A stretch of DNA of 62,023 bases from Thermoplasmatota archaeon (GTDB lineage Archaea > Thermoplasmatota > E2 > DHVEG-1): contig JAWOGM010000039.1 in assembly GCA_046496795.1 (NCBI GenBank), positions 1 to 62,023 on the forward strand, read 5' to 3'. Under the pieces are notes generated by a model. The model did no database searches. It was not told the DNA's origin and saw only the letters and a program-made list of their open reading frames with translations. Made by a program: the position numbers and the translations under genes. The stretch's first letter is position 1. Every line of letters begins with the position of its first letter. Below, piece after piece: positions 1-62,023 of this stretch.

Positions 1-1
1 T

Positions 2-622
2 TTTGGTAGAGAAAGTTACCTTCCTGTGCATCCTAAGGTTATATGGGAGGACATTAAAGATAATCTGAAAACAGTTGTTGCTACCGAAACATATAATGTA
101 ATGCAAACTCGTCTGGCAGAATATGGAAAGTTTTATGATGAAAATTTTAAGACATATGGCATAAAAATAAAAAGAAATGGAAATGTGACACTTCGATATA
201 GTGGAAAATGGATCCTTTATAATTTATTACATAACTGTTTAGAGAAAAATAATAAATTGAAGATGCAAATTGGTGGTGAGCGGCTTTTTGATGAACCATT
301 TATTAGTTTCTTTAAAAAGTTTTTAGAACTTGATGCAAAGGTTGAGTTGATTATAGATTCAGAATCAAAAATAGAGATGGCAAAAAAACTAAAAGAAGCC
401 TATTCAGATAATTTAGATATTCGATGTTTTTCAGAGAAATGCTCAGGCACAATGAGAAATTTTGTCTTTGGTAAAGAACTTGCAGTAAATGGAATTAAAA
501 TACTTCCCCAGCAGAGTACTGAGCCATGTTATGTTGGAACTGCATATGTTAATTTAGAGGATATCGAACTACTGAATGAAAAATTTAAAAATCTATGGGA
601 ATTAGCAAAGAAATTACCATAA
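2..622 (+). CDS. hypothetical protein, probably 5'-truncated by the window edge
   Basis: Frame is open from nt 2 to the stop at 620-622. The listed first 'M' at nt 26 is a GTG. No diagnostic motif recognised. Confidence 0.4.
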   Translation, partial: FGRESYLPVHPKVIWEDIKDNLKTVVATETYNVMQTRLAEYGKFYDENFKTYGIKIKRNGNVTLRYSGKWILYNLLHNCLEKNNKLKMQIGGERLFDEPFISFFKKFLELDAKVELIIDSESKIEMAKKLKEAYSDNLDIRCFSEKCSGTMRNFVFGKELAVNGIKILPQQSTEPCYVGTAYVNLEDIELLNEKFKNLWELAKKLP

Positions 623-945
623 AACATATTTTTCGCATATACTCTATTTAGCATTCTAATATAGTACAAGGTTTAATGTTATCCTTAGAGCATATATAGA
701 ATAAAGATACGTTTTGGTTAGAAACAAAATGGCATGCGAAAGTTGTTGTAATACTAACTTTCGAAAAAAGAATTTACAGGTTTTGATTACATTTTACCTC
801 AAATAATTTGGTTTTAAAAGCAGTTAAAAAACATTATTTCACTCATTTAAATGCTGAACACAAAAAAAACATGAATTTTTTTATCAGAGAAAACATATAC
901 TTTCTATACAATGAAAAAAAAGAAAAAAAGAGATAAGTTCTCTTT

Positions 946-1374
946 TTAGTGTCCAGGCATTTTTGGGATAACTCTTTCGATTTCTTCAGTTTTCCCTGCA
1001 TCCCAGATAGCTCTGATGGCCAATAGACCTGCAGCGGGTGCTACAAATACTGCAAGCATTCCAGCAATATATTCCAGATAGGGGCCAATTACATTGAGCT
1101 GCCCAAACCATGTTGAGGTTGCACCAATACCAACCAACAACAATGCGGCTATGAGAAATGTTGGTACTCTATCTCTTGTTATATTACCGACTGCAAAGAA
1201 GGATAATATACCAACAACAAATCCTAATACAGCCAATAGTATTGTTACATAGCCATTTGCATCTGCCCAGAGTTCTGCAGCAAAAACTATGCCTATAATG
1301 ACCGATATAACGATTCCTATTAGGAATAACCAGCTTCCGATTGTTTTTAATGTTTCTTGCATTTTTCTTTCCAT
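946..1374 (-). CDS. small integral membrane protein (about 4 TM helices)
   Basis: 142 aa made almost entirely of hydrophobic segments (LFLIGIVISVIIGIVFAA, ILLAVLGFVVGILSFFAV, FLIAALLLVGIGA, MLAVFVAPAAGLLAI). Confidence 0.5.
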   Translation of the reverse strand: MERKMQETLKTIGSWLFLIGIVISVIIGIVFAAELWADANGYVTILLAVLGFVVGILSFFAVGNITRDRVPTFLIAALLLVGIGATSTWFGQLNVIGPYLEYIAGMLAVFVAPAAGLLAIRAIWDAGKTEEIERVIPKMPGH

Positions 1375-1634
1375 CCTCCTTAGTTTTATTTACTCCTTCA
1401 GATGTTTATTATTTATATAAATCTTTGGTGTACACGATAATGTAGATAGATATGCATCTATATCGTTTACAGGGTATATTGGTAATTTAATACCAACGAT
1501 TTTTTTGTCATTAAATAATTATTGGATTGTCATAATTTCAATTTGCGAGAAAGACAAGACAAGTTTAAATACCATTATTGTTAATTATTAACATGATATA
1601 TAATAACAATGATAGATGGAAAAGGAGATAAATC

Positions 1635-1865
1635 ATGGCAAGAATAAATATAATATACGACCTTGGGCAGGAAAGTCTTTTTGATAAACCAGACCATACT
1701 TATGAAATAAAACTCTTAAAACAAAAACAAAAAGAAAAAAATATTAGAATATCTAACAAACTTTTTGATTTAATGAAAAGCGAAGGATTACTTAGAAAAT
1801 GTGACGACGGATATGTATTTGTTGGAAAATATGAAGAAGTCATGGAATTAAAACATAAAAAATAA
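1635..1865 (+). CDS. small hypothetical protein (76 aa)
   Basis: ATG preceded by AAAGGAGA Shine-Dalgarno-like motif at 1622-1629. Followed by a hairpin plus T-run. No family recognised. Confidence 0.4.
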   Translation: MARINIIYDLGQESLFDKPDHTYEIKLLKQKQKEKNIRISNKLFDLMKSEGLLRKCDDGYVFVGKYEEVMELKHKK

Positions 1866-1890
1866 ACCATTACATCCAGACTAACTCCTC

Positions 1891-1949
1891 GAGGGCTTGG
1901 TTGCTTTTAGATCACCTCTTCTTGTATATCAAGCCCTCTCTTTTTTACT
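1891..1949 (+). terminator. hairpin plus oligo-T downstream of the 76-aa ORF
   Basis: GAGGGCTTG (1891-1899) pairs with CAAGCCCTC (1930-1938), followed by TCTTTTTT. The 30-nt loop is long for a simple terminator. Confidence 0.3.
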
Positions 1950-2002
1950 ATTTCTTAAAAAGAAAAATATTAAACATAGAAACAATAATACTTTTTCTAT
2001 AA

Positions 2003-2812
2003 ATGAAAGATAATCTTTATGACAAATTCCATAAACGCTCAGCAAAAGAGATACCTAATTTTATAAAAAAATTAGAACTTCAAGCATTAGAAACTGCTGA
2101 AGAAAGATTACCTCTTTATCTAGAAGTAGGTTTAGTCAATGCGCATCATGTTCTTGACGTTGGATGTGGAGCAGGTTTTGTAACAGAAGATATCGCTCGT
2201 TTAACGAAAGGAGAGGTCTATGCTCTTGATGGAGCGGCATCACTGATTAATGTTGCGCAAAAAATTTTAAAAAATTACGCAAATATTAAATTATTAATTG
2301 CAAACGCAGAAGCGTTACCTTTTCATGATGAAACATTTGATATCACAACCTGCAATCTAACCCTTATGTGGGCAGATGATCCCTATAAGGTAGTCAGTGA
2401 AATGGCACGGGTGACTAAACCAACTGGTAAAGTTCTTGCATCACTTGAACCAGATTACGGAGGGAAAATACACTGGCCTGAACATGAAAAGATTGATCCA
2501 TTATTTGCAGGGGAAGCGATAAGAAAAAAAGGAGGAGACCCCCATATTGGACGTAAACTTCGAGAGATATTTATTGCAGCAGGACTAGAAACAAAAATTG
2601 GTATTGGAAATAATAGGATATGGACCTGCGAAGAAGATAAACAATATTATCTTCGCTCAAGAGATTTTTACATAAAGGTAATGAAAGATGCAGGGCTAAA
2701 AAACGATGAGATAGATCAATGGGAATATGAATATCTTAAATCTCTTGATAACGAAACACAACTAAATTTCTTTCCCCAGTTCTATGCCATAGGTATAAAA
2801 GCCAAGCCTTAA
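2003..2812 (+). CDS. class I SAM-dependent methyltransferase (Methyltransf_11/UbiE-like)
   Basis: Motif I VLDVGCGAGF, acidic loop, and post-I/II motifs (DITTCNLTLMW, KPTGKV). Confidence 0.8.
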   Translation: MKDNLYDKFHKRSAKEIPNFIKKLELQALETAEERLPLYLEVGLVNAHHVLDVGCGAGFVTEDIARLTKGEVYALDGAASLINVAQKILKNYANIKLLIANAEALPFHDETFDITTCNLTLMWADDPYKVVSEMARVTKPTGKVLASLEPDYGGKIHWPEHEKIDPLFAGEAIRKKGGDPHIGRKLREIFIAAGLETKIGIGNNRIWTCEEDKQYYLRSRDFYIKVMKDAGLKNDEIDQWEYEYLKSLDNETQLNFFPQFYAIGIKAKP

Positions 2813-2846
2813 AAACAACAGTAAATTATTGTTTTTTTGATTACCC

Positions 2847-3707
2847 ATGACATCAACAATAATTGATGGTAATAAAATTTCAAATCAAATTAAAAAAGAG
2901 ATATCCAAACAAGTACAATCATTACAATCAATATATCATAAAACGCCCCATATCATCACCTTGTTAATAGGTGATGATGCTGGGTCAAAACTTTATTTAA
3001 AACTCCGGGATAAAGCATGTAAACAAGTGGGAATCAATTCCAGTCAGTTAATATTTGATGAAAAGGTCTCTCAAAAAGAACTTCTTACAAAAATTGATGA
3101 ATTAAACAATGATGAAACAATCCATGGAATACTCATACAATATCCCGTACCATCACATATATCCCAAGATACCCTTATGAGTAATATTAATCCTACCAAA
3201 GATGTTGAAGGATTTCACCCCTACAACATGGGACAAACAATTCTTGGAAATGAAACAATAATCCCATGTACCCCTCAAGCAGTGTTGGAAATTTTAAAAA
3301 ACCAACAAATCCAATTATGTGGAAAAACGATATGCATTGTTAATCATAGTAATATTGTAGGAAAACCACTAGCTGCATTACTGCTAAATAGAAATGCAAC
3401 TGTTAGCGTCTGTCATATCTATACAGCTGACATTAAGCAATTTACCTCAACAGCAGACATTGTAATTACAGCTGCTGGTGTTCCAAAGCTTATTACATCA
3501 AATCATGTTAAAAACAGTGCTTGCGTTATTGATGTAGCAATTATTCCTACATCACATGGAATCTGTGGCGATGTTGATTTTGAATCAGTAAAAAACAAAG
3601 TAAAATGTATCACACCAGTTCCGGGAGGAGTTGGACCCGTTACAATTGCCTGTGCATTAAAAAATATGATTCAAACATTTAACAATGCAATGCATACTAA
3701 ATCATAA
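2847..3707 (+). CDS. folD: bifunctional 5,10-methylene-tetrahydrofolate dehydrogenase/cyclohydrolase
   Basis: Full-length FolD pattern: IIDGNKIS..., GDDAGSKLYLKLRDKACKQVGI, HGILIQYPVP, NPTKDVEGFHP, CTPQAVLEIL, VGKPLAALLL, GGVGPVT. Confidence 0.9.
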   Translation: MTSTIIDGNKISNQIKKEISKQVQSLQSIYHKTPHIITLLIGDDAGSKLYLKLRDKACKQVGINSSQLIFDEKVSQKELLTKIDELNNDETIHGILIQYPVPSHISQDTLMSNINPTKDVEGFHPYNMGQTILGNETIIPCTPQAVLEILKNQQIQLCGKTICIVNHSNIVGKPLAALLLNRNATVSVCHIYTADIKQFTSTADIVITAAGVPKLITSNHVKNSACVIDVAIIPTSHGICGDVDFESVKNKVKCITPVPGGVGPVTIACALKNMIQTFNNAMHTKS

Positions 3708-4232
3708 CAACGATTTAATCTGACGCGTTAAATGAGGATTGCGCAAGCCATTCTTCCTAATAGGAGTAATAGTCTCAAGAATCTCATAATCAGATAAATA
3801 ATCCTTAAGTTTTTGGAATATTTTTTCACAAAACATTTTAGTTTCCACAATACCCGGAGCAGTCAATGTTATAATAAAATCATATTTACCATTCACAAAC
3901 AAGATATCCTCAACCATAATCTTTAATTCAGGATAATATTCATCCAAACGCCTATGCTGAATCTCATTATAAATAAAATCATCAATAGGTTTCATTGATC
4001 TTTTTACAGAAATAGTGTAATGATTAATATTAATTTTTTCATCATCAACAACAGCACTATATCCCCAGATTGTTTTATTCTTCTCCAACCGTTTAACAAT
4101 TCTCCAGACTTTTTGTCTTGAAAAACCACATTTTTTCGCTATAACATCGATACTATCTTTAGCATTTCGTTTCAAGATATTAACAATCTGTTTTTCATCC
4201 GCATCAATTTGTTTTTTACTACTTTTTGGCAT
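3702..4232 (-). CDS. Lrp/AsnC-family transcriptional regulator
   Basis: N-terminal HTH (ILKRNAKDSIDVIAKKCGFSRQKVWRIVKRLEKNKTIWGY) plus a C-terminal RAM-like domain. Its stop overlaps the folD stop by 6 nt (convergent). Confidence 0.85.
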   Translation of the reverse strand: MPKSSKKQIDADEKQIVNILKRNAKDSIDVIAKKCGFSRQKVWRIVKRLEKNKTIWGYSAVVDDEKININHYTISVKRSMKPIDDFIYNEIQHRRLDEYYPELKIMVEDILFVNGKYDFIITLTAPGIVETKMFCEKIFQKLKDYLSDYEILETITPIRKNGLRNPHLTRQIKSLL

Positions 4233-4351
4233 TCAAATAATCCCTAAACCACAACCATGTATTAAGTAATGATTTATAAAACCTGTTTTTTCAAAAATAT
4301 CTCTGAAATTACAACAGATAAACGGCATTACATAACATAAAAAAAATAGTA

Positions 4352-5116
4352 TCAGGCCTCATTCTGAGAAAAAAGATAACTTCCAATACCCATCATAACC
4401 AAACAAATAAGCAGCACTATGCCAATATTAAGCATTGGAGGAAAAATATTATTTTCACCTGTCAAAGAACCCCGCATTCCATCAACCATATAAAACAAAG
4501 GATTTGCAAGTGAAAGTATCCGAAGCCATTCAGGAGAAGATTTCCCTATAGGAAAAAATGCAGATGATAAAAAAAGCAACGGCATAATAATGAGATTCAT
4601 AATAAGTTGAAAACCCTGAAAATCATTCATTTTCGTAGCAATTATCAATCCAAACCCTACCGCAGTAAATGAAATTAATACCATCAGTATCAATACCAGA
4701 ATAAAACCAATGAAATCTGGTAAATCAATACCTAGTATAATAGAAACAAATAAAATAATAAAACCTTGAATAAGCGCAGTAGTTGCACCACCAAATGTTC
4801 TCCCTAGAATAATCGAAATCCGTTTTACCGGAGCCACTAAAACTTCCTGAAGAAACCCAAACTGTTTATCCCATAACACAGAAACCCCTGTAAACATTGA
4901 TGAAAACATAATAGACATGGTAATAATACCTGGTGCAAGAAAATAAATATAATCACCTGTGACATCTTCAAATGTTGCAATACGAAAACCAGACCCAAGG
5001 ATAACCAAAAAAAACAATGGCTGAATAATACTAGCAACAATTCTACTTTTCGCTCGAAAAGAACGCTTCATCTGACGCAACCACATCACATAAATAGCCT
5101 GAAATTCTTTTCTCAT
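4352..5116 (-). CDS. ABC-2 type transporter permease
   Basis: 254 aa with 6 TM segments. Lies immediately downstream (5-nt gap) of the ABC ATPase. Confidence 0.8.
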   Translation of the reverse strand: MRKEFQAIYVMWLRQMKRSFRAKSRIVASIIQPLFFLVILGSGFRIATFEDVTGDYIYFLAPGIITMSIMFSSMFTGVSVLWDKQFGFLQEVLVAPVKRISIILGRTFGGATTALIQGFIILFVSIILGIDLPDFIGFILVLILMVLISFTAVGFGLIIATKMNDFQGFQLIMNLIIMPLLFLSSAFFPIGKSSPEWLRILSLANPLFYMVDGMRGSLTGENNIFPPMLNIGIVLLICLVMMGIGSYLFSQNEA

Positions 5117-5121
5117 ATTAC

Positions 5122-6108
5122 CTACCGCCTCTTGCTATAAAACCGTGCCATCTGCTTTAAAGGCGATTCAGCATCAACATCTCTGATCGATCTCCCAGTA
5201 AAATATAAAAAAACATCATCAAGAGTCGGTTTACGAACATTTATTGATTTAATAGTTATGTTTAAAGAATGAGCTAATTCAAATAGTTTAGGAATTTTCT
5301 CTTCCCCTTTCTCAACTCCAAGAGTTAAATATGAATTATGAAGTTTACTATTATTAATCCATGACTCTTTTTCTAACTCCTGCTTAAAAAGATGAGCATC
5401 TGAACATAAAAGGGTAATAACATCATTACCAACTGAATTTTTCAGATTTTGAATTGTATCAATAATAAGAATTTTACCTTTATCAATAATACCAACACGA
5501 TCACATAAATACTCTGCTTCATCCATATAATGAGTCGTTAAAAAAATAGTTGTCTCTTCCTGTTTATTCATATTTTTTATATACTCCCAGATAGCTCTTC
5601 GTGTCTGAGAATCAAGACCCAAGGTGGGTTCATCTAAAAATAGAACCAAAGGATAATGCATAAGACCACGGGCAATCTCAAGACGACGTTTCATCCCCCC
5701 TGAATAAAATTTCACAAGAATATCCTTTTTCTCAACAAGATCAACAAGATCTAAGACATCATTAATACGTTTTATTCTTTTCTCTTTAGACATGCCATAC
5801 ATACGCGCATGAAAATCAAGATTTTCCCTGCCGGTTAATTCAGTATCAAGAGCAGGCTCCTGAAACACCACACCAATACTTTTTCTTACCTCATCACGTT
5901 GTTTAATAACATCAAAACCAGAAATCTTTGCCGATCCCTCTGTTGGAAACAATAATGTAGTCAACATTTTAATAGTGGTAGTTTTTCCTGCACCATTTGG
6001 CCCTAGAAAACCAAAAATTTCCCCCTTTTTTAGAGAAAAAGAAATATCATCAACTGCAGTAAAGCCATTAAATTTTTTAATAAGATGATTTGTTTTGATA
6101 ATATCCAC
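5122..6108 (-). CDS. ABC transporter ATP-binding protein (DrrA/CcmA-like exporter ATPase)
   Basis: Walker A GPNGAGKTT, Q-loop, signature YSGGMKRRL, Walker B LVLFLDEPTLGLD, H-loop TTHYM. Confidence 0.9.
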   Translation of the reverse strand: MDIIKTNHLIKKFNGFTAVDDISFSLKKGEIFGFLGPNGAGKTTTIKMLTTLLFPTEGSAKISGFDVIKQRDEVRKSIGVVFQEPALDTELTGRENLDFHARMYGMSKEKRIKRINDVLDLVDLVEKKDILVKFYSGGMKRRLEIARGLMHYPLVLFLDEPTLGLDSQTRRAIWEYIKNMNKQEETTIFLTTHYMDEAEYLCDRVGIIDKGKILIIDTIQNLKNSVGNDVITLLCSDAHLFKQELEKESWINNSKLHNSYLTLGVEKGEEKIPKLFELAHSLNITIKSINVRKPTLDDVFLYFTGRSIRDVDAESPLKQMARFYSKRR

Positions 6109-6151
6109 AGATAACGCTTCCTTTTTAATCTTAGCAATATATTTTTAATAC

Positions 6152-6838
6152 TTATCCTTTGCTAACCAAACAAAAATAATTATCTGGATATTTTTTTGAA
6201 CATATCTTGCATTCATCAATTAAATTTATTTTCAAACCAGCTTCCTGAATATCATTTAATAATTCATCTTTTCTATATAAATGATAAAACCGAGGAATAT
6301 TTATTGAATCACGATTCCAAGAGATCAAAATATCTCCAAATTCTTTTTTTGAATCATCTTTATTTACAAAATAATCACGAAATCGATCTTGCTCTTGAGT
6401 CCACACGCTCAGTAATCCTTTTCCGGTAGGTTTTAAAATTCGTTTAACTTCTTTTAGACAAGAAACTCGGTTCTCTCTTCCTTTAATATTATGTAACGCG
6501 GCAATAAACAAAACAGTTTCCACAGAATTATCCTTTAAAGGAATTCTAACAAGATTGCCCTGAATTAATAATATATTTTTTACATGAGAATTAACCTTTT
6601 TTTTAGTTATATGAAGCAGATTTATAGAAATATCAAGGCCAATACATATCTTAAATTTTTCCGTACATAACAAAAGATGCCGACCGTTTCCACATCCAAT
6701 ATCAGCAACAATAGCATTAGAAGACAAAGAATTAATAAAATCAATAACATAACCCCATGGTTTTTTTCTCGTAGCATCAAAACTTTCTGCTATGCAATTC
6801 CAGGTATCTTCAGATTCTTTGAAATGAGAAATATTCAT
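6152..6838 (-). CDS. SAM-dependent methyltransferase, Trm9/ALKBH8-methyltransferase-like
   Basis: WNCIAESFDATRKKPWGYVIDFI...IVADIGCGNGRHL and FIAALHNIKGRENRVSCLKEVKRILKPTGKGLLSVWTQEQ match my recollection of the Trm9 pattern (FSxTRxKPW...D(V/I)GCGNGKY...ERR...LKPGG...WAxEQ). Confidence 0.6.
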   Translation of the reverse strand: MNISHFKESEDTWNCIAESFDATRKKPWGYVIDFINSLSSNAIVADIGCGNGRHLLLCTEKFKICIGLDISINLLHITKKKVNSHVKNILLIQGNLVRIPLKDNSVETVLFIAALHNIKGRENRVSCLKEVKRILKPTGKGLLSVWTQEQDRFRDYFVNKDDSKKEFGDILISWNRDSINIPRFYHLYRKDELLNDIQEAGLKINLIDECKICSKKYPDNYFCLVSKG

Positions 6839-6942
6839 ATCACCATATCCACATAATTTAAATCTTTTATATTTTTGCTATTAACCAGGTAGGAAAATTA
6901 ATACATAAGAGATTGATACAGATAAAAAAATGGAGAATTATT

Positions 6943-8466
6943 ATGACTCTAGTACTAACAGGCTCTAACCTATCTATTAAAGATGTTATAGATGTCGCAC
7001 GTCATCATAAAAAAGTTACGCTTCATCCCGATGCAATCAAACGCATAAAAAAATGTCGAGCATTACTGGAAAAAAAAATTAAAGATAGAGAAATCATGTA
7101 TGGAGTCAATACCGGAATTGGAGAGTTCTCAGAAGTTGTATTAACCAGTGATCAAATCCAAGAGTTTCAAAAATATCTTATCTATAACCACGCAGCAGGG
7201 ATTGGTGATCCTGCGCCATTGGAATATGTTAGAGGAGCAATGCTAGGACGAATCAACGTTCATGCACATGGCCAATCAGCATGTCGATTAGAGATTACAC
7301 AAACATTAGTAGAAATGTTAAATAAAAATGTAACTCCGTTTGTATGCCAAAAAGGGTCAGTAGGCGCCTGTGGAGATCTAGCACCCATGTCACAGATCGC
7401 ACTTCTTATGTTGGGAGAAGGAGAAGCATACTACAACAGTGAACTATTAGACGGCAAAGAAGCAATGAAAAAAGCAAATATCCCTTGTCCTGGTCTTCAA
7501 GCACGAGATGGATTATCAATTATTAACGGCTCAAATCTTCTCACCGCAATGAGTGCTATTTTTTTATATGATGCAAATAACTGGCTGAAACAAGCAGAAA
7601 TTGCTGCTGCTATGTCACTGGAAGCATTAAAAGCGAATATGAAACCATATAACACTAAATTACACAAAGCCCGTGGATTTTCTGGAGCTATACGAAGTGC
7701 AAAAGCAATTGAAAAATTAGTTGCAGGAGGAGACCTTAAAGAAGGCTTAATTCAATGTAAAATCCAAGATGCCTATTCTATGCGTTCAACACCCCAAGTA
7801 ATAGGTTCCGCACATGATGCCATAGCATATGCTCGTTCACAAGTTGAAATAGAACTAAATGGTGTTGGAGATAACCCTGTGTTTTTCCCTGATGAAGATC
7901 TTCAACTCTCCGGGGCAAACTTCCAAGGAACGCCGGTTTCTTTACCTATGGATATAGCAGGAACTGCGATAACTATGGTAAGTGTATTATCAGAACGAAG
8001 AATGAACCGGCTTAATAATCCTGCTTTAAATGTTGGTTTACCCGCTTTTCTCACTAAAGGAGCAGGTATGTTTTCCGGGTTAATGCTAAGCCAGTATACT
8101 GCTGACACACTAATTGTTGAGCAACGTATTCTTTCAAATCCCGCATCCATCCAATCAATTCCTGCAGCCGCAGATCAAGAAGATTTCGTTTCTATGGGGA
8201 TGAACACCGCAATAAAAAACTTCCAAATCCTTGATAACGCATACGGGGTTTTAGGAATAGAGTTTATGGCTGCAGCACAAGCATTAGATTTTAGAGAGTA
8301 TACATTTGGTAAAGGAGTAACAAAAGCAAAAGAAGTTATCAGAAAATATGTAGAATTTCTAGACGAAGATAGACCACTCTATCCAGATCATACAACAATG
8401 AAAGAGCTAGTGAAGTCCTGTGAGATACTTTCAGAAGTTAAGAAAGTTGTTGGTAATTTAGAATAA
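6943..8466 (+). CDS. hutH: histidine ammonia-lyase (aromatic amino-acid lyase family) with an Ala-Cys-Gly MIO triad
   Basis: Family-wide conservation (YGVNTGIGEF, GSVGACGDLAPMS, NGS, QDAYSMR, GDNP, NFQG, SQYTA, QEDFVSMG). Start moved to ATG 6943 (GGAG at 6931-6934), because the tool start at 6913 is TTG. Confidence 0.9.
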   Translation: MTLVLTGSNLSIKDVIDVARHHKKVTLHPDAIKRIKKCRALLEKKIKDREIMYGVNTGIGEFSEVVLTSDQIQEFQKYLIYNHAAGIGDPAPLEYVRGAMLGRINVHAHGQSACRLEITQTLVEMLNKNVTPFVCQKGSVGACGDLAPMSQIALLMLGEGEAYYNSELLDGKEAMKKANIPCPGLQARDGLSIINGSNLLTAMSAIFLYDANNWLKQAEIAAAMSLEALKANMKPYNTKLHKARGFSGAIRSAKAIEKLVAGGDLKEGLIQCKIQDAYSMRSTPQVIGSAHDAIAYARSQVEIELNGVGDNPVFFPDEDLQLSGANFQGTPVSLPMDIAGTAITMVSVLSERRMNRLNNPALNVGLPAFLTKGAGMFSGLMLSQYTADTLIVEQRILSNPASIQSIPAAADQEDFVSMGMNTAIKNFQILDNAYGVLGIEFMAAAQALDFREYTFGKGVTKAKEVIRKYVEFLDEDRPLYPDHTTMKELVKSCEILSEVKKVVGNLE

Positions 8467-8535
8467 AAACAGAAAAATGGTCAAGTAAATGATATACAGT
8501 AGATTGTTTTGACGGTATATCTAAAATATTTTTTT

Positions 8536-10185
8536 CTAAATTAGAAAAGGAATCTTCAAGCCTGTTTTCTTAACAAGATCTATTGATTCAGTATAACCTG
8601 CATCAGCATGTCTGGCAACACCAATACCTGGATCAGTAATAAAAACCCTTTTTATCCGATCATCAGTTTCAGCAGTACCATCACAGACAACAACCATACC
8701 TGCATGAGTCGATAAACCAATTCCAACACCACCGCCATTATGGATATGAACACTATCAGCACCTGCTGCACAATTAACCAATGCATTCAGAAGAGGCCAG
8801 TCTGCTATTGCATCACTACCATCTCTCATTCCCTCAGTCTCCCGATACGGTGAAGCAACACTTCCACTATCAAGATGATCCCTGGTGATAGCAATTGGCC
8901 CAATTAGTTTATCTCGAACCATCTTATTGATCTCTAGAGCAAACTTTACTCTCCCCTCATATCCCAACCAACACACCCGGGCTGGTAAACCCTCCCAAGG
9001 AAGATGTTTTTCAGCAAGGTTAATCCAATTAACCAAGACCGTATCATCAGGAAATAATCGTATAACTGCCTTATCTGTCAACAAAATATCATTAGGATTA
9101 CCCGTTAACGAAATCCAACGAAAAGGACCTCTTCCAATACAAAATAATGGCCTGATATATGCGGGAACAAAACCAGGGTAATCAAAAGCATTTTTCAACC
9201 CTGCTTTTTTTGCTTGACCTCTCAGATTATTTCCATAATCAAAAACAACAGCACCCTTTTTCTGAAATATAATAAGAGCCTGACAATGATCCTTCATACT
9301 CAGCATAGATTTTTTAATATACTCATCAGGTTTGACAGCCCGCAAATGGAAAGCATTTTTTAATGAATCACCAAAAAACTCTGCAGGAACATATCCGTTA
9401 AGCTCATCATGGGCTGACGTCTGATCTGTCACTACATCTGGCATAAAACCCTCAGAGATAAGAGTAGGCATAATCGTTGCACAATTCCCAACCAAACCAA
9501 CCGACAAAGGAATCTGTTCCTCTTTTGCATCTTGTACAAGAGATACCGCATTATCAATATCTTTTGCTTTTCTATCACAAAAACCTGCAGTAATCCGTTT
9601 ATCAATCCGTTTTTCATCACAATCCACCGCAAGACAGACACCATTATTCATAGTGACTGCAAGAGGCTGTGCACCACCCATTCCACCAAGACCGCCGGTT
9701 AAAACAATTTTTCCTTTTAAATCACTATTAAAATGCTTTTTCGCACAAGTAGCAAAAGTCTCATAGGTACCCTGAATGATACCTTGCGTTCCAATATAAC
9801 ACCATGAACCAGCTGTCATTTGGCCATACATAATTAATCCCTGCTTTTCATATTCACGGAACTTTTCCCAAGTACTCCATTGAGGAACAAGATTGGAATT
9901 AGCCATTAGGACACGAGGAGCTGTTGTCCAGGTTTTAAAAACAGCAACAGGCTTACCCGATTGAACAAGCATGGTTTCATCATTTCCAAGCGTTTTTAAT
10001 GTTTTTACAATTGCATGATAACAATCCCAGTTTCGTGCTGCCTTCCCCGTACCCCCATAAACAATTAAATCGTCAGGCATCTCAGCATTTGCTAAATTAT
10101 TTTCAAGCATACGAAGGATAGCTTCCTGTTTCCATCCTCTACATCGCAGACGTTCTCCAGTCTGAACAGTATATATTTTCCCCAT
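8536..10185 (-). CDS. hutU: urocanate hydratase
   Basis: RCRGWKQEAILRMLENNL, DLIVYGGTGKAARNW, GQMTAGSWCYIGTQGI, GGLGGMGGAQPLA, TDQTSAHD. ATG at 10185 preferred over the upstream GTG at 10194. Confidence 0.9.
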   Translation of the reverse strand: MGKIYTVQTGERLRCRGWKQEAILRMLENNLANAEMPDDLIVYGGTGKAARNWDCYHAIVKTLKTLGNDETMLVQSGKPVAVFKTWTTAPRVLMANSNLVPQWSTWEKFREYEKQGLIMYGQMTAGSWCYIGTQGIIQGTYETFATCAKKHFNSDLKGKIVLTGGLGGMGGAQPLAVTMNNGVCLAVDCDEKRIDKRITAGFCDRKAKDIDNAVSLVQDAKEEQIPLSVGLVGNCATIMPTLISEGFMPDVVTDQTSAHDELNGYVPAEFFGDSLKNAFHLRAVKPDEYIKKSMLSMKDHCQALIIFQKKGAVVFDYGNNLRGQAKKAGLKNAFDYPGFVPAYIRPLFCIGRGPFRWISLTGNPNDILLTDKAVIRLFPDDTVLVNWINLAEKHLPWEGLPARVCWLGYEGRVKFALEINKMVRDKLIGPIAITRDHLDSGSVASPYRETEGMRDGSDAIADWPLLNALVNCAAGADSVHIHNGGGVGIGLSTHAGMVVVCDGTAETDDRIKRVFITDPGIGVARHADAGYTESIDLVKKTGLKIPFLI

Positions 10186-10249
10186 AAAAATCACTATGAA
10201 TAATACTAAAGATCCTTAAAACACTTTTTAAAAATATCTTGACAAAAAA

Positions 10250-10326
10250 GGAAGGGAGGCTGGCCTCACTAGGAGGGGATGGGATGCACTCTAACAAAAC
10301 AACAACTACCAGCCCGAATTCCTTCC
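10250..10326 (-). ncRNA. candidate about 77-nt structured small RNA, or a structured 3' end of the Sm transcript
   Basis: GC-enriched island in AT-rich spacer. GGAAGG (10250-10255) pairs with CCTTCC (10321-10326), GGCTGG (10258-10263) with CCAGCC (10309-10314), and there is an inner CCTC/GAGG hairpin. On the minus strand the closing stem is followed directly by T6 (10244-10249). Confidence 0.3.
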
Positions 10327-10349
10327 ACTAGTACTATAATAATAACCCC

Positions 10350-10357
10350 TATATATG
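10350..10357 (-). promoter_or_regulatory. possible TATA box for the candidate sRNA
   Basis: Minus-strand CATATATA lies at -31 to -24 relative to the first G of the terminal stem (10326). This could be chance in AT-rich DNA. Confidence 0.2.
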
Positions 10358-10366
10358 TTTTTCGTT

Positions 10367-10582
10367 TTATACTAATGATATGCTGACTACATTGCTTCCT
10401 CTAAGGATAATCCTTCCTAATCTTCTCTTCGCCTCACCCTTTGTTTCTTCAACATCATCGAGAACAAGATTCATATATTCATCAAAACCTAATAATTTAC
10501 CCTCAATATGCCTTCCATCTTTTAAGAGTAGTAATAATTTTTGATTCATTGCTTTTCCTAATATATCCAGTGGTAATGCCAT
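10367..10582 (-). CDS. Sm-like (LSm) archaeal RNA-binding protein
   Basis: Sm1/Sm2 motifs: LLLKDGRHIEGKLLGFDEYMNLVLDDVEE ... RLGRIILRGSNVVSISL. Confidence 0.85.
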   Translation of the reverse strand: MALPLDILGKAMNQKLLLLLKDGRHIEGKLLGFDEYMNLVLDDVEETKGEAKRRLGRIILRGSNVVSISLV

Positions 10583-10621
10583 GGAAAAGCGTAAGCATGA
10601 TTTCCTTTTTAAAAGTATTCC

Positions 10622-11581
10622 CTATCTTTCTTTAAAAAAATATTTCATAAACCTATAATCAGAAAGATAATTAATACAATAGATAATAATAAACAAAACA
10701 ACAATAGTAAACAAAACTCTCCCCAATAAAATACCAACAAGAGAAGCTCCAATAGTAAGTAATAAGATAGTATCCTCTATCAAACTATGAGAAAGCCCAA
10801 GTAGAGACAACGAAAGAAAGGTATCTTTTTTAGAAAGCAAACCAGTTTTCGTTTCCCTCAAAATCAGTCCACCGCCATATGCAAGGCCAAGAGTCATCCC
10901 AATAATTGCCAACGGCGCAACATTCTTACTCATACCAAGCACATTTAAACCAGGCTCAAACAAAGAATTAAGTTTTTCAATAACACCAATTTTTTTTAAT
11001 ATATACATTAATGTTAACAAACCAAGAATAATTAAAAAAATCATGAAATAATTTCTACATTCACCAATAACCCAATACAGAAGAGAAGGATCCTCAAAGC
11101 CTGAAGACCATAAAAGAGAACTTGGAGTGTTATAAATATTAAACGTTGTAAAGAAAAGATTAAGTAGCCATCCAAGAACAAATGCACCACCTACTCGTAA
11201 CACAAGCATATACCAGAGTCGGATTCCCCCTTTTTGTGTTATTCGCGCCTCAATAGGGAGATTATGGGCAAGAAGAATAAGTACCCCAAGAACAGTAACC
11301 TGTGAAACAGTAAAGGTTTGCGTTAATGATAATGAAAAAAAAACAATTAGACCGCCATAAATATTAGTTGCCATAGCAGTAGCCCAAACTAATCCAAAAC
11401 TACCTGGTAAACCAACAAGACTCATCAATGGAGCAAGACCAGTTCCAATGATCTCAATAAATCCAAACTCAGCAAGTAACTTAACAACAATACTAACAGG
11501 GATCATTATTTTTAATAATACTAATGTTGTAAGCGTTGCATCCTTAAGTAAAGTTTTTACAGCATCACTAAACCTATTCAT
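10622..11581 (-). CDS. multi-pass membrane protein, nucleoside-recognition (Gate) domain-like
   Basis: About 8 TM segments. IEIIGTGLAPLMSLVGLPG resembles Gate-domain proteins. The internal ATG (MNRFSD) at 11581 reduces overlap with the upstream gene to 8 nt. Confidence 0.55.
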   Translation of the reverse strand: MNRFSDAVKTLLKDATLTTLVLLKIMIPVSIVVKLLAEFGFIEIIGTGLAPLMSLVGLPGSFGLVWATAMATNIYGGLIVFFSLSLTQTFTVSQVTVLGVLILLAHNLPIEARITQKGGIRLWYMLVLRVGGAFVLGWLLNLFFTTFNIYNTPSSLLWSSGFEDPSLLYWVIGECRNYFMIFLIILGLLTLMYILKKIGVIEKLNSLFEPGLNVLGMSKNVAPLAIIGMTLGLAYGGGLILRETKTGLLSKKDTFLSLSLLGLSHSLIEDTILLLTIGASLVGILLGRVLFTIVVLFIIIYCINYLSDYRFMKYFFKER

Positions 11582-12479
11582 TTCCACCTCCTTGAATAGA
11601 TTGTTCCCTTTTAACGAAACAGGCAATCCCAACAAGCAACAATAATATACCTATACCTTGCAATAAAGAAACCAGTTCTCCAAGGATGACAAATGCAAGC
11701 AAAGTAGCAAAAAAAGGAGTAGACAACTCAAGACCAGATGCTTGTGCAGCAGTAATACGTTTGAGTCCTTCGTAATAAAAAATCGTTCCCAATCCAACAA
11801 CAATACCAACAAGCATCTGATACAAATTAACAGTAGATAAATCAGAAATAAAGACTAGATATGGGATAAAAAATAAGAACGCAATAAAAAACCGATACAA
11901 TGTAATACATCCAGCATGCATATGTACAAGATATCTCCGCATTACAATAGCTGTAGTTGACCAGACGATAGTTGCAGATAAAACAAAAAGATCACCAAGT
12001 GTTCCAAATTGCAAAGAAAAAAGATTATCAAGAGACCGTGTAGTAACTAAAATTGCAGAAAGCATCATAAATAAAATCCCAAAATAATCAAACAACGATA
12101 ATTTATCTGACTTAAGAAAAAGAAATGAAAACAGAATTATAAAAATTGGTTGCATATGAGCAATAACAACAGCATTGACTACCTGTATTTGTGTTAATGC
12201 CAAAAAATATAGCACATCAGCAACCAAAGTCCCCATAAGAGCAATATACACAAGAGGATACATCTCTTTTTTTTCAAATACTACACGTGGTTTATTGGTA
12301 AGAATAATATAAAATCCTGCGACAAGTATTGCACCAAGAGCTCGAATAGCTGAGGTTTGCAAAAAATCAGCTGTTTCATAGGATAATTTTGCAAAAATTG
12401 GTTCCACTGACCACATAATACTAGCAAAAAGAATCGAGAAGATACCAATATTTTTTTTCTGCACGTCAGATGGTATCAT
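11574..12479 (-). CDS. EamA/DMT-family transporter
   Basis: 301 aa with 10 TM segments arranged as two 5-TM EamA-like halves. Confidence 0.8.
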   Translation of the reverse strand: MIPSDVQKKNIGIFSILFASIMWSVEPIFAKLSYETADFLQTSAIRALGAILVAGFYIILTNKPRVVFEKKEMYPLVYIALMGTLVADVLYFLALTQIQVVNAVVIAHMQPIFIILFSFLFLKSDKLSLFDYFGILFMMLSAILVTTRSLDNLFSLQFGTLGDLFVLSATIVWSTTAIVMRRYLVHMHAGCITLYRFFIAFLFFIPYLVFISDLSTVNLYQMLVGIVVGLGTIFYYEGLKRITAAQASGLELSTPFFATLLAFVILGELVSLLQGIGILLLLVGIACFVKREQSIQGGGNE

Positions 12480-12818
12480 AGAGAGCCATTTAATTTTTTA
12501 TAAAAAAAGAAAAAAAAGAAAACATAATAGAGTTATCAGATTACCAATCAAAATTTAATAAATTATATTAATGAAATAAAATCATATACTTTGAAATTGT
12601 TATTCATCATACATTTTGACAAAGAATACGTCTAAATGTATTCTTTATAATGATCCTGAAAAAACTCTAAAAGTTCCCCTATTTTCATTATTTCTTCTAA
12701 ATCATTCATCTGAAATCCCCTTACATATAGTAAATATGTTGGCAAATCTGCAGAAAAAGCTCTTTTTGGTATAATATTCCAAACATTATTATACGAGAAA
12801 TATAATCATTTTCTCCTA

Positions 12819-13541
12819 ATGGATAGCAATTGCACCTATTTTTGTTATAAAAATAACAAAGATAAAATAAAAAAAATTGTAGATAATCCAAAAAAGATTA
12901 AGCTAGTATTTTTTGATATGGATGGCGTTCTTGTCGATTCAATAAGTTCTTGGAAAAGCATCCATGATTATTTTGGAACATCTAATCAAGAATCAGTAAA
13001 CGAATATCTTAAAGGAAAAATAAATGATTTAGAATTTATCAAACGCGATGTATTACTTTGGAATACAAATGGAAGCCCGACATCAAAAGATGTCATAAAA
13101 AATATCTTATATACTCTTCCTTTGATGAATGGTGCAGAAGAATTAATATCATTTCTTCGGAGGGAAAAAATAAAAACAGCAATTGTAAGTGCAGGTCTTG
13201 ACATACTTGCAGAAAAAATAGCGGAAGAATTAGGAATAGATTACGTTTTTGCAAATGGAATAAAGGAAGATGAAAACGGACGATTAACAGGAGAAGGAAT
13301 ATTACAGGTACAGCTAACCAATAAAGAAAAAAATGTAGAACAACTCTCTAAAAAACTAAACATCGCTCCAGAACACTGTGCTGCTATTGGAAACTCATGT
13401 TTTGATGTTCCTATGTTTGAAACCACAGCATTAGGAATCGCTTTTAACCCAGAGGATGAATGCGTTCGAAAATCAGCTGATATCATCGTTGAAGGAAAAG
13501 ATTTACGAAAAATCATCCCCAGCTTGAAACCGTATCTTTGA
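12819..13541 (+). CDS. HAD-superfamily hydrolase, phosphoserine phosphatase (SerB)-like
   Basis: HAD motif I FFDMDGVLVD, motif II VSAGL, motif III/IV K...GNSCFDVPMF. Confidence 0.7.
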   Translation: MDSNCTYFCYKNNKDKIKKIVDNPKKIKLVFFDMDGVLVDSISSWKSIHDYFGTSNQESVNEYLKGKINDLEFIKRDVLLWNTNGSPTSKDVIKNILYTLPLMNGAEELISFLRREKIKTAIVSAGLDILAEKIAEELGIDYVFANGIKEDENGRLTGEGILQVQLTNKEKNVEQLSKKLNIAPEHCAAIGNSCFDVPMFETTALGIAFNPEDECVRKSADIIVEGKDLRKIIPSLKPYL

Positions 13542-13553
13542 TTTTATTTTTTA

Positions 13554-14828
13554 TCAACTAGGATCTTCTATTGTACCCATAAATAAAATTGTGTCTGTCT
13601 GTTTATGGTAAATGAGATATAAAAATGGTTGATTACAATCAAAAATAATTGGAGAAGGTGACCCATTTACTGATGTTGGTAGGACTATGCCTGTTGCTGC
13701 GGCTGCTTCTGTTCCTTGCTCATTGACTTCAATAAATGCTTTATGGACTACTGAACTAATAAACAAATCTTTATTTCCGGTAATTAATGAGAAATCTGCA
13801 TTTGCAGTAAAAGGAATATCCATGCCAATATTTTTGAGAAACTCTATTAGAGAATATTCTGTTTCAACTTCAAATTTTGGAAGATAAATCTCGACATTCC
13901 TAGCATTTAATGATGATACCCAACTTGAAAACATCTCATAATCAAGCATATCAACAAGACTACCTAAATCATTGTTTTTTGGAAGCATAACCATCATAGA
14001 AATATCTTCTCCAGAGTAGGGAAGTTCCAGCATTTTCATAAAATCATTTTCCGTATATGAAAAACGATAAGACATATCTAAAAGACTCATCGTTTCTACT
14101 TCTACGATACTGTCAGAACTTGTCGTAAAGGGACGAAGTGTCGTATTTTCTGGTTCAAATTGAGTTTTCCATATCCCTTTAAAATAGATTGCATTAGTAA
14201 GAATCAAAACAGTCAAAGGAGTAATCATTGAAGCATCTATTAAATCAGTAATCAATCCATTAGTTTGATTTTCCACCCACTGATTAATAATCTCAGCTGC
14301 TTGAACAGGTTGACCATAATCAACAGGGCTTACCTGCCCCCCGTAATATTCTTTTATAATTGCTAAATATGCATCCAGAAGTTCAAGATTTTCTTTCACC
14401 CATAACGCATTGGCAGTAGATATATCAAAGTAATCATTTTTAGTGTTAAGCGAATCATACAGATTCTTCATATACTGGTGAAATGACGCGTTATCCTGTT
14501 CAACTTGTAATACTTGCTTCATCTGTTTGGCAGTTTCCCCTTTTGCCCCCTCATAGGTCATAGAGAGAGCTGTAAAAATACTATAGGCTGAGATAAACTG
14601 GTTTTCATCAGAATCAAACAATTCCTTAAATAATTCAAATGAAAAGGCATTAACAGCATCATGAAATGAAAGATTTCCAACCGCATCAGGCGTTTCCCCA
14701 TTGGAAGGTATGTCATCAATTTGATCTGAATCTTTTCTGTAATTTTGTACCACAATAACCATTGCAGCGCCTATTAGAATAATCGCCACAATTATCGTAA
14801 GAATAACATGTAATTTCATCACAATCAC
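13554..14828 (-). CDS. serpin (serine protease inhibitor) with N-terminal membrane anchor
   Basis: Serpin signatures SAYSIFTALSMTYEGAKGETAKQM and NAIYFKGIWKTQF, hinge/RCL EVNEQGTEAAAATGIVLPTS, and C-terminal FDCNQPFLYLI. The N-terminus HVILTIIVAIILIGAAMVIVV is a TM/signal anchor. Confidence 0.9.
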   Translation of the reverse strand: MIVMKLHVILTIIVAIILIGAAMVIVVQNYRKDSDQIDDIPSNGETPDAVGNLSFHDAVNAFSFELFKELFDSDENQFISAYSIFTALSMTYEGAKGETAKQMKQVLQVEQDNASFHQYMKNLYDSLNTKNDYFDISTANALWVKENLELLDAYLAIIKEYYGGQVSPVDYGQPVQAAEIINQWVENQTNGLITDLIDASMITPLTVLILTNAIYFKGIWKTQFEPENTTLRPFTTSSDSIVEVETMSLLDMSYRFSYTENDFMKMLELPYSGEDISMMVMLPKNNDLGSLVDMLDYEMFSSWVSSLNARNVEIYLPKFEVETEYSLIEFLKNIGMDIPFTANADFSLITGNKDLFISSVVHKAFIEVNEQGTEAAAATGIVLPTSVNGSPSPIIFDCNQPFLYLIYHKQTDTILFMGTIEDPS

Positions 14829-14932
14829 CTAAACTATGTATAATCCTTTATAGTATATAAATTCTAAGAATTCGTTTGGAAAAATCCAAACCAATCAATC
14901 TGTACTAGATTTTTTTGTATGGATATCTGTCA

Positions 14933-16168
14933 TCAGAAAAACAAATTAAAAAAGAAAGGTTGGCTCATTGTCGGTTTATATGTTGTCAATTTTTCTTCTT
15001 CTATTGTCCATGATCGCTCGGCAACATACAAATTCACACCAAGATGTCGATAACATGCATCATACACAATAGCAGGATTACTTGGAGAACGATAGGGACA
15101 TAGTTCAATAGTATAAGCAAGAATATTTCGTCGTGCATACAACCAATTCTCAGACGTACCAACAGTTCCCTGAAACCTTGGAATTACATACTCTCGTTCA
15201 CCATACTGCCCATAAATTCTTAATTCATACTCATTAATCCGAGACATATTTTCTCCAACAGAGCGAAACATTCGCTCGTGAGGAACCCACGCACTAGAAT
15301 GCATCCAAGGAAAAATCATCCACTCCCCCCAGTCATGATAACTTAGTGAAATAGCAATATTTTTTGTTTCAACAAAATTTTTCAAAGCAGTACTTTCTAA
15401 TTCACTAAAAGGATGAGTACCACGATAGATACCACTGCGATCATCAGTTAACCATTCAAAAAAATAATTCTCTTTAAAAAGATAGGGTAAAAACCATCGA
15501 AAACCATAATTTCGATTCAGATCAACACCATAAGATGTGATAACATCACTTTTTCCATCAGGACCATAATTGGGAGCGCGATTTTTTCGAGTATTAGCAG
15601 CTACACCATCAGGATTCACCATTGGAATACAATAAATCTGAGTTTTATTTAATACCTCTCGAACGCGTTCAGCAGACAAGTCTTCTTTCATGATACCTGA
15701 ATTATCATCATACAATTGTTCAATAAGATCACGATTAATAATTGAATTTGGATTTTTTGATTGATTCTCATAATACATCTCCACTACAAATTGAATAAAA
15801 AAAATCACTGCCTCAAACGAAGGTTTTTCATTGCCATGATGCGCACCCATCAATAAAATACCAGGTTGATCTTCTTCTACAGAAGCATTTTTTGATAATT
15901 TCACCATCCAAATAGAACGACCATGATACGTGGTTCCAATAGATTCCAAATGAACGATATCTGGATACTCATCTGCTAAATCATGGAGAAGACTAGTCAT
16001 TTCAGGATAAGTAAAATAATTGTATGATTCGTTTGTAAGTACAGAAGTCTTTGATTCAAGAGTAGAAATACTCATACCAGAATATGCAGTAGTGATAAGA
16101 AAAATAATCATCAGTAAAAAAAAACTTATTCGTAATATCTTTTTTATTTCATTCAATATTATCCCCAA
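14933..16168 (-). CDS. secreted M14-family zinc carboxypeptidase
   Basis: Zn ligands and catalytic motifs GAHHGNEKPS (HxxE), NPDG, GVDLNRNY, SYHDWGE, TIELC. N-terminal hydrophobic signal/anchor. Confidence 0.85.
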   Translation of the reverse strand: MGIILNEIKKILRISFFLLMIIFLITTAYSGMSISTLESKTSVLTNESYNYFTYPEMTSLLHDLADEYPDIVHLESIGTTYHGRSIWMVKLSKNASVEEDQPGILLMGAHHGNEKPSFEAVIFFIQFVVEMYYENQSKNPNSIINRDLIEQLYDDNSGIMKEDLSAERVREVLNKTQIYCIPMVNPDGVAANTRKNRAPNYGPDGKSDVITSYGVDLNRNYGFRWFLPYLFKENYFFEWLTDDRSGIYRGTHPFSELESTALKNFVETKNIAISLSYHDWGEWMIFPWMHSSAWVPHERMFRSVGENMSRINEYELRIYGQYGEREYVIPRFQGTVGTSENWLYARRNILAYTIELCPYRSPSNPAIVYDACYRHLGVNLYVAERSWTIEEEKLTTYKPTMSQPFFFNLFF

Positions 16169-16461
16169 ATAGTATTAGCATGGAGGAGCATATAAGGTTT
16201 TTGGAAATCAAAATAGAACATTTTTCCTCAAGAATCTATCAATAAAGCAAGTATATTTATAAATAAGCAATTTATAAATAAAGATTTTGAATGATTTAAA
16301 AAAAACCAACTCTAGTAATAGTAAATATATTCTCTAATAATTTATAAAAACAATAGAAAATAATTGAATCTTATTCAAATAATTCATTTCTATTTGATAT
16401 CAAAAAACTTCAATGACGATAACCTTTTAATGCAATGGATATTATGTCATGAATAGATACT

Positions 16462-17793
16462 ATGGTACTAGATAACTTAGGAGATTCGCTGAAACAAACC
16501 ATTAAAAAAATTGCAAATGCTGTTCATGTTGATGCAAAATTAGTCAAAGAAGTCATCCGTGATATTCAGCGGGCATTACTCCAAGCAGATATCAACGTCA
16601 AACTCGTTGTAGAACTATCAAAAACCATTGAAAAACGAGCGTTAGAAGAAAAACCACCAAAAGGAATGAGCAACCGAGAGCACGTTATTCGTATCGTTTA
16701 TGATGAACTTGTTAATATCCTTGGTGAATCACGAGAACTTCCTATCAAAAAACAAATTATTATGATGGTTGGCCTCTATGGCCAAGGAAAAACGACAACC
16801 TGTGGAAAGCTATCATATTATTTTAAAAAGAAAGGACTTCGCCCTGCAGTCATCGCTGGTGATGTCCACCGCCCTGCAGCATATGAACAACTTAAACAAA
16901 TAGCGGAAAAAGAAAAAATACCTTTCTATGGAGAAAAAAATCAGAAAAACGCAGTCCATGTTGTCAAAGAAGGAATAAACAAATTCAAGCGAACCGCTGA
17001 TGTCATCATTGTTGATACCTCAGGAAGACATAAACTTGAGGATGATCTCATCGATGAAATGAAAGAGATTTTTAAAGCCACAAAACCAGATGAAAAGCTT
17101 CTTGTCATGGATGCAGCAATGGGTCAACAATCAGGCCCACAAGCAAAAGCATTTAACGATGCCATAGGCATCACGGGTATTGTTCTTACAAAACTTGATG
17201 GAACTGCGAAAGGAGGAGGAGCATTATCTGCTGCTGCTGAAGTTGGTTCACCAATTGTTTTTGTTGGTACAGGTGAGCATTCATCAGATTTTGAAAAATT
17301 TGATCCCCAAGGATTCATCTCCCGACTTCTAGGGATGGGAGATATCAAATCTCTTTTAGAAAAAGCAGAAGATTCATTAAAAGGAAAAGATGCGGAAAAA
17401 ACAGCTCGTCGGTTGATGTCTGGCAAATTCAATCTTAATGATATGTATGACCAAATGGAGATGATATCTGGCATGGGACCCTTATCTAAAGTTGCAGAAA
17501 TGCTTCCATTTGGACAGTCAGGAAAAATTAAAGAAGCGGATATGGACCAAACACAAGATAAATTACAAAGATTCCGTGTGATTATGGACTCTATGACAGA
17601 GGAGGAAAAACAACAACCAGATCTTATTAAATCATCTCGAATTAAGCGGATAGCTCGAGGAGCTGGTGTTGAACACAAGCATGTCAAAGAGTTGTTGAAA
17701 TATTACAATATGACAAAACGAATGATGAAAGGATTTTCCAGTGATAGAAAGATGAGACGAAATCTTATGAAGCAGCTTAACTTTGGAAAATAA
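16462..17793 (+). CDS. srp54: signal recognition particle protein SRP54
   Basis: N domain, G domain (GLYGQGKTTTCGKL, DTSGR, TKLDG, GTGE) and Met-rich M domain. Confidence 0.95.
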   Translation: MVLDNLGDSLKQTIKKIANAVHVDAKLVKEVIRDIQRALLQADINVKLVVELSKTIEKRALEEKPPKGMSNREHVIRIVYDELVNILGESRELPIKKQIIMMVGLYGQGKTTTCGKLSYYFKKKGLRPAVIAGDVHRPAAYEQLKQIAEKEKIPFYGEKNQKNAVHVVKEGINKFKRTADVIIVDTSGRHKLEDDLIDEMKEIFKATKPDEKLLVMDAAMGQQSGPQAKAFNDAIGITGIVLTKLDGTAKGGGALSAAAEVGSPIVFVGTGEHSSDFEKFDPQGFISRLLGMGDIKSLLEKAEDSLKGKDAEKTARRLMSGKFNLNDMYDQMEMISGMGPLSKVAEMLPFGQSGKIKEADMDQTQDKLQRFRVIMDSMTEEEKQQPDLIKSSRIKRIARGAGVEHKHVKELLKYYNMTKRMMKGFSSDRKMRRNLMKQLNFGK

Positions 17794-19132
17794 TATGATT
17801 TTTAAAAACAGAGAGCAATTAATTAACAATGGTCAAACCTCTGAAATAAAACATAAACGTGAAGATGTTCTTGAGATACTTAACGCAGCAGTCCACGCAG
17901 TTGATCCGTATATCTCAGTTAAAAACAGAATTAAAGAATCAAAAATAGTATGTGAAGATAAAACAATTGATCCTACTTGTTTTGATACTATTTACCTTAT
18001 AGGTTTTGGTAAAGCAAGTGCAGGAATGGCTCAAGCTATTTGTGATAATATAACGATTCATTCAGGTGTTGTTATAACTAATGATTCAAAAGCAATAATC
18101 AACCATAAAAACATTGAAGTTATCATTGGCAGTCACCCTCTTCCTGATAATAAAAGTATACAAGGTGCTGAAAAGGCGTTAGAAATTGCGTTGAAATGTA
18201 CAGAACGTGATTTGCTGATTGTATTAATTTCTGGTGGTGGATCTGCAGTATTGTGTAAACCTCGAGTAAATTTGGTCGATCTTCAAGATACAACTGATTT
18301 ACTTCTCCGCTCAGGTGCTACTATAAACGAAATTAATACAATACGAAAACATCTCTCCCATGTAAAAGGAGGACAACTCGTTAAATATACCAAGGCAACT
18401 GTTGTGTCTCTGGTGATATCTGATATTGTTTATGATCCCTTGGAATTTATCGCCTCAGGGCCAACATATCCTGATTCAACAACCTTTACTGATGCATTTC
18501 AAATATTACGGCGATATCATATCTGGAAGAAGATTCCTCATTCTGTACAAAACGTCATCAAAAACGGTATAAAGGGAGAAATTACGGAAACCCCAAAGCC
18601 TGATGATCAACTTTTTGAGAAGGTAAATCATTGCATAATTGCAAATAATTTACTTGCCTGTATAGCAGCTGAGAATCAAGCTAAAAAGTTAGGATATCAG
18701 ACGATGCTGTTGACTACAAGTTTAACAGGTGAAGCCCGAGAAATAGGACGATATCTTATTGATAAAGCAACATCCTATCAGTCGCTAAAGAATGATTGGG
18801 TTTTTATTTCAGGTGGTGAAACAACAGTAACGGTAAAAGGATCAGGAAGTGGTGGGAGGAATCAGGAAATGGTTTTAGGTGTTGTTGAAAAAATTGCTGA
18901 GAGCGGTATTGTTTTTGCATCGTTAGGAACTGATGGAATTGATGGGGGATCTGATGCAGCTGGTGCTATAGCCGATGGTTTTACATTTCAGAGGGGGAAA
19001 AACAAAAATCTTGATCCCGATGAGTTTTTAAAAAATAATAATTCGTACATGTTTTTTAAACCATTGGGAGATTTGTTTCTCACCGGTCCAACAGGGACTA
19101 ATGTGATGGATATTCAGATACTTGTAGTATAA
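17783..19132 (+). CDS. glycerate 2-kinase / hydroxypyruvate reductase family (DUF4147 + MOFRL)
   Basis: GFGKASAGMAQA, ISGGGSA, HLSHVKGGQL, GGETTVTVKGSGSGGRNQEMVL, GTDGIDG. The start could instead be ATG 17795, just after the srp54 stop. Confidence 0.8.
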   Translation: MENNMIFKNREQLINNGQTSEIKHKREDVLEILNAAVHAVDPYISVKNRIKESKIVCEDKTIDPTCFDTIYLIGFGKASAGMAQAICDNITIHSGVVITNDSKAIINHKNIEVIIGSHPLPDNKSIQGAEKALEIALKCTERDLLIVLISGGGSAVLCKPRVNLVDLQDTTDLLLRSGATINEINTIRKHLSHVKGGQLVKYTKATVVSLVISDIVYDPLEFIASGPTYPDSTTFTDAFQILRRYHIWKKIPHSVQNVIKNGIKGEITETPKPDDQLFEKVNHCIIANNLLACIAAENQAKKLGYQTMLLTTSLTGEAREIGRYLIDKATSYQSLKNDWVFISGGETTVTVKGSGSGGRNQEMVLGVVEKIAESGIVFASLGTDGIDGGSDAAGAIADGFTFQRGKNKNLDPDEFLKNNNSYMFFKPLGDLFLTGPTGTNVMDIQILVV

Positions 19133-19397
19133 GATTATTTGGAAAATAGTTGGAAAAACTATAAGTTTTTATAACTAAAAAATAAAAATTAAAAAAAATA
19201 AAAACACAATATTTATTAGAATATAAATCGTATTATAAATTTATGACAATCAAAATACTGCTCCAAAAACAGTATATAAACTGCAAAACAATAGGAGTAA
19301 GAAAGAAAAAAATGATAAGAAATGTATAACAAAGTATTTAAGTACATGAAATTAATATAATAACTAATTAATTTATATAGAAGGAGATTGAAAAAAT

Positions 19398-22300
19398 ATG
19401 CATACCTTCACCAAAATAAAAAAATCAATCAGTCTTATTACATTACTTCTTATTATATTTGTATCATTATCTCCTATTACAAACGCCGCTATCACTATAA
19501 ATGATGATGATGGTATATGGTCTGAAGACTTTATCTATCAAGACCTAGGTCAAGCAGAAGAAAACCTCATTATTCAAAACTCTAGCATTGATCTAACAAG
19601 TGGGGTGATTTCTTTACCTCATGATACCCGTCCACGAGTCTATAATTTTGCTGAAAAAGATTTCCCGCATAAAGCATCAATACATAGGTCAATTAATTTA
19701 GGAACAGGCTTTTTTAGCTCATTTTTTAACACGCCAGACAACCCCCGATTCTCAGAATTTAATGCTCGTGAATATAACGCAATAAAAGAAAAAGATAACA
19801 ACTTACTTGTCACTCGTCAATCAGTAGGATTTATTTTTAGACAAGTTATTCAAGAATATCGATTCCAACTTGATGTTGGACCTGAATCAATCGGGGAGAT
19901 TAAAATATATTGGAAGGGTGCTGCTGAAAATATACAAGATCTCAAAATATATTATTGGCGATTTGGACCATATCAACTTGCATCAAAATGGATACAACTT
20001 GACAGTACTCAAAATGCTACAGGTACGATAATATTTAACGAAACAATTGATGAAGACAATGCAGAACTTGCCATTATGGAAAACAACTATTTTTATGTAC
20101 GAGTTGTGGCAACTGCACCCTTTATACTAAGAACCTGCTCCTTATCTGTGGATTATATTGAAGTTATTTCAAAATCAGAAAAAGCATATGAACCTGGACC
20201 AGGTTATATAACAACAAAAAATCCAATATCACCTCCACAAAAAGATTTTTATTGGGAAATGTTAACTTGGAGTGATTATCAGCCAGATAAAACTCAAATA
20301 CGATATCAAGTGATGTACGATCCAAAAGATGACGGAAAAATTGTACCTATACCAGATAACTATTTCTCAGGATCCAATACTAAAGGTTTCACCCAATCCC
20401 CCATATATTTAAACAATATACCCACGTCTGGACCAGATGCCATCACTGAGTTATATATACGGTCAAATCTAACAAGCGAAACATCTTCACAAACACCTAA
20501 ACTATATAATTGGGCAGTTACCTGGCAAACAAATACAAAAGAATGGTCTGATTCATTTAATTCATCATATAGAATAGAATCAAAAACAATGATTAATGTA
20601 GATGATGGTTCCATCAACATTTCCTCATTGCAAGGAGAGTGGCCAATGATGGGATATAATCCTCAAAACACCAGGGCTACTGATTCAAAAGGACCGCAAA
20701 ACAAAAATCCTCCATTACAGTGGTATACCAGTATGGATGATGCTGTTGGTGGCGGTTTTAATAACCCGGTAATTGGTGACGGCTTTCTTTATATTTTTAA
20801 TCATAGTGGTTATTTATTAAGATATGACATACAAGGACTTAATGTAGATAAACCAGATAGTATTGATTTAGTAGCTCGTGAATACTATAACTCCCCTCTC
20901 TTAACTGAAGAGTTTATTATTGTTGCTTCGGGGCATTCAAAAGATGGAGGTAGTGAGTTAAATTATATTTTTGGAGTTAGTAAAGATTTCACTAATATAT
21001 GGAAATTTAAATATGAAGAAAAAATAAGCTATTATGCTTCACCTGTAGTATATGATAATAAATTATTCATAACATCATGGACAGGAGATACCAAATTATT
21101 TTCAGATTTAGATACAAACAAAGTTATTGCTTTAGATTTAAATAAAGTCCCAACATCAGGAGAATTTACCACCACCCATGATGCATTTTTATGGGAATAT
21201 ACCCTTCCAGCAGGAAGTTACTCTACCCCTGCAGTATATAATGATATGGTTTTTGTTGCCTGTAAATCAAAAATGTCTCAGCATGATACCTTCTTTGTAT
21301 TAGATGCAGAAGGAAATGGAGATAAAACAACAAACCTGCTCTGGTCCGCAGATGTAGGATCTGTTGAAAGATCCTCACCAGTCATCTATGATAATACAGT
21401 TTTTATTACATCAAAAAAACAGTCAGGATTATTTGTAACAGCTTTAGATATCAATCCAGAAAGCACGGAAAGAATCCTCTGGGAAAATCAGATATGTTTC
21501 GCACTTCCTTTTGCTGCAAACGCTGATTCAACACCAGCAGTATACAATGAAGTATTGTATGTTGCCTCACTAAGAGGGAATATTTATGCATTAAATACAA
21601 AAACAGGTGCTATCATATGGCAAAAAGAAGTTTATTCAACTCTGCGGAAAAACTTAGTAACTTCATCTCCAGCGTATGCTGACGGGCATATCTATATTGG
21701 TACACCTTCTGGAAAAACTATTGCACTTAACACCAGAGATAACGGTTCAATTGCCTGGGAACGAAGAACATTTGAAAATGAATACTTTGCAAGATCACCA
21801 ATATATTCTTCACCTATTATCTCTAATGGTATGCTATTTATCTCTGATGAAGATGGAACATTATACGCCTATGGTGCTTATGAGGAGTTAAATAGAGAGA
21901 TGACCGGGGCATTTACCTCAATTTCTATCAATCTACCAACAGGAGCATGGTGGGGTCAATTCCACGCAAACTATACAAAACCAGATGGAAGTACGATACG
22001 ATTCAGCATCCTTGACAATAACAAAGAAAATCTTCGAGATGTGTCAACTGGAGATAATCTTAACCTAGGGGAGTTACCCGGCCTTCGAACAATTTATCTC
22101 AAAGCTGAATTAAGCGCTGATAATCTATCAGTAAACCCAAGTATAAATTCATGGAAAATAACCTTTAAGGTAGATAATCATCCACCAAATATAGTCAAAA
22201 GAAGCTTTAAACCAAATCCCGATGGATGGCTTAACACAACGACACCAAAATTCAGCATAGAAGTATGGGATAATCAGACAGGATTATATCTGGAAAAATC

Positions 22301-23588
22301 AGAGTACACTCTTAAGTATGATACTGAAAATAACAAAAACTTGACGTATAAAAACGTACCAGCGTATACCGGTTCAAACGGAGTGAATTTTTCTGTCCTA
22401 AGTGTTGATATATCAACATTACCATTTGCAGAAAATACTACCAGATTGAGAGAAATCACGTTCAAAGTAAAAGATTTTGGCAATAATACTGCTTCTCAAA
22501 AATTTGAATTAAAACAAGATATTCTAAAACCAATTTCAATCATAAGCGATGAAACAAATGGATCACAATTTAATACCGAATATGTCATCATAAATGCAAC
22601 AGCGCAAGATCCCGGTGATAAAACCTCAGCAAGTGGGGTTGACCTAGTTGAATTATACTACCGTTATTCATTAACACCTACTTTTTCTGGAAATTGGATC
22701 TATTATGACGAATCAAAAAATCCAGAGCCAACTCGGGAGTTTAAGCCAAGTTGGGAGTTTATCAATAAAAAAGGCGGTGGATACTATGAGCTTTGTACAA
22801 TAGCATATGATGTCGTCGGAAATGTCGAAGAATTCCCTGATAAAGGAGATACCAACTTTATTATGGATAACAAATCCCCCAGTAAACCAGTATACCCTGA
22901 AGAAAATTGGTTTAAAGAGCGTCCAAGCATATCAATAGAATTCAGCGATGATTTCTTACTGCATACCATAAAATATCAACCTAACTTTGATACATCTGAA
23001 TGGATAACCATTGCATCAAACATAAGCAAAAGAACATATAATGAACCATGGCAGCTCAAAGAAGAATTTTGGCAAATGATGGATAACGAAAAACAATATG
23101 TCTTGATGTTTTGGATTAATGACACCCTTGGCAATGAGCGGATAATAACCCAGGATCAGGGATATATCATATATAAGGACCAAAATAAACCATATGTTGA
23201 CGTCACCCTACCCTATATGGATACTCGATGGAGCTTAGATGACACATTAATCATTTCAGCATTTGCCCATGATGGTGATGGATCAGGTGTTGAATCGGTT
23301 GAACTCTTCTATCGCTATTCTGAAAATGGAACATTTATAGGGGCATGGATAAGTTATGGAATTCTGACATCAGAGCCATTTGAATGGGAATTTGAAGCCA
23401 TTGAAGGGGATGGATATTATGAATTTAAAATAGTTGTTGAGGATGCCGCGGGAAATGTCGCAGAATCAGATATTATTTCTACAGGTGTCAATCTCTTTCC
23501 CACAGCTCTTGTTGCTACAATGATTGTGCTTATAATCGCGCTAGGAGTACTATCACTTTTCATTATTATAAAATGGAGAAAAAAATAA
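19398..23588 (+). CDS. 1396-aa cell-surface protein: signal peptide, PQQ-like beta-propeller, tandem Ig-like modules, C-terminal TM anchor
   Basis: Signal ISLITLLLIIFVSLSPITNA. Repeated propeller blades (ASPVVYDNKLFITS, STPAVYNDMVFVAC, SSPVIYDNTVFITS, STPAVYNEVLYVAS..GNIYALNTKTGAIIWQ, SSPAYADGHIYIGT, SSPIISNGMLFISDEDGTLYAYG). C-terminal TM ALVATMIVLIIALGVLSLFIII followed by KWRKK. GGAG lies 12 nt upstream of the ATG. Confidence 0.8.
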   Translation: MHTFTKIKKSISLITLLLIIFVSLSPITNAAITINDDDGIWSEDFIYQDLGQAEENLIIQNSSIDLTSGVISLPHDTRPRVYNFAEKDFPHKASIHRSINLGTGFFSSFFNTPDNPRFSEFNAREYNAIKEKDNNLLVTRQSVGFIFRQVIQEYRFQLDVGPESIGEIKIYWKGAAENIQDLKIYYWRFGPYQLASKWIQLDSTQNATGTIIFNETIDEDNAELAIMENNYFYVRVVATAPFILRTCSLSVDYIEVISKSEKAYEPGPGYITTKNPISPPQKDFYWEMLTWSDYQPDKTQIRYQVMYDPKDDGKIVPIPDNYFSGSNTKGFTQSPIYLNNIPTSGPDAITELYIRSNLTSETSSQTPKLYNWAVTWQTNTKEWSDSFNSSYRIESKTMINVDDGSINISSLQGEWPMMGYNPQNTRATDSKGPQNKNPPLQWYTSMDDAVGGGFNNPVIGDGFLYIFNHSGYLLRYDIQGLNVDKPDSIDLVAREYYNSPLLTEEFIIVASGHSKDGGSELNYIFGVSKDFTNIWKFKYEEKISYYASPVVYDNKLFITSWTGDTKLFSDLDTNKVIALDLNKVPTSGEFTTTHDAFLWEYTLPAGSYSTPAVYNDMVFVACKSKMSQHDTFFVLDAEGNGDKTTNLLWSADVGSVERSSPVIYDNTVFITSKKQSGLFVTALDINPESTERILWENQICFALPFAANADSTPAVYNEVLYVASLRGNIYALNTKTGAIIWQKEVYSTLRKNLVTSSPAYADGHIYIGTPSGKTIALNTRDNGSIAWERRTFENEYFARSPIYSSPIISNGMLFISDEDGTLYAYGAYEELNREMTGAFTSISINLPTGAWWGQFHANYTKPDGSTIRFSILDNNKENLRDVSTGDNLNLGELPGLRTIYLKAELSADNLSVNPSINSWKITFKVDNHPPNIVKRSFKPNPDGWLNTTTPKFSIEVWDNQTGLYLEKSEYTLKYDTENNKNLTYKNVPAYTGSNGVNFSVLSVDISTLPFAENTTRLREITFKVKDFGNNTASQKFELKQDILKPISIISDETNGSQFNTEYVIINATAQDPGDKTSASGVDLVELYYRYSLTPTFSGNWIYYDESKNPEPTREFKPSWEFINKKGGGYYELCTIAYDVVGNVEEFPDKGDTNFIMDNKSPSKPVYPEENWFKERPSISIEFSDDFLLHTIKYQPNFDTSEWITIASNISKRTYNEPWQLKEEFWQMMDNEKQYVLMFWINDTLGNERIITQDQGYIIYKDQNKPYVDVTLPYMDTRWSLDDTLIISAFAHDGDGSGVESVELFYRYSENGTFIGAWISYGILTSEPFEWEFEAIEGDGYYEFKIVVEDAAGNVAESDIISTGVNLFPTALVATMIVLIIALGVLSLFIIIKWRKK

Positions 23589-23597
23589 GCATTCTCC

Positions 23598-24086
23598 TTA
23601 TTTTTCTGTTGCTATCTTTTTGACAAGTACTGCAACTCTCTTCCCTAATTGTTCTGCATGTCTGGCATCTTCTTGAGTAGGAACTCCAACACAAGAAACA
23701 CCATAATGCCCACCAGAATCTAACGGATCACCAACAATAATCATTCCATAGATCAATAATGCCTGAAGAATAGAGATTAAGGTGGTTTCTTTACCACCAG
23801 AGAGATCACCAGATGTAGCAAAAGCAGCACCTACAGTATCACTCATCTTTTTTCGAACGCCAACAAACTTATCCAAAACATCTTTAACCGGTGCAGCCAT
23901 TGAACCAAAATATACTGGGGAACCAACAATAATGCCATCTGCACAGACAAAATCTTTTTCTTTCACTTCAGAAACAGATTTAAGCATACAATTTACATCT
24001 TCTATTTGCTGAACTCCTTTTGCAACTTCATTGGCAAGTTTTTTCGTATTTCCAGTTTTTGAATAATACATAACTAATACATTCAT
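23598..24086 (-). CDS. flavodoxin-like fold protein (WrbA-type NAD(P)H dehydrogenase-like)
   Basis: MNVLVMYYSKTGNTKKLA FMN-binding loop and GSPVYFGSM motif. Confidence 0.75.
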   Translation of the reverse strand: MNVLVMYYSKTGNTKKLANEVAKGVQQIEDVNCMLKSVSEVKEKDFVCADGIIVGSPVYFGSMAAPVKDVLDKFVGVRKKMSDTVGAAFATSGDLSGGKETTLISILQALLIYGMIIVGDPLDSGGHYGVSCVGVPTQEDARHAEQLGKRVAVLVKKIATEK

Positions 24087-24143
24087 TAAAACAACCTCAC
24101 ACTCCTACATACCTACAATGTATAAAAATATAATTAACTACTA

Positions 24144-26969
24144 TCATTCAATATAGATAGCAGGACGCAAAGGAACTGCAAACCTAGATTTATGTAAAGG
24201 ATCATAGATATTTTCTTCATCACTAGCATAGATTTCAATATCTGAAGAAAATAGATCACTTAGATATTTTTTTGATAATTGCAAATATTTTTTTTCATCA
24301 ATATCAACCAGATATCGTTCACGATCAGATTCATTGAGTTTATTTATTTCACTTGGAAGTCTTCCAATATATGAAGAAACTTCTTTTGCTTGAGATTTTA
24401 ACCTAGGATCACTTAACGCTTTTTTTATCAGAACACCGGGTTGCAGATTACCTGATTGAGCAATATTTATAGCTTGCGTAAATACATCTTTTTTCCAATT
24501 GGGTGACACATAGATGCAGATTTTTTGTGGTTTGATTTTCGTTACTTTTAATATTTCACCGATATCTTCAATAATTGCCAACAAAAGATATTCACCAACC
24601 TCTACTTCAGCATCTAACTTGTTTTCATTAAAACTGGGAAATGATGCTTTCGAGACAAATCCGGAGTGTCCACTAGCCACCCAGAGTTCTTCAGCTAGAT
24701 GAGGTGCAATTGGAGAAATCAATGGAATCCAAGCCGATAAAAAGTGGTGTAGAACTTTTTTATTTCCACCACCTCTTTTAATATACCATTGAATGGTTCG
24801 TTGCATTTCAAAGAAAACCTCATTTGCTGCGATCCGAAGATCAAAATGTTCAAACGCATCAGAAATGGTTTTGATATGACGATACAGCCTACTAATCAAC
24901 CAATTATCAATATGGTTTATTTCTGATTCATCTTTCTTTGACAACTCAATAATGAAATTATACAGACTACTAATTCTATTTTTATATTTATTAACAATGT
25001 CAGCATCCCATTCAATATCAACAAAAGGAGAACCAACATGAGTATAATACAAACGCATGGCATCAACACCATACAATCTGGCAGCTTCAAGAATTGGCTC
25101 AGCACCGCCTTTTGATTTACTTATTTTTTCTTTCCCTTTTTGTGTCACCCACCAATGAACAAATAAGCCTTGTGGACATTTTTCCTTAGGCATGATTGCA
25201 ACATGATTCATGATATAAACAGGGAAATGAACTGTTTTATGTTCTTTTCCGCCAAGATTAATATCAACAGGATACCAATAATCAAAACTTGATTTCACCT
25301 CTTCCCACATCTTGTTACGAGGCGAACCTATCCCAAGAAAAACATAATCAAAAAATTCACCAGTCATCTCATCGACTGAAAGTTTTTGTTCATTAACAAA
25401 TTTTGAAATAATATAATATGCTGGATATAAAGTCGAATCAGAAATTGGCTCAATAATCCAATCTTTTTTAAAAGGAAATTCAGTTCCCAGCCATGAACCT
25501 TTTCTGATAACAGCTCTATCATCAAACCAGTCAAGAATTTTTGGTAGATCCTCTTTATATTCAGAAGGATAAATATTCATAGTCTGTGCATACTGTTTTG
25601 ACTCATTGGTTAACTGTTCATCACTATATTTAATAAACCATTGATCAGGGATATTTTTTATAACAACATGTTCTTTACATCGACAAATAACATCTTCTGA
25701 AAACTCTCTCATAACTGCAGCTTGGTTCTCAGCAATAAGATCATTTTTTACGGTATCTTTAATATCAGAGATCTTAACCCCTTCATATATTCCGCAGTGT
25801 TTATTTAAAACCCCTGTATGAAACTCTTTTTTATAGACAAGTTCAGTTGCTTCATCAAGCTTCTCTGTTTGATTTTGACTAATAATTTGTAAACTATCAC
25901 AAACTTGCTTGGCAAAATTACCAGAAAAATCTTTGACATCAATAATACAGATAGGATCAATGTTCTGTTTTGACTCCACCAATGCAATCCAATCATACGG
26001 TGCATGAGCAGGAACAGACATAACAATTCCCGTGGCAATTTTTGGATCAGCAAAAGTACCCGAAAGAATTGGAATCTCTCTACCAATTTTTGGTATAGTA
26101 CAACTTTTACCGATTAATTGTTGCCCTGAAATTGTTTCCTGAAGATAAACAATGGAATCATACTGATAGGAAAGCTTATTGATACATTCCTGGGAACAAA
26201 TCCATACTTCATCGTTAACTTTTATTTTATGATATTCAACAGATGGATTCACCCACATATTGGTCACACCAAAAATGGTTTCTGGGCGAAGTGTTGCTGC
26301 AGGCAGAATCGTCCCATCAGATAATTTAAATTTAATTATAGTAAATTCTAAAATCTCTGATGAACCACCACAAAGTACATCTGTTTCTGATTTATCAACA
26401 GCAACAGGGCCACAATGAGGGCAAAAAGGAGCAAAATGTGGTTTTTGTATCAACAGCTGTTTGTCATTAAGTTTTTGAAACTGCCATGAAATAAATTTTT
26501 TATATCCATCAGAAATTGTATTCATCAAGCGTGAATAATCAATAAAAAAACCAAAACGCTTCCAATAATCTTCGACATACACCGTACTAAAATATTTCAC
26601 TACTTCATAAGGATCAATAAGTTTTTTTATCAATTCAGTTGAACATCCGTTTTTCTTCAATATGTCAATGGTTTCTTTATCAGCTCGTTCAACTTTTTTT
26701 GCAAAACCAACAGAGGGAATTCCAGAAGCATGAAACCCTGCAGGAAACAAAACATCATACCCCCTCATTTTTTTATAGCGAGCAATAACATCACAATAGG
26801 TAAATCCCCGCATATGACCAACATGTAAATATCCAGATACACCAGGATAAGCAAAATGAATGAAAAATTTTTTTTTATTTTTCTCTACTGCAATATTTAT
26901 CTGTTCGTTAAACCATTTATGCTGCCATGATTTTTCAACAGCTATATAGTCATATTTTTTTTGTTGCAT
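24144..26969 (-). CDS. leuS: leucyl-tRNA synthetase (archaeal type)
   Basis: HIGH-type motif YPGVSGYLHVGHMRG, KMSKS-type KISKSKG, CP1 editing insertion; 941 aa. Confidence 0.95.
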   Translation of the reverse strand: MQQKKYDYIAVEKSWQHKWFNEQINIAVEKNKKKFFIHFAYPGVSGYLHVGHMRGFTYCDVIARYKKMRGYDVLFPAGFHASGIPSVGFAKKVERADKETIDILKKNGCSTELIKKLIDPYEVVKYFSTVYVEDYWKRFGFFIDYSRLMNTISDGYKKFISWQFQKLNDKQLLIQKPHFAPFCPHCGPVAVDKSETDVLCGGSSEILEFTIIKFKLSDGTILPAATLRPETIFGVTNMWVNPSVEYHKIKVNDEVWICSQECINKLSYQYDSIVYLQETISGQQLIGKSCTIPKIGREIPILSGTFADPKIATGIVMSVPAHAPYDWIALVESKQNIDPICIIDVKDFSGNFAKQVCDSLQIISQNQTEKLDEATELVYKKEFHTGVLNKHCGIYEGVKISDIKDTVKNDLIAENQAAVMREFSEDVICRCKEHVVIKNIPDQWFIKYSDEQLTNESKQYAQTMNIYPSEYKEDLPKILDWFDDRAVIRKGSWLGTEFPFKKDWIIEPISDSTLYPAYYIISKFVNEQKLSVDEMTGEFFDYVFLGIGSPRNKMWEEVKSSFDYWYPVDINLGGKEHKTVHFPVYIMNHVAIMPKEKCPQGLFVHWWVTQKGKEKISKSKGGAEPILEAARLYGVDAMRLYYTHVGSPFVDIEWDADIVNKYKNRISSLYNFIIELSKKDESEINHIDNWLISRLYRHIKTISDAFEHFDLRIAANEVFFEMQRTIQWYIKRGGGNKKVLHHFLSAWIPLISPIAPHLAEELWVASGHSGFVSKASFPSFNENKLDAEVEVGEYLLLAIIEDIGEILKVTKIKPQKICIYVSPNWKKDVFTQAINIAQSGNLQPGVLIKKALSDPRLKSQAKEVSSYIGRLPSEINKLNESDRERYLVDIDEKKYLQLSKKYLSDLFSSDIEIYASDEENIYDPLHKSRFAVPLRPAIYIE

Positions 26970-27078
26970 AATTTTTTACTCGCCTGGGAAATGAAAAATC
27001 TTTTATATAATATTTCGTGTAATTTTAGCAACAATTACGCTAAAAAAATAATAGTACAAGATGACCTCTGAGATTATT

Positions 27079-27984
27079 CTATGAATGATGTTCAAGTAAA
27101 AACAAAACACCTTTACGTGTGAGTTTGACCTCATTATCAGTAACATGGGTAAGTATTCCAGAATCAAGGAATTTCTTAACCATTTTATCAATGTCCGGCT
27201 TTGAAATATGTAATAAAACCTTAGCCATATCAATATCAAGATCTCTGGAATAGATAGTTTCGAGGAATTCATATTCTTTTTTTGAAACCTCAATCATTGT
27301 ACTTGTAATTTCTTCAGGTTCTTGTACAATTGTATAGCGATTAACATAATCTTCAACTAGATAATCAAGCTCAAGTTTATCAAGAAGAGAACCATCTGAT
27401 TTGTAAAGAGTGCAAACATTGTTATTATATTTCCATGTTGATACATCCTTCCAGCTATAGTCTAAAATAGGTTCTTGTTTTTTAGATTTTATACTTGTTT
27501 TATCAGGATGTTCAGAGTCTAGAGGTTCTTTTTGAGATTGATTAACATATTTTCTGTCTTTCTTAGCATATAGTAAATGCTGTTCTTTTTGAATGAGATC
27601 AAAATCTATGCCATTGCTTTGTAATATCTGAACATATTCATTTCCAAGATGTTCTTTAATTTCTTTGATAAAATAAAGACCGGCATCATCTTCAAGTTGA
27701 TTATAAACCTCACGCAGTATGTGATGAATTGACTTTGCTATTTGAGAGATTGGAACATTATTTATTTCATCTGAAATTGTAATAAGTTCATGGTTTTCTG
27801 AATAAAAGTCATCATGTATTGTTATAGATCGTAAAAAGCTATATTGTTTTTTAAGTGTGAAAATAACGCTATTTACAATCGTTATAATATAGCTATTAAA
27901 GGTTCTTCGTCCAGTAACTTCTATAATAGCGCTTATAACATCCCTCATAATATCTGATTTTATTATTTCAGACATATTCCTCAC
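27079..27984 (-). CDS. hypothetical protein with possible C-terminal winged-helix segment
   Basis: 301 aa with no catalytic motif. The C-terminal about 60 aa (MAKVLLHISKPDIDKMVKKFLDSGILTHVTDNEVKLTRKG) look wHTH-like. Confidence 0.45.
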   Translation of the reverse strand: MRNMSEIIKSDIMRDVISAIIEVTGRRTFNSYIITIVNSVIFTLKKQYSFLRSITIHDDFYSENHELITISDEINNVPISQIAKSIHHILREVYNQLEDDAGLYFIKEIKEHLGNEYVQILQSNGIDFDLIQKEQHLLYAKKDRKYVNQSQKEPLDSEHPDKTSIKSKKQEPILDYSWKDVSTWKYNNNVCTLYKSDGSLLDKLELDYLVEDYVNRYTIVQEPEEITSTMIEVSKKEYEFLETIYSRDLDIDMAKVLLHISKPDIDKMVKKFLDSGILTHVTDNEVKLTRKGVLFLLEHHS

Positions 27985-28140
27985 AATTCATAATAGAATA
28001 AGGGTTTATAAAACCACGTAGTTTTATATATTTAATCTTGAAATGCTTTTAAGTATAACTGGGTATATTTTTATAAAGAATAGTAAAAAAAACTATCCAA
28101 AAAAATAAAAAAAAAATGGCAATATAGCTAATTTTTAACG

Positions 28141-29133
28141 ATGAATAATCTTGAACAAAATTTACCTATTTATAATAGTATTTTAAAACAAAAAAAGAAA
28201 GCAAGGTATCTTATTTGTAAAAATGTTAGTGTTTCATTTAATACCAATGAATCGACAGAATCATTATGGAAAAAACATACCATCGCATTACAAAAACAGA
28301 TTATAGAACGTAACAAAAAACAACAAAGTCTATTAGATTTAAAAATTGAGTTAGCCTATCGATTATTTCAAGAATGTATCTTTTGCGAACGAAGATGTAA
28401 AATTGATAGGCGATACAATGCAGGGGATTGTGGAGTAAAAAATTCAAGGATAGCATCAGAGTTTCTGCATAGAGGCGAAGAATATTTTCTAGTCCCCTCC
28501 CATACTATATTTTTTTCTGGCTGCACATTTCATTGTGTTTTCTGTCAAAATTATGATATCAGCCAACATCAATGTGGTACATCACTATCTCCCTCTGAAG
28601 TATCACAGCTTATATCTACAAGAAAAAACCAAGGGGCAAAAAATGTGAACTGGGTTGGTGGTGATCCAACATCACATCTATACTATATCCTTTTAGTACT
28701 AAAAGAATGTGACCTAAATATCCCGCAGATATGGAATTCCAATATGTATTGTTCAACGGAAACTATGCTATTACTCAATGGAATTATCGACCTGTATCTC
28801 ACCGATTACAAATATGGAAATGATAAATGCGCACAGCGGCTCTCAAAAATTCCTGAGTACTCAAAAACTATACAAAGAAACCATACTATAGCAGCTCAAC
28901 AAGGAGATGTTGTAGTTCGCCATCTTGTCATGCCAAATCATATAGCATGTTGTTCAAAAAAGATACTTCATTGGATCTCCGACAATCTTTCCCGGGCACC
29001 TCTAAATATAATGGCACAATACCATCCTGAATATCATGCAAAAGACTACAATGACATCAATTGTTTTCTTACCAACAAAGAATTCAACATTGTTCAAAGC
29101 ATCGCTGAACAATTGCATCTAAAAATTCTTTAA
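28141..29133 (+). CDS. radical SAM protein, PflX-like (putative glycyl-radical/other activase family)
   Basis: CX3CX2C cluster motif FFSGCTFHCVFCQNYDIS, GGDP motif WVGGDPT, plus an N-terminal CxxC...C (CIFCERRCKIDR). Confidence 0.8.
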   Translation: MNNLEQNLPIYNSILKQKKKARYLICKNVSVSFNTNESTESLWKKHTIALQKQIIERNKKQQSLLDLKIELAYRLFQECIFCERRCKIDRRYNAGDCGVKNSRIASEFLHRGEEYFLVPSHTIFFSGCTFHCVFCQNYDISQHQCGTSLSPSEVSQLISTRKNQGAKNVNWVGGDPTSHLYYILLVLKECDLNIPQIWNSNMYCSTETMLLLNGIIDLYLTDYKYGNDKCAQRLSKIPEYSKTIQRNHTIAAQQGDVVVRHLVMPNHIACCSKKILHWISDNLSRAPLNIMAQYHPEYHAKDYNDINCFLTNKEFNIVQSIAEQLHLKIL

Positions 29134-30956
29134 TAGTATCTTGTATAGCGAATATAAGCAGCAATTCCAATAATAAAAACAGCAGTAAAAATGACAATTA
29201 AATACCAATAATCAAAACCTTGGATATTTTTTATTACTACATTTGTTGATGTAGACGTATATCCTGCTTTTGTCACCGTTATTAAATGAACCTCATCCCA
29301 ATCAACCTCCGGAGTTGAAAACTTTGCTTCTCCTCTGAAATTTGTGTGTAATGTTGTACCTCTAAAACTAACCTGTGCATTACTCACGGGATTTCCAAGA
29401 CCATCTCGTATCGTTACAATAAATATTTCTTTTTCAAAGATTGTGGGTTGAATCGAAATTTGAAGTTTTCTTGAGAGTGGTTCAGTTGGGCCCTCTTTGC
29501 TTAAAACCTCTATCAAGAAAAATGCAGGCACATATCCTGCTTTATACACCTCAATGGTATAAAAAGATGAAACAGCGACAGCAGGCGCATAAAAGTATAC
29601 CAAACCCAGTTCATTTGTGAACTGTTTCTGAGAGTGGAAAACCACCATCGCACCAGGTAACGTAACATTATGTTCATCTTTTACAATAACCGAGAAGGCT
29701 TCTGATTCATTTACAAATGAGGGGGCTTCAATAAATAATTTAGCAGTGTCTTCACTCATATCTCTGACAGTAATAAAAGACTCAGCAAAATTAAACCCAG
29801 GTTTAATTGCATAAATATAAAACTGAGTGTCCATAAAAACAGGTGGAGTAAAAAAATTTAACAATCCTTCAGAATCAGTCATTCCATCGAGTTCATCTGA
29901 ACCCCGCCAAATTGTCACATCAGAAATACCTAATCCAATATCATTAGTTACTTTAACCGTTACAACACTTCCCTCCTGAATCTCAGAGGGTATCACAGCA
30001 ATAAATAAATCAGAAAGAAAATCTTTACGAAACAAACTAATATAATACTGTTCCTCATCAAAAAAGGTTTGATATCCCTCCTTAAAAACGGTCACAGTAA
30101 AAAAATGATCATAATTAATATGAGGCGAAGAAAACAATACTCTGCCTGAGCTATCAGTCCTATAACTCTCAAATAATTCCCCCTCATAATATAGATCAAC
30201 AGACACATTTTCTAGCGGTCCTAATTTTGAAAACACTTTTATTTCCCCATCATCTCTACCAGGTTCTATAATGGAGGGAATAAACACTTCCATAAGTTGT
30301 ATGCCACGAGTATACTCATATATTGTAATCATCGTTGAAAAAGACTGATAGCCAGATTTATTTACTATTAATCCATAATTTGTTGTCACCAAAACATCAG
30401 GTGCGGTCAAGACTACTTCTCCCAAAGAATCGGTACGATACAACTCAGAATCAAACCAAACATGTGCATCATCAACACCTTGTTTCCCATCTGTAACGCT
30501 TACCTTGAACTCTTGAGTTTCAATAATATAATCATCTGAAAAAGAAACAAACAAAACCGCAGTTTTTGATTTAACAAACAGAACATGAGACACCGAAATC
30601 TCATCAAGAATACTAGCCGTAATAATATACTGTTTTTCTCCATACTCCACAGGTGGTGCAATAAAACTAATTTTTCCAGTAGTACTATTTGTATATGACG
30701 CAGGATAAACATCATCAAAAATAATATGAGCTTGAACAGGCTCTCCATCAAGAGTTACCATAAATTCAACCTCGTCGCCTTCAAAAACAGCTGAAGGACC
30801 ATGAATTTCTAACACGTTTTGAGCAGAACAAAAAGAAGGTAAAAAAATACTATACAATGAAATAAACAGCAAAATGGTTAACAAACATGTCTGTATCTTT
30901 TTGATTTTTATTCCTCCAAACTGAGAATCAATCTGTATTGGTACGAGGCATCTCAT
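29130..30956 (-). CDS. 608-aa surface protein with tandem CarboxypepD_reg/Ig-like repeats and C-terminal TM anchor
   Basis: N-terminal signal/TM. Five modules end in K-x-G-(Y/F) strands (KSGYQSFSTMITI, KEGYQTFFDE, KPGFNFAESFITV, KAGYVPAFFLIEV, KAGYTSTSTNVVI). C-terminal TM YLIVIFTAVFIIGIAAYI followed by RYTRYY. Confidence 0.7.
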   Translation of the reverse strand: MRCLVPIQIDSQFGGIKIKKIQTCLLTILLFISLYSIFLPSFCSAQNVLEIHGPSAVFEGDEVEFMVTLDGEPVQAHIIFDDVYPASYTNSTTGKISFIAPPVEYGEKQYIITASILDEISVSHVLFVKSKTAVLFVSFSDDYIIETQEFKVSVTDGKQGVDDAHVWFDSELYRTDSLGEVVLTAPDVLVTTNYGLIVNKSGYQSFSTMITIYEYTRGIQLMEVFIPSIIEPGRDDGEIKVFSKLGPLENVSVDLYYEGELFESYRTDSSGRVLFSSPHINYDHFFTVTVFKEGYQTFFDEEQYYISLFRKDFLSDLFIAVIPSEIQEGSVVTVKVTNDIGLGISDVTIWRGSDELDGMTDSEGLLNFFTPPVFMDTQFYIYAIKPGFNFAESFITVRDMSEDTAKLFIEAPSFVNESEAFSVIVKDEHNVTLPGAMVVFHSQKQFTNELGLVYFYAPAVAVSSFYTIEVYKAGYVPAFFLIEVLSKEGPTEPLSRKLQISIQPTIFEKEIFIVTIRDGLGNPVSNAQVSFRGTTLHTNFRGEAKFSTPEVDWDEVHLITVTKAGYTSTSTNVVIKNIQGFDYWYLIVIFTAVFIIGIAAYIRYTRYY

Positions 30957-31011
30957 CTTCGTGATAATATGAATGAAACAATATTTAACTTTTTAGCTCT
31001 ATGTAGTATCC

Positions 31012-31737
31012 ATGAGTTGGAGGTTGATAATAACTAAAAACACAAATCCGTATTATGTCACTGCTGCAGATGAAGCAATAGCTGAGGCAAGAAAAGCAAA
31101 AAAAGTTACAAATACACTGCATTTCTATCAAAGAAACCCCCCTTCAGTATCAGTTGGAAGATCAAAAAAGATAAAGGACGATATCAATCTTAGAGAATGT
31201 AAAAAAAACAATATTGCAATTGTACGAAGAGCCACGGGCGGTGGAACAATTTTTACAGACAAAGGATGCCTCATCTATAGTCTAGTTTTTGATAAAAACG
31301 ATCTAGAAATAAGCTGTCCTTCAGAAATATTTGAAATCGTTTGCAACTCAATTGTATCGGGATTAGAAAAACAAAATATCAATACGGCATACAAACCACC
31401 AAATGATATCCTTCTCAATGGTAAAAAAATATCAGGTTCAGCTCAAATACAAAAAAAAGACATTATCTTAATTCATGGAACAATCCTTATTCATACCGAC
31501 CTTGTTTTACTTCAAAAAGTATTAAAGCAAACAAAAAAAGATTATGTTTCAACAGTTAATCTAGAAACAAAAAAACCCTTCCAAATTCATACTATGCGAG
31601 AACTATTAATACATGAATTTGAATCAACACTTCATACCAAATTTACACGCACATCACTTTCAGAGTATGAAAAAAAATTATGTGATACATTACTAGAGAC
31701 TCGATACAAAAAAGACATCTGGACCTATGGTAGATGA
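31012..31737 (+). CDS. lplA: lipoate-protein ligase A catalytic domain (LplA-N / BPL_LplA_LipB family)
   Basis: LHFYQRNPPSVSVGRSKK, VRRATGGGTIFTD and GKKISGSAQ (conserved Lys). At 241 aa it lacks the LplA C-terminal accessory domain. Confidence 0.85.
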   Translation: MSWRLIITKNTNPYYVTAADEAIAEARKAKKVTNTLHFYQRNPPSVSVGRSKKIKDDINLRECKKNNIAIVRRATGGGTIFTDKGCLIYSLVFDKNDLEISCPSEIFEIVCNSIVSGLEKQNINTAYKPPNDILLNGKKISGSAQIQKKDIILIHGTILIHTDLVLLQKVLKQTKKDYVSTVNLETKKPFQIHTMRELLIHEFESTLHTKFTRTSLSEYEKKLCDTLLETRYKKDIWTYGR

Positions 31738-31743
31738 TACATT

Positions 31744-32613
31744 ATGAATGTCAAAAAAGTGAATGCATTCACCAATCAGTTATATGGGGGAAATCCCGCA
31801 GGAGTTGTTATCGACTCACCAAAATTAACAGATCTTCAAATGAAAACAATTACCAGCAAGCTACAAGTATCAGAAACTGCATTTGTATATCCAAGCAGTA
31901 TTGCCGATTACAAAGTAAGATTTTTTTCACCAACAATTGAAGTAAACCTTTGTGGACATGCAACCATTGCAACTTTTTTTACATTAGCAGAACAAAAACT
32001 TCTCAATCATGAAAAAGAAAAAATACAACTTGACCAAGAAACAAAAGCGGGAATTCTTCCTGTAGAAATTATATACTACAACAATGTCGTTGAAAAAATT
32101 ATGATGACACAACCAAAACCAATTTTTAAAGGCATACATATACATAGTAAATCTATAGCGCAATGCTTAAATATACAAGAATCAGACATTGACTCCTCGT
32201 TACCAAAACAAATCGTATCTACAGGTCTATTTACCTTGCCTGTCTGTGTTAAATCATTAAATGTGTTACAATTTATGAAACCAAATTTTGACGCAATAAA
32301 AATATTATGTGAAGCTCTTAATGTAGGTAGCATACATGTATTTAGCTTTGACACTATTGAAAAAACATCACTATATCATGCTCGAAATTTCGCTCCAGTC
32401 TATGGAATAAATGAAGATCCAGTCACCGGCACAGCAAATGGAGCAGTATGTAGTTATTTATTAAAAAATAAAATACTTACAGAAAAAAACTATATCTGTG
32501 AACAAGGAGATATAATGGGAAGACCTGGAAGAGTATTTGTTGAACTTGATACTATTACAATCAAAGTAGGAGGGAAAGCACGATTTGTTGAAGAAAAAAC
32601 AATCATCCTATGA
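31744..32613 (+). CDS. PhzF-family isomerase/epimerase-like protein
   Basis: VNAFTNQLYGGNPAGVV N-terminal signature, SETAFV, FFSPTIEVNLCGHATIA, NEDPVTGTANG. Confidence 0.85.
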   Translation: MNVKKVNAFTNQLYGGNPAGVVIDSPKLTDLQMKTITSKLQVSETAFVYPSSIADYKVRFFSPTIEVNLCGHATIATFFTLAEQKLLNHEKEKIQLDQETKAGILPVEIIYYNNVVEKIMMTQPKPIFKGIHIHSKSIAQCLNIQESDIDSSLPKQIVSTGLFTLPVCVKSLNVLQFMKPNFDAIKILCEALNVGSIHVFSFDTIEKTSLYHARNFAPVYGINEDPVTGTANGAVCSYLLKNKILTEKNYICEQGDIMGRPGRVFVELDTITIKVGGKARFVEEKTIIL

Positions 32614-32647
32614 TACAACTGATTCCGCAGCGATCAGTATCTATAAT

Positions 32648-33799
32648 ATGATACCTGAAGTTACAAAAACATATCACCTTCCCGATGAAATCGTAATATA
32701 TGACAGTACACTTCGCGATGGAGAACAGATGCCTGGCATCTCCTTTTCCATGGAACAAAAAATCGCGATTGCACGAAAGCTGGATGAAATTGGAATACCT
32801 GAAATTGAAGCAGGGTTTCCCGCTGTTTCAAAAAAAGAAAAAGAAACAATAAAAAAGATTACTCAAGAAGGTCTAAACGCAAAAATACTTGTCCTCTCCC
32901 GTCTGAAAAAGCAGGACATCGATGCAGCAATAGATTCCGATGCAGATATGATTCTATTATTTATAGCATCATCACCAATTCATCTACAATACAAACTTCA
33001 TATTTCAATTGAAGAAATAAAACAGAAAATTGTCAGCTCAATTGATTATGTAAAAGATCATGGAATACAACCAAGTTTTAGTACTGAAGACAGTACACGA
33101 ACACCACTTTCTAGCCTGCAAGAGCTTGTGTCTCTTGCTGTTGAAACAGGAGCAACACGAATAGGTTTTACCGATACCGTTGGATGTGCCACACCCCAAA
33201 GTATCCAATATCTATTTAGTCAAATGAGAACAATTGTTACAACACCGTTCTCTGCTCATCTACACAATGATTTTGGTTTAGGTCTTTGTAATGCACTTAG
33301 CGCACTCTCTAGTGGGGCTAAACATATCTGTACAACTATTAATGGATGGGGAGAACGAGCAGGAAACATACCCTTGGAACAATTAGTTATGACCCTTCAG
33401 ATTCTTTATAACAAAAATCTTGGTATTGATACCTCTGAGTTTACCACACTTTCAAAGATGATATCTGATTTTACAAAAATACCTATCCCTCCTACTCAAC
33501 CATTTGTTGGATCAAATATCTTTACCCATGAATCAGGAATCCATGTCGCAGCAGTTCTTGAAAACCCATATACCTATGAACCAGTCACCCCTACACTTGT
33601 TGGAAATTCTCGTCAGCTCATTATTGGAAAACATAGTGGAAAACATATCGTAAAAAAAATATTACAGGATAATAACATCGTTTTAGACGAAAAATCAATT
33701 GAAAATATAACAACAGAAATAAAAGAATTAGCAGAAAAAAATATTGTATTATCTCAAGAAGAAATAAAACAACTCGCACTACAAATCTCTGAGGAATAA
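32648..33799 (+). CDS. HMGL-like aldolase: homocitrate / 2-isopropylmalate / citramalate synthase family (short form)
   Basis: IYDSTLRDGEQMPGISFS, EAGFPA, HLHNDFGLGLCNALSAL, GERAGN, HESGIHV. Start set to ATG 32648, because the tool start at 32585 is TTG and lies inside the upstream gene. Confidence 0.8.
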   Translation: MIPEVTKTYHLPDEIVIYDSTLRDGEQMPGISFSMEQKIAIARKLDEIGIPEIEAGFPAVSKKEKETIKKITQEGLNAKILVLSRLKKQDIDAAIDSDADMILLFIASSPIHLQYKLHISIEEIKQKIVSSIDYVKDHGIQPSFSTEDSTRTPLSSLQELVSLAVETGATRIGFTDTVGCATPQSIQYLFSQMRTIVTTPFSAHLHNDFGLGLCNALSALSSGAKHICTTINGWGERAGNIPLEQLVMTLQILYNKNLGIDTSEFTTLSKMISDFTKIPIPPTQPFVGSNIFTHESGIHVAAVLENPYTYEPVTPTLVGNSRQLIIGKHSGKHIVKKILQDNNIVLDEKSIENITTEIKELAEKNIVLSQEEIKQLALQISEE

Positions 33800-33803
33800 G
33801 AAA

Positions 33804-34685
33804 ATGGAAAAGATATTTCGTGCGTATTATGTCTGGCCAAAATTTCCATCTATATCAATGTCAGGGACGCATTGCTTATTATCATGTAAACACTGCAACC
33901 ATACATATCTTAATGATATGCGCAATCTCACAACGTCAAGAGAAGTTACCCAAGCCTGTCAAAAATTTGTAGAAGAAGGTGCAGTAGGTTTTTTACTCAG
34001 TGGAGGCTGTGATAAAAACGGAATGATGTTAAATTTACATCGATTACTTCCCACAATAAAAAAAATCAAAAAAGAAACAAATTTAATAATTAAATTACAC
34101 GCTGGTTTTGTAGATAAAAATCTTGCTGAAGAGATTGTTTCTGCAGGTGTTGATATTGCATCAGTTGAAGTAGTTGGATCAAATCAGACCATAAAGGAAA
34201 TTTTTGATTTCCATGGTACCGTTGATTCATATGAAAAAACTCTCGAACATCTTCAAAACGCAGGAATACCCTATATTGTTCCGCATGTATGCATTGGACT
34301 TCATTATGGAGCTTTAAAAGGAGAGTTCCAAGCTCTTGATATGATAAAAAATACCTGTAATCCCTCAGTTCTTGTTTTTATTGTATTTCGCCCTACAAAA
34401 GGCACACAGATGCAAAATTGTCTGATACCTTCACCAAAGGACATATCAAAAGTGATACAATATGCAAAACAATTGTTTCCAAAAAAAGATTTATCTCTAG
34501 GTTGCATTCGTCCTCGATCAACATCAAGAAATGACATTGAACATGCAGCATTAGAAGCAGGAGTTACAAGAATGGAGATTCCATCCAAAAAAACGCTAAT
34601 TATTGCACAAAACATGGGTTATTCTATAAAAAATATCTCTGCATGTTGTGCATTACCAGAAGAATTAGAGTATTTAATAGTGTAA
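33804..34685 (+). CDS. radical SAM protein of unassigned subfamily
   Basis: CX3CX2C motif SGTHCLLSCKHCNH, GGC motif LLSGGCD, and additional conserved-looking Cys (CIGL, LGCIRPR, SACCALP). GAGGA lies 8 nt upstream of the ATG. Confidence 0.7.
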   Translation: MEKIFRAYYVWPKFPSISMSGTHCLLSCKHCNHTYLNDMRNLTTSREVTQACQKFVEEGAVGFLLSGGCDKNGMMLNLHRLLPTIKKIKKETNLIIKLHAGFVDKNLAEEIVSAGVDIASVEVVGSNQTIKEIFDFHGTVDSYEKTLEHLQNAGIPYIVPHVCIGLHYGALKGEFQALDMIKNTCNPSVLVFIVFRPTKGTQMQNCLIPSPKDISKVIQYAKQLFPKKDLSLGCIRPRSTSRNDIEHAALEAGVTRMEIPSKKTLIIAQNMGYSIKNISACCALPEELEYLIV

Positions 34686-34712
34686 GTATTAGAGATCTGC
34701 TATCATAAAGCT

Positions 34713-35948
34713 TTAAACTCCCATTGTTACCCGAAGTAGATTTCGCACGCCAGGAGAAAACCCTAAGATAAGTATTGCTATTTTCATCAGATTAGTAAAC
34801 ATGGGATGTTTTCCTAATTCATTCTTATAAAAGATATCAAACAGATATATCACAAAAATTATTAAAAAAAATTTAAGAATAGGAAATAACGGTGGCCAAA
34901 TCTCAAGCACTGCATGAGATGCGGGATGTTTCTCCATATATAGCGGGAGATTCATCTGAAGAGGATCATATATACTAACATATGTAGCAATTCCATCAAT
35001 TAAATGGCCGGTTATCATAGCAAGATTAAGTGGATTTTGATATACTCGTATTTTTTCATTGTTTTTAAAAAAAACAGTAGCGAAAAACACGCCAAACACT
35101 ATCAATCCAACCAACCCTATTACAAGGGCGAAAACATCAAATCGAACACCTTGAGAATAGCCCCATTGTTCACCAAGCAGCCATCGAGCAATTAAATACA
35201 ATGAGGACAGAAGAAATAATAGGCCACCAGTAAAAATAGTTGTATTTATACTGATTATTTTTGTTTTATAATACTGATACAAAAACGGAATGACAGCTAG
35301 AACTGAAACACCATATAAAAGCCATGGATCAAAAGAATAAAGACTATGTTTTGAGCCAAATACCCAAATCATTGTTCCAAAAATATTTAACACAAAAAAA
35401 ATAACAAGAGGATACAAAAAGCGTAAGGGATGTTTCAACGGATTAACCCATCGATTAAAAAGATACCCCAAAAATACAAAGAATAATGCATAAAATGCTA
35501 TCTGAATATATATAAGAGGAGAGATAAACCAATAGACAACAGGAAAATCAAAAAAATAGGTATCTTCTAGAACTCTTGTCACTGGCCCAAAAATAATGAA
35601 AGGAAGAAGAGCAAGACAAAATCTCCAATCAACTAAAATACCTAGTTTTTTTAAAATTTTATAAATGAAAAATATTGCTATCACAAGGATAACACCATAT
35701 GTAATCTCTGAAATAAGAGTATAACCTTCTTGAGCAGAAACTCCATTATGGGTTACCTGATGTCCAACTGCATCTGAAACTATTGGCCCCCAGTAATATT
35801 TCCATATCCATTGATCATAGATAAGATTTGGTGCAAGAAGATATCCAATACCTATAGATAGAAGTATAGTCAATATTAATCCAATTGTTAGGATATATCC
35901 ATTTTTTTGAATTACATTAAACAGATCCATACAAATAAGCAAAAACAA
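34713..35948 (-). CDS. polytopic archaeal membrane protein (DUF63-like, tentative)
   Basis: 411 aa with more than 10 TM segments. The ITGHLIDGIATYVSIYDP segment resembles my recollection of DUF63. Confidence 0.5.
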   Translation of the reverse strand: MFLLICMDLFNVIQKNGYILTIGLILTILLSIGIGYLLAPNLIYDQWIWKYYWGPIVSDAVGHQVTHNGVSAQEGYTLISEITYGVILVIAIFFIYKILKKLGILVDWRFCLALLPFIIFGPVTRVLEDTYFFDFPVVYWFISPLIYIQIAFYALFFVFLGYLFNRWVNPLKHPLRFLYPLVIFFVLNIFGTMIWVFGSKHSLYSFDPWLLYGVSVLAVIPFLYQYYKTKIISINTTIFTGGLLFLLSSLYLIARWLLGEQWGYSQGVRFDVFALVIGLVGLIVFGVFFATVFFKNNEKIRVYQNPLNLAMITGHLIDGIATYVSIYDPLQMNLPLYMEKHPASHAVLEIWPPLFPILKFFLIIFVIYLFDIFYKNELGKHPMFTNLMKIAILILGFSPGVRNLLRVTMGV

Positions 35949-35991
35949 AAAATAATATATTAAATCAACGGTTTACCTATTTGATTATATA

Positions 35992-37086
35992 ATGAATCGA
36001 TTTAGAAAATTCAAAACAATGATATTCCCCCGAGAAGTCATTGTTGGACATAACACAACAGAAGAAATAAAAGACATATGTCGACGTATAACAAATAGCA
36101 AAAATGCATTGATCATCGTTGATCAAAATACAAAAAAGATATCTGGAGATAAAATTTCAAAGATATTATCAGGAGCAGGATACGAAATTAACATGGTTGT
36201 CATTTCAACTCCACGAATTCATAAAGATGTGCATATCGCATGGCCGACGATGAAAGAAGTCAATCAGGTATTACGAGCTGCTGATAAATATAATTCAGAA
36301 TTTTTCCTTGGAGTTGGCGGTGGCTCAATTATTGACATTACAAAACTTGCTGCTTTTGAACAATCAAAATTATATGTAAGCATCCCAACATCCGCAGCTC
36401 ATGATGGAATGGCATCTCCTCGTGCAGCATTAAAAGATAAAAAAGGATCACTTTCTAAAGATGCTATGTCACCTATGGCAATTCTTGCAGATACAGCAAT
36501 TATTTCAAAAGCACCATATCGAATGCTTGCCTCTGGATGCGCAGATGTTATCTCAAATTTATCAGCTGTTAAAGATTGGGAACTTGCACATCGATTAAAA
36601 GATGAAGAATTTAGCACCTTTGCTGCATCTCTATCAGAAACTTCATCTAGACTCCTTCTTAATAAGGCTGATGATATTCGATCAGGGTTAGAAGAAGCAG
36701 TATGGCAAGCAGTGAAATGTATGATCACATCTGGTGTGGCAATGAGTGTGGCAGGAACAACACGCCCTGCTTCTGGATCTGAGCATATGTTTTCTCATGT
36801 TCTTGATAAAATTGCTCCTGGAAAAGCGCTTCATGGAGAGCAATGTGGCGTAGGAGCGATTATGATGATGTATCTTCATGGAGAGGATTGGGAGGAGATA
36901 CAGGAATTTTTAAAAACGATTGGTGCTCCAACAACAGCAAAAGAACTTGGAATACCAAAAAGAAAAATACTGGAAGCACTTCTCAGCGCACAAACAATAC
37001 GACCAGATCGATATACCATTTTAGGTGAGCAAGGATTAACTCCTGAGGCTGCAAAAAAATTAGCTAAAATAACTGGTGTCATCTAA
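35992..37086 (+). CDS. egsA: sn-glycerol-1-phosphate dehydrogenase (archaeal lipid backbone)
   Basis: Fe-ADH fold with GVGGGSIIDITK, the IPTSAAHDGMASPRAAL signature and HGEQCGVG metal site; about 360 aa. Confidence 0.85.
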   Translation: MNRFRKFKTMIFPREVIVGHNTTEEIKDICRRITNSKNALIIVDQNTKKISGDKISKILSGAGYEINMVVISTPRIHKDVHIAWPTMKEVNQVLRAADKYNSEFFLGVGGGSIIDITKLAAFEQSKLYVSIPTSAAHDGMASPRAALKDKKGSLSKDAMSPMAILADTAIISKAPYRMLASGCADVISNLSAVKDWELAHRLKDEEFSTFAASLSETSSRLLLNKADDIRSGLEEAVWQAVKCMITSGVAMSVAGTTRPASGSEHMFSHVLDKIAPGKALHGEQCGVGAIMMMYLHGEDWEEIQEFLKTIGAPTTAKELGIPKRKILEALLSAQTIRPDRYTILGEQGLTPEAAKKLAKITGVI

Positions 37087-37107
37087 ACTGTTAAGAGAAG
37101 AAAATAA

Positions 37108-37734
37108 TTAATGGCATTTAATATTATTAATTAAACCATCTTCCCCAATGATATCAGATATGGTCCCGAATCTATCGGAAACAATCTTTTCCCAATGTAT
37201 CGTATTGATAACGTTTGGTATATTAGAATTTGTTACATAGGCAATACCGATGCAAATTATTGATGTCCCCACTGTTGCACAATTCCATACTTCCCCAATG
37301 ATTTTAATTTGGTTATCAGTAGCTAAATCAATACCATCATAAAGCACATACAGTGTTTGATGAGAATTATCCAATGTTCGTTTTCCTGAACTGTTATATT
37401 CAAGACGAAGCGCGTCTACAAAAGTTTCTTCGATAGTATATCTCACTTGTTGTTCAATAGCTTCTTTATCAGAAAGAACTAGTGTTTTAAGACTGGAAAT
37501 TGTAAGGGTAGCTGGAAAATTACCTTTAATTTCATAGGTTACACTACACCATTTCTCCAATCCTAAAAAATGAGTTCCAGAATTTCGAAGGGCAGTGTTT
37601 TGATGCCATCCCTCTGATATGACTGACTCGTTTACATATGCACATTGTAATTCAACACAACCTGCGAAATGAATGCTACAAATATAAAGAAGTAGAATAC
37701 ATATCCCAAGAGTTCTCTTTTTGTTATCCTTCAT
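37108..37734 (-). CDS. putative secreted lipoprotein, unknown function
   Basis: Signal peptide with lipobox-like HFAGC (LLLYICSIHFAGC). No family recognised. Confidence 0.5.
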   Translation of the reverse strand: MKDNKKRTLGICILLLYICSIHFAGCVELQCAYVNESVISEGWHQNTALRNSGTHFLGLEKWCSVTYEIKGNFPATLTISSLKTLVLSDKEAIEQQVRYTIEETFVDALRLEYNSSGKRTLDNSHQTLYVLYDGIDLATDNQIKIIGEVWNCATVGTSIICIGIAYVTNSNIPNVINTIHWEKIVSDRFGTISDIIGEDGLINNIKCH

Positions 37735-37807
37735 TATCTTAGTCTGTAATATAGAAAATATTATACTTTAATGTACCGAAATAGAAAAAAAAAATAAGAT
37801 GATGTTT

Positions 37808-38998
37808 TTATGCCTGTATGAGTGGTTCTTCTAACCCTGCTTCTTTAGCTAGAAGTTTTGCTTTATCTACTTTTTCCCAGGAGAAATCAGGATCGTCTCT
37901 TCCGAAATGACCATAGGAAGCTGTCTTTTTATATATTGGTCGCCTCAAATCAAGAGTTTTAATAATATCACTAGGTTTTATTGGGAAAAATTCACGGATT
38001 AAATGTTCAATTCGCTCAAGTGGAATTTTATTTGTCGCAAAACAGTCAATATTGATGGATACCGGCTCGGCAACTCCTATTGCATAAGCAAATTGAATTT
38101 CACATTTATCAGCAATTCCAGATGCTACAATGTTTTTTGCTATATAACGACTTGCATAGGCACCACTTCTATCAACTTTTGTTGGATCTTTACCGGAAAA
38201 TGCACCACCACCATGTCTTCCAACACCACCATAGGTATCAACAATTATCTTTCTTCCTGTAAGTCCTGCATCTGCATACGGGCCTCCACGGACAAAAGCC
38301 CCCGTTGGATTGACATGAACAATGGTATTGTTATCAATCCATTCTTTACAAATTGGTTTAATTACTTTTTCAGCGATATCCTTTTCAATACGCTTATGAG
38401 ATATGCCTGGATCATGTTGGGTTGACACTACTATAGTATCTGCCCGAAGAGGGACACCATTTTCATCATATTCTATAGAAACCTGTGATTTACCATCAGG
38501 ACGTAGATAGGGAATAATATTTTCTTTTCGAACTTGTGATAATCTCTTTGATAATTTATGTGCAAGTGAAATGGGTAACGGCATCATCTCTTTTGTTTCA
38601 TTGCAAGCATACCCATACATCATCCCTTGATCTCCTGCTCCTTGCTCTGAATGTAAACCTTTCCCAGCAGAAACACCTTGAGAGATATCTGGGCTTTGTT
38701 CTGTTATTTGTACCCATACTGAACAAGTCTCCCATTCAATACCATATTCTGATTTTGTATAGCCTATTTCTTTTATGGTATTACGTACGACACCAGGAAT
38801 GTTAATATATGTCTCAGTTGTCATTTCTCCAAATACCATGACACCACCGTTTTTTGTTGCTGTTTCAATAGCTACTCTCGAATTTATATCTTCTTTAATT
38901 GCTTCATCAAGAATCGCATCAGAAATAAGATCACACATTTTATCAGGATGACCTTCAGTTACTGACTCTGAACTTATGAGTATTTTTCTTTTCGCCAT
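37808..38998 (-). CDS. metK: S-adenosylmethionine synthetase, bacterial/eukaryal MetK type
   Basis: [53 protein letters not shown], and ASYGHFGR at the C-terminus. Confidence 0.95.
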
Positions 38999-39130
38999 AA
39001 TTCTGCCCCTATTCCTTTATAAAATATTATTGGTAAAAAGTCAAGATAAAAAACATATTTATTAATTTTATTAAAAAAAGTACATGTTTTAGTCCTACGA
39101 TCAATATAATAAATAGAAAAAGAGGATTTT

Positions 39131-39532
39131 TTAGTCAAATTTTCTGGTAGTCCACATATCTTCATCAATATTGTTGTATATATCATCTTCAGATACATTG
39201 ACTGGTTGTTTTTTATCGATGAGATATCGTGGTGTTGCATTGCCTTGTTTTGAATAGCGCAGGATTGTTTCTTTTTTTATTTTCCAGTAATGAGTTCGCC
39301 ATTCTCTACCATCATAAAGGGTGCTTTCTTCCCGCTCAGTAGTAAGCATTCCTTCTTCTTCAAGGATATAAAAAAGTTGTCTATCTTCAGGATCTAAAAC
39401 ATTATCAATTACTCGGTCATCAAAACCAAAGATGTCCATTACAAATCCTGCATCTCGTTGAGCTTCTTCGTAATCAATTCCCACTCTGTTTGATATGGCA
39501 TTTGATAAATCTTCTAATGTTATAATTGTCAT
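39131..39532 (-). CDS. conserved-looking hypothetical acidic protein
   Basis: Start set to MTIITLED (ATG 39532; AGGGA lies 8 nt upstream). No motif assigned. Confidence 0.45.
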   Translation of the reverse strand: MTIITLEDLSNAISNRVGIDYEEAQRDAGFVMDIFGFDDRVIDNVLDPEDRQLFYILEEEGMLTTEREESTLYDGREWRTHYWKIKKETILRYSKQGNATPRYLIDKKQPVNVSEDDIYNNIDEDMWTTRKFD

Positions 39533-39765
39533 AAAATATCCCTTACATTTCAAATCTTATTTTCTTAGAGCATTCAATTTTTTTCTATTATATGTATCAC
39601 AACTACTATATATAACTTTCTATCTTTTTTGTATATTTATTGATTTTTTTGATTAAGAGTAGTGTACCATCTATTGTTAATCCTTTTATTTATATTTTTT
39701 ATTTTATAGTTATCTATTTAAAATAATAATAAATTTTATATACTCCTTATGAATTCTTTTTATTA

Positions 39766-39824
39766 AGAATGGGGGAGTCACATTTTTTAAATCTCTCCTC
39801 ACCACCTTCGGTCTTCCCCATTCT
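39766..39824. other. 12-bp GC-enriched inverted repeat with a 35-nt loop
   Basis: AGAATGGGGGAG (39766-39777) pairs with CTTCCCCATTCT (39813-39824), with one G-U pair. Lies 14 nt downstream of the stop of the HD-domain gene. Confidence 0.25.
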
Positions 39825-39837
39825 CTCCTTATTATAT

Positions 39838-41103
39838 TCAGAATAAATGTTCTCTAACTTTTTTAGATATTACATCACGATATTTTTCGTCAGAAATAAT
39901 CATAACTGCCCAGTCAGGGGTTACCCTAGTGCGAACAGCATGAGCAACTGTTGTATATTCATCAAGCGTCTTTTTTTCATTATTATCAACAACAAAAATA
40001 TCTGTTTTATGCAAACGAGGTTCAGTCATAAAAAGCTCTGTGCGAGGAACATCGATAATTAAATGACCATGGGGAATGTCAAATATCTGTTCAAACTCTT
40101 CTTCTTTTTTTCGTCTATATGAAACATCTTCTAACCGTTTAACCTCATCTTGTGCAGATTCATCTAAATCATTATATGAAGCCGCATACGCTTGTTTAAA
40201 CAGATTTCGATATTTTAAGCGAGTAATAATTTCTTGTTGATAACGCCCCATACTCTGAAGTGAAGTAACAAGCTCTGCATCAGTCATCCTGAAAAATTCA
40301 AAAGGGGCAATATCTTTGATCATTTCAATTGCTTTAGACAACATTAATTCAGCAATTCGTACCGTTTTATGAAAATATACAGAGGAATACATCAATCCTC
40401 GAGCCATCAGAATATTTTCAACGACACTGACTCCTTTTCTCTGAATAGCTAACGAGTCATTATAGATGATTAAAGTCTGGAGTAATCGTTGAATATCAAT
40501 CATGCCATAAGATACTCCGGTATAATAGGCATCACGAAGTAAATAATCAAGCTGATCAACATCAATTGTACTGTTTAATATTTGACTGACATATGAATTC
40601 CCATAGGCTTTTCCTTTGATAATGGTAATAATTTCATTTTTATCAATACTTGTTGTTGCAATCAATTCATGAACACTAGGTGAGGAAATATAATTTTTTT
40701 CATGTTCATCGAGTATAGAATAGTTGCCTAGGATAAGTTCTTTGGTCAAAGCAATATGGTCAACTCCAAACTGTTCTAAAAGCAGAGATTCAAGAGTATG
40801 AGAAAATGGACCATGACCTATATCATGTAAAAGAGCAGCACATGTTATCACATCTTTTTTTTCATTATCAATTGATAATGTGTTCACGATTTGAGAAGCA
40901 AGAAAACACGATCCTAGTGAATGTTCCAATCTGGTATGATGAGCTCCAGGAAAAACTAAATGTGCAAAACCTAACTGTTTTATATTATACAATCGCTGAA
41001 TCTCAGGGGTCTGCAGAAAACGAGCAATCAATTCAGGAAGTTTAATATTTCCATGAATAGGATCACGAACGAATTTATCTTTTCGGTTCATAGCTGACAC
41101 CAC
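39838..41103 (-). CDS. HD-domain phosphohydrolase, SAMHD1/dNTP triphosphohydrolase-like
   Basis: VRDPIHGNIKL, QRLYNIKQLG, GAHHTRLEHSLG, ALLHDIGHGPFSH, DQLDYLLRD. Confidence 0.85.
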   Translation of the reverse strand: MVSAMNRKDKFVRDPIHGNIKLPELIARFLQTPEIQRLYNIKQLGFAHLVFPGAHHTRLEHSLGSCFLASQIVNTLSIDNEKKDVITCAALLHDIGHGPFSHTLESLLLEQFGVDHIALTKELILGNYSILDEHEKNYISSPSVHELIATTSIDKNEIITIIKGKAYGNSYVSQILNSTIDVDQLDYLLRDAYYTGVSYGMIDIQRLLQTLIIYNDSLAIQRKGVSVVENILMARGLMYSSVYFHKTVRIAELMLSKAIEMIKDIAPFEFFRMTDAELVTSLQSMGRYQQEIITRLKYRNLFKQAYAASYNDLDESAQDEVKRLEDVSYRRKKEEEFEQIFDIPHGHLIIDVPRTELFMTEPRLHKTDIFVVDNNEKKTLDEYTTVAHAVRTRVTPDWAVMIISDEKYRDVISKKVREHLF

Positions 41104-41246
41104 GTATAAATACAGGATTGAAATAGTTTGTTTATCAAATAATTCTACCAGAAATGAAAACTTTAAAAATCATAATATTTATTTCGAAATCTACTTAACA
41201 ATAATTTACTTTGTCAATTATACGCTATATATTGAGGTGATAAAAA

Positions 41247-41513
41247 ATGAGTAAAGTAATATTGTTTTCACTTGAAAATTGTGTGAAATGTATGCAGATA
41301 AAAGAGATGATTAAAGAAAGAGATGATATAGAAATAATAACCTATCCTCATGATATCAACAAGTGGAGCGATGAAGAGCTTTCACAAGCCAAACAATATG
41401 ATGTATTTGATGATTTAGCTCAGACCGCGCCAATATTATGCGTTGATGGACAAAAAAAGATTGGATATCTTCGTATTAGAAAATGGTTACAGGATACAGG
41501 CAGATTATCGTAA
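41247..41513 (+). CDS. glutaredoxin/NrdH-like small thioredoxin-fold protein
   Basis: 88 aa with N-terminal beta-strand plus CxxC (ILFSLENCVKCMQIK). GAGGTGA Shine-Dalgarno-like motif upstream. Confidence 0.7.
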   Translation: MSKVILFSLENCVKCMQIKEMIKERDDIEIITYPHDINKWSDEELSQAKQYDVFDDLAQTAPILCVDGQKKIGYLRIRKWLQDTGRLS

Positions 41514-41918
41514 TTCTTGTTCAATTGTTTTTAATTTTTGTTTCATATGCATATACCAATTATCGATACATGTTTCTATTTCTTTTTTTATTTGTTTAGG
41601 ATCTGTGCATGTATATGTGTGGAAATATCCACCTGAAGGTATTGTTTTTATTGTTTTTTTGCATAATCCGCAAGAGGTCAATTTTTGTAATGATCGATAG
41701 ATAGTACTTCGTTCTTTGTGTAAAAGTTGGGCGAGATTATCAGCTCTGATTTCTCCAGTTTCTTTAAGAGTGTTGTAGACAGTAAAGTCTAAGTTGTTTA
41801 GATTAAAAACGCAGGATAATACTTCTTGACAGCATATATTTTGGATTTTCTTTTTTATTTTTATCACTGGATCTATAATGACGTTGTATCTTATAACGGT
41901 TGTGCTATTTTTTTGCAC
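41505..41918 (-). CDS. Cys-rich TrmB-like winged-helix transcriptional regulator
   Basis: wHTH segment FTVYNTLKETGEIRADNLAQLLHKERSTIYRSLQKLTSCGLC, with 8 Cys in total including CC and CGLC. Confidence 0.65.
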   Translation of the reverse strand: MQKNSTTVIRYNVIIDPVIKIKKKIQNICCQEVLSCVFNLNNLDFTVYNTLKETGEIRADNLAQLLHKERSTIYRSLQKLTSCGLCKKTIKTIPSGGYFHTYTCTDPKQIKKEIETCIDNWYMHMKQKLKTIEQELR

Positions 41919-42031
41919 AAACGTTAAATATTATTATAAACATTACCTCGATACATATGCAAGAACTAGAAAAATTAAGGAAAACAAAGCTAGAACAACT
42001 CAGACAAAAATATATGAAAGGAGAACAAAAT

Positions 42032-42367
42032 ATGGAAAACCAAATGCCAAATAAATCTGTACAAATAACAGATGCAGATATCAACGAACAAATTAAAAAA
42101 TATAAAACAATCGTAATTGATTGCTGGGCACCATGGTGTGGACCCTGTCAAATGGTTGGACCTGTCATCGAAGATCTAGCAAAAGAAATGCAGGGATCAA
42201 TTGTCTTTGGAAAACTCAATGTCGATGAAAACCCAAAAACATCCATGGATTATAAAGTTATGAGCATACCAACACTATTAGTATTTAAAGATGGTGCTCT
42301 TGTCGATAGACTTGTTGGTGCTATGACAAAAGATATGCTCATGCAAAAACTAAAAGCATATCAATAA
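42032..42367 (+). CDS. trxA: thioredoxin
   Basis: Active site CWAPWCGPCQM, cis-Pro SIPTLLVF. Start set to ATG 42032 (GGAG at 42020-42023). Alternative ATG at 41957; the tool start at 41900 is TTG. Confidence 0.9.
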   Translation: MENQMPNKSVQITDADINEQIKKYKTIVIDCWAPWCGPCQMVGPVIEDLAKEMQGSIVFGKLNVDENPKTSMDYKVMSIPTLLVFKDGALVDRLVGAMTKDMLMQKLKAYQ

Positions 42368-42384
42368 AAATAGAACCTGTGCTC

Positions 42385-42957
42385 ATGAATAAAAAAATAC
42401 AAACAAAACAGAGTGTCCTACTATTAATCATAACTTTTATACTTATTTTTACTCTTTTTTCAGGATGTGTAAGTGAAACAGATGAAAAAAATCTTCCCAT
42501 AAACGATTTTACTTTTACAGATATAGATGGTCAAACAAAAAAACTCAGTGATCACCTCGGAAAAATTGTATTATTAGATCTCTGGGCTGCGTGGTGTGGG
42601 CCTTGTCAAATGCAAATGTTTGAACTTTTAGAAGCATATAATTATTATCCAAAAGAGGAATTTGAGATTTTATCTATAAATGTAGATGCCGGAGAAAACC
42701 TAGTACAAATACAACAGTTCATTGAAGAATATAAAAGATACGGATATGAGTTAAAATGGGTATTTGGAAATGATGATGACGGTTCCATCTGGGAGACATA
42801 CAAAGTAGGAGGAGGAGGTATACCTGCAATAGTTATTTTTGACAAAAAAGGAGATATCGTTTTTGCTCATGAAGGAATCGCAGTATTTACAGAGATACCA
42901 GAGGGATTGCCTGCAAGTACACCAAAACTTTCACTAATAATTAATCAATTGTTATGA
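42385..42957 (+). CDS. extracytoplasmic TlpA/ResA-like thiol-disulfide oxidoreductase (lipobox)
   Basis: Signal peptide plus lipobox LFSGC, redoxin active site LWAAWCGPCQMQM, GIPAIVIFD cis-Pro region. ATG 42385 preferred over GTG 42379. Confidence 0.8.
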   Translation: MNKKIQTKQSVLLLIITFILIFTLFSGCVSETDEKNLPINDFTFTDIDGQTKKLSDHLGKIVLLDLWAAWCGPCQMQMFELLEAYNYYPKEEFEILSINVDAGENLVQIQQFIEEYKRYGYELKWVFGNDDDGSIWETYKVGGGGIPAIVIFDKKGDIVFAHEGIAVFTEIPEGLPASTPKLSLIINQLL

Positions 42958-43066
42958 TGAAAAATGGAAATATTTATTTAAGATATATTTGTTATAGCTG
43001 AATAATTTAATAGTATTAGAAATAGAAATAAAAAAATTTTTTCGTAAAAAGATATGGGGACAGAAT

Positions 43067-43573
43067 ATGAAAACAAAAAAAATAGGTCTAATAATACTTA
43101 TTCTAAGCATATTTGCAGCATTAATGGGAAATGTAGGTGCAGATCAATCAATAGTCAAAGAAGTAACAATTGTTCCTGAGAACCCCAGTGCAGGATCTGA
43201 AATCACTGTTACAGTTGAGCTAGAAGGAGAAGATATCCAAGCTGTTCATGTGATCATACAGGAATGTATTGGAACTCTTGGTATTTGCAGATTCCAGGAG
43301 AATATTACCATGACCCAGACAGAGGCAGGAACTTATGAAGTTAATTATAAACTTCAAGACGACGAAGCAACATACATAACCTATTTTTTCCACATAAACA
43401 AAGCAGGGAATTGGATACAAACAAACGGTGTTGATATTGATCTGCAGTCAATTCCATCTAATGGAGGAGACGACAATGGATCAGATGACTCAACACCAGG
43501 TTTTGGGATTACGTTAACCATTATCTCAATAATAGTGATTATTTTCTTGTTTGAAAAAAAGAGATCTCAATGA
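43067..43573 (+). CDS. small secreted Ig-like protein with PGF-CTERM-type sorting signal
   Basis: N-terminal signal peptide and a Cys pair (QECIGTLGIC). The C-terminus runs Ser/Asp/Gly-rich linker, PGF, hydrophobic helix, basic tail (DDSTPGFGITLTIISIIVIIFLFEKKRSQ). Confidence 0.7.
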   Translation: MKTKKIGLIILILSIFAALMGNVGADQSIVKEVTIVPENPSAGSEITVTVELEGEDIQAVHVIIQECIGTLGICRFQENITMTQTEAGTYEVNYKLQDDEATYITYFFHINKAGNWIQTNGVDIDLQSIPSNGGDDNGSDDSTPGFGITLTIISIIVIIFLFEKKRSQ

Positions 43574-44391
43574 AGCTACAACAAAAAAGATTACTCTCTC
43601 AAATTATTTTTATCATTTCAGCTAATCTAGGTTATGAAGGATTCCCTGGCTTAAAAACAGGGTTATGCTTTCCTTTTTTTTATTGTCATGCGTGCCCCTC
43701 AGCTAGCGCTGCCTGCCCCTTGAGATCGCTTGAACAAAGCGTATTTAAGGAAAGTTTTGCCTGGAGACTATTTCTATATCCACTTCTCATCATTGGATTT
43801 GTAGGTATACTTACAGGACGTGCAGTTTGTGCATGGGCTTGCCCTATTGGATTGCTACAACGAGCAACATCACCGCTGGCACGTAAAGTAAAGAAAAAAC
43901 CGTTAGCAAATAAAATAGGAAACCATAAAATTGAAGGTTATCTTCGCTATACCAAATATATTCTGCTCATATCATTTGTATTTATCAGCTCATATTTGAT
44001 TGGATTTATGTTTACTGATATCTGTCCTATTGGATTTTTAACAGGTACCATTCCTACTCTTCTTCTATATCCAGGAAGATATATTGGAAATTTTTACTTT
44101 ACGATGGCGTTTATTATTTTACTGTTGTTTTTTGTCCTTATTTTGCTTATTGAGCGGGGATGGTGCCGATATTTTTGTCCTGTAGGTGCCCTTCTTGCAC
44201 CGTTTAATAAAATCAGTTTCCTTCATATAGATGTAAATCGTGAGAGATGTAAACATTGCAATCTTTGTTCATATAAATGTCCTATGGGAATTAATGTTCC
44301 TGAGATGAAAAGAGATCTTGAATGCATCCTCTGTGGTAAATGTGTAACAGCATGCCCTGAAAACATTATCAGTTTTAAACGAGGAGGATAG
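43570..44391 (+). CDS. NapH/NosH/MauN/CcoG-like membrane polyferredoxin
   Basis: Two CX3CP motifs (CAWACPIG, CRYFCPVG), two ferredoxin motifs (CKHCNLCSYKCP, CILCGKCVTACP), an N-terminal CHACPSASAACP and 4-5 TM segments. ATGA overlap with the upstream gene. Confidence 0.8.
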   Translation: MKLQQKRLLSQIIFIISANLGYEGFPGLKTGLCFPFFYCHACPSASAACPLRSLEQSVFKESFAWRLFLYPLLIIGFVGILTGRAVCAWACPIGLLQRATSPLARKVKKKPLANKIGNHKIEGYLRYTKYILLISFVFISSYLIGFMFTDICPIGFLTGTIPTLLLYPGRYIGNFYFTMAFIILLLFFVLILLIERGWCRYFCPVGALLAPFNKISFLHIDVNRERCKHCNLCSYKCPMGINVPEMKRDLECILCGKCVTACPENIISFKRGG

Positions 44392-45042
44392 ATGATGAAG
44401 AAAAAATTCTTTGCAACTCAAATCATCTGCCTTTTGCTTATTTCCGGCACTCTAGGAGGAATGATAGCATTCACACCAGTATATGCAGAAGTGAGAGATG
44501 GAATTGTTCGCGTTCTTTGCCTAAGTTGCCTGAAACTTGAACCAAAAACAGTATCAGAGTTTACCTTTGAAACAGTTGAAAATATAGCTCATCCCAAGTT
44601 TATATTAGAAAACCTTTCTAAAGGAGGCCCAGTGTTTATTTTTTATAGTGGAGATGCCTGTTCAGGATGCGATATTATGTATCCAGTTATCAAAGAACTA
44701 CTCTCTGTTGAATTTGATAAACAAGAGATGTTTGATGAGACAATATCATATGAAGGGGCAAACGTATCATATATATACATAAATATACATCATACTACAG
44801 ATGAATTAAAAGAATCACAATATATATACGACAAAGATTTTATAGCAGGCATACCAATGTTTACCATTATTACCCTTGGTTATGATAAAGGAGTAGTACG
44901 ACCAAAATATACTACCATTTATGGAACACTGGCATCATTTGATCATACCACTGATGAAGGAAGATTGTTATTTCTCCAGAATTTATTACAAGAAAGCATC
45001 TACATGTATCAGGATAACATAGCAGGATATAATCATCATTAA
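44392..45042 (+). CDS. secreted/anchored thioredoxin-fold-like protein with CxxC motifs
   Basis: N-terminal signal/TM, CLSC, and VFIFYSGDACSGCDIMYP (Trx-like beta-strand plus CxxC). Start abuts the upstream stop. Confidence 0.55.
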   Translation: MMKKKFFATQIICLLLISGTLGGMIAFTPVYAEVRDGIVRVLCLSCLKLEPKTVSEFTFETVENIAHPKFILENLSKGGPVFIFYSGDACSGCDIMYPVIKELLSVEFDKQEMFDETISYEGANVSYIYINIHHTTDELKESQYIYDKDFIAGIPMFTIITLGYDKGVVRPKYTTIYGTLASFDHTTDEGRLLFLQNLLQESIYMYQDNIAGYNHH

Positions 45043-45067
45043 AAAAAGAAAAAAGAAAAGAAACTGC

Positions 45068-45232
45068 TTAGATTTCATCGTTTTTAATTTTCTGTCGCAG
45101 AATCTCAAATTGTTCTTTTGTTAAGGTACAGATATTATCTTTTTCACCGATAATAACTTGATTTTCTTGTACATCAACAACTGGGCATTTTGGAGGTATA
45201 CAGGTACCATCTATACATAAAACAACTTTCAT
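45068..45232 (-). CDS. 54-aa Cys-containing small protein
   Basis: MKVVLCIDGTCIPPKCPVVDV... Start at ATG 45232 with GAGGA 8 nt upstream. Lies 81 nt downstream of the PaaK-like gene on the same strand. Confidence 0.45.
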   Translation of the reverse strand: MKVVLCIDGTCIPPKCPVVDVQENQVIIGEKDNICTLTKEQFEILRQKIKNDEI

Positions 45233-45313
45233 AATTATTCCTCGCTTAACATGCGTTAATATATAAAGCATACTTCGTTTTATATAATTTTCGGTAAAAT
45301 TTTTGTGGTTTTA

Positions 45314-46693
45314 TTAGATATATTTCTCTGTTTTCAATGCATCATCAGATATTTTTGATACTATTCTTTTTTTCTGTTTACCAAGACTTTTGACTTGCTT
45401 AACCCTGACAGTTACTCCAGGTCCCACTATCTGTTCAAACCCTGTTTGAATAATTGATATAATTTGCTCAACAGACGCATTATCATGTTGTTTTTTATCA
45501 ATCACAATATCAATATCAAGAGAAGACATATCTTTTTGGATGATTCGTGTATCAATAATTTTTGTTGTTTTAAGTTGATATAATAATTTACTAAATATCT
45601 CTGCAAATGCTGTTGGCATAAGTCGCGTGCCATCAGCTAATAGAATCGAGAGAGTTTCACGACCATAAATTTTTTTTATTACATCTCCTGAGATATCGCA
45701 TGAGCATTTTTTTGAAGAAGGCTCAACAATATCATTAATGGCATTATATCGAATAATTGGAGTGCCCCGTCCAAAAAGTTTTGTTACCACTAATTTTCCA
45801 GGTTTTTTCTCTACATTTTCACCTTTATCATCAATAAATTCAAGGTGCAAAAGATCAGACATCACATGATATCCACCATGTTTACATTCAAATGCAATAG
45901 GGCCTGTTTCTGTTGCACCATAGACTTCATAGACCTGGGCGTTAAAACAATCCTTTATATAGTTGCGGAGTTGTGGATCAAGAACAGAGCCTGTACATGC
46001 AATAACTGAAGGACGAATATTTGTTCCATGTCCTTGTTCTTTAAGTAAAGCCATATGGGCAAGCATCCCTACATATCCACCAATAAAATCTGGTTCAAAG
46101 GTGCTAATCTGCTTAATATTATCAAGAGGACTGGCATTAGTATCAAGCCATTGAATATTTTTAAAAATAAAAGAGGATTTTGTTTTTGGCTGTAACGCTT
46201 TCTTAATATAGCCAGTTTCAGCGGTATGAGAAGCAAAATCGCCAATAATTGTTAATTTTGAGCTCCTCCAATTAAGACCATACTCCCGAATTGTCCGAAG
46301 ATACCCAAATAAACCCATCACAACATCAAACATATCAACAAAAATAGATAATGATTTCCCTGTTGTCCCCGATGTTGAAACTTCAACAAAATTATTTGGT
46401 GATGTATTCTTTGAGATTATACCCAAGGGATAATACTTTTTTATATCCTCTTTGGTAACAAAAGGCAAGTGTTTAATATCCTTAAGGCCAGTTATATCAT
46501 CAGGATGAATTCCATGAGAACGATAAATATCATGATAGAGAGGGACTGTGTAGGCAAATTCAACGATATGTTTAAACTTCTTATCTCTGAATCGCTGTAA
46601 TTGGTTAGTATCAAAGCGTTTTAAACGGTTTATGTCAAACAGGTAAGATTTTAATACTTTTGAGAGAAACACTGGATTATAGAATGGATTCAT
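45314..46693 (-). CDS. adenylate-forming enzyme, phenylacetate-CoA ligase (PaaK)/coenzyme F390 synthetase-like
   Basis: STSGTTGKSLSIF (P-loop), YGATETGPIAFEC, IIRYNAINDIV, C-terminal GKQKK. Confidence 0.8.
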   Translation of the reverse strand: MNPFYNPVFLSKVLKSYLFDINRLKRFDTNQLQRFRDKKFKHIVEFAYTVPLYHDIYRSHGIHPDDITGLKDIKHLPFVTKEDIKKYYPLGIISKNTSPNNFVEVSTSGTTGKSLSIFVDMFDVVMGLFGYLRTIREYGLNWRSSKLTIIGDFASHTAETGYIKKALQPKTKSSFIFKNIQWLDTNASPLDNIKQISTFEPDFIGGYVGMLAHMALLKEQGHGTNIRPSVIACTGSVLDPQLRNYIKDCFNAQVYEVYGATETGPIAFECKHGGYHVMSDLLHLEFIDDKGENVEKKPGKLVVTKLFGRGTPIIRYNAINDIVEPSSKKCSCDISGDVIKKIYGRETLSILLADGTRLMPTAFAEIFSKLLYQLKTTKIIDTRIIQKDMSSLDIDIVIDKKQHDNASVEQIISIIQTGFEQIVGPGVTVRVKQVKSLGKQKKRIVSKISDDALKTEKYI

Positions 46694-46735
46694 ATGACTC
46701 TAACAAAAAAAGCATAGAACTAAGTACTTAAATAG

Positions 46736-48055
46736 ATGCCTCTTATACTCGATCAAGCAATGAACATATTATTAATTGAAAACGTATGGATGGGGAAAAG
46801 AAAACTCAAATTCTTTGAAAAACTATTACTTACTTTTTTTTCAATTTTACCGACTCTTCATGCACGTCAGATTGCAGCAATGACACCAAAAAATCATACC
46901 ATACATGTCCTTAATGAACGGTACGAATCGATAGATTTTAAAAAATCTTATGATCTTGTCCACATAAACTTTACAACATCTACGGCACCAAGAGCATATG
47001 AAATCGCAGATAAATTTAAAGCAAAAAAAATAACAGTTACCTTAAGCGGAGCTCATGCATCATCCTTGCCCTATGAAGCATTACAACATGGTGATGCAGT
47101 TCTTCTTGGAAGAGGGGAATTAAATTGGCCTACCCTTCTTAAAGATTTTCAGCAGAATCGGTTAAAAAAAATCTATCCCTCACCACCCTATGATACAAAT
47201 TGTAACCTGCCTGCAACAGCAATCAAGCTTCCGGGTTTTATCATAACCGCAGCAATAGAAGCAACACGGGGATGTCCTTACCGTTGTGAATTTTGCCCTG
47301 AATCACAAAACAATACCAAACCATTATATTATAAAAGACCGATTGATGATGTCATCAAAGAGATTAAATCAATACCTCAGAAAACATTACAATTTTATGA
47401 TAGCTCTCTTACTATTGACCCTGATTATACAAAACAACTTTTTAGACAAATGAAAGGACTGGGAAAAAAGTTTTTTTGCAATGGTAATGTAGACATTTTG
47501 GCTTGTGATGATGAACTTCTCAAATGTGCAAAAGAAGCAGGATGTATTGCTTGGTTGATAGGCTTTGAATCAATATCTCAAGATACTATTGATAGCATAG
47601 GGAAAATAACCAATACCACTCAGTACTATGAAAAGGCAATAAAAAAAATACATTCAAATAAAATGGCAGTAATTGGTTGTTTTATTTTTGGATTTGATTC
47701 TGAAACACCAGCTGTGTTTGAGCAAACACTATATGCTATACAAAAAATGAATGTTGATATTTGTGATTTTTGTGTTCTTACACCGTTGCCTGGAACCGCC
47801 CTCTATAAGCGGCTTGAATCAGAATCACGACTTCTCACAAAAAATTGGGAGAAATACAACCTTAAAACCGTTGTGTTTCAACCAAAACAGATGACACCAG
47901 ATCAACTCCAGAGAGGGATACAAAAAATGTATAGACACTTTTATAGTCCATTCTCTATAATTACAAGGATTCTAGGTTCAATACATCTCGGATTCTTTGC
48001 TTTTTTTGTTGTTACTGTTAGAACCATTATTGCATTAATGAATTCCAAACGATAA
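46736..48055 (+). CDS. B12-binding-domain radical SAM protein (class B)
   Basis: N-terminal Rossmann-like B12 domain, then EATRGCPYRCEFCPE (CX3CX2C). Alternative start at ATG 46760 (MNILLIEN). Confidence 0.8.
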   Translation: MPLILDQAMNILLIENVWMGKRKLKFFEKLLLTFFSILPTLHARQIAAMTPKNHTIHVLNERYESIDFKKSYDLVHINFTTSTAPRAYEIADKFKAKKITVTLSGAHASSLPYEALQHGDAVLLGRGELNWPTLLKDFQQNRLKKIYPSPPYDTNCNLPATAIKLPGFIITAAIEATRGCPYRCEFCPESQNNTKPLYYKRPIDDVIKEIKSIPQKTLQFYDSSLTIDPDYTKQLFRQMKGLGKKFFCNGNVDILACDDELLKCAKEAGCIAWLIGFESISQDTIDSIGKITNTTQYYEKAIKKIHSNKMAVIGCFIFGFDSETPAVFEQTLYAIQKMNVDICDFCVLTPLPGTALYKRLESESRLLTKNWEKYNLKTVVFQPKQMTPDQLQRGIQKMYRHFYSPFSIITRILGSIHLGFFAFFVVTVRTIIALMNSKR

Positions 48056-48193
48056 TCATAAAAATTTCAGGGATAATTACTATATTATCTCATACCCAAA
48101 AAAAAAAAATTGATTTAATTCTTTTAGAAAATCATTTAAATTATCATTTCTATCCCTATCGCTAGGTTCTTAATAGTGGGAGGTAAAAAAAAT

Positions 48194-49372
48194 ATGAATG
48201 AAGCAGTAATTATAGCAGGTGTCAGAACAGCACAAGGAAAATTTAATGGAAGTCTACAACCCTTTTCTTCCACACAACTTGGATCATTTGTTATAAAAAA
48301 AGCAGTACAAAAAGCAGATATAAAACCAGATGACGTTGATGAAGTTATCATGGGAAATGTCGTCTCAGCAGGTCTGGGGCAAAATGTCGCCAGACAAGCA
48401 GCAATTGGAGCAGGTATTCCCTATGAGGCTGGTTGTTTTCATATAGATAAAGTATGCGGGTCAAGTCTGAAAGCAATTGTATGCGCCGCTCAAGCAATTA
48501 AATGCGGAGATGCAGATATAGTAGTTGCAGGTGGAATGGAGAGTATGAGCAATTGTCCCTATTCATTGCCAAAGGCTCGATATGGATACAGAATGTTTGA
48601 TGGAAAAATCGTAGATTTAATGGTAAACGATGGACTATGGGACATATACAATGACTTTCATATGGGTATGACTGGCGAGATAATTGCTGAAAGACACAAA
48701 TTGACTCGTGAAGAAATCGACGAGTTTGCAGCAGGCAGTCATCAAAAAGCAGAACATGCAACAGAAAAAGGATATTTTAAAGATGAAATAATTCCAATTG
48801 AAATCCCTCAGAAAAAAAGTGATCCCATTGTATTTGATAAAGATGAAGGAATACGGCATGGTACCACAGTAGAAAATCTTGCAAAGCTTAAACCTTTCTT
48901 CAAGAAAGATGGAGTAGTCACTGCAGGTAATGCATCACAGATTACTGATGGCGCGAGTGCAACAATTGTTATGAATAAAGACAAAGCTAAAGAAATGGGA
49001 ATTAAACCTCTAGTATCAATAAAAGGGTATAACACTGCAGGTGTAAAACCTGAACTAGTCATGGAGGCTCCAATACCTGGAGTCACAGCGCTTCTTGAAG
49101 ATATGAAACTTAACATCAGTGAAATAGATCTTATAGAGCATAATGAAGCATTTTCCTCAGCTAGTCTTGCCGTTATGAAGCATTTTAAGATTCCAAAAGA
49201 AAAATTCAATGTACATGGTGGTGCAGTTGCACTAGGTCATCCAATTGGTTCAAGTGGATCAAGAATTCTCATAACTTTGATGCATGCAATGAATCGGATG
49301 AATAAAAAGCGTGGACTTGCAACTATATGTCTTGGTGGAGGAAATGCAGTCCAAGTAGTTGTAGAGAGGTGA
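48194..49372 (+). CDS. acetyl-CoA C-acetyltransferase (thiolase II, bacterial type)
   Basis: Active-site VCGSSLKA, NEAFS, GGAVALGHPIGSSGSR, CLGGGNA. ATG 48194 with GGGAGG at 48178-48183; the tool start is GTG. Confidence 0.9.
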   Translation: MNEAVIIAGVRTAQGKFNGSLQPFSSTQLGSFVIKKAVQKADIKPDDVDEVIMGNVVSAGLGQNVARQAAIGAGIPYEAGCFHIDKVCGSSLKAIVCAAQAIKCGDADIVVAGGMESMSNCPYSLPKARYGYRMFDGKIVDLMVNDGLWDIYNDFHMGMTGEIIAERHKLTREEIDEFAAGSHQKAEHATEKGYFKDEIIPIEIPQKKSDPIVFDKDEGIRHGTTVENLAKLKPFFKKDGVVTAGNASQITDGASATIVMNKDKAKEMGIKPLVSIKGYNTAGVKPELVMEAPIPGVTALLEDMKLNISEIDLIEHNEAFSSASLAVMKHFKIPKEKFNVHGGAVALGHPIGSSGSRILITLMHAMNRMNKKRGLATICLGGGNAVQVVVER

Positions 49373-49378
49373 ACAAAA

Positions 49379-50233
49379 ATGGTTGTTAAAAAAATAGGTG
49401 TAATTGGCGCAGGACAAATGGGACATGGAATCGCACTAGTCTCTGCACAAGCAGGTTTTGAAGTAGTATTACGTGATATCAACAATGAATACGTGCAGAA
49501 AGGAATAGGAAAAATCGAAAGATTTTTAGATAAAAGCATTGAAAAACAAAAAATTACCAATAATGATAAGAAAACGATAATGAATAGAATAAAAGGTACA
49601 ATAAAACTATCTGATATGAAGGATGCAGACCTTGTGATAGAGGCGATATTTGAAAACGTTCAAGTGAAAAAAGAGGTTTTTAAAGAACTTGATAGCATCT
49701 GCAAAAAAGAATGCGTACTTGCAAGTAATACTAGTACAATTCCTATAACTGATCTTGCATCTGCGACAACCAGACCTGAGAAATTTATTGGAATGCATTT
49801 TATGAACCCCGTTCCAATAATGAAACTAGTAGAAGTAATAAGAGGCCTTAGAACAGATGATCAGACAAAAAAATTAATTCATGAATTATCAGAAAAAATG
49901 GGGAAAACTCCAGTTGAGGTAAACGATGGACCAGGATTTGTTTCAAATAGGCTTTTAATGCCTATGATAAATGAGGCTGTTACTTGTCTAAATGAGGGTA
50001 TTGGTACAGCGAAAAACATAGATCAAGTAATGAAACTGGGTATGAATCATCCAATGGGGCCGCTGGCACTTGCAGATTTAATAGGCCTGGATGTAGTACT
50101 CAACATAATGACCGTTTTATACGAAGGATTTAATGATTCAAAATATAGGCCATGTCCACTTCTTAAAAAAATGGTACAAGCAGGATATCTTGGTCGTAAA
50201 ACCGGAAGAGGGTTTTATGATTATTCAAAATAA
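49379..50233 (+). CDS. hbd: 3-hydroxybutyryl-CoA dehydrogenase
   Basis: [17 protein letters not shown] fold, [37 protein letters not shown]. Confidence 0.9.
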
Positions 50234-50245
50234 GGTGGTCAATAA

Positions 50246-51025
50246 ATGGCGTACAGAAATATAATCCTGGAAAAAAAAGATGGTGTTGGAATTATTACAA
50301 TTAACAGACCCAAAGTATTAAACGCTCTTGATAAAGAAACTGTCTGTGATCTATTGAGAGGAGTTACTGAGTTAGAAGATGATAAGAAAATAAAAGTTGC
50401 AATTCTTACAGGTGAAGGGAAAGCATTCATTGCAGGTGCAGATATTAAACAGATGAAGGATATGAGCCCGCTTGAAGCAAAAGAATTTGCAGAATTAGGC
50501 CATAGTCTTCCAATGAAAATAGAGGCTTCACGCTTGCCGTTTATTGCAGCAGTAAATGGTTATGCACTTGGTGGCGGTTGTGAGGTTATGATGGCCTGTG
50601 ACATTTGTATCGCTGCAAAAAGTGCAAAAATTGGTCAACCTGAAATTAACCTTGGGATTAGCCCTGGTTTTGGTGGAACGCAAAGACTTCCAAGGATAGT
50701 GGGACTTATGAAAGCAAAAGAATTACTTCTCACAGGTCGAAATATGGGTGCACAGGAAGCATTTGAAATAGGACTTGTAAATAAAGTAACAGATGATGAA
50801 AAACTCATGGAAGAAGTAGAAAAACTTGCAGTAAACATCGCAGGTAAATCTGCAGTTCAAATAGCATTTATCAAAGCTCTTGTAAACAAGGGTTCTCATG
50901 TTGATTTAAACAGCGCATGTGCACTTGAAATCTCATATTTCTCGACTAGTTTTTCGACACACGATCAAAAAGAAGGGATGACTGCATTTCTTGAAAAAAG
51001 AAAACCTATTTTCAAGGGAAAATAA
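50246..51025 (+). CDS. crt: enoyl-CoA hydratase (crotonase)
   Basis: INRPKVLNAL, GEGKAFIAGADI, AAVNGYALGGGCE, GQPEINLGI, EGMTAFLEKRKP. Confidence 0.9.
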   Translation: MAYRNIILEKKDGVGIITINRPKVLNALDKETVCDLLRGVTELEDDKKIKVAILTGEGKAFIAGADIKQMKDMSPLEAKEFAELGHSLPMKIEASRLPFIAAVNGYALGGGCEVMMACDICIAAKSAKIGQPEINLGISPGFGGTQRLPRIVGLMKAKELLLTGRNMGAQEAFEIGLVNKVTDDEKLMEEVEKLAVNIAGKSAVQIAFIKALVNKGSHVDLNSACALEISYFSTSFSTHDQKEGMTAFLEKRKPIFKGK

Positions 51026-51042
51026 ACTTAAGAGACAATAAA

Positions 51043-51819
51043 ATGCAATTAATGCAATATGAAAAAAAGGGCAATATAGGATATATTATCCTTAATAATC
51101 CAGTTAAAAGAAATGCCTTATCATTAGCATTGATGAATGAGTTTCAGAAACAACTTCAAAAAAATACGAAAGATAAAGAAATTAAGGTTATAATAATTAA
51201 AGGTAATGGGCCTTCTTTTTGTGTAGGTCACGATATAATCGAGCTTGTTGGAAAAGAATATGATTTAGCTCATTTTAAAAAGATATTTTCAACTTGTACT
51301 ACGCTGATGAAAACAATAAAAGAAATACCTCAAGTAGTAATTGCCCAAGTTCATGGAGCAGCATTTGCAGCAGGTTGTCAATTAGTTGCCGCATGTGATC
51401 TTGCTATTGCAGAACATAAAGCAAAATTTTGTACACCCGGTGTAAAAATTGGGCTTTTTTGTTCAACACCAATGGTTCCATTAAGTAGAGTCATTGGACA
51501 AAGAAATGCCTTTGATATGCTTTTTACAGGACGTATCGTTACGGCAGATGAAGCAAAAGACTTTGGTCTTGTAAATAGAGTAGTAGATTCAAATAAATTA
51601 AACGAAGAAGCAGAAAGGTTTGCACAGGAGATTGCCCAACACAGCAGATATACTTTAGAAATGGGTAAAAAGGCATTTTATAATCAGATACAGCAAGATG
51701 AATTTTTAGCTTATGATTATGCAAAAGAGATAATTGCAAAGAATTGTCTTGCGTATGATGCTCAGGAAGGAATGAGTGCTTTTCTTGAGAAAAGAAAGCC
51801 TCAATGGAAAAATCGTTAA
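51043..51819 (+). CDS. second enoyl-CoA hydratase/isomerase-family protein
   Basis: LNNPVKRNAL, GNGPSFCVGHDI, AQVHGAAFAAGCQL, EGMSAFLEKRKP. Confidence 0.85.
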   Translation: MQLMQYEKKGNIGYIILNNPVKRNALSLALMNEFQKQLQKNTKDKEIKVIIIKGNGPSFCVGHDIIELVGKEYDLAHFKKIFSTCTTLMKTIKEIPQVVIAQVHGAAFAAGCQLVAACDLAIAEHKAKFCTPGVKIGLFCSTPMVPLSRVIGQRNAFDMLFTGRIVTADEAKDFGLVNRVVDSNKLNEEAERFAQEIAQHSRYTLEMGKKAFYNQIQQDEFLAYDYAKEIIAKNCLAYDAQEGMSAFLEKRKPQWKNR

Positions 51820-51821
51820 CT

Positions 51822-52763
51822 TTATTTCAAAATTTTCCTCAGTATTTTTTCGGAGGCGGTATATGGATCCAGTTCTTTTTTACTAATCCTCTGAATAATA
51901 TCTTCTATTTTTTCTTTAAAAGCACTTTCATCAAAAATAAAACTCATCAACCTTTTCCTAATAATTTCTACAAGTTCTGCCTCATAACGCATTCTTCTTT
52001 GTTTTTCAAATTCTTTTGTTTCCTTAAGATAATGTCTATGACTGTCAATTTCGTTTACAAGTTCTTGTATTCCTTTACCTTGTTTTGCAACAGCCGAAAG
52101 AACGGGTGTTTTACGTTTTTTTCCAAAACAAGTGATATCAACAAGGCTTTCAACTTCTGCAATTATTTGCTCAACACCTGGCCTATCGGCTTTGTTTACA
52201 ACATAAATATCAGCAATTTCCATAACACCTGCTTTAAGTGTTTGTATGCTGTCACCAAGACCTGGTACTACAACAACAAGAGTAGTATCAGCAATTTTTA
52301 TGATATCTACTTCAGCTTGGCCCACACCCACAGTTTCTACAATTATAACATCCTTTCCAGAGGCATCCAAAATTTCAACGACATCATACACAGAGCTAGC
52401 AAGACCGCCAAGCATGCCCCGAGTCCCCATACTACGGATAAATACACCTTCATCCATAGCAAGCTCTGTCATACGAACTCTATCACCTAGAAGAGCACCT
52501 CCTGAAAAAGGACTTGTCGGATCAATAGCAATTATGCCTACTTTTTTCCCTTGCTCTCTGTATATCCTTGTAAGCTCACAAATAAGAGTACTTTTACCAC
52601 TACCCATAACACCAGTAATGCCTATAACATGTGCTTTTCCCGTATACTGATGAATGTCTTTCATCACATCTGTTGCGATACAATCATTGTTCTCTGCAAG
52701 AGTGATAAGACGGGCGATACCTCGAGATTCACCTTCGAGAACCCTGGTTGTTAAATCTTTCAT
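51822..52763 (-). CDS. meaB: methylmalonyl-CoA mutase-associated G-protein chaperone MeaB/ArgK
   Basis: P-loop [23 protein letters not shown]. Confidence 0.9.
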
Positions 52764-53173
52764 TTTTTCACGTTCTTAACAATATAATCCACGATATGCT
52801 GACAAGGAGTTCCTGGTCCAAAAACCGCAGAAATACCTTCTTTTTTAAGTTTTGGAACATCTTGTTCAGGAATAATTCCACCCCCTAAAACCAACACATC
52901 ATCCATGTCTTTTTTCTTTAAAAGCCTTGCAACATCAACAAACAAGGTCATATGTGCACCAGAAAGCAAACTAAGACCCACGACATCAACATCCTCCTGT
53001 ATTGCAGCTTCTACTATCATTTCTGCAGTCTGATGAAGACCTGTATAAATTACCTCCATTCCTGCATCACGAAGTGCTCTTGCAACAATTTTAGCTCCCC
53101 GGTCATGTCCATCAAGACCAGGTTTTGCAACCAATACCCTAATTTTTCTCTCAACCAATTTTACCCACCTCAA
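52760..53173 (-). CDS. methylmalonyl-CoA mutase, B12-binding (C-terminal domain) subunit
   Basis: [34 protein letters not shown] with the DxHxxG cobalamin-binding motif. 4-nt overlaps on both sides. Confidence 0.9.
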
Positions 53174-54846
53174 AATATTGCTGGTTCCTCATACTCGCCA
53201 AACACATCACGTAACACTTGACAGGTTTCACCCAGTGTGGCATACGAATGAACACACTCAAGAATATAAGGCATCATGTTTTCATCACCTTTCGCAGCTA
53301 TCCTAAGTTTTTCAAGATTACGATTAACCTTTTGATTGTTCCTATTTATCCTAAGTTTTTTCAATCGGTTAATCTGACGCTCCTCACCTTTTTCATCCAT
53401 TTTAAGGAGAGGAATGTCAATTTCTTCATCTAATTTATAATTATTAACCCCTACTATCGTTTTTTTCTTTTCATCAATTTCTTTCTGATATCTATATGCA
53501 GCATGTGCGATTTCACGCTGATAAAAACCTTTTTCAATAGCAGGTAAAACCCCACCTAGTTTTTCCACACGATCCCAGTACTTATAGGTCTGCTCCTCCA
53601 TTTCGTCTGTTAGCCATTCTATATAATAGCTTCCACCGAGAGGATCAACAGTATCAGTCACTCCACTTTCTTCAGATATAATCTGCTGAGTGCGCAAAGC
53701 AATTCTCACTGCTTTTTCAGAGGGTAGAGCAAGTGCTTCATCCATACTATTTGTATGAAGACTCTGCGTACCACCAAGTACTGCTGCAAGGCCTTGAAGA
53801 GCGACTCGTACAATATTTATCTCAGGCTGCTGAGCAGTTAGTGAACAACCCGCAGTTTGTGTATGAAAACGCATAAGCATGCTCCGATTTTTTTTAGCAC
53901 CAAGTTTTTTTAGTTCTTTTGCCCAAATTCTACGAGCAGCTCTATATTTTGCAATTTCTTCAAAAAAATCATTATGAGCATTAAAAAAGAAACTAAGACG
54001 AGGTGCAAAATCATCTATTTTAAGACCACGCTTAAGCGCCCATTTAACATATTCAATACCATCCCCTAAAGTAAATGCAAGTTCCTGAACAGCAGTGGAT
54101 CCTGCCTCACGGATATGATAACCAGATATACTAATTGTATTCCAACGAGGGACATATTTTGAGCCGTATTCAAATGTATCAACTATTAATCTCATTGAGG
54201 GCTCAGGGGGAAAAATATAGCTTTTCTGTGCGATATATTCTTTTAAAATATCATTTTGAATCGTACCACCAATAACATCCCTATCTATCCCTCTCTTTTC
54301 TGCATTAGCAATATAAAACGCCCAGACAACAGCTGCAGGACCATTAATTGTCATCGATGTTGTAACCTTCTCAATAGGAATATCCTTAAACAACATTTCC
54401 ATATCCTGTAAGGAAGAGATAGCAACACCACATTTTCCAAACTCACCGCGAGATAATGGATGATCAGTATCATAGCCATACAACGTTGGATAATCAAAAG
54501 CAACACTCAATCCTGTCTCACCATGCTTAAGCAAATATTTATAGCGATGATTTGTTTCTTCTGCACTACCAAAACCAGCAAATTGGCGCATCGTCCACAA
54601 CCGACCCCGATACATGGTAGCATGAACACCTCTCAGGAAAGGATACTTTCCGGGAAATCCCCTCTCTTTAAGATAATCAATTTTTTTTATATCATCTGGC
54701 GTATAAAGAGGAGCAATAGAGGTGTTTGAGAGATTTTTAAATTCTTTTTTTCTCTCAGGATGATTTTTAATATATTCAGAATACACCATTTTTTTCCATT
54801 CTTGTTTTCGTTTGCTTATTTCATCTTTATCAATCTGATGTTTCAA
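53170..54846 (-). CDS. methylmalonyl-CoA mutase, catalytic (N-terminal TIM-barrel) subunit
   Basis: [87 protein letters not shown]. Confidence 0.9.
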
Positions 54847-54864
54847 TTACAATCCCCCCATTAC

Positions 54865-55389
54865 CTACCAATCAATTCCCTTTCTGCTTTCTATTCCAGC
54901 TTGATAAGGATGTTTAATTTCTAATAATTCGCTTACCAAATCAGCATATCTAACCATCTCAGGATGTGCATATCTCCCCGTCAATACTAACTCAACAGTT
55001 GACGGTTTTGTTTTCATAAGTTCAATAACTTCCTCTAGAGGAATTAAACCATAATCAACAGCAACATTTATCTCATCTAAAATCACAACAGAGTACTTTC
55101 CACTCTGAATAATTGTTTTAGCGTGTTCAAATCCTTCTCGAGCGAGATCAATATCGATTTGTTCAGGATTTTTTTTAGAGACAAATTCATCTCTACCAAA
55201 TTGAACAACAGTGAAATTACCCATGTGCTCAAGCGCATCAATCTCACTATACCGCCTTCCCTTCATGAATTGAATCATATACACCAGCAACCCATCTCCA
55301 ACTGATCGAACACCCAGACCAATTGCCGCAGTTGTCTTACCTTTTCCATTTCCAGTGTAAATATGGATATATCCTTTTTCAAACGCCAT
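54865..55389 (-). CDS. cobO: cob(I)yrinic acid a,c-diamide (corrinoid) adenosyltransferase, CobO/BtuR type
   Basis: GYIHIYTGNGKGKTTAAIGLGVR, QFMKG, ILDEINVA, LVLTGR. Confidence 0.9.
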   Translation of the reverse strand: MAFEKGYIHIYTGNGKGKTTAAIGLGVRSVGDGLLVYMIQFMKGRRYSEIDALEHMGNFTVVQFGRDEFVSKKNPEQIDIDLAREGFEHAKTIIQSGKYSVVILDEINVAVDYGLIPLEEVIELMKTKPSTVELVLTGRYAHPEMVRYADLVSELLEIKHPYQAGIESRKGIDW

Positions 55390-55470
55390 AACAGAACAGA
55401 TTCCTAAACTGTTACTAAATTATAACTGTTTTCTTTGTATAAAAAAATTATAAAAATGAAAAAATGAATA

Positions 55471-55878
55471 CTAATCTATCTCTAACTGTTTTTTTGATCG
55501 TAAAAAAATAACTCTTTGTCTCTTGTCTTTCAGTCTTTTTCTTAACATGTTATCATTGGTTACTACAATTGCATCAATTTTTTTTGATAAAAAAATCAAT
55601 GAATCATCAGTATTTTTCTCTTCAACATCAATAACGTCATATTTTTTAATAAATAACAAAGATGCCTTTGCATTTCTTGATTTGACACCATCCCCTTTAT
55701 TAGATAAAACCTCAAGTTCTTTAATAACAGATGAGGGGATCATCACGGTATATGATCCCAACAGCCGTCTCAGTTCCCCTTCTAAATCTATAGAAAATTC
55801 AAAACAACTCAAAATTGAACTAGTATCAAGAAGTATTATTTTATGTATGATATCTCTCCATAACCAATGAGATGCCAT
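55471..55878 (-). CDS. PIN-domain protein (Fcf1/Utp24-like, conserved partner of aIF2-gamma)
   Basis: Acidic PIN residues in [15 protein letters not shown] and [12 protein letters not shown]. Overlaps the 3' end of aIF2-gamma by 43 nt. Confidence 0.7.
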
Positions 55879-57077
55879 TTTCCTTCAATTCTTCTACTTA
55901 CCGCAATACGCTGACCCTCTAACGCACAAACCGATAATTTCAATTTCACCCGGATAATATCTTCCCGCAACTCTGTTATAATCCCTACAGTTGTAGCAGT
56001 TCCAACAGTAAGCATAAGAGGTTCATTGGTCTTTAGCGGGTCAACATTTTTCTCTTCAATTGTTCCCACTACTCGTTTCAACAAACAAATCGATAAATCA
56101 AAACTATCCATCACTGGCGGAATTTCCCCGGGTCTACCAACAATTTTACCTGAAAACGAATCTGATTTAACTTGAGCAGGATCAAGCTCCGTACCAATAG
56201 CAATAAGACCACCAGCATTAGCAATTTCGGTAGATATACCACCAGTAAAAAAAGAATTAATTTTTGTTACAATTGGTTCAATAACTTGTTTCCCATCCAC
56301 CTCGATTCGTCTTCCAGGAGAAATCATTATTTGCTCTCCTTTTTTCAAGACACCCTGCATCAACGAACCACCTATAACACCACCCTGCAGTTGAGATGGT
56401 CTAGCCCCTGGTTTATTAATATCAAAACTTCGAGCTATATACATAAGCGGTGGCTTAGAACTATCCCGCACAGGTGTTGGAATATATTCCTGCAACGTCT
56501 TAATTAAAAAGTCAATATTCATATCGTGATGAGCACTCACAGGAATAATTGGAGCATTTTCAGCACACGTACCCTTTACAAAACCAGAAATCTGCTCATA
56601 ATTTTTAACAGCATCTTGCTCAGAAACAAGATCAATTTTATTCTGAACAATTATAATTTTTTGTATTCCGGCAATCTCCAAAGCCATTAAATGCTCTCTT
56701 GTTTGAGGCTGAGGGCATTTTTCATTTGCTGCAATTACAAGAATAGCACCATCCATAAGCGCAGCACCCGAAAGCATGGTTGCCATCAGTGTTTCATGCC
56801 CTGGAGCATCAACAATAGAGATAACACGTAAAAGCTCACAAGAACCACCACAGATACCACATTTCTCATGAACAGAATAACAACCAGGATCATCACAGGT
56901 TGAACATTTATACAATGCAACATCTGCATATCCAAGACGTATCGATATACCTCGTTTTAACTCCTCGGAATGTTCATCAGTCCATTTGCCTGTCAACCGT
57001 TGAGTTAACGTTGTCTTACCATGATCAACATGGCCAATCATCCCAATATTAATTTCAGGTGGTTTTGAAAAACTCAT
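55836..57077 (-). CDS. eif2g: translation initiation factor aIF2 gamma subunit
   Basis: [10 protein letters not shown], zinc knuckle CSTCDDPGC...CGICGG, DAPGHE, QNKIDL, domains II/III. Confidence 0.95.
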
Positions 57078-57508
57078 TATTTATCCTCTTTCACATCTCC
57101 CTGTTTTGATTCATCCCCAGCTGCCTTATCCGCTTTTAAAATATCCTCAATTGTCTTTGAACTATGCTTAATAACCTTCATGTTAATTTGAACAACATCC
57201 TGATTAATACTATTACCACGAACTGATTTCTTTTTCCGTAACCCATTTTCCTTTGCATGAAAACCAAGACTGTTACTTAATAAAAGTCTTTTTCGTGTTG
57301 TCCCCGGTAAATCCTTTCTCATTGGAAAACCATTTTTATCAGTCCCTCCAGTAATCTGCAATTTATACCCTGGTAGGGAAACAAAAATACCATCAACTTC
57401 ATCATGTATTTTTTTACCAATCAGAGAATTTGCATGATGACCACTCACTACAATATTATGTGATGTTCCCTTTTTTGTATCGTTAACAACAACTTTGAAT
57501 TCAACCAT
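57077..57508 (-). CDS. rps6e: 30S ribosomal protein S6e
   Basis: [18 protein letters not shown]..., [26 protein letters not shown]. Confidence 0.9.
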
Positions 57509-57772
57509 TGTTTTTTTCTCCTTATAACAGGTCTTTTATACTCGCAATTCTGTTTAGATTTACAGACACGTATTACAACAAGTGGAATAGCGGATATTTT
57601 ATAAATCTTCTCCCTACTCAGAATGAAGTAAAAAAATTATCAAATATTAATCAAAAACCAGGGTACAATTCAATCAAGTACTCCAAACAACAAAACAATT
57701 ATTCTATATTCAAAAAGAATTTAAGGAGCAAGTTCATTCCAACTCAGTTTTATATTCATTAAAAGTGATAGT

Positions 57773-58366
57773 ATGTATACTTTAGTCAAACTAAATGAAA
57801 CCGTACGAGTTCCACCAGAAATGTTTGGTGAGAATTTAGACGAAGCAATTCAATCAATTGTTCAGAAAACATTTGAAGGAACAATAGAGAAAAACCATGG
57901 TTTAATTGTAATTGCAAACAATATTAAATCAATCGGAGATGGAATCGTAATCCATGGTGATGGAGGAATGTACCAAAAAGTAGAATTTGAAGCGCTAACC
58001 TTCAAACCATTACTGCAAGAAATCACCGATGCAATAATTTGTGAAATAGTTGAATTTGGCGCTTTTTGCCATATCGGGCCTTTAGATGCATTAATCCACA
58101 TGAGTCAAATCATGAATGACTACGTCAATGTCAATGTAGAAAACGAACGAATAGTCGGAAAAGAAAACAAAAAAACACTTAAAGTTGGAGACCCCGTACG
58201 AGCAAGAATTGTTGCAATTAGTCTTAACGAATTATCAGCACGAGAAAGCAAAATTGGATTAACAATGAGGCAACCAGCCTTAGGAGCACATGAATGGCTA
58301 AAAGAAAAACCTGAAGAAGTAAAAAAGAGTGAAAAAAACAAACCTAAAAAGAAGGGAAAGAAATGA
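57773..58366 (+). CDS. rpoE: DNA-directed RNA polymerase subunit Rpo7 (E')
   Basis: SHS2 N-domain plus S1 domain (EIVEFGAFCHIGPLDALIHMSQI ... VGDPVRARIV) and a Lys-rich tail. Confidence 0.9.
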   Translation: MYTLVKLNETVRVPPEMFGENLDEAIQSIVQKTFEGTIEKNHGLIVIANNIKSIGDGIVIHGDGGMYQKVEFEALTFKPLLQEITDAIICEIVEFGAFCHIGPLDALIHMSQIMNDYVNVNVENERIVGKENKKTLKVGDPVRARIVAISLNELSARESKIGLTMRQPALGAHEWLKEKPEEVKKSEKNKPKKKGKK

Positions 58367-58548
58367 GAACACGTAATGCATGCAAAAATTGTCATCTCAT
58401 CACCGAAAAAGACCGATGTCCCTACTGTTCTGAAAAAACCGTCAAACGATGGAGAGGATACGTCATCATTCGTGATCCAGCCCGATCACAAATTGCAAAA
58501 AAGATGAATATCACAAAACCCGGTAAATATGCATTAAAGGTACAATAA
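58363..58548 (+). CDS. spt4: transcription elongation factor Spt4 (RpoE'')
   Basis: Zinc ribbon CKNCHLITEKDRCPYC, then W-GYVII. ATGA overlap with rpoE'. Confidence 0.85.
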   Translation: MRTRNACKNCHLITEKDRCPYCSEKTVKRWRGYVIIRDPARSQIAKKMNITKPGKYALKVQ

Positions 58549-58550
58549 CA

Positions 58551-59051
58551 ATGAAAATCCTACCCGATGAACTACGAGATACCCTAAAACAACCATTCGG
58601 AACTCTTGTCAATGAAGAAGAACTTTTAACCATTCTTAAAAAACAAAAAAAAATTATTTCAATAGGAGATATTGTTACCTACACTCTCATCACCAATAAT
58701 ATAGCACCACAGATTTGTGTTGTGGATTATACCCATAAACGAAAACAAATTGATCCAAAAATTGCAGAAACAATAAAAGGCTTTACTACAGAACAAATCA
58801 AAATAACAAACCCTGCAGGAACAATAACAGATGAACTATGGAACACTCTTGAATCAATAATTAAAAAAAATAATAAAAAACCGATAAGAATTGAAATTGA
58901 TGGAGAAGAGGACCTTGCCTCACTTGCTGCAATATATCTCGCTCCATCAGACGCAACAATAATATATGGATTGCCGAATAAAGGGATTATAGTTGTCAAT
59001 CCGACATTGGATCAAAAAGATAAAGTTAAAAAGATACTTGACAGAATGTGA
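58551..59051 (+). CDS. DUF359/COG1909 protein (archaeal GTP-dependent dephospho-CoA kinase family)
   Basis: LKQPFGTL...IISIGDIVTYTL...PQICVVDYTHKRK, EIDGEEDLA. Canonical position between spt4 and rps24e. Confidence 0.75.
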   Translation: MKILPDELRDTLKQPFGTLVNEEELLTILKKQKKIISIGDIVTYTLITNNIAPQICVVDYTHKRKQIDPKIAETIKGFTTEQIKITNPAGTITDELWNTLESIIKKNNKKPIRIEIDGEEDLASLAAIYLAPSDATIIYGLPNKGIIVVNPTLDQKDKVKKILDRM

Positions 59052-59056
59052 TAGAT

Positions 59057-59464
59057 ATGGAAATAGAAATTGAATCAAAAACAGATAACCCACTTTTTAA
59101 TAGAACAGAAATTCATTTCATTGTTCATCATGAAAGTGAAAAAACACCAAAACGTGATTTAATTCGAAGCGAACTTGCTGATAAATTACGCGTAAAAAAA
59201 GAAACCATCATTGTCAGCCATATGAAATCAAGTTTTGGAATGACTAATACCGCCGGATATGCTAAAGTATATAGCTCCCCAAAAGAAGCAGGAAAGTGGG
59301 AGAAAAAATATGTACTAAAAAGAAACAAAGCACTAACAGAAACAAAGAAAGAGGAAAAAACAGAGGAATCAAAAACATCTGAGAATACAGAAAAACTAAA
59401 AGACACACCGCCAGAAGAGCAGAAAGAAGACCAAAAACAAGTAACTGAAGAAAAGAAGGAATGA
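59057..59464 (+). CDS. rps24e: 30S ribosomal protein S24e with a long K/E-rich C-terminal tail
   Basis: [15 protein letters not shown]...[33 protein letters not shown] 59057 preferred because the tool start is GTG 59048. The 45-aa low-complexity tail spans 59327-59461. Confidence 0.9.
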
Positions 59465-59670
59465 TCATGAAAAAAAGAGAGATTTTTAAAGTAGAAGGAG
59501 ATAAAATCGTTCGATTACGACGAAACTGCCCCAAATGCGGCGATGGCGTATTTTTAGCAGAACATAAAGATAGGGTTAATTGTGGCACTTGTGGATATAC
59601 TGAGTTTAAAGGAAGTAAAGAAAAAAAAATAGAACAATCAGACGATAAAACTCAAAATAAAAACCAATAA
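59461..59670 (+). CDS. rps27ae: 30S ribosomal protein S27ae
   Basis: Zinc ribbon [28 protein letters not shown] overlap with rps24e. Confidence 0.9.
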
Positions 59671-59684
59671 TTTTTTTTTATTGG
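59664..59684 (+). terminator. oligo-T terminator of the ribosomal/transcription operon
   Basis: CCAATAA (59664-59670), a T9 run (59671-59679) and TTATTGG (59678-59684), starting at the rps27ae stop codon. Oligo-T is the archaeal termination signal. Confidence 0.45.
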
Positions 59685-59968
59685 ATTGTATTGCTATGAA
59701 CGTGCAATGTAATAAGTATACATAATATAATAAAGTACTATACTAAAAATATTTGACAGCATAGTAAGTATTGATTATAATATATCTTAAAAAAGAGAAA
59801 AATTTAGGAAGTTCATCTCTGCATATTCTGGTGAGAAATCATTACTAAGAAGGAGGATCCACAATAAAAACTATAATTTTTTTTAATCACATCGTATAAC
59901 GGTAGATTAATACTTTTTTTAAAGAAAACTCTATTACATTATTTGTTGTTTTCGAAAAAAAAGATAAA

Positions 59969-60042
59969 GGGTCTGTAGTGTAGCCTGGATATCACAGAGG
60001 CCTCCGGAGCCTCTAACTCGGGTTCAAATCCCGGCAGATCCG
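59969..60042 (+). tRNA. tRNA-Arg (anticodon CCG)
   Basis: Hand-folded cloverleaf. Acceptor GGGUCUG/CAGAUCC (one G-U) with discriminator G. D-arm with AGCCUGGAUA loop. Anticodon stem GAGGC/GCCUC with loop CU-CCG-GA. T-arm UCGGG/CCCGG with loop UUCAAAU. No intron and no encoded CCA. Confidence 0.9.
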
Positions 60043-60115
60043 CTCTGACTTCTTGTAGAGATTTCAGGAACAGAGGTATAAACCCTATTCTGTTGTTTTT
60101 CTCCTTAAAAACTAC

Positions 60116-60577
60116 CTACTTTTTACCGCCTCCTTTTTGTGGTTTTATCGCATTTGCAATCCAATCCACAGGTGCCTGATTATAATACATATCAGCATGG
60201 TTGATGTAGTTCTGAGTAGTCTTAATATCAGTATGTCCTAACCAGTTTCTCACCGTTAGAACATCAAAAGTTTTTGTTTCTCGTTTTGTTTTAATTAGTC
60301 TAGCAATAGCACACCAATGTCTCATATCATAGGGTTGAAAAGGTTGCCATATCTTCTTCCCAAAACGACTAAGTTTGCCTCTGAAATGATTAATCTCAAA
60401 TGGTCTACCACTTGGTTGTAGATATAATGCATTTCCCGAATATTGGTTTTCTACTCTAGGTCGCCATACATCTAGCCAGTTTTTGAATGATTTATGAACT
60501 CTTGACGAAAGAATACTTTTTTCGGGAAGAATTGTTCGTTTCTGTCTATGCTTCTTTGTTTCTGTAATTGTTATCAT
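60116..60577 (-). CDS. tyrosine recombinase/integrase, C-terminal catalytic part
   Basis: ITETKKHRQKRTILP (beta-hairpin Lys region), YDMRHWCAIARL (H/R-x-x-R box), NWLGHTDIKTTQNYINH (His plus Tyr nucleophile). Confidence 0.8.
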   Translation of the reverse strand: MITITETKKHRQKRTILPEKSILSSRVHKSFKNWLDVWRPRVENQYSGNALYLQPSGRPFEINHFRGKLSRFGKKIWQPFQPYDMRHWCAIARLIKTKRETKTFDVLTVRNWLGHTDIKTTQNYINHADMYYNQAPVDWIANAIKPQKGGGKK

Positions 60578-61119
60578 CCTCTACCCCTAGAATCAATGAT
60601 TACATCATCTACAGTCATTTCAATTATTTCACTTGGTACACGCCAACCTATCATAAAACTATGAAAAAATAAGTATTGAAACAGTGTGTTTTCATAAGGA
60701 TCCTTTGAATATTCATAATGGAAGAACTTGTTTACAACATCCGGAAAAGGTAATATTCTTTTATGTGGCCTTGGAGCATAAGGTAACTTGTAATCCCATG
60801 CAGGAATTCCATATGCTCGAAGAAACATCCTCATAGCCTGCCATTCGGCTTTCAATGCACCAAATCCTGCATGTTCAACTTGTTCTCTGTAATCAACATG
60901 TTTGATAAAGTTTTCATAGCTTGGATTCCTAAAATCAACAGGGACTGTGTGCATTTCCATAAATCGAGCGTATCTAAGATTTTTATTTACTGTCGATTCT
61001 GACAATCTTTGTCGTAAAACAGCATGTAGTGAAATATCATAAAATGATGCTTCCTTTTGATTAAGTTTTATGGGGCATTCTAATCTGTTTTGTTTCTTTA
61101 TATTTGGTAAGTCCCCCAT
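60574..61119 (-). CDS. tyrosine recombinase/integrase, N-terminal part (SAM-like core-binding domain plus first catalytic Arg)
   Basis: FMIGWRVPSEIIEMTVDDV resembles box I (R-x-x-E). It ends in a TGA that overlaps the ATG of the next ORF (ATGA at 60574-60577). Confidence 0.75.
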   Translation of the reverse strand: MGDLPNIKKQNRLECPIKLNQKEASFYDISLHAVLRQRLSESTVNKNLRYARFMEMHTVPVDFRNPSYENFIKHVDYREQVEHAGFGALKAEWQAMRMFLRAYGIPAWDYKLPYAPRPHKRILPFPDVVNKFFHYEYSKDPYENTLFQYLFFHSFMIGWRVPSEIIEMTVDDVIIDSRGRG

Positions 61120-61254
61120 TGTTTTAACTCCTAAATTACACTTTACGTATTATGTAATATTATAGGAGTATAAATACTTTACTACATTACACTATTAGTA
61201 ATATTGTATTTTCAATGTAAAGTTTTATAATTTACTATTTAGATACAGTACGTA

Positions 61255-61527
61255 ATGAGTAAAATGGAAATCCTTGAAAAAGCAGGATCAACTGACATCT
61301 TGATTTTACTTACTAAACATAAAGGAAAAATGTATTTAACCAAGCTTCATGAAGATCTTGGTAAAGGAAGTATGTCAACACTGAATATGAGATTGCTTGA
61401 GTTAAAGAATCAAGGATTAATCAAAGATGAGCAAGAAAGTAAATTTGGTGGTCGACGATATATATGGCTTACAGAAAAAGGAGAGAAAATAGCCAAACAC
61501 CTTTTAGATATTGAAAATATCCTATAG
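61255..61527 (+). CDS. small winged-helix DNA-binding protein (ArsR/PadR-like fold), element-borne
   Basis: 90 aa: ILILLTKHKGKMYLTKLHEDLGKGSMSTLNMRLLELKNQGLIKDE...RRYIWLTEKG (helix-turn-helix plus wing). Confidence 0.6.
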   Translation: MSKMEILEKAGSTDILILLTKHKGKMYLTKLHEDLGKGSMSTLNMRLLELKNQGLIKDEQESKFGGRRYIWLTEKGEKIAKHLLDIENIL

Positions 61528-61664
61528 ATAAAAAAATATAAAAATCTGGAATTCAACCCCCTAATCTTTAATTTTTATAACCAATAAAATACTAGCTATA
61601 CATAGATTTGGCGAATAGATATTGAAAAAAAATGGAATCAGGCTAGAAACCTGATATAAAATTG

Positions 61665-62021
61665 TTATGTTGTGTCTAGCTCAAACTCCCACCATGCCTC
61701 CAACAAAGACTCATCATTACACATCAGTACATCACCATACTCATCACGGAATGCTGCATAAACACGATACGTACCATCACCATTAACCAGATCATCGGTA
61801 CGTACAAGATCATTGAAGATGGTGTCAAGACCAAGCTGACAACCAACATCAATTGTCCTCGGAGTTGTTTCATTAACAGTATCATTATCAACAACCCACT
61901 CAGGAGTACCAGAGACATCAAGGAACTGAACCTGCAACAACAAATAACCAGATATATTCGTCGAACCAGTATTCACAATCTTACTCTGAACACCTGTATA
62001 AAACCGATAGACATCACTCAT
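61665..62021 (-). CDS. hypothetical acidic protein (element cargo)
   Basis: Complete 118-aa ORF with its ATG at 62019-62021. G+C is clearly higher than the host. No motif recognised. Confidence 0.4.
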   Translation of the reverse strand: MSDVYRFYTGVQSKIVNTGSTNISGYLLLQVQFLDVSGTPEWVVDNDTVNETTPRTIDVGCQLGLDTIFNDLVRTDDLVNGDGTYRVYAAFRDEYGDVLMCNDESLLEAWWEFELDTT

Positions 62022-62023
62022 TA

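Follow-up and report, generated by a model that had tools for sequence, protein, structure and literature searches.

In this study, we analysed seven adjacent genes (A to G, Table 1) within the window, the whole 62-kb stretch of DNA under analysis (62,023 nt), which comes from a sediment archaeon of the Thermoplasmatota, and found that the coupled trio E-F-G is the core of the cluster. The arrangement recurs across dozens of species-level genomes, far above chance. The initial annotation had proposed a redox module of seven genes; the functional unit is instead E-F-G (plus a thioredoxin), and A, B and D lie outside this core as accessories whose presence varies. The analysis established the parts of the unit, their motifs and conservation, the obligate pairing of F with G and the existence of F-G fusions. 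Judged from its sequence features, the trio may act as a DsbD-like relay that passes reductant across the membrane and has an Fe-S/Cys protein in the place of CcdA, a reading that we hold with moderate confidence. No description of the E-F-G gene set was found in the searchable literature, in agreement with the earlier remark that the combination was not known to be described in archaea.

The gene cluster and the linkage of F with G

The seven open reading frames span 41247-45042, and their cysteine motifs and both coupled start/stop junctions were located where the initial annotation had placed them. The stop codon of E overlaps the start of F in an ATGA at 43570-43573, and the F/G junction reads TAG/ATG at 44389-44394 with GGAGGA upstream.

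Table 1. The seven genes of the cluster, with positions in the window
Gene	Product	Position	Strand	Basis
A	Small Grx/NrdH-like protein, 88 aa, CVKC, accessory	41247-41513	+	Weak Pfam matches only
B	TrmB/Lrs14-like wHTH regulator, divergent	41505-41918	-	PF01978, 8.6e-10
C	Cytoplasmic thioredoxin, WCGPC	41957-42367 (ORF open from 41900)	+	TIGR01068
D	TlpA/ResA-like redoxin, lipobox-anchored	42379-42957	+	FSGC lipobox, WCGPC
E	Surface Ig-like/beta-sandwich protein, 168 aa	43067-43573	+	Signal peptide, beta-rich domain, PGF-CTERM
F	NapH-like polytopic Fe-S/Cys membrane protein, 273 aa	43570-44391	+	Pfam Fer4_5 x2 plus Fer4 families
G	Membrane-anchored thioredoxin-fold protein, 216 aa	44392-45042	+	Alignments, AF2 model, Foldseek

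Linkage was counted over 80 species-level genomes or loci with a relative of F, nearly all from Thermoplasmatota. G adjoins F with a gap of at most 150 nt in 66 of the 80 loci and is fused to it in 7, giving 73 linked loci. The neighbourhood is conserved in related genomes; its absence there would have refuted the hypothesis of the initial annotation. F stands without G in the other 7 loci, two of them at a contig edge; the subgroup of F relatives in L075, L077, L080 and L088 has no adjacent G. The junctions are tight as well, the E-to-F junction being -4 nt in 25 of 46 loci and the F-to-G junction at most 4 nt or overlapping in nearly all of 54. Fusions take several forms: P0292 is an F+G fusion, while P0311, P0315 and the proteins of L068, L074, L076, L078, L079, L082 and L083 carry F, a TM helix and G in one chain, and the full-length fusions continue after G with a second CxxC domain, Ig domains, an E-like domain and a TM anchor.

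Neighbourhood could also reflect nothing beyond the shared ancestry of close genomes, with no joint function, and much of the wider synteny is indeed inherited at the level of the clade (MetK, DUF6015 and HD genes upstream; ligase and rSAM genes downstream). The F-G pairing exceeds such inherited synteny, because gene order varies (E-F-G, G-F and convergent) and fusions exist. The pairing persists through changes of order and orientation and at falling identity, F reaching down to about 38%, while the genes flanking F-G differ among loci. The fusions effectively refute the absence of a joint function, which we regard as highly improbable.

The remaining genes are less constant. The matches of A to thioredoxin and glutaredoxin families in Pfam are weak (E 0.02-0.05); the gene is found in many loci, and its CxKC is kept in 27 of 31 homologues. 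B contains 7 cysteines, its Sta1/Lrs14 HMM matches stay below cut-offs, and it is present in about 20 loci with 4-8 cysteines each; it is possibly a redox-responsive regulator, as a variable accessory. C scores 116.7 bits against TIGR01068 (cut-off 96.8) and showed no hydrophobic or TM segment in topology prediction. Translation of C probably begins with the ATG at 41957, since the resulting product of 136 aa is as in homologues. C lies upstream in the large majority of E-F-G-type loci, with CxPC kept in 40 of 42 homologues, and is a candidate cytoplasmic partner or donor. D matches AhpC-TSA (70.3 bits) and Redoxin (53 bits) in Pfam, both above cut-off, and scores 90.9 bits with the ResA-like HMM, below its cut-off of 170. 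It accompanies most but not all E-F-G loci, being missing from L001 and L002, and is a candidate extracytoplasmic client.

Architecture of the three core proteins

F has four TM helices, two CX3CP motifs (C87/C91 and C199/C203) and two CX2CX2CX3CP ferredoxin motifs that make its C-terminus a 2x[4Fe-4S] ferredoxin domain; 17 cysteines are invariant in the alignment of its relatives. In the topology prediction, the ferredoxin domain and both CX3CP pairs lie inside, the first together with loop 91-130, which holds 10 K+R, while C33/C39/C42/C49 and C152 lie outside. The best HMM match is TIGR02163 (NapH/MauN, quinol-dehydrogenase subunit of periplasmic nitrate reductase) at 96.6 bits, under the cut-off of 213, and no solved homologue was found for the membrane part. 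F shares with NapH/MauN the four TM helices, the two inner-face CX3CP motifs and the C-terminal double ferredoxin motif; it differs in having no napG or napA neighbours, in its thioredoxin-fold partner and in the outward C39/C42/C49/C152, which are kept in archaeal relatives of F but missing from E. coli NapH. No nap, nos or cco genes, a consistent linkage to which would have refuted the initial hypothesis, flanked F in the loci examined, and its partner is G. Published work treats NapH-like proteins as modular conduits across the membrane (PMC8238504), and describes the role of CX3CP as unknown and disulfide formation by the motifs as a possibility (PMC5928378). F is the proposed transmembrane conduit of the unit, although its extra cysteines could instead ligate a further metal cluster rather than serve as redox-active thiols.

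G gave no match in the Pfam search. A conserved N-terminal TM helix is followed by a membrane-proximal C43-L-S-C46, an active-site-like C90-S-G-C93 and a conserved P155 of the cis-Pro type, and in relatives with as little as 25-30% identity both CxxC motifs still show at least 90% conservation. In the AF2 model (pLDDT 78) the CxxC begins a helix at 91-104, and the top Foldseek matches to this model were all thioredoxins (probability 0.96-0.99, E about 0.01). The family is small, with 97 clusters among 1.84e9 proteins. G had been described as a secreted signal-peptide protein; for its N-terminal hydrophobic stretch, retention as a TM anchor is more likely than cleavage as a signal peptide, because residues within it are conserved (Q10, L14 and others) and because the same helix joins the cytoplasmic ferredoxin domain of F to the G domain in fusions. 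As a single TM helix links the two domains, G would lie outside. The predicted topology of F plus G is self-consistent, with the thioredoxin-fold proteins on the same side as the extra cysteines of F, which is compatible with the initial proposal.

E evolves fast (about 30% identity among relatives), and a word-based search with it found zero homologues. Its cysteine pair is nevertheless invariant (C67-x6-C74, with a loop of 3-9 residues among relatives), and it carries an N-x-[ST]-M sequon and a nearly invariant Met. The C-terminus consists of PGF, a TM helix and KKR, and the PGF-CTERM HMMs fall narrowly below cut-offs (16.8 vs 18.8; 17.7 vs 24.5). Both the fusions and P0279 also carry an E-like domain C-terminally. 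Around the cysteine pair E bears a local, non-significant similarity to DsbD_N (hhalign probability 14%), Pfam DsbD_N reaching E about 0.2 in 4 of 44 family members at profile positions 77-115 only, and a fold search with the single-sequence AF2 model of E yielded nothing meaningful. Instead of belonging to a relay, E could serve as client or structural partner.

These features also bear on a role in metal handling. F belongs to the superfamily of the cupric reductase CcoG (RdxA/FixG), sharing its Fer4_5 membrane module and two [4Fe-4S] clusters, and CcoG works alongside TlpA/Sco-type proteins in copper delivery; by analogy with CcoG, TlpA and Sco, F might reduce Cu(II) or another metal or metalloid, and G, E and D might bind the reduced ion or act as its chaperones at the cell surface. 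The His-rich tails that end G in the window's clade, the retained cysteine pair and Met of E, and a redoxin beside F in L085 that matches SCO1/SenC (3.9e-09) would all suit such a role. We consider it unlikely, given that the match of F to the CcoG HMM (TIGR02745) is weak, 30 bits vs a cut-off of 317, that the His tail is not conserved across the wider family, and that the annotated neighbourhoods inspected contained no cuproenzyme, Cu-ATPase or cco/nos gene. Moreover, the obligate partner of F is a CxxC thioredoxin-fold protein, and the invariant features, paired CxxC motifs in such a fold, are typical of thiol-disulfide exchange.

A putative reductive relay and the direction of electron flow

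For E-F-G we infer physical contact and a flow of electrons, whose direction, donor and clients would be the following. Cytoplasmic reducing equivalents would pass through the E-F-G membrane machine to surface thiol-disulfide proteins. First, they may enter either from ferredoxin or a similar low-potential donor at the C-terminal two-[4Fe-4S] domain of F, or from the co-encoded thioredoxin at the two CX3CP pairs on the inner membrane face. Second, electrons would cross to the outward cysteine set of F (C39/C42/C49 and C152), then to the CxxC of G just after its TM helix and on to its thioredoxin-type CxxC. Third, G may reduce the cross-strand cysteine pair of the surface-anchored E and clients such as D, or DUF1223-like or Sco-like redoxins in other lineages. 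If this is true, the machine probably serves an anaerobe by maintaining cysteines of the surface or pseudo-periplasm in the reduced state or by repairing them. The reductive direction is argued solely from redox potentials: ferredoxin-type clusters, with potentials near -400 mV, are able to reduce thioredoxin-type disulfides at about -200 to -270 mV, and the reverse is uphill.

The opposite direction has to be weighed. As an analogue of DsbB/VKOR, F might re-oxidise a DsbA-like G that puts disulfides into secreted proteins including E, with electrons moving inward to quinone or a cytoplasmic acceptor. We think such an oxidative pathway unlikely: the step from a thiol pair onto clusters of the ferredoxin type is thermodynamically uphill, the G model is without the helical insertion typical of DsbA, and the hosts seem to come mainly from sediment, groundwater and other subsurface lineages. 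The companions of the module likewise belong to the reductive side, including a cytoplasmic thioredoxin in the window clade and L067, thioredoxin reductase in L073 (Pyr_redox_2, 2e-59) and TlpA/ResA-like redoxins; DUF1223/Omp28-like secreted CxxC proteins lie beside the module in L059, L065 and L072. Points in favour of oxidation are that E and many surface proteins have cysteine pairs that need formation, and that the literature views NapH as a subunit interacting with quinol/quinone (PMC8238504; PMC5928378). In addition, a CcdA-like gene, normally encoding a reductive conduit, adjoins three related fused F-G loci (L074, L076 and L082), which would fit separate reductive and oxidative branches.

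The statement of the initial annotation that no CcdA/DsbD is encoded holds for the 62-kb window only. Given the CcdA-like gene beside the three fusions, F-G need not be the sole conduit, nor a reductive one. The proposal that F links cytoplasmic reductant to surface thiols is partly supported and withstood the refuting tests that were run, on neighbourhood, linkage and topology, although the unit is smaller, G is probably anchored and a replacement of CcdA is not general.

Finally, the chain might be respiratory, a terminal reductase that passes ferredoxin electrons to external disulfides, polysulfide or other oxidants, with E and the redoxins as catalytic surface. The hosts are reportedly fermentative sediment archaea that would gain from such a sink, and HdrBC-like genes lie with the TlpA/Sco-like redoxin beside F in L085. 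NapH-like conduits usually serve extracytosolic reductases (PMC8238504), but no dedicated catalytic reductase subunit is conserved beside F and the partners are small thioredoxin-fold proteins typical of protein thiol maintenance, and we judge this reading unlikely.

Comparison with known membrane redox systems

In NosR, PceC/RdhC and other NapH-like modular conduits, which have FMN-binding domains outside the cytosol (Meheust et al. 2021, PMC8238504; Buttet et al. 2018, PMC5928378), the same membrane module serves as a plug-in for electron transfer across the membrane, with an extracytosolic redox carrier fused to it or encoded next to it. In the present system this carrier is a thioredoxin-fold thiol-disulfide domain rather than a flavinylated FMN-binding one, the system is archaeal, and no ApbE was seen with it; a NapH-thioredoxin pairing is not reported in the survey of Meheust et al. 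2021 (PMC8238504). The chemistry proposed for F resembles that of ferredoxin:thioredoxin reductase and HdrB/HdrD, in which a [4Fe-4S] cluster near cysteines reduces a disulfide by single electrons from ferredoxin-type donors, and the neighbours in L085 provide a further parallel with HdrB/HdrD. These enzymes, however, have no sequence kinship to the membrane part of F, and are soluble or on the cytoplasmic side, without transmembrane transfer of reducing power.

With E. coli DsbD and CcdA-ResA/TlpA/CcmG, the cluster has in common an adjacent cytoplasmic thioredoxin gene, a membrane conduit with cysteines on both faces and TlpA/ResA-type clients, which are candidates here. G resembles the outward thioredoxin-fold CxxC module DsbD-gamma (CVAC), and both systems have a hairpin cysteine pair in a beta-sandwich, 'EC-NGQTG-ICYP' in E relatives vs 'GC-ADAG-FCYP' in DsbD-alpha, a likeness that is local and not significant. 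The core of F differs, being a NapH-type 4-TM unit with CX3CP and two [4Fe-4S] motifs and not a DsbD_TM/CcdA fold, and G has a second, membrane-proximal CxxC. The natural F-G fusions correspond to a single DsbD-like multidomain chain, with the domain order membrane-Trx-Ig vs Ig-membrane-Trx in DsbD.

Composition of the redox cluster

All seven open reading frames that the initial annotation had placed between positions 41247 and 45042 of this AT-rich window (GC ∼33%) were found on reading the sequence, and they are called A to G here in their order along the contig. The closest relatives of the window proteins belong to uncultured Thermoplasmatota MAGs, the SM1-50 lineage among them. The proposed translational coupling was likewise visible in the sequence, with an ATGA overlap between E and F and a TAG stop codon of F that abuts the ATG of G, GGAGGA lying just upstream of this junction.

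Features of the cluster, its flanks and selected loci with relatives of F or G in other genomes
Feature	Contig or locus	Position	Strand	Description
MetK, DUF6015 and HD-domain block	window	37808-41103		MetK, SAM synthetase
A	window	41247-41513		CVKC; weak Grx/Trx similarity
B	window	41505-41918	minus	TrmB/Lrs14-type wHTH, 7 Cys
C	window			thioredoxin
D	window			TlpA/ResA-like redoxin
D-E spacer	window	42958-43066		109 nt
E	window	43067-43573		Ig-like protein, putative PGF-CTERM
Sequon of E	window	43300-43315		residues 79-82
F	window	43570-44391		NapH-like Fe-S membrane protein
G	window	44392-45042		putative TM-anchored thioredoxin-fold protein
54-aa Cys-rich ORF	window	45068-45232	minus	convergent; C-x4-C-x4-C...C, motif in 28 of 30 homologues
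Adenylate-forming ligase	window	45314-46693	minus	CapK/PaaK/F390-synthetase-like
Radical SAM enzyme	window	46736-48055	plus	B12-binding
DUF1223/Omp28-like protein	L059	798-2447		[ST]xCxxCP
DUF1223/Omp28-like protein	L065	856-2406		[ST]xCxxCP
DUF1223/Omp28-like protein	L072	3436-4356		[ST]xCxxCP
Cytoplasmic thioredoxin	L067	4834-5157	minus	107 aa, near the G-F pair
Thioredoxin-reductase-type flavoprotein	L073	7606-8556	minus	CATC; Pyr_redox_2 2e-59
CcdA-like protein	L074	8768-9529	minus	convergent with fused gene
CcdA-like protein	L076	9129-9893	minus	convergent with fused gene
CcdA-like protein	L082	8975-9736	minus	convergent with fused gene
HdrC-like to F-relative block	L085	3861-6792		Bathyarchaeia
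F relatives, no adjacent G	L075, L077, L080, L088	∼6000-6880

C qualifies as a thioredoxin by its TIGR01068 score (116.7 bits, cut-off 96.8) and has a WCGPC motif and neither a hydrophobic segment nor an export signal. D has the Redoxin/AhpC-TSA fold (Pfam, AhpC-TSA at 70.3 and Redoxin at 53 bits, both above the cut-offs), an N-terminal TM helix followed by an FSGC lipobox, and a WCGPC motif; a lipobox-like motif was present in 32 of its 47 homologues. ResA and TlpA are its nearest relatives, yet the subfamily HMMs scored under their cut-offs (90.9 against 170 and 65.9 against 230 bits, respectively). By its fold, CxxC motif and anchor signal, D is probably an extracytoplasmic redoxin of the TlpA/ResA/CcmG type, outside the ResA and TlpA subfamilies as these are delimited. 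The divergently transcribed B has homologues with 4-8 cysteines, CC and CxxC-like pairs included, and is a candidate thiol-based redox sensor of the cluster; roughly one locus in four has it. An oligo-T run and AT-rich, TATA-like stretches lie in the D-E spacer, and E-F-G may have a promoter separate from that of the Trx-TlpA genes, which would fit the lineages without D. Searches of the 62-kb window with E. coli DsbD-beta (phmmer) and of all its polytopic ORFs with Pfam revealed no CcdA or DsbD.

Pairing of F and G across genomes

Using an F alignment to which the fusion proteins had been added, we scanned 185,579 species-representative genomes and obtained 307 relatives of F. The best 80 loci were analyzed; local HMMs served to find E, F and G among their ORFs, and phmmer to find other genes. 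Nearly all of these 80 are Thermoplasmatota, the exceptions by label being one Bathyarchaeia, a few "uncultured archaeon" entries, one DHVE2 and one Methanomassiliicoccales. The neighborhood is conserved in these related genomes: G adjoins F in 66 of the 80 loci and is fused to it in 7, and it was not seen in the remaining 7, two of which end at a contig edge. The order E-F-G characterizes the clade of the window (F at least ∼54% identical), the order G-F is found in a second clade (F ∼41-46% identical), the two genes converge in three loci, and a third clade carries F-G as one gene of 930-1000 aa. Spacing is tight, the E-to-F junction being -4 nt in 25 of 46 loci and the F-to-G junction at most 4 nt or overlapping in nearly all of 54.

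The initial annotation had described a module of seven genes, of which the core E-F-G together with the thioredoxin held up and A, B and D as fixed members did not. On contigs whose G homologue is 55-78% identical, Trx, E, F and G were always present together with the small convergent 54-aa ORF, but A and B are variable around them and D is missing in one lineage (L001/L002); in another lineage the downstream ligase and radical-SAM genes are exchanged for others.

Single-chain F+G proteins were also recovered among the matches of the G profile search (P0292, P0311 and P0315). In P0311, P0315 and the genomic fusions, the G domain is succeeded by a second CxxC domain, then by Ig-like domains, one E-like domain and finally a TM anchor. 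Support for the E-like domain came from the E profile aligned to protein P0279 with hhalign (probability 73%) and from the local HMM in L078 (E 2e-05). From reading of the sequences, the second CxxC domain (possibly residues ∼440-560 in P0311/P0315) may match the DUF1223/Omp28-like proteins that L059, L065 and L072 encode as separate genes. In the fusions, one further TM helix lies between the ferredoxin domain and the G domain; since this helix follows a cytoplasmic ferredoxin domain, it independently places G outside. Pairing that is kept through reordering, divergence and fusion argues that the proteins work together physically, and makes it highly improbable that mere inherited synteny accounts for it.

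In four loci without an adjacent G (L075, L077, L080 and L088), the outward cysteines of F described below are mostly kept, C152 in L075 only. By inspection of the sequences, F has as neighbors there a small conserved protein of 162-171 aa, membrane proteins with a JAMM/MPN domain and a gene resembling E2 (ubiquitin-conjugating-like).

Architecture of the three core proteins

F contains two Fer4_5 matches, two CX3CP motifs, a C-terminal double CX2CX2CX3CP ferredoxin domain and four TM helices. Seventeen of its cysteines are invariant in 21 homologues, and the CX3CP and ferredoxin motifs are likewise invariant. Hydropathy and the positive-inside rule predicted an inside N-terminus and a weak TM1, followed by an outside loop (residues 26-62) that holds C33, C39, C42 and C49 (YC-x2-CP-x5-CP), and then TM2. 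The loop after TM2, predicted to be inside, is strongly basic (10 K+R) with the first CX3CP at its start; TM3 is predicted to end at the outer face in C152 (CPIG), and after TM4 the second CX3CP and the double ferredoxin domain would again be inside. C39 and C49 are present in all archaeal F relatives aligned and C42 usually is, and C152 is kept except in L073 and most of the F-only subgroup. E. coli NapH (MG1655) aligns with F over the CX3CP and ferredoxin motifs, though it has no counterparts of C39, C42, C49 or C152. As judged from these alignments, the outward cysteine set separates the F family from E. coli NapH, the sole canonical member compared.

F was further compared with known systems. 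NapH/MauN proteins (TIGR02163) share with F the four TM helices, the two CX3CP motifs and the double ferredoxin motif and gave the best family match, but F is below the HMM cut-offs (TIGR02163, 96.6 against 213.05 bits; NapH equivalog NF007013, 83.4 against 234) and shows no napG/napA (or mau, nos) partnership in the annotated neighborhoods. It scored 30.2 bits against a cut-off of 316.7 with the CcoG/RdxA/FixG model TIGR02745, and cco genes were not present in the inspected loci. The membrane domain of DsbD/CcdA transporters, DsbD_TM or DsbD_2 with one Cys in each of two TM helices, does not describe F, for which Pfam gave no DsbD_TM match; the true CcdA-like proteins are separate genes in L074, L076 and L082. 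Among solved structures, only the ferredoxin domains of F found matches, none covering its membrane part.

G opens with a helix whose sequence is conserved, with Q10 and L14 invariant and S18, G23 and M24 nearly so. A cleaved signal peptide was rejected, since such conservation is unusual in cleaved signal peptides and the helix matches the linking helix of the fusions; we read it as a probable TM anchor. C-L-[SG]-C follows directly after this helix and a second CxxC some 45 residues on; at identities as low as 25-30%, conservation of either motif is still 90% or more. In an AF2 model of G (24-sequence alignment, pLDDT 78), a strand (81-86) precedes C90xxC93, which opens helix 91-104, and P155, invariant in the alignments, precedes strand 157-165; the modeled geometry is that of a thioredoxin active site. 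The top 20 Foldseek matches of the model were thioredoxins or thioredoxin-fusion constructs (probability 0.9-0.99, the best thioredoxin matches at 0.96-0.99, with E only ∼0.01). The window G had no Pfam match, and distant members of its family attain the Pfam Thioredoxin cut-off. The family is small, comprising 97 clusters at 50% identity in an exhaustive profile search of 1.84 billion representatives. G is an outward thioredoxin-fold CxxC counterpart of DsbD-gamma by analogy, not by specific homology. Extracytoplasmic Fe-S binding by its four cysteines is unlikely, G having no twin-arginine signal.

E consists of a signal peptide, a beta-rich domain with a single Cys pair (C67/C74) and a PGF/TM/KKR C-terminus. 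It evolves fast (∼30% identity), and its relatives were recovered by position and a local HMM, a word-based search having returned E alone. Constant among them are a strand that closes with [EQ]-C and, across a loop of 3-9 residues, a second Cys, often followed by Y-P, together with an N-x-[ST]-M sequon and the PGF-CTERM signal; the Cys pair is invariant in 44 homologues. The C-terminus, TPGFGITLTIISIIVIIFLFEKKRSQ, carries the tripartite signal (P-G-F, hydrophobic helix and basic tail) of PGF-CTERM archaeosortase targets, of which E is a candidate, P144 and G145 being invariant and F146 nearly so. PGF-CTERM HMMs scored slightly under their cut-offs on E (16.8 against 18.8 and 17.7 against 24.5), and PF18204 was matched by 9 of the 44 homologues (best E 5.8e-05). 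The sole match of the E profile to PDB sequences was the PGF-CTERM tail of the cell surface glycoprotein 7ptp (E 0.05). The sequon of E lies a few residues past the Cys hairpin and its M82 is nearly invariant, which suggests N-glycosylation beside the Cys pair or a role of the Met in ligand binding.

E was also compared with DsbD-alpha, with local, non-significant matches and no fold match. When aligned with E. coli DsbD-alpha by hhalign, the Cys pairs coincided at a non-significant probability of 14%, and Pfam DsbD_N matched 4 of 44 E members locally (profile positions 77-115 of 119) at a sub-threshold E of 0.17-0.24. The AF2 model of E (single-sequence, best pLDDT 73, four of five models poor) had no credible Foldseek match. 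The motif EC-NGQTG-ICYP of E relatives recalls GC-ADAG-FCYP of the E. coli DsbD-alpha active site (read from the genome), a resemblance that is at most a motif-level analogy. In the single-sequence model, the two cysteines lie on either side of a beta-hairpin. Disulfides that bridge strands in this way are frequently redox-active, and a structural rather than redox role of the pair is also conceivable.

A proposed transmembrane thiol relay and its alternatives

On the evidence of these parts, their predicted sidedness, their conservation and the F-G pairing, the best-supported reading is that E-F-G forms a relay comparable to DsbD, but with a NapH-type Fe-S/Cys protein at its core where DsbD has a CcdA-type one; contact between the proteins, the electron donor and the clients are inferred. 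Reductant would enter through the cytoplasmic ferredoxin domain of F and/or from Trx at the CX3CP pairs, and would then pass to the outward cysteines of F. From there it could move to the membrane-proximal CxxC of G, on to its Trx-type CxxC, and finally to E and clients such as D. The initial annotation had regarded F as a possible membrane conduit to surface thiols; conservation, predicted topology and the neighborhood of F agree with this proposal, whose function and direction we infer. As to the neighborhood, no nap, nos or cco gene was seen beside F in the annotated neighborhoods inspected, and F is tied to no known reductase there; in the window, as in most of the 80 loci, it is flanked by E and G. 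That F instead feeds an external electron sink is very unlikely.

The reductive direction is argued from the redox potentials of ferredoxin-type clusters relative to Trx-type disulfides and from companions of the reductive side (Trx, TrxR and TlpA-like proteins). Trx lies upstream in most E-F-G loci, a thioredoxin-reductase-type flavoprotein directly adjoins G in L073, and a thioredoxin accompanies the pair in L067. An oxidative, DsbB-like role is favored by the CcdA-like gene that directly follows the fused F-G-...-E gene in L074, L076 and L082 (Pfam DsbD_2 1.2e-09, DsbD_TM 5.9e-05), where the Fe-S module and a classical thiol conduit thus co-occur; the thermodynamics and the reductive companions speak against such a role, which we consider unlikely. 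DUF1223/Omp28-like secreted thioredoxin-like proteins occur with F-G in distant clades (L059, L065 and L072), with an fn3 domain in L059 and L065 and a PGF-CTERM-like tail in L065.

In the Bathyarchaeia locus L085, HdrC-like and HdrB-like genes (called by inspection of sequence motifs, CCG) are followed by a membrane-anchored TlpA/Sco-like redoxin, a 47-aa ORF and the F relative. The 47-aa ORF consists of a TM helix and FLCPSC, resembling the N-terminal TM and CLSC of G, and this single locus with its predicted small ORF looks like a split version of G. The Sco-like match also speaks for a metal pathway of the CcoG/TlpA/Sco kind, put forward initially as an alternative for copper, as do the superfamily membership of F, the His tails of one G clade and the Met of E. 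The HMM scores are weak, however, the His residues are not conserved and no cuproenzyme context was seen, which makes a metal pathway quite unlikely.

To our knowledge, DsbD/CcdA-type proteins are the only well-understood reductive conduits, and how archaeal extracytoplasmic cysteines are supplied with reducing or oxidizing power is poorly known. The role of CX3CP in NapH, NosR, RdhC and CcoG has, as far as we know, been open for approximately 20 years. Tentatively, E-F-G may represent a third, Fe-S-based class of transmembrane disulfide reductase besides DsbD and CcdA, by which anaerobic archaea would couple their low-potential ferredoxin pool, Trx or both directly with surface thiol-disulfide proteins, with a NapH-type module re-purposed through outward cysteines and a dedicated membrane-anchored double-CxxC thioredoxin. 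If true, a conserved NapH-type Fe-S protein that comes with a surface thioredoxin, next to it or in one chain, would show another way of supplying the envelope with reductant and would couple the ferredoxin of anaerobes with thiol chemistry in the envelope. A disulfide relay would then also be the first chemistry assigned to the CX3CP motifs common to NapH, NosR, PceC/RdhC and CcoG.

One publication presents NapH-like proteins as modular transmembrane conduits that are fused to FMN-binding domains or lie next to them, and notes "functional parallels" with thioredoxin-like carriers (PMC8238504). Another gives the function of CX3CP as unknown and regards disulfide formation as likely (PMC5928378). 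This literature fits the relay reading without pre-empting it; the literature searched, mostly outside subscription journals, yielded no description of a NapH-like/thioredoxin pairing. New here would be a NapH-like conduit with a thiol carrier and DsbD-like logic on an Fe-S core, and the idea of a modular NapH-like conduit would widen from flavin to thiol carriers. In addition, two unannotated families, G and E, were defined, which are widespread in sediment Thermoplasmatota and "hypothetical" in current pipelines.

As for the flanking genes, the trio of the 54-aa ORF, the ligase and the radical SAM gene is kept 3' of G in approximately 30 loci, and in L007/L008 a response regulator and a PAS kinase take the place of the ligase and radical SAM genes, the small ORF being retained. 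A role in modifying peptides (RiPP-like) or lipids is conceivable for the trio; alternatively, the redox module may include the small protein. On the upstream side, many Thermoplasmatota loci keep the MetK, DUF6015 and HD-domain block in synteny with the cluster, a pattern that points to gene order inherited within the clade and not to a functional link.
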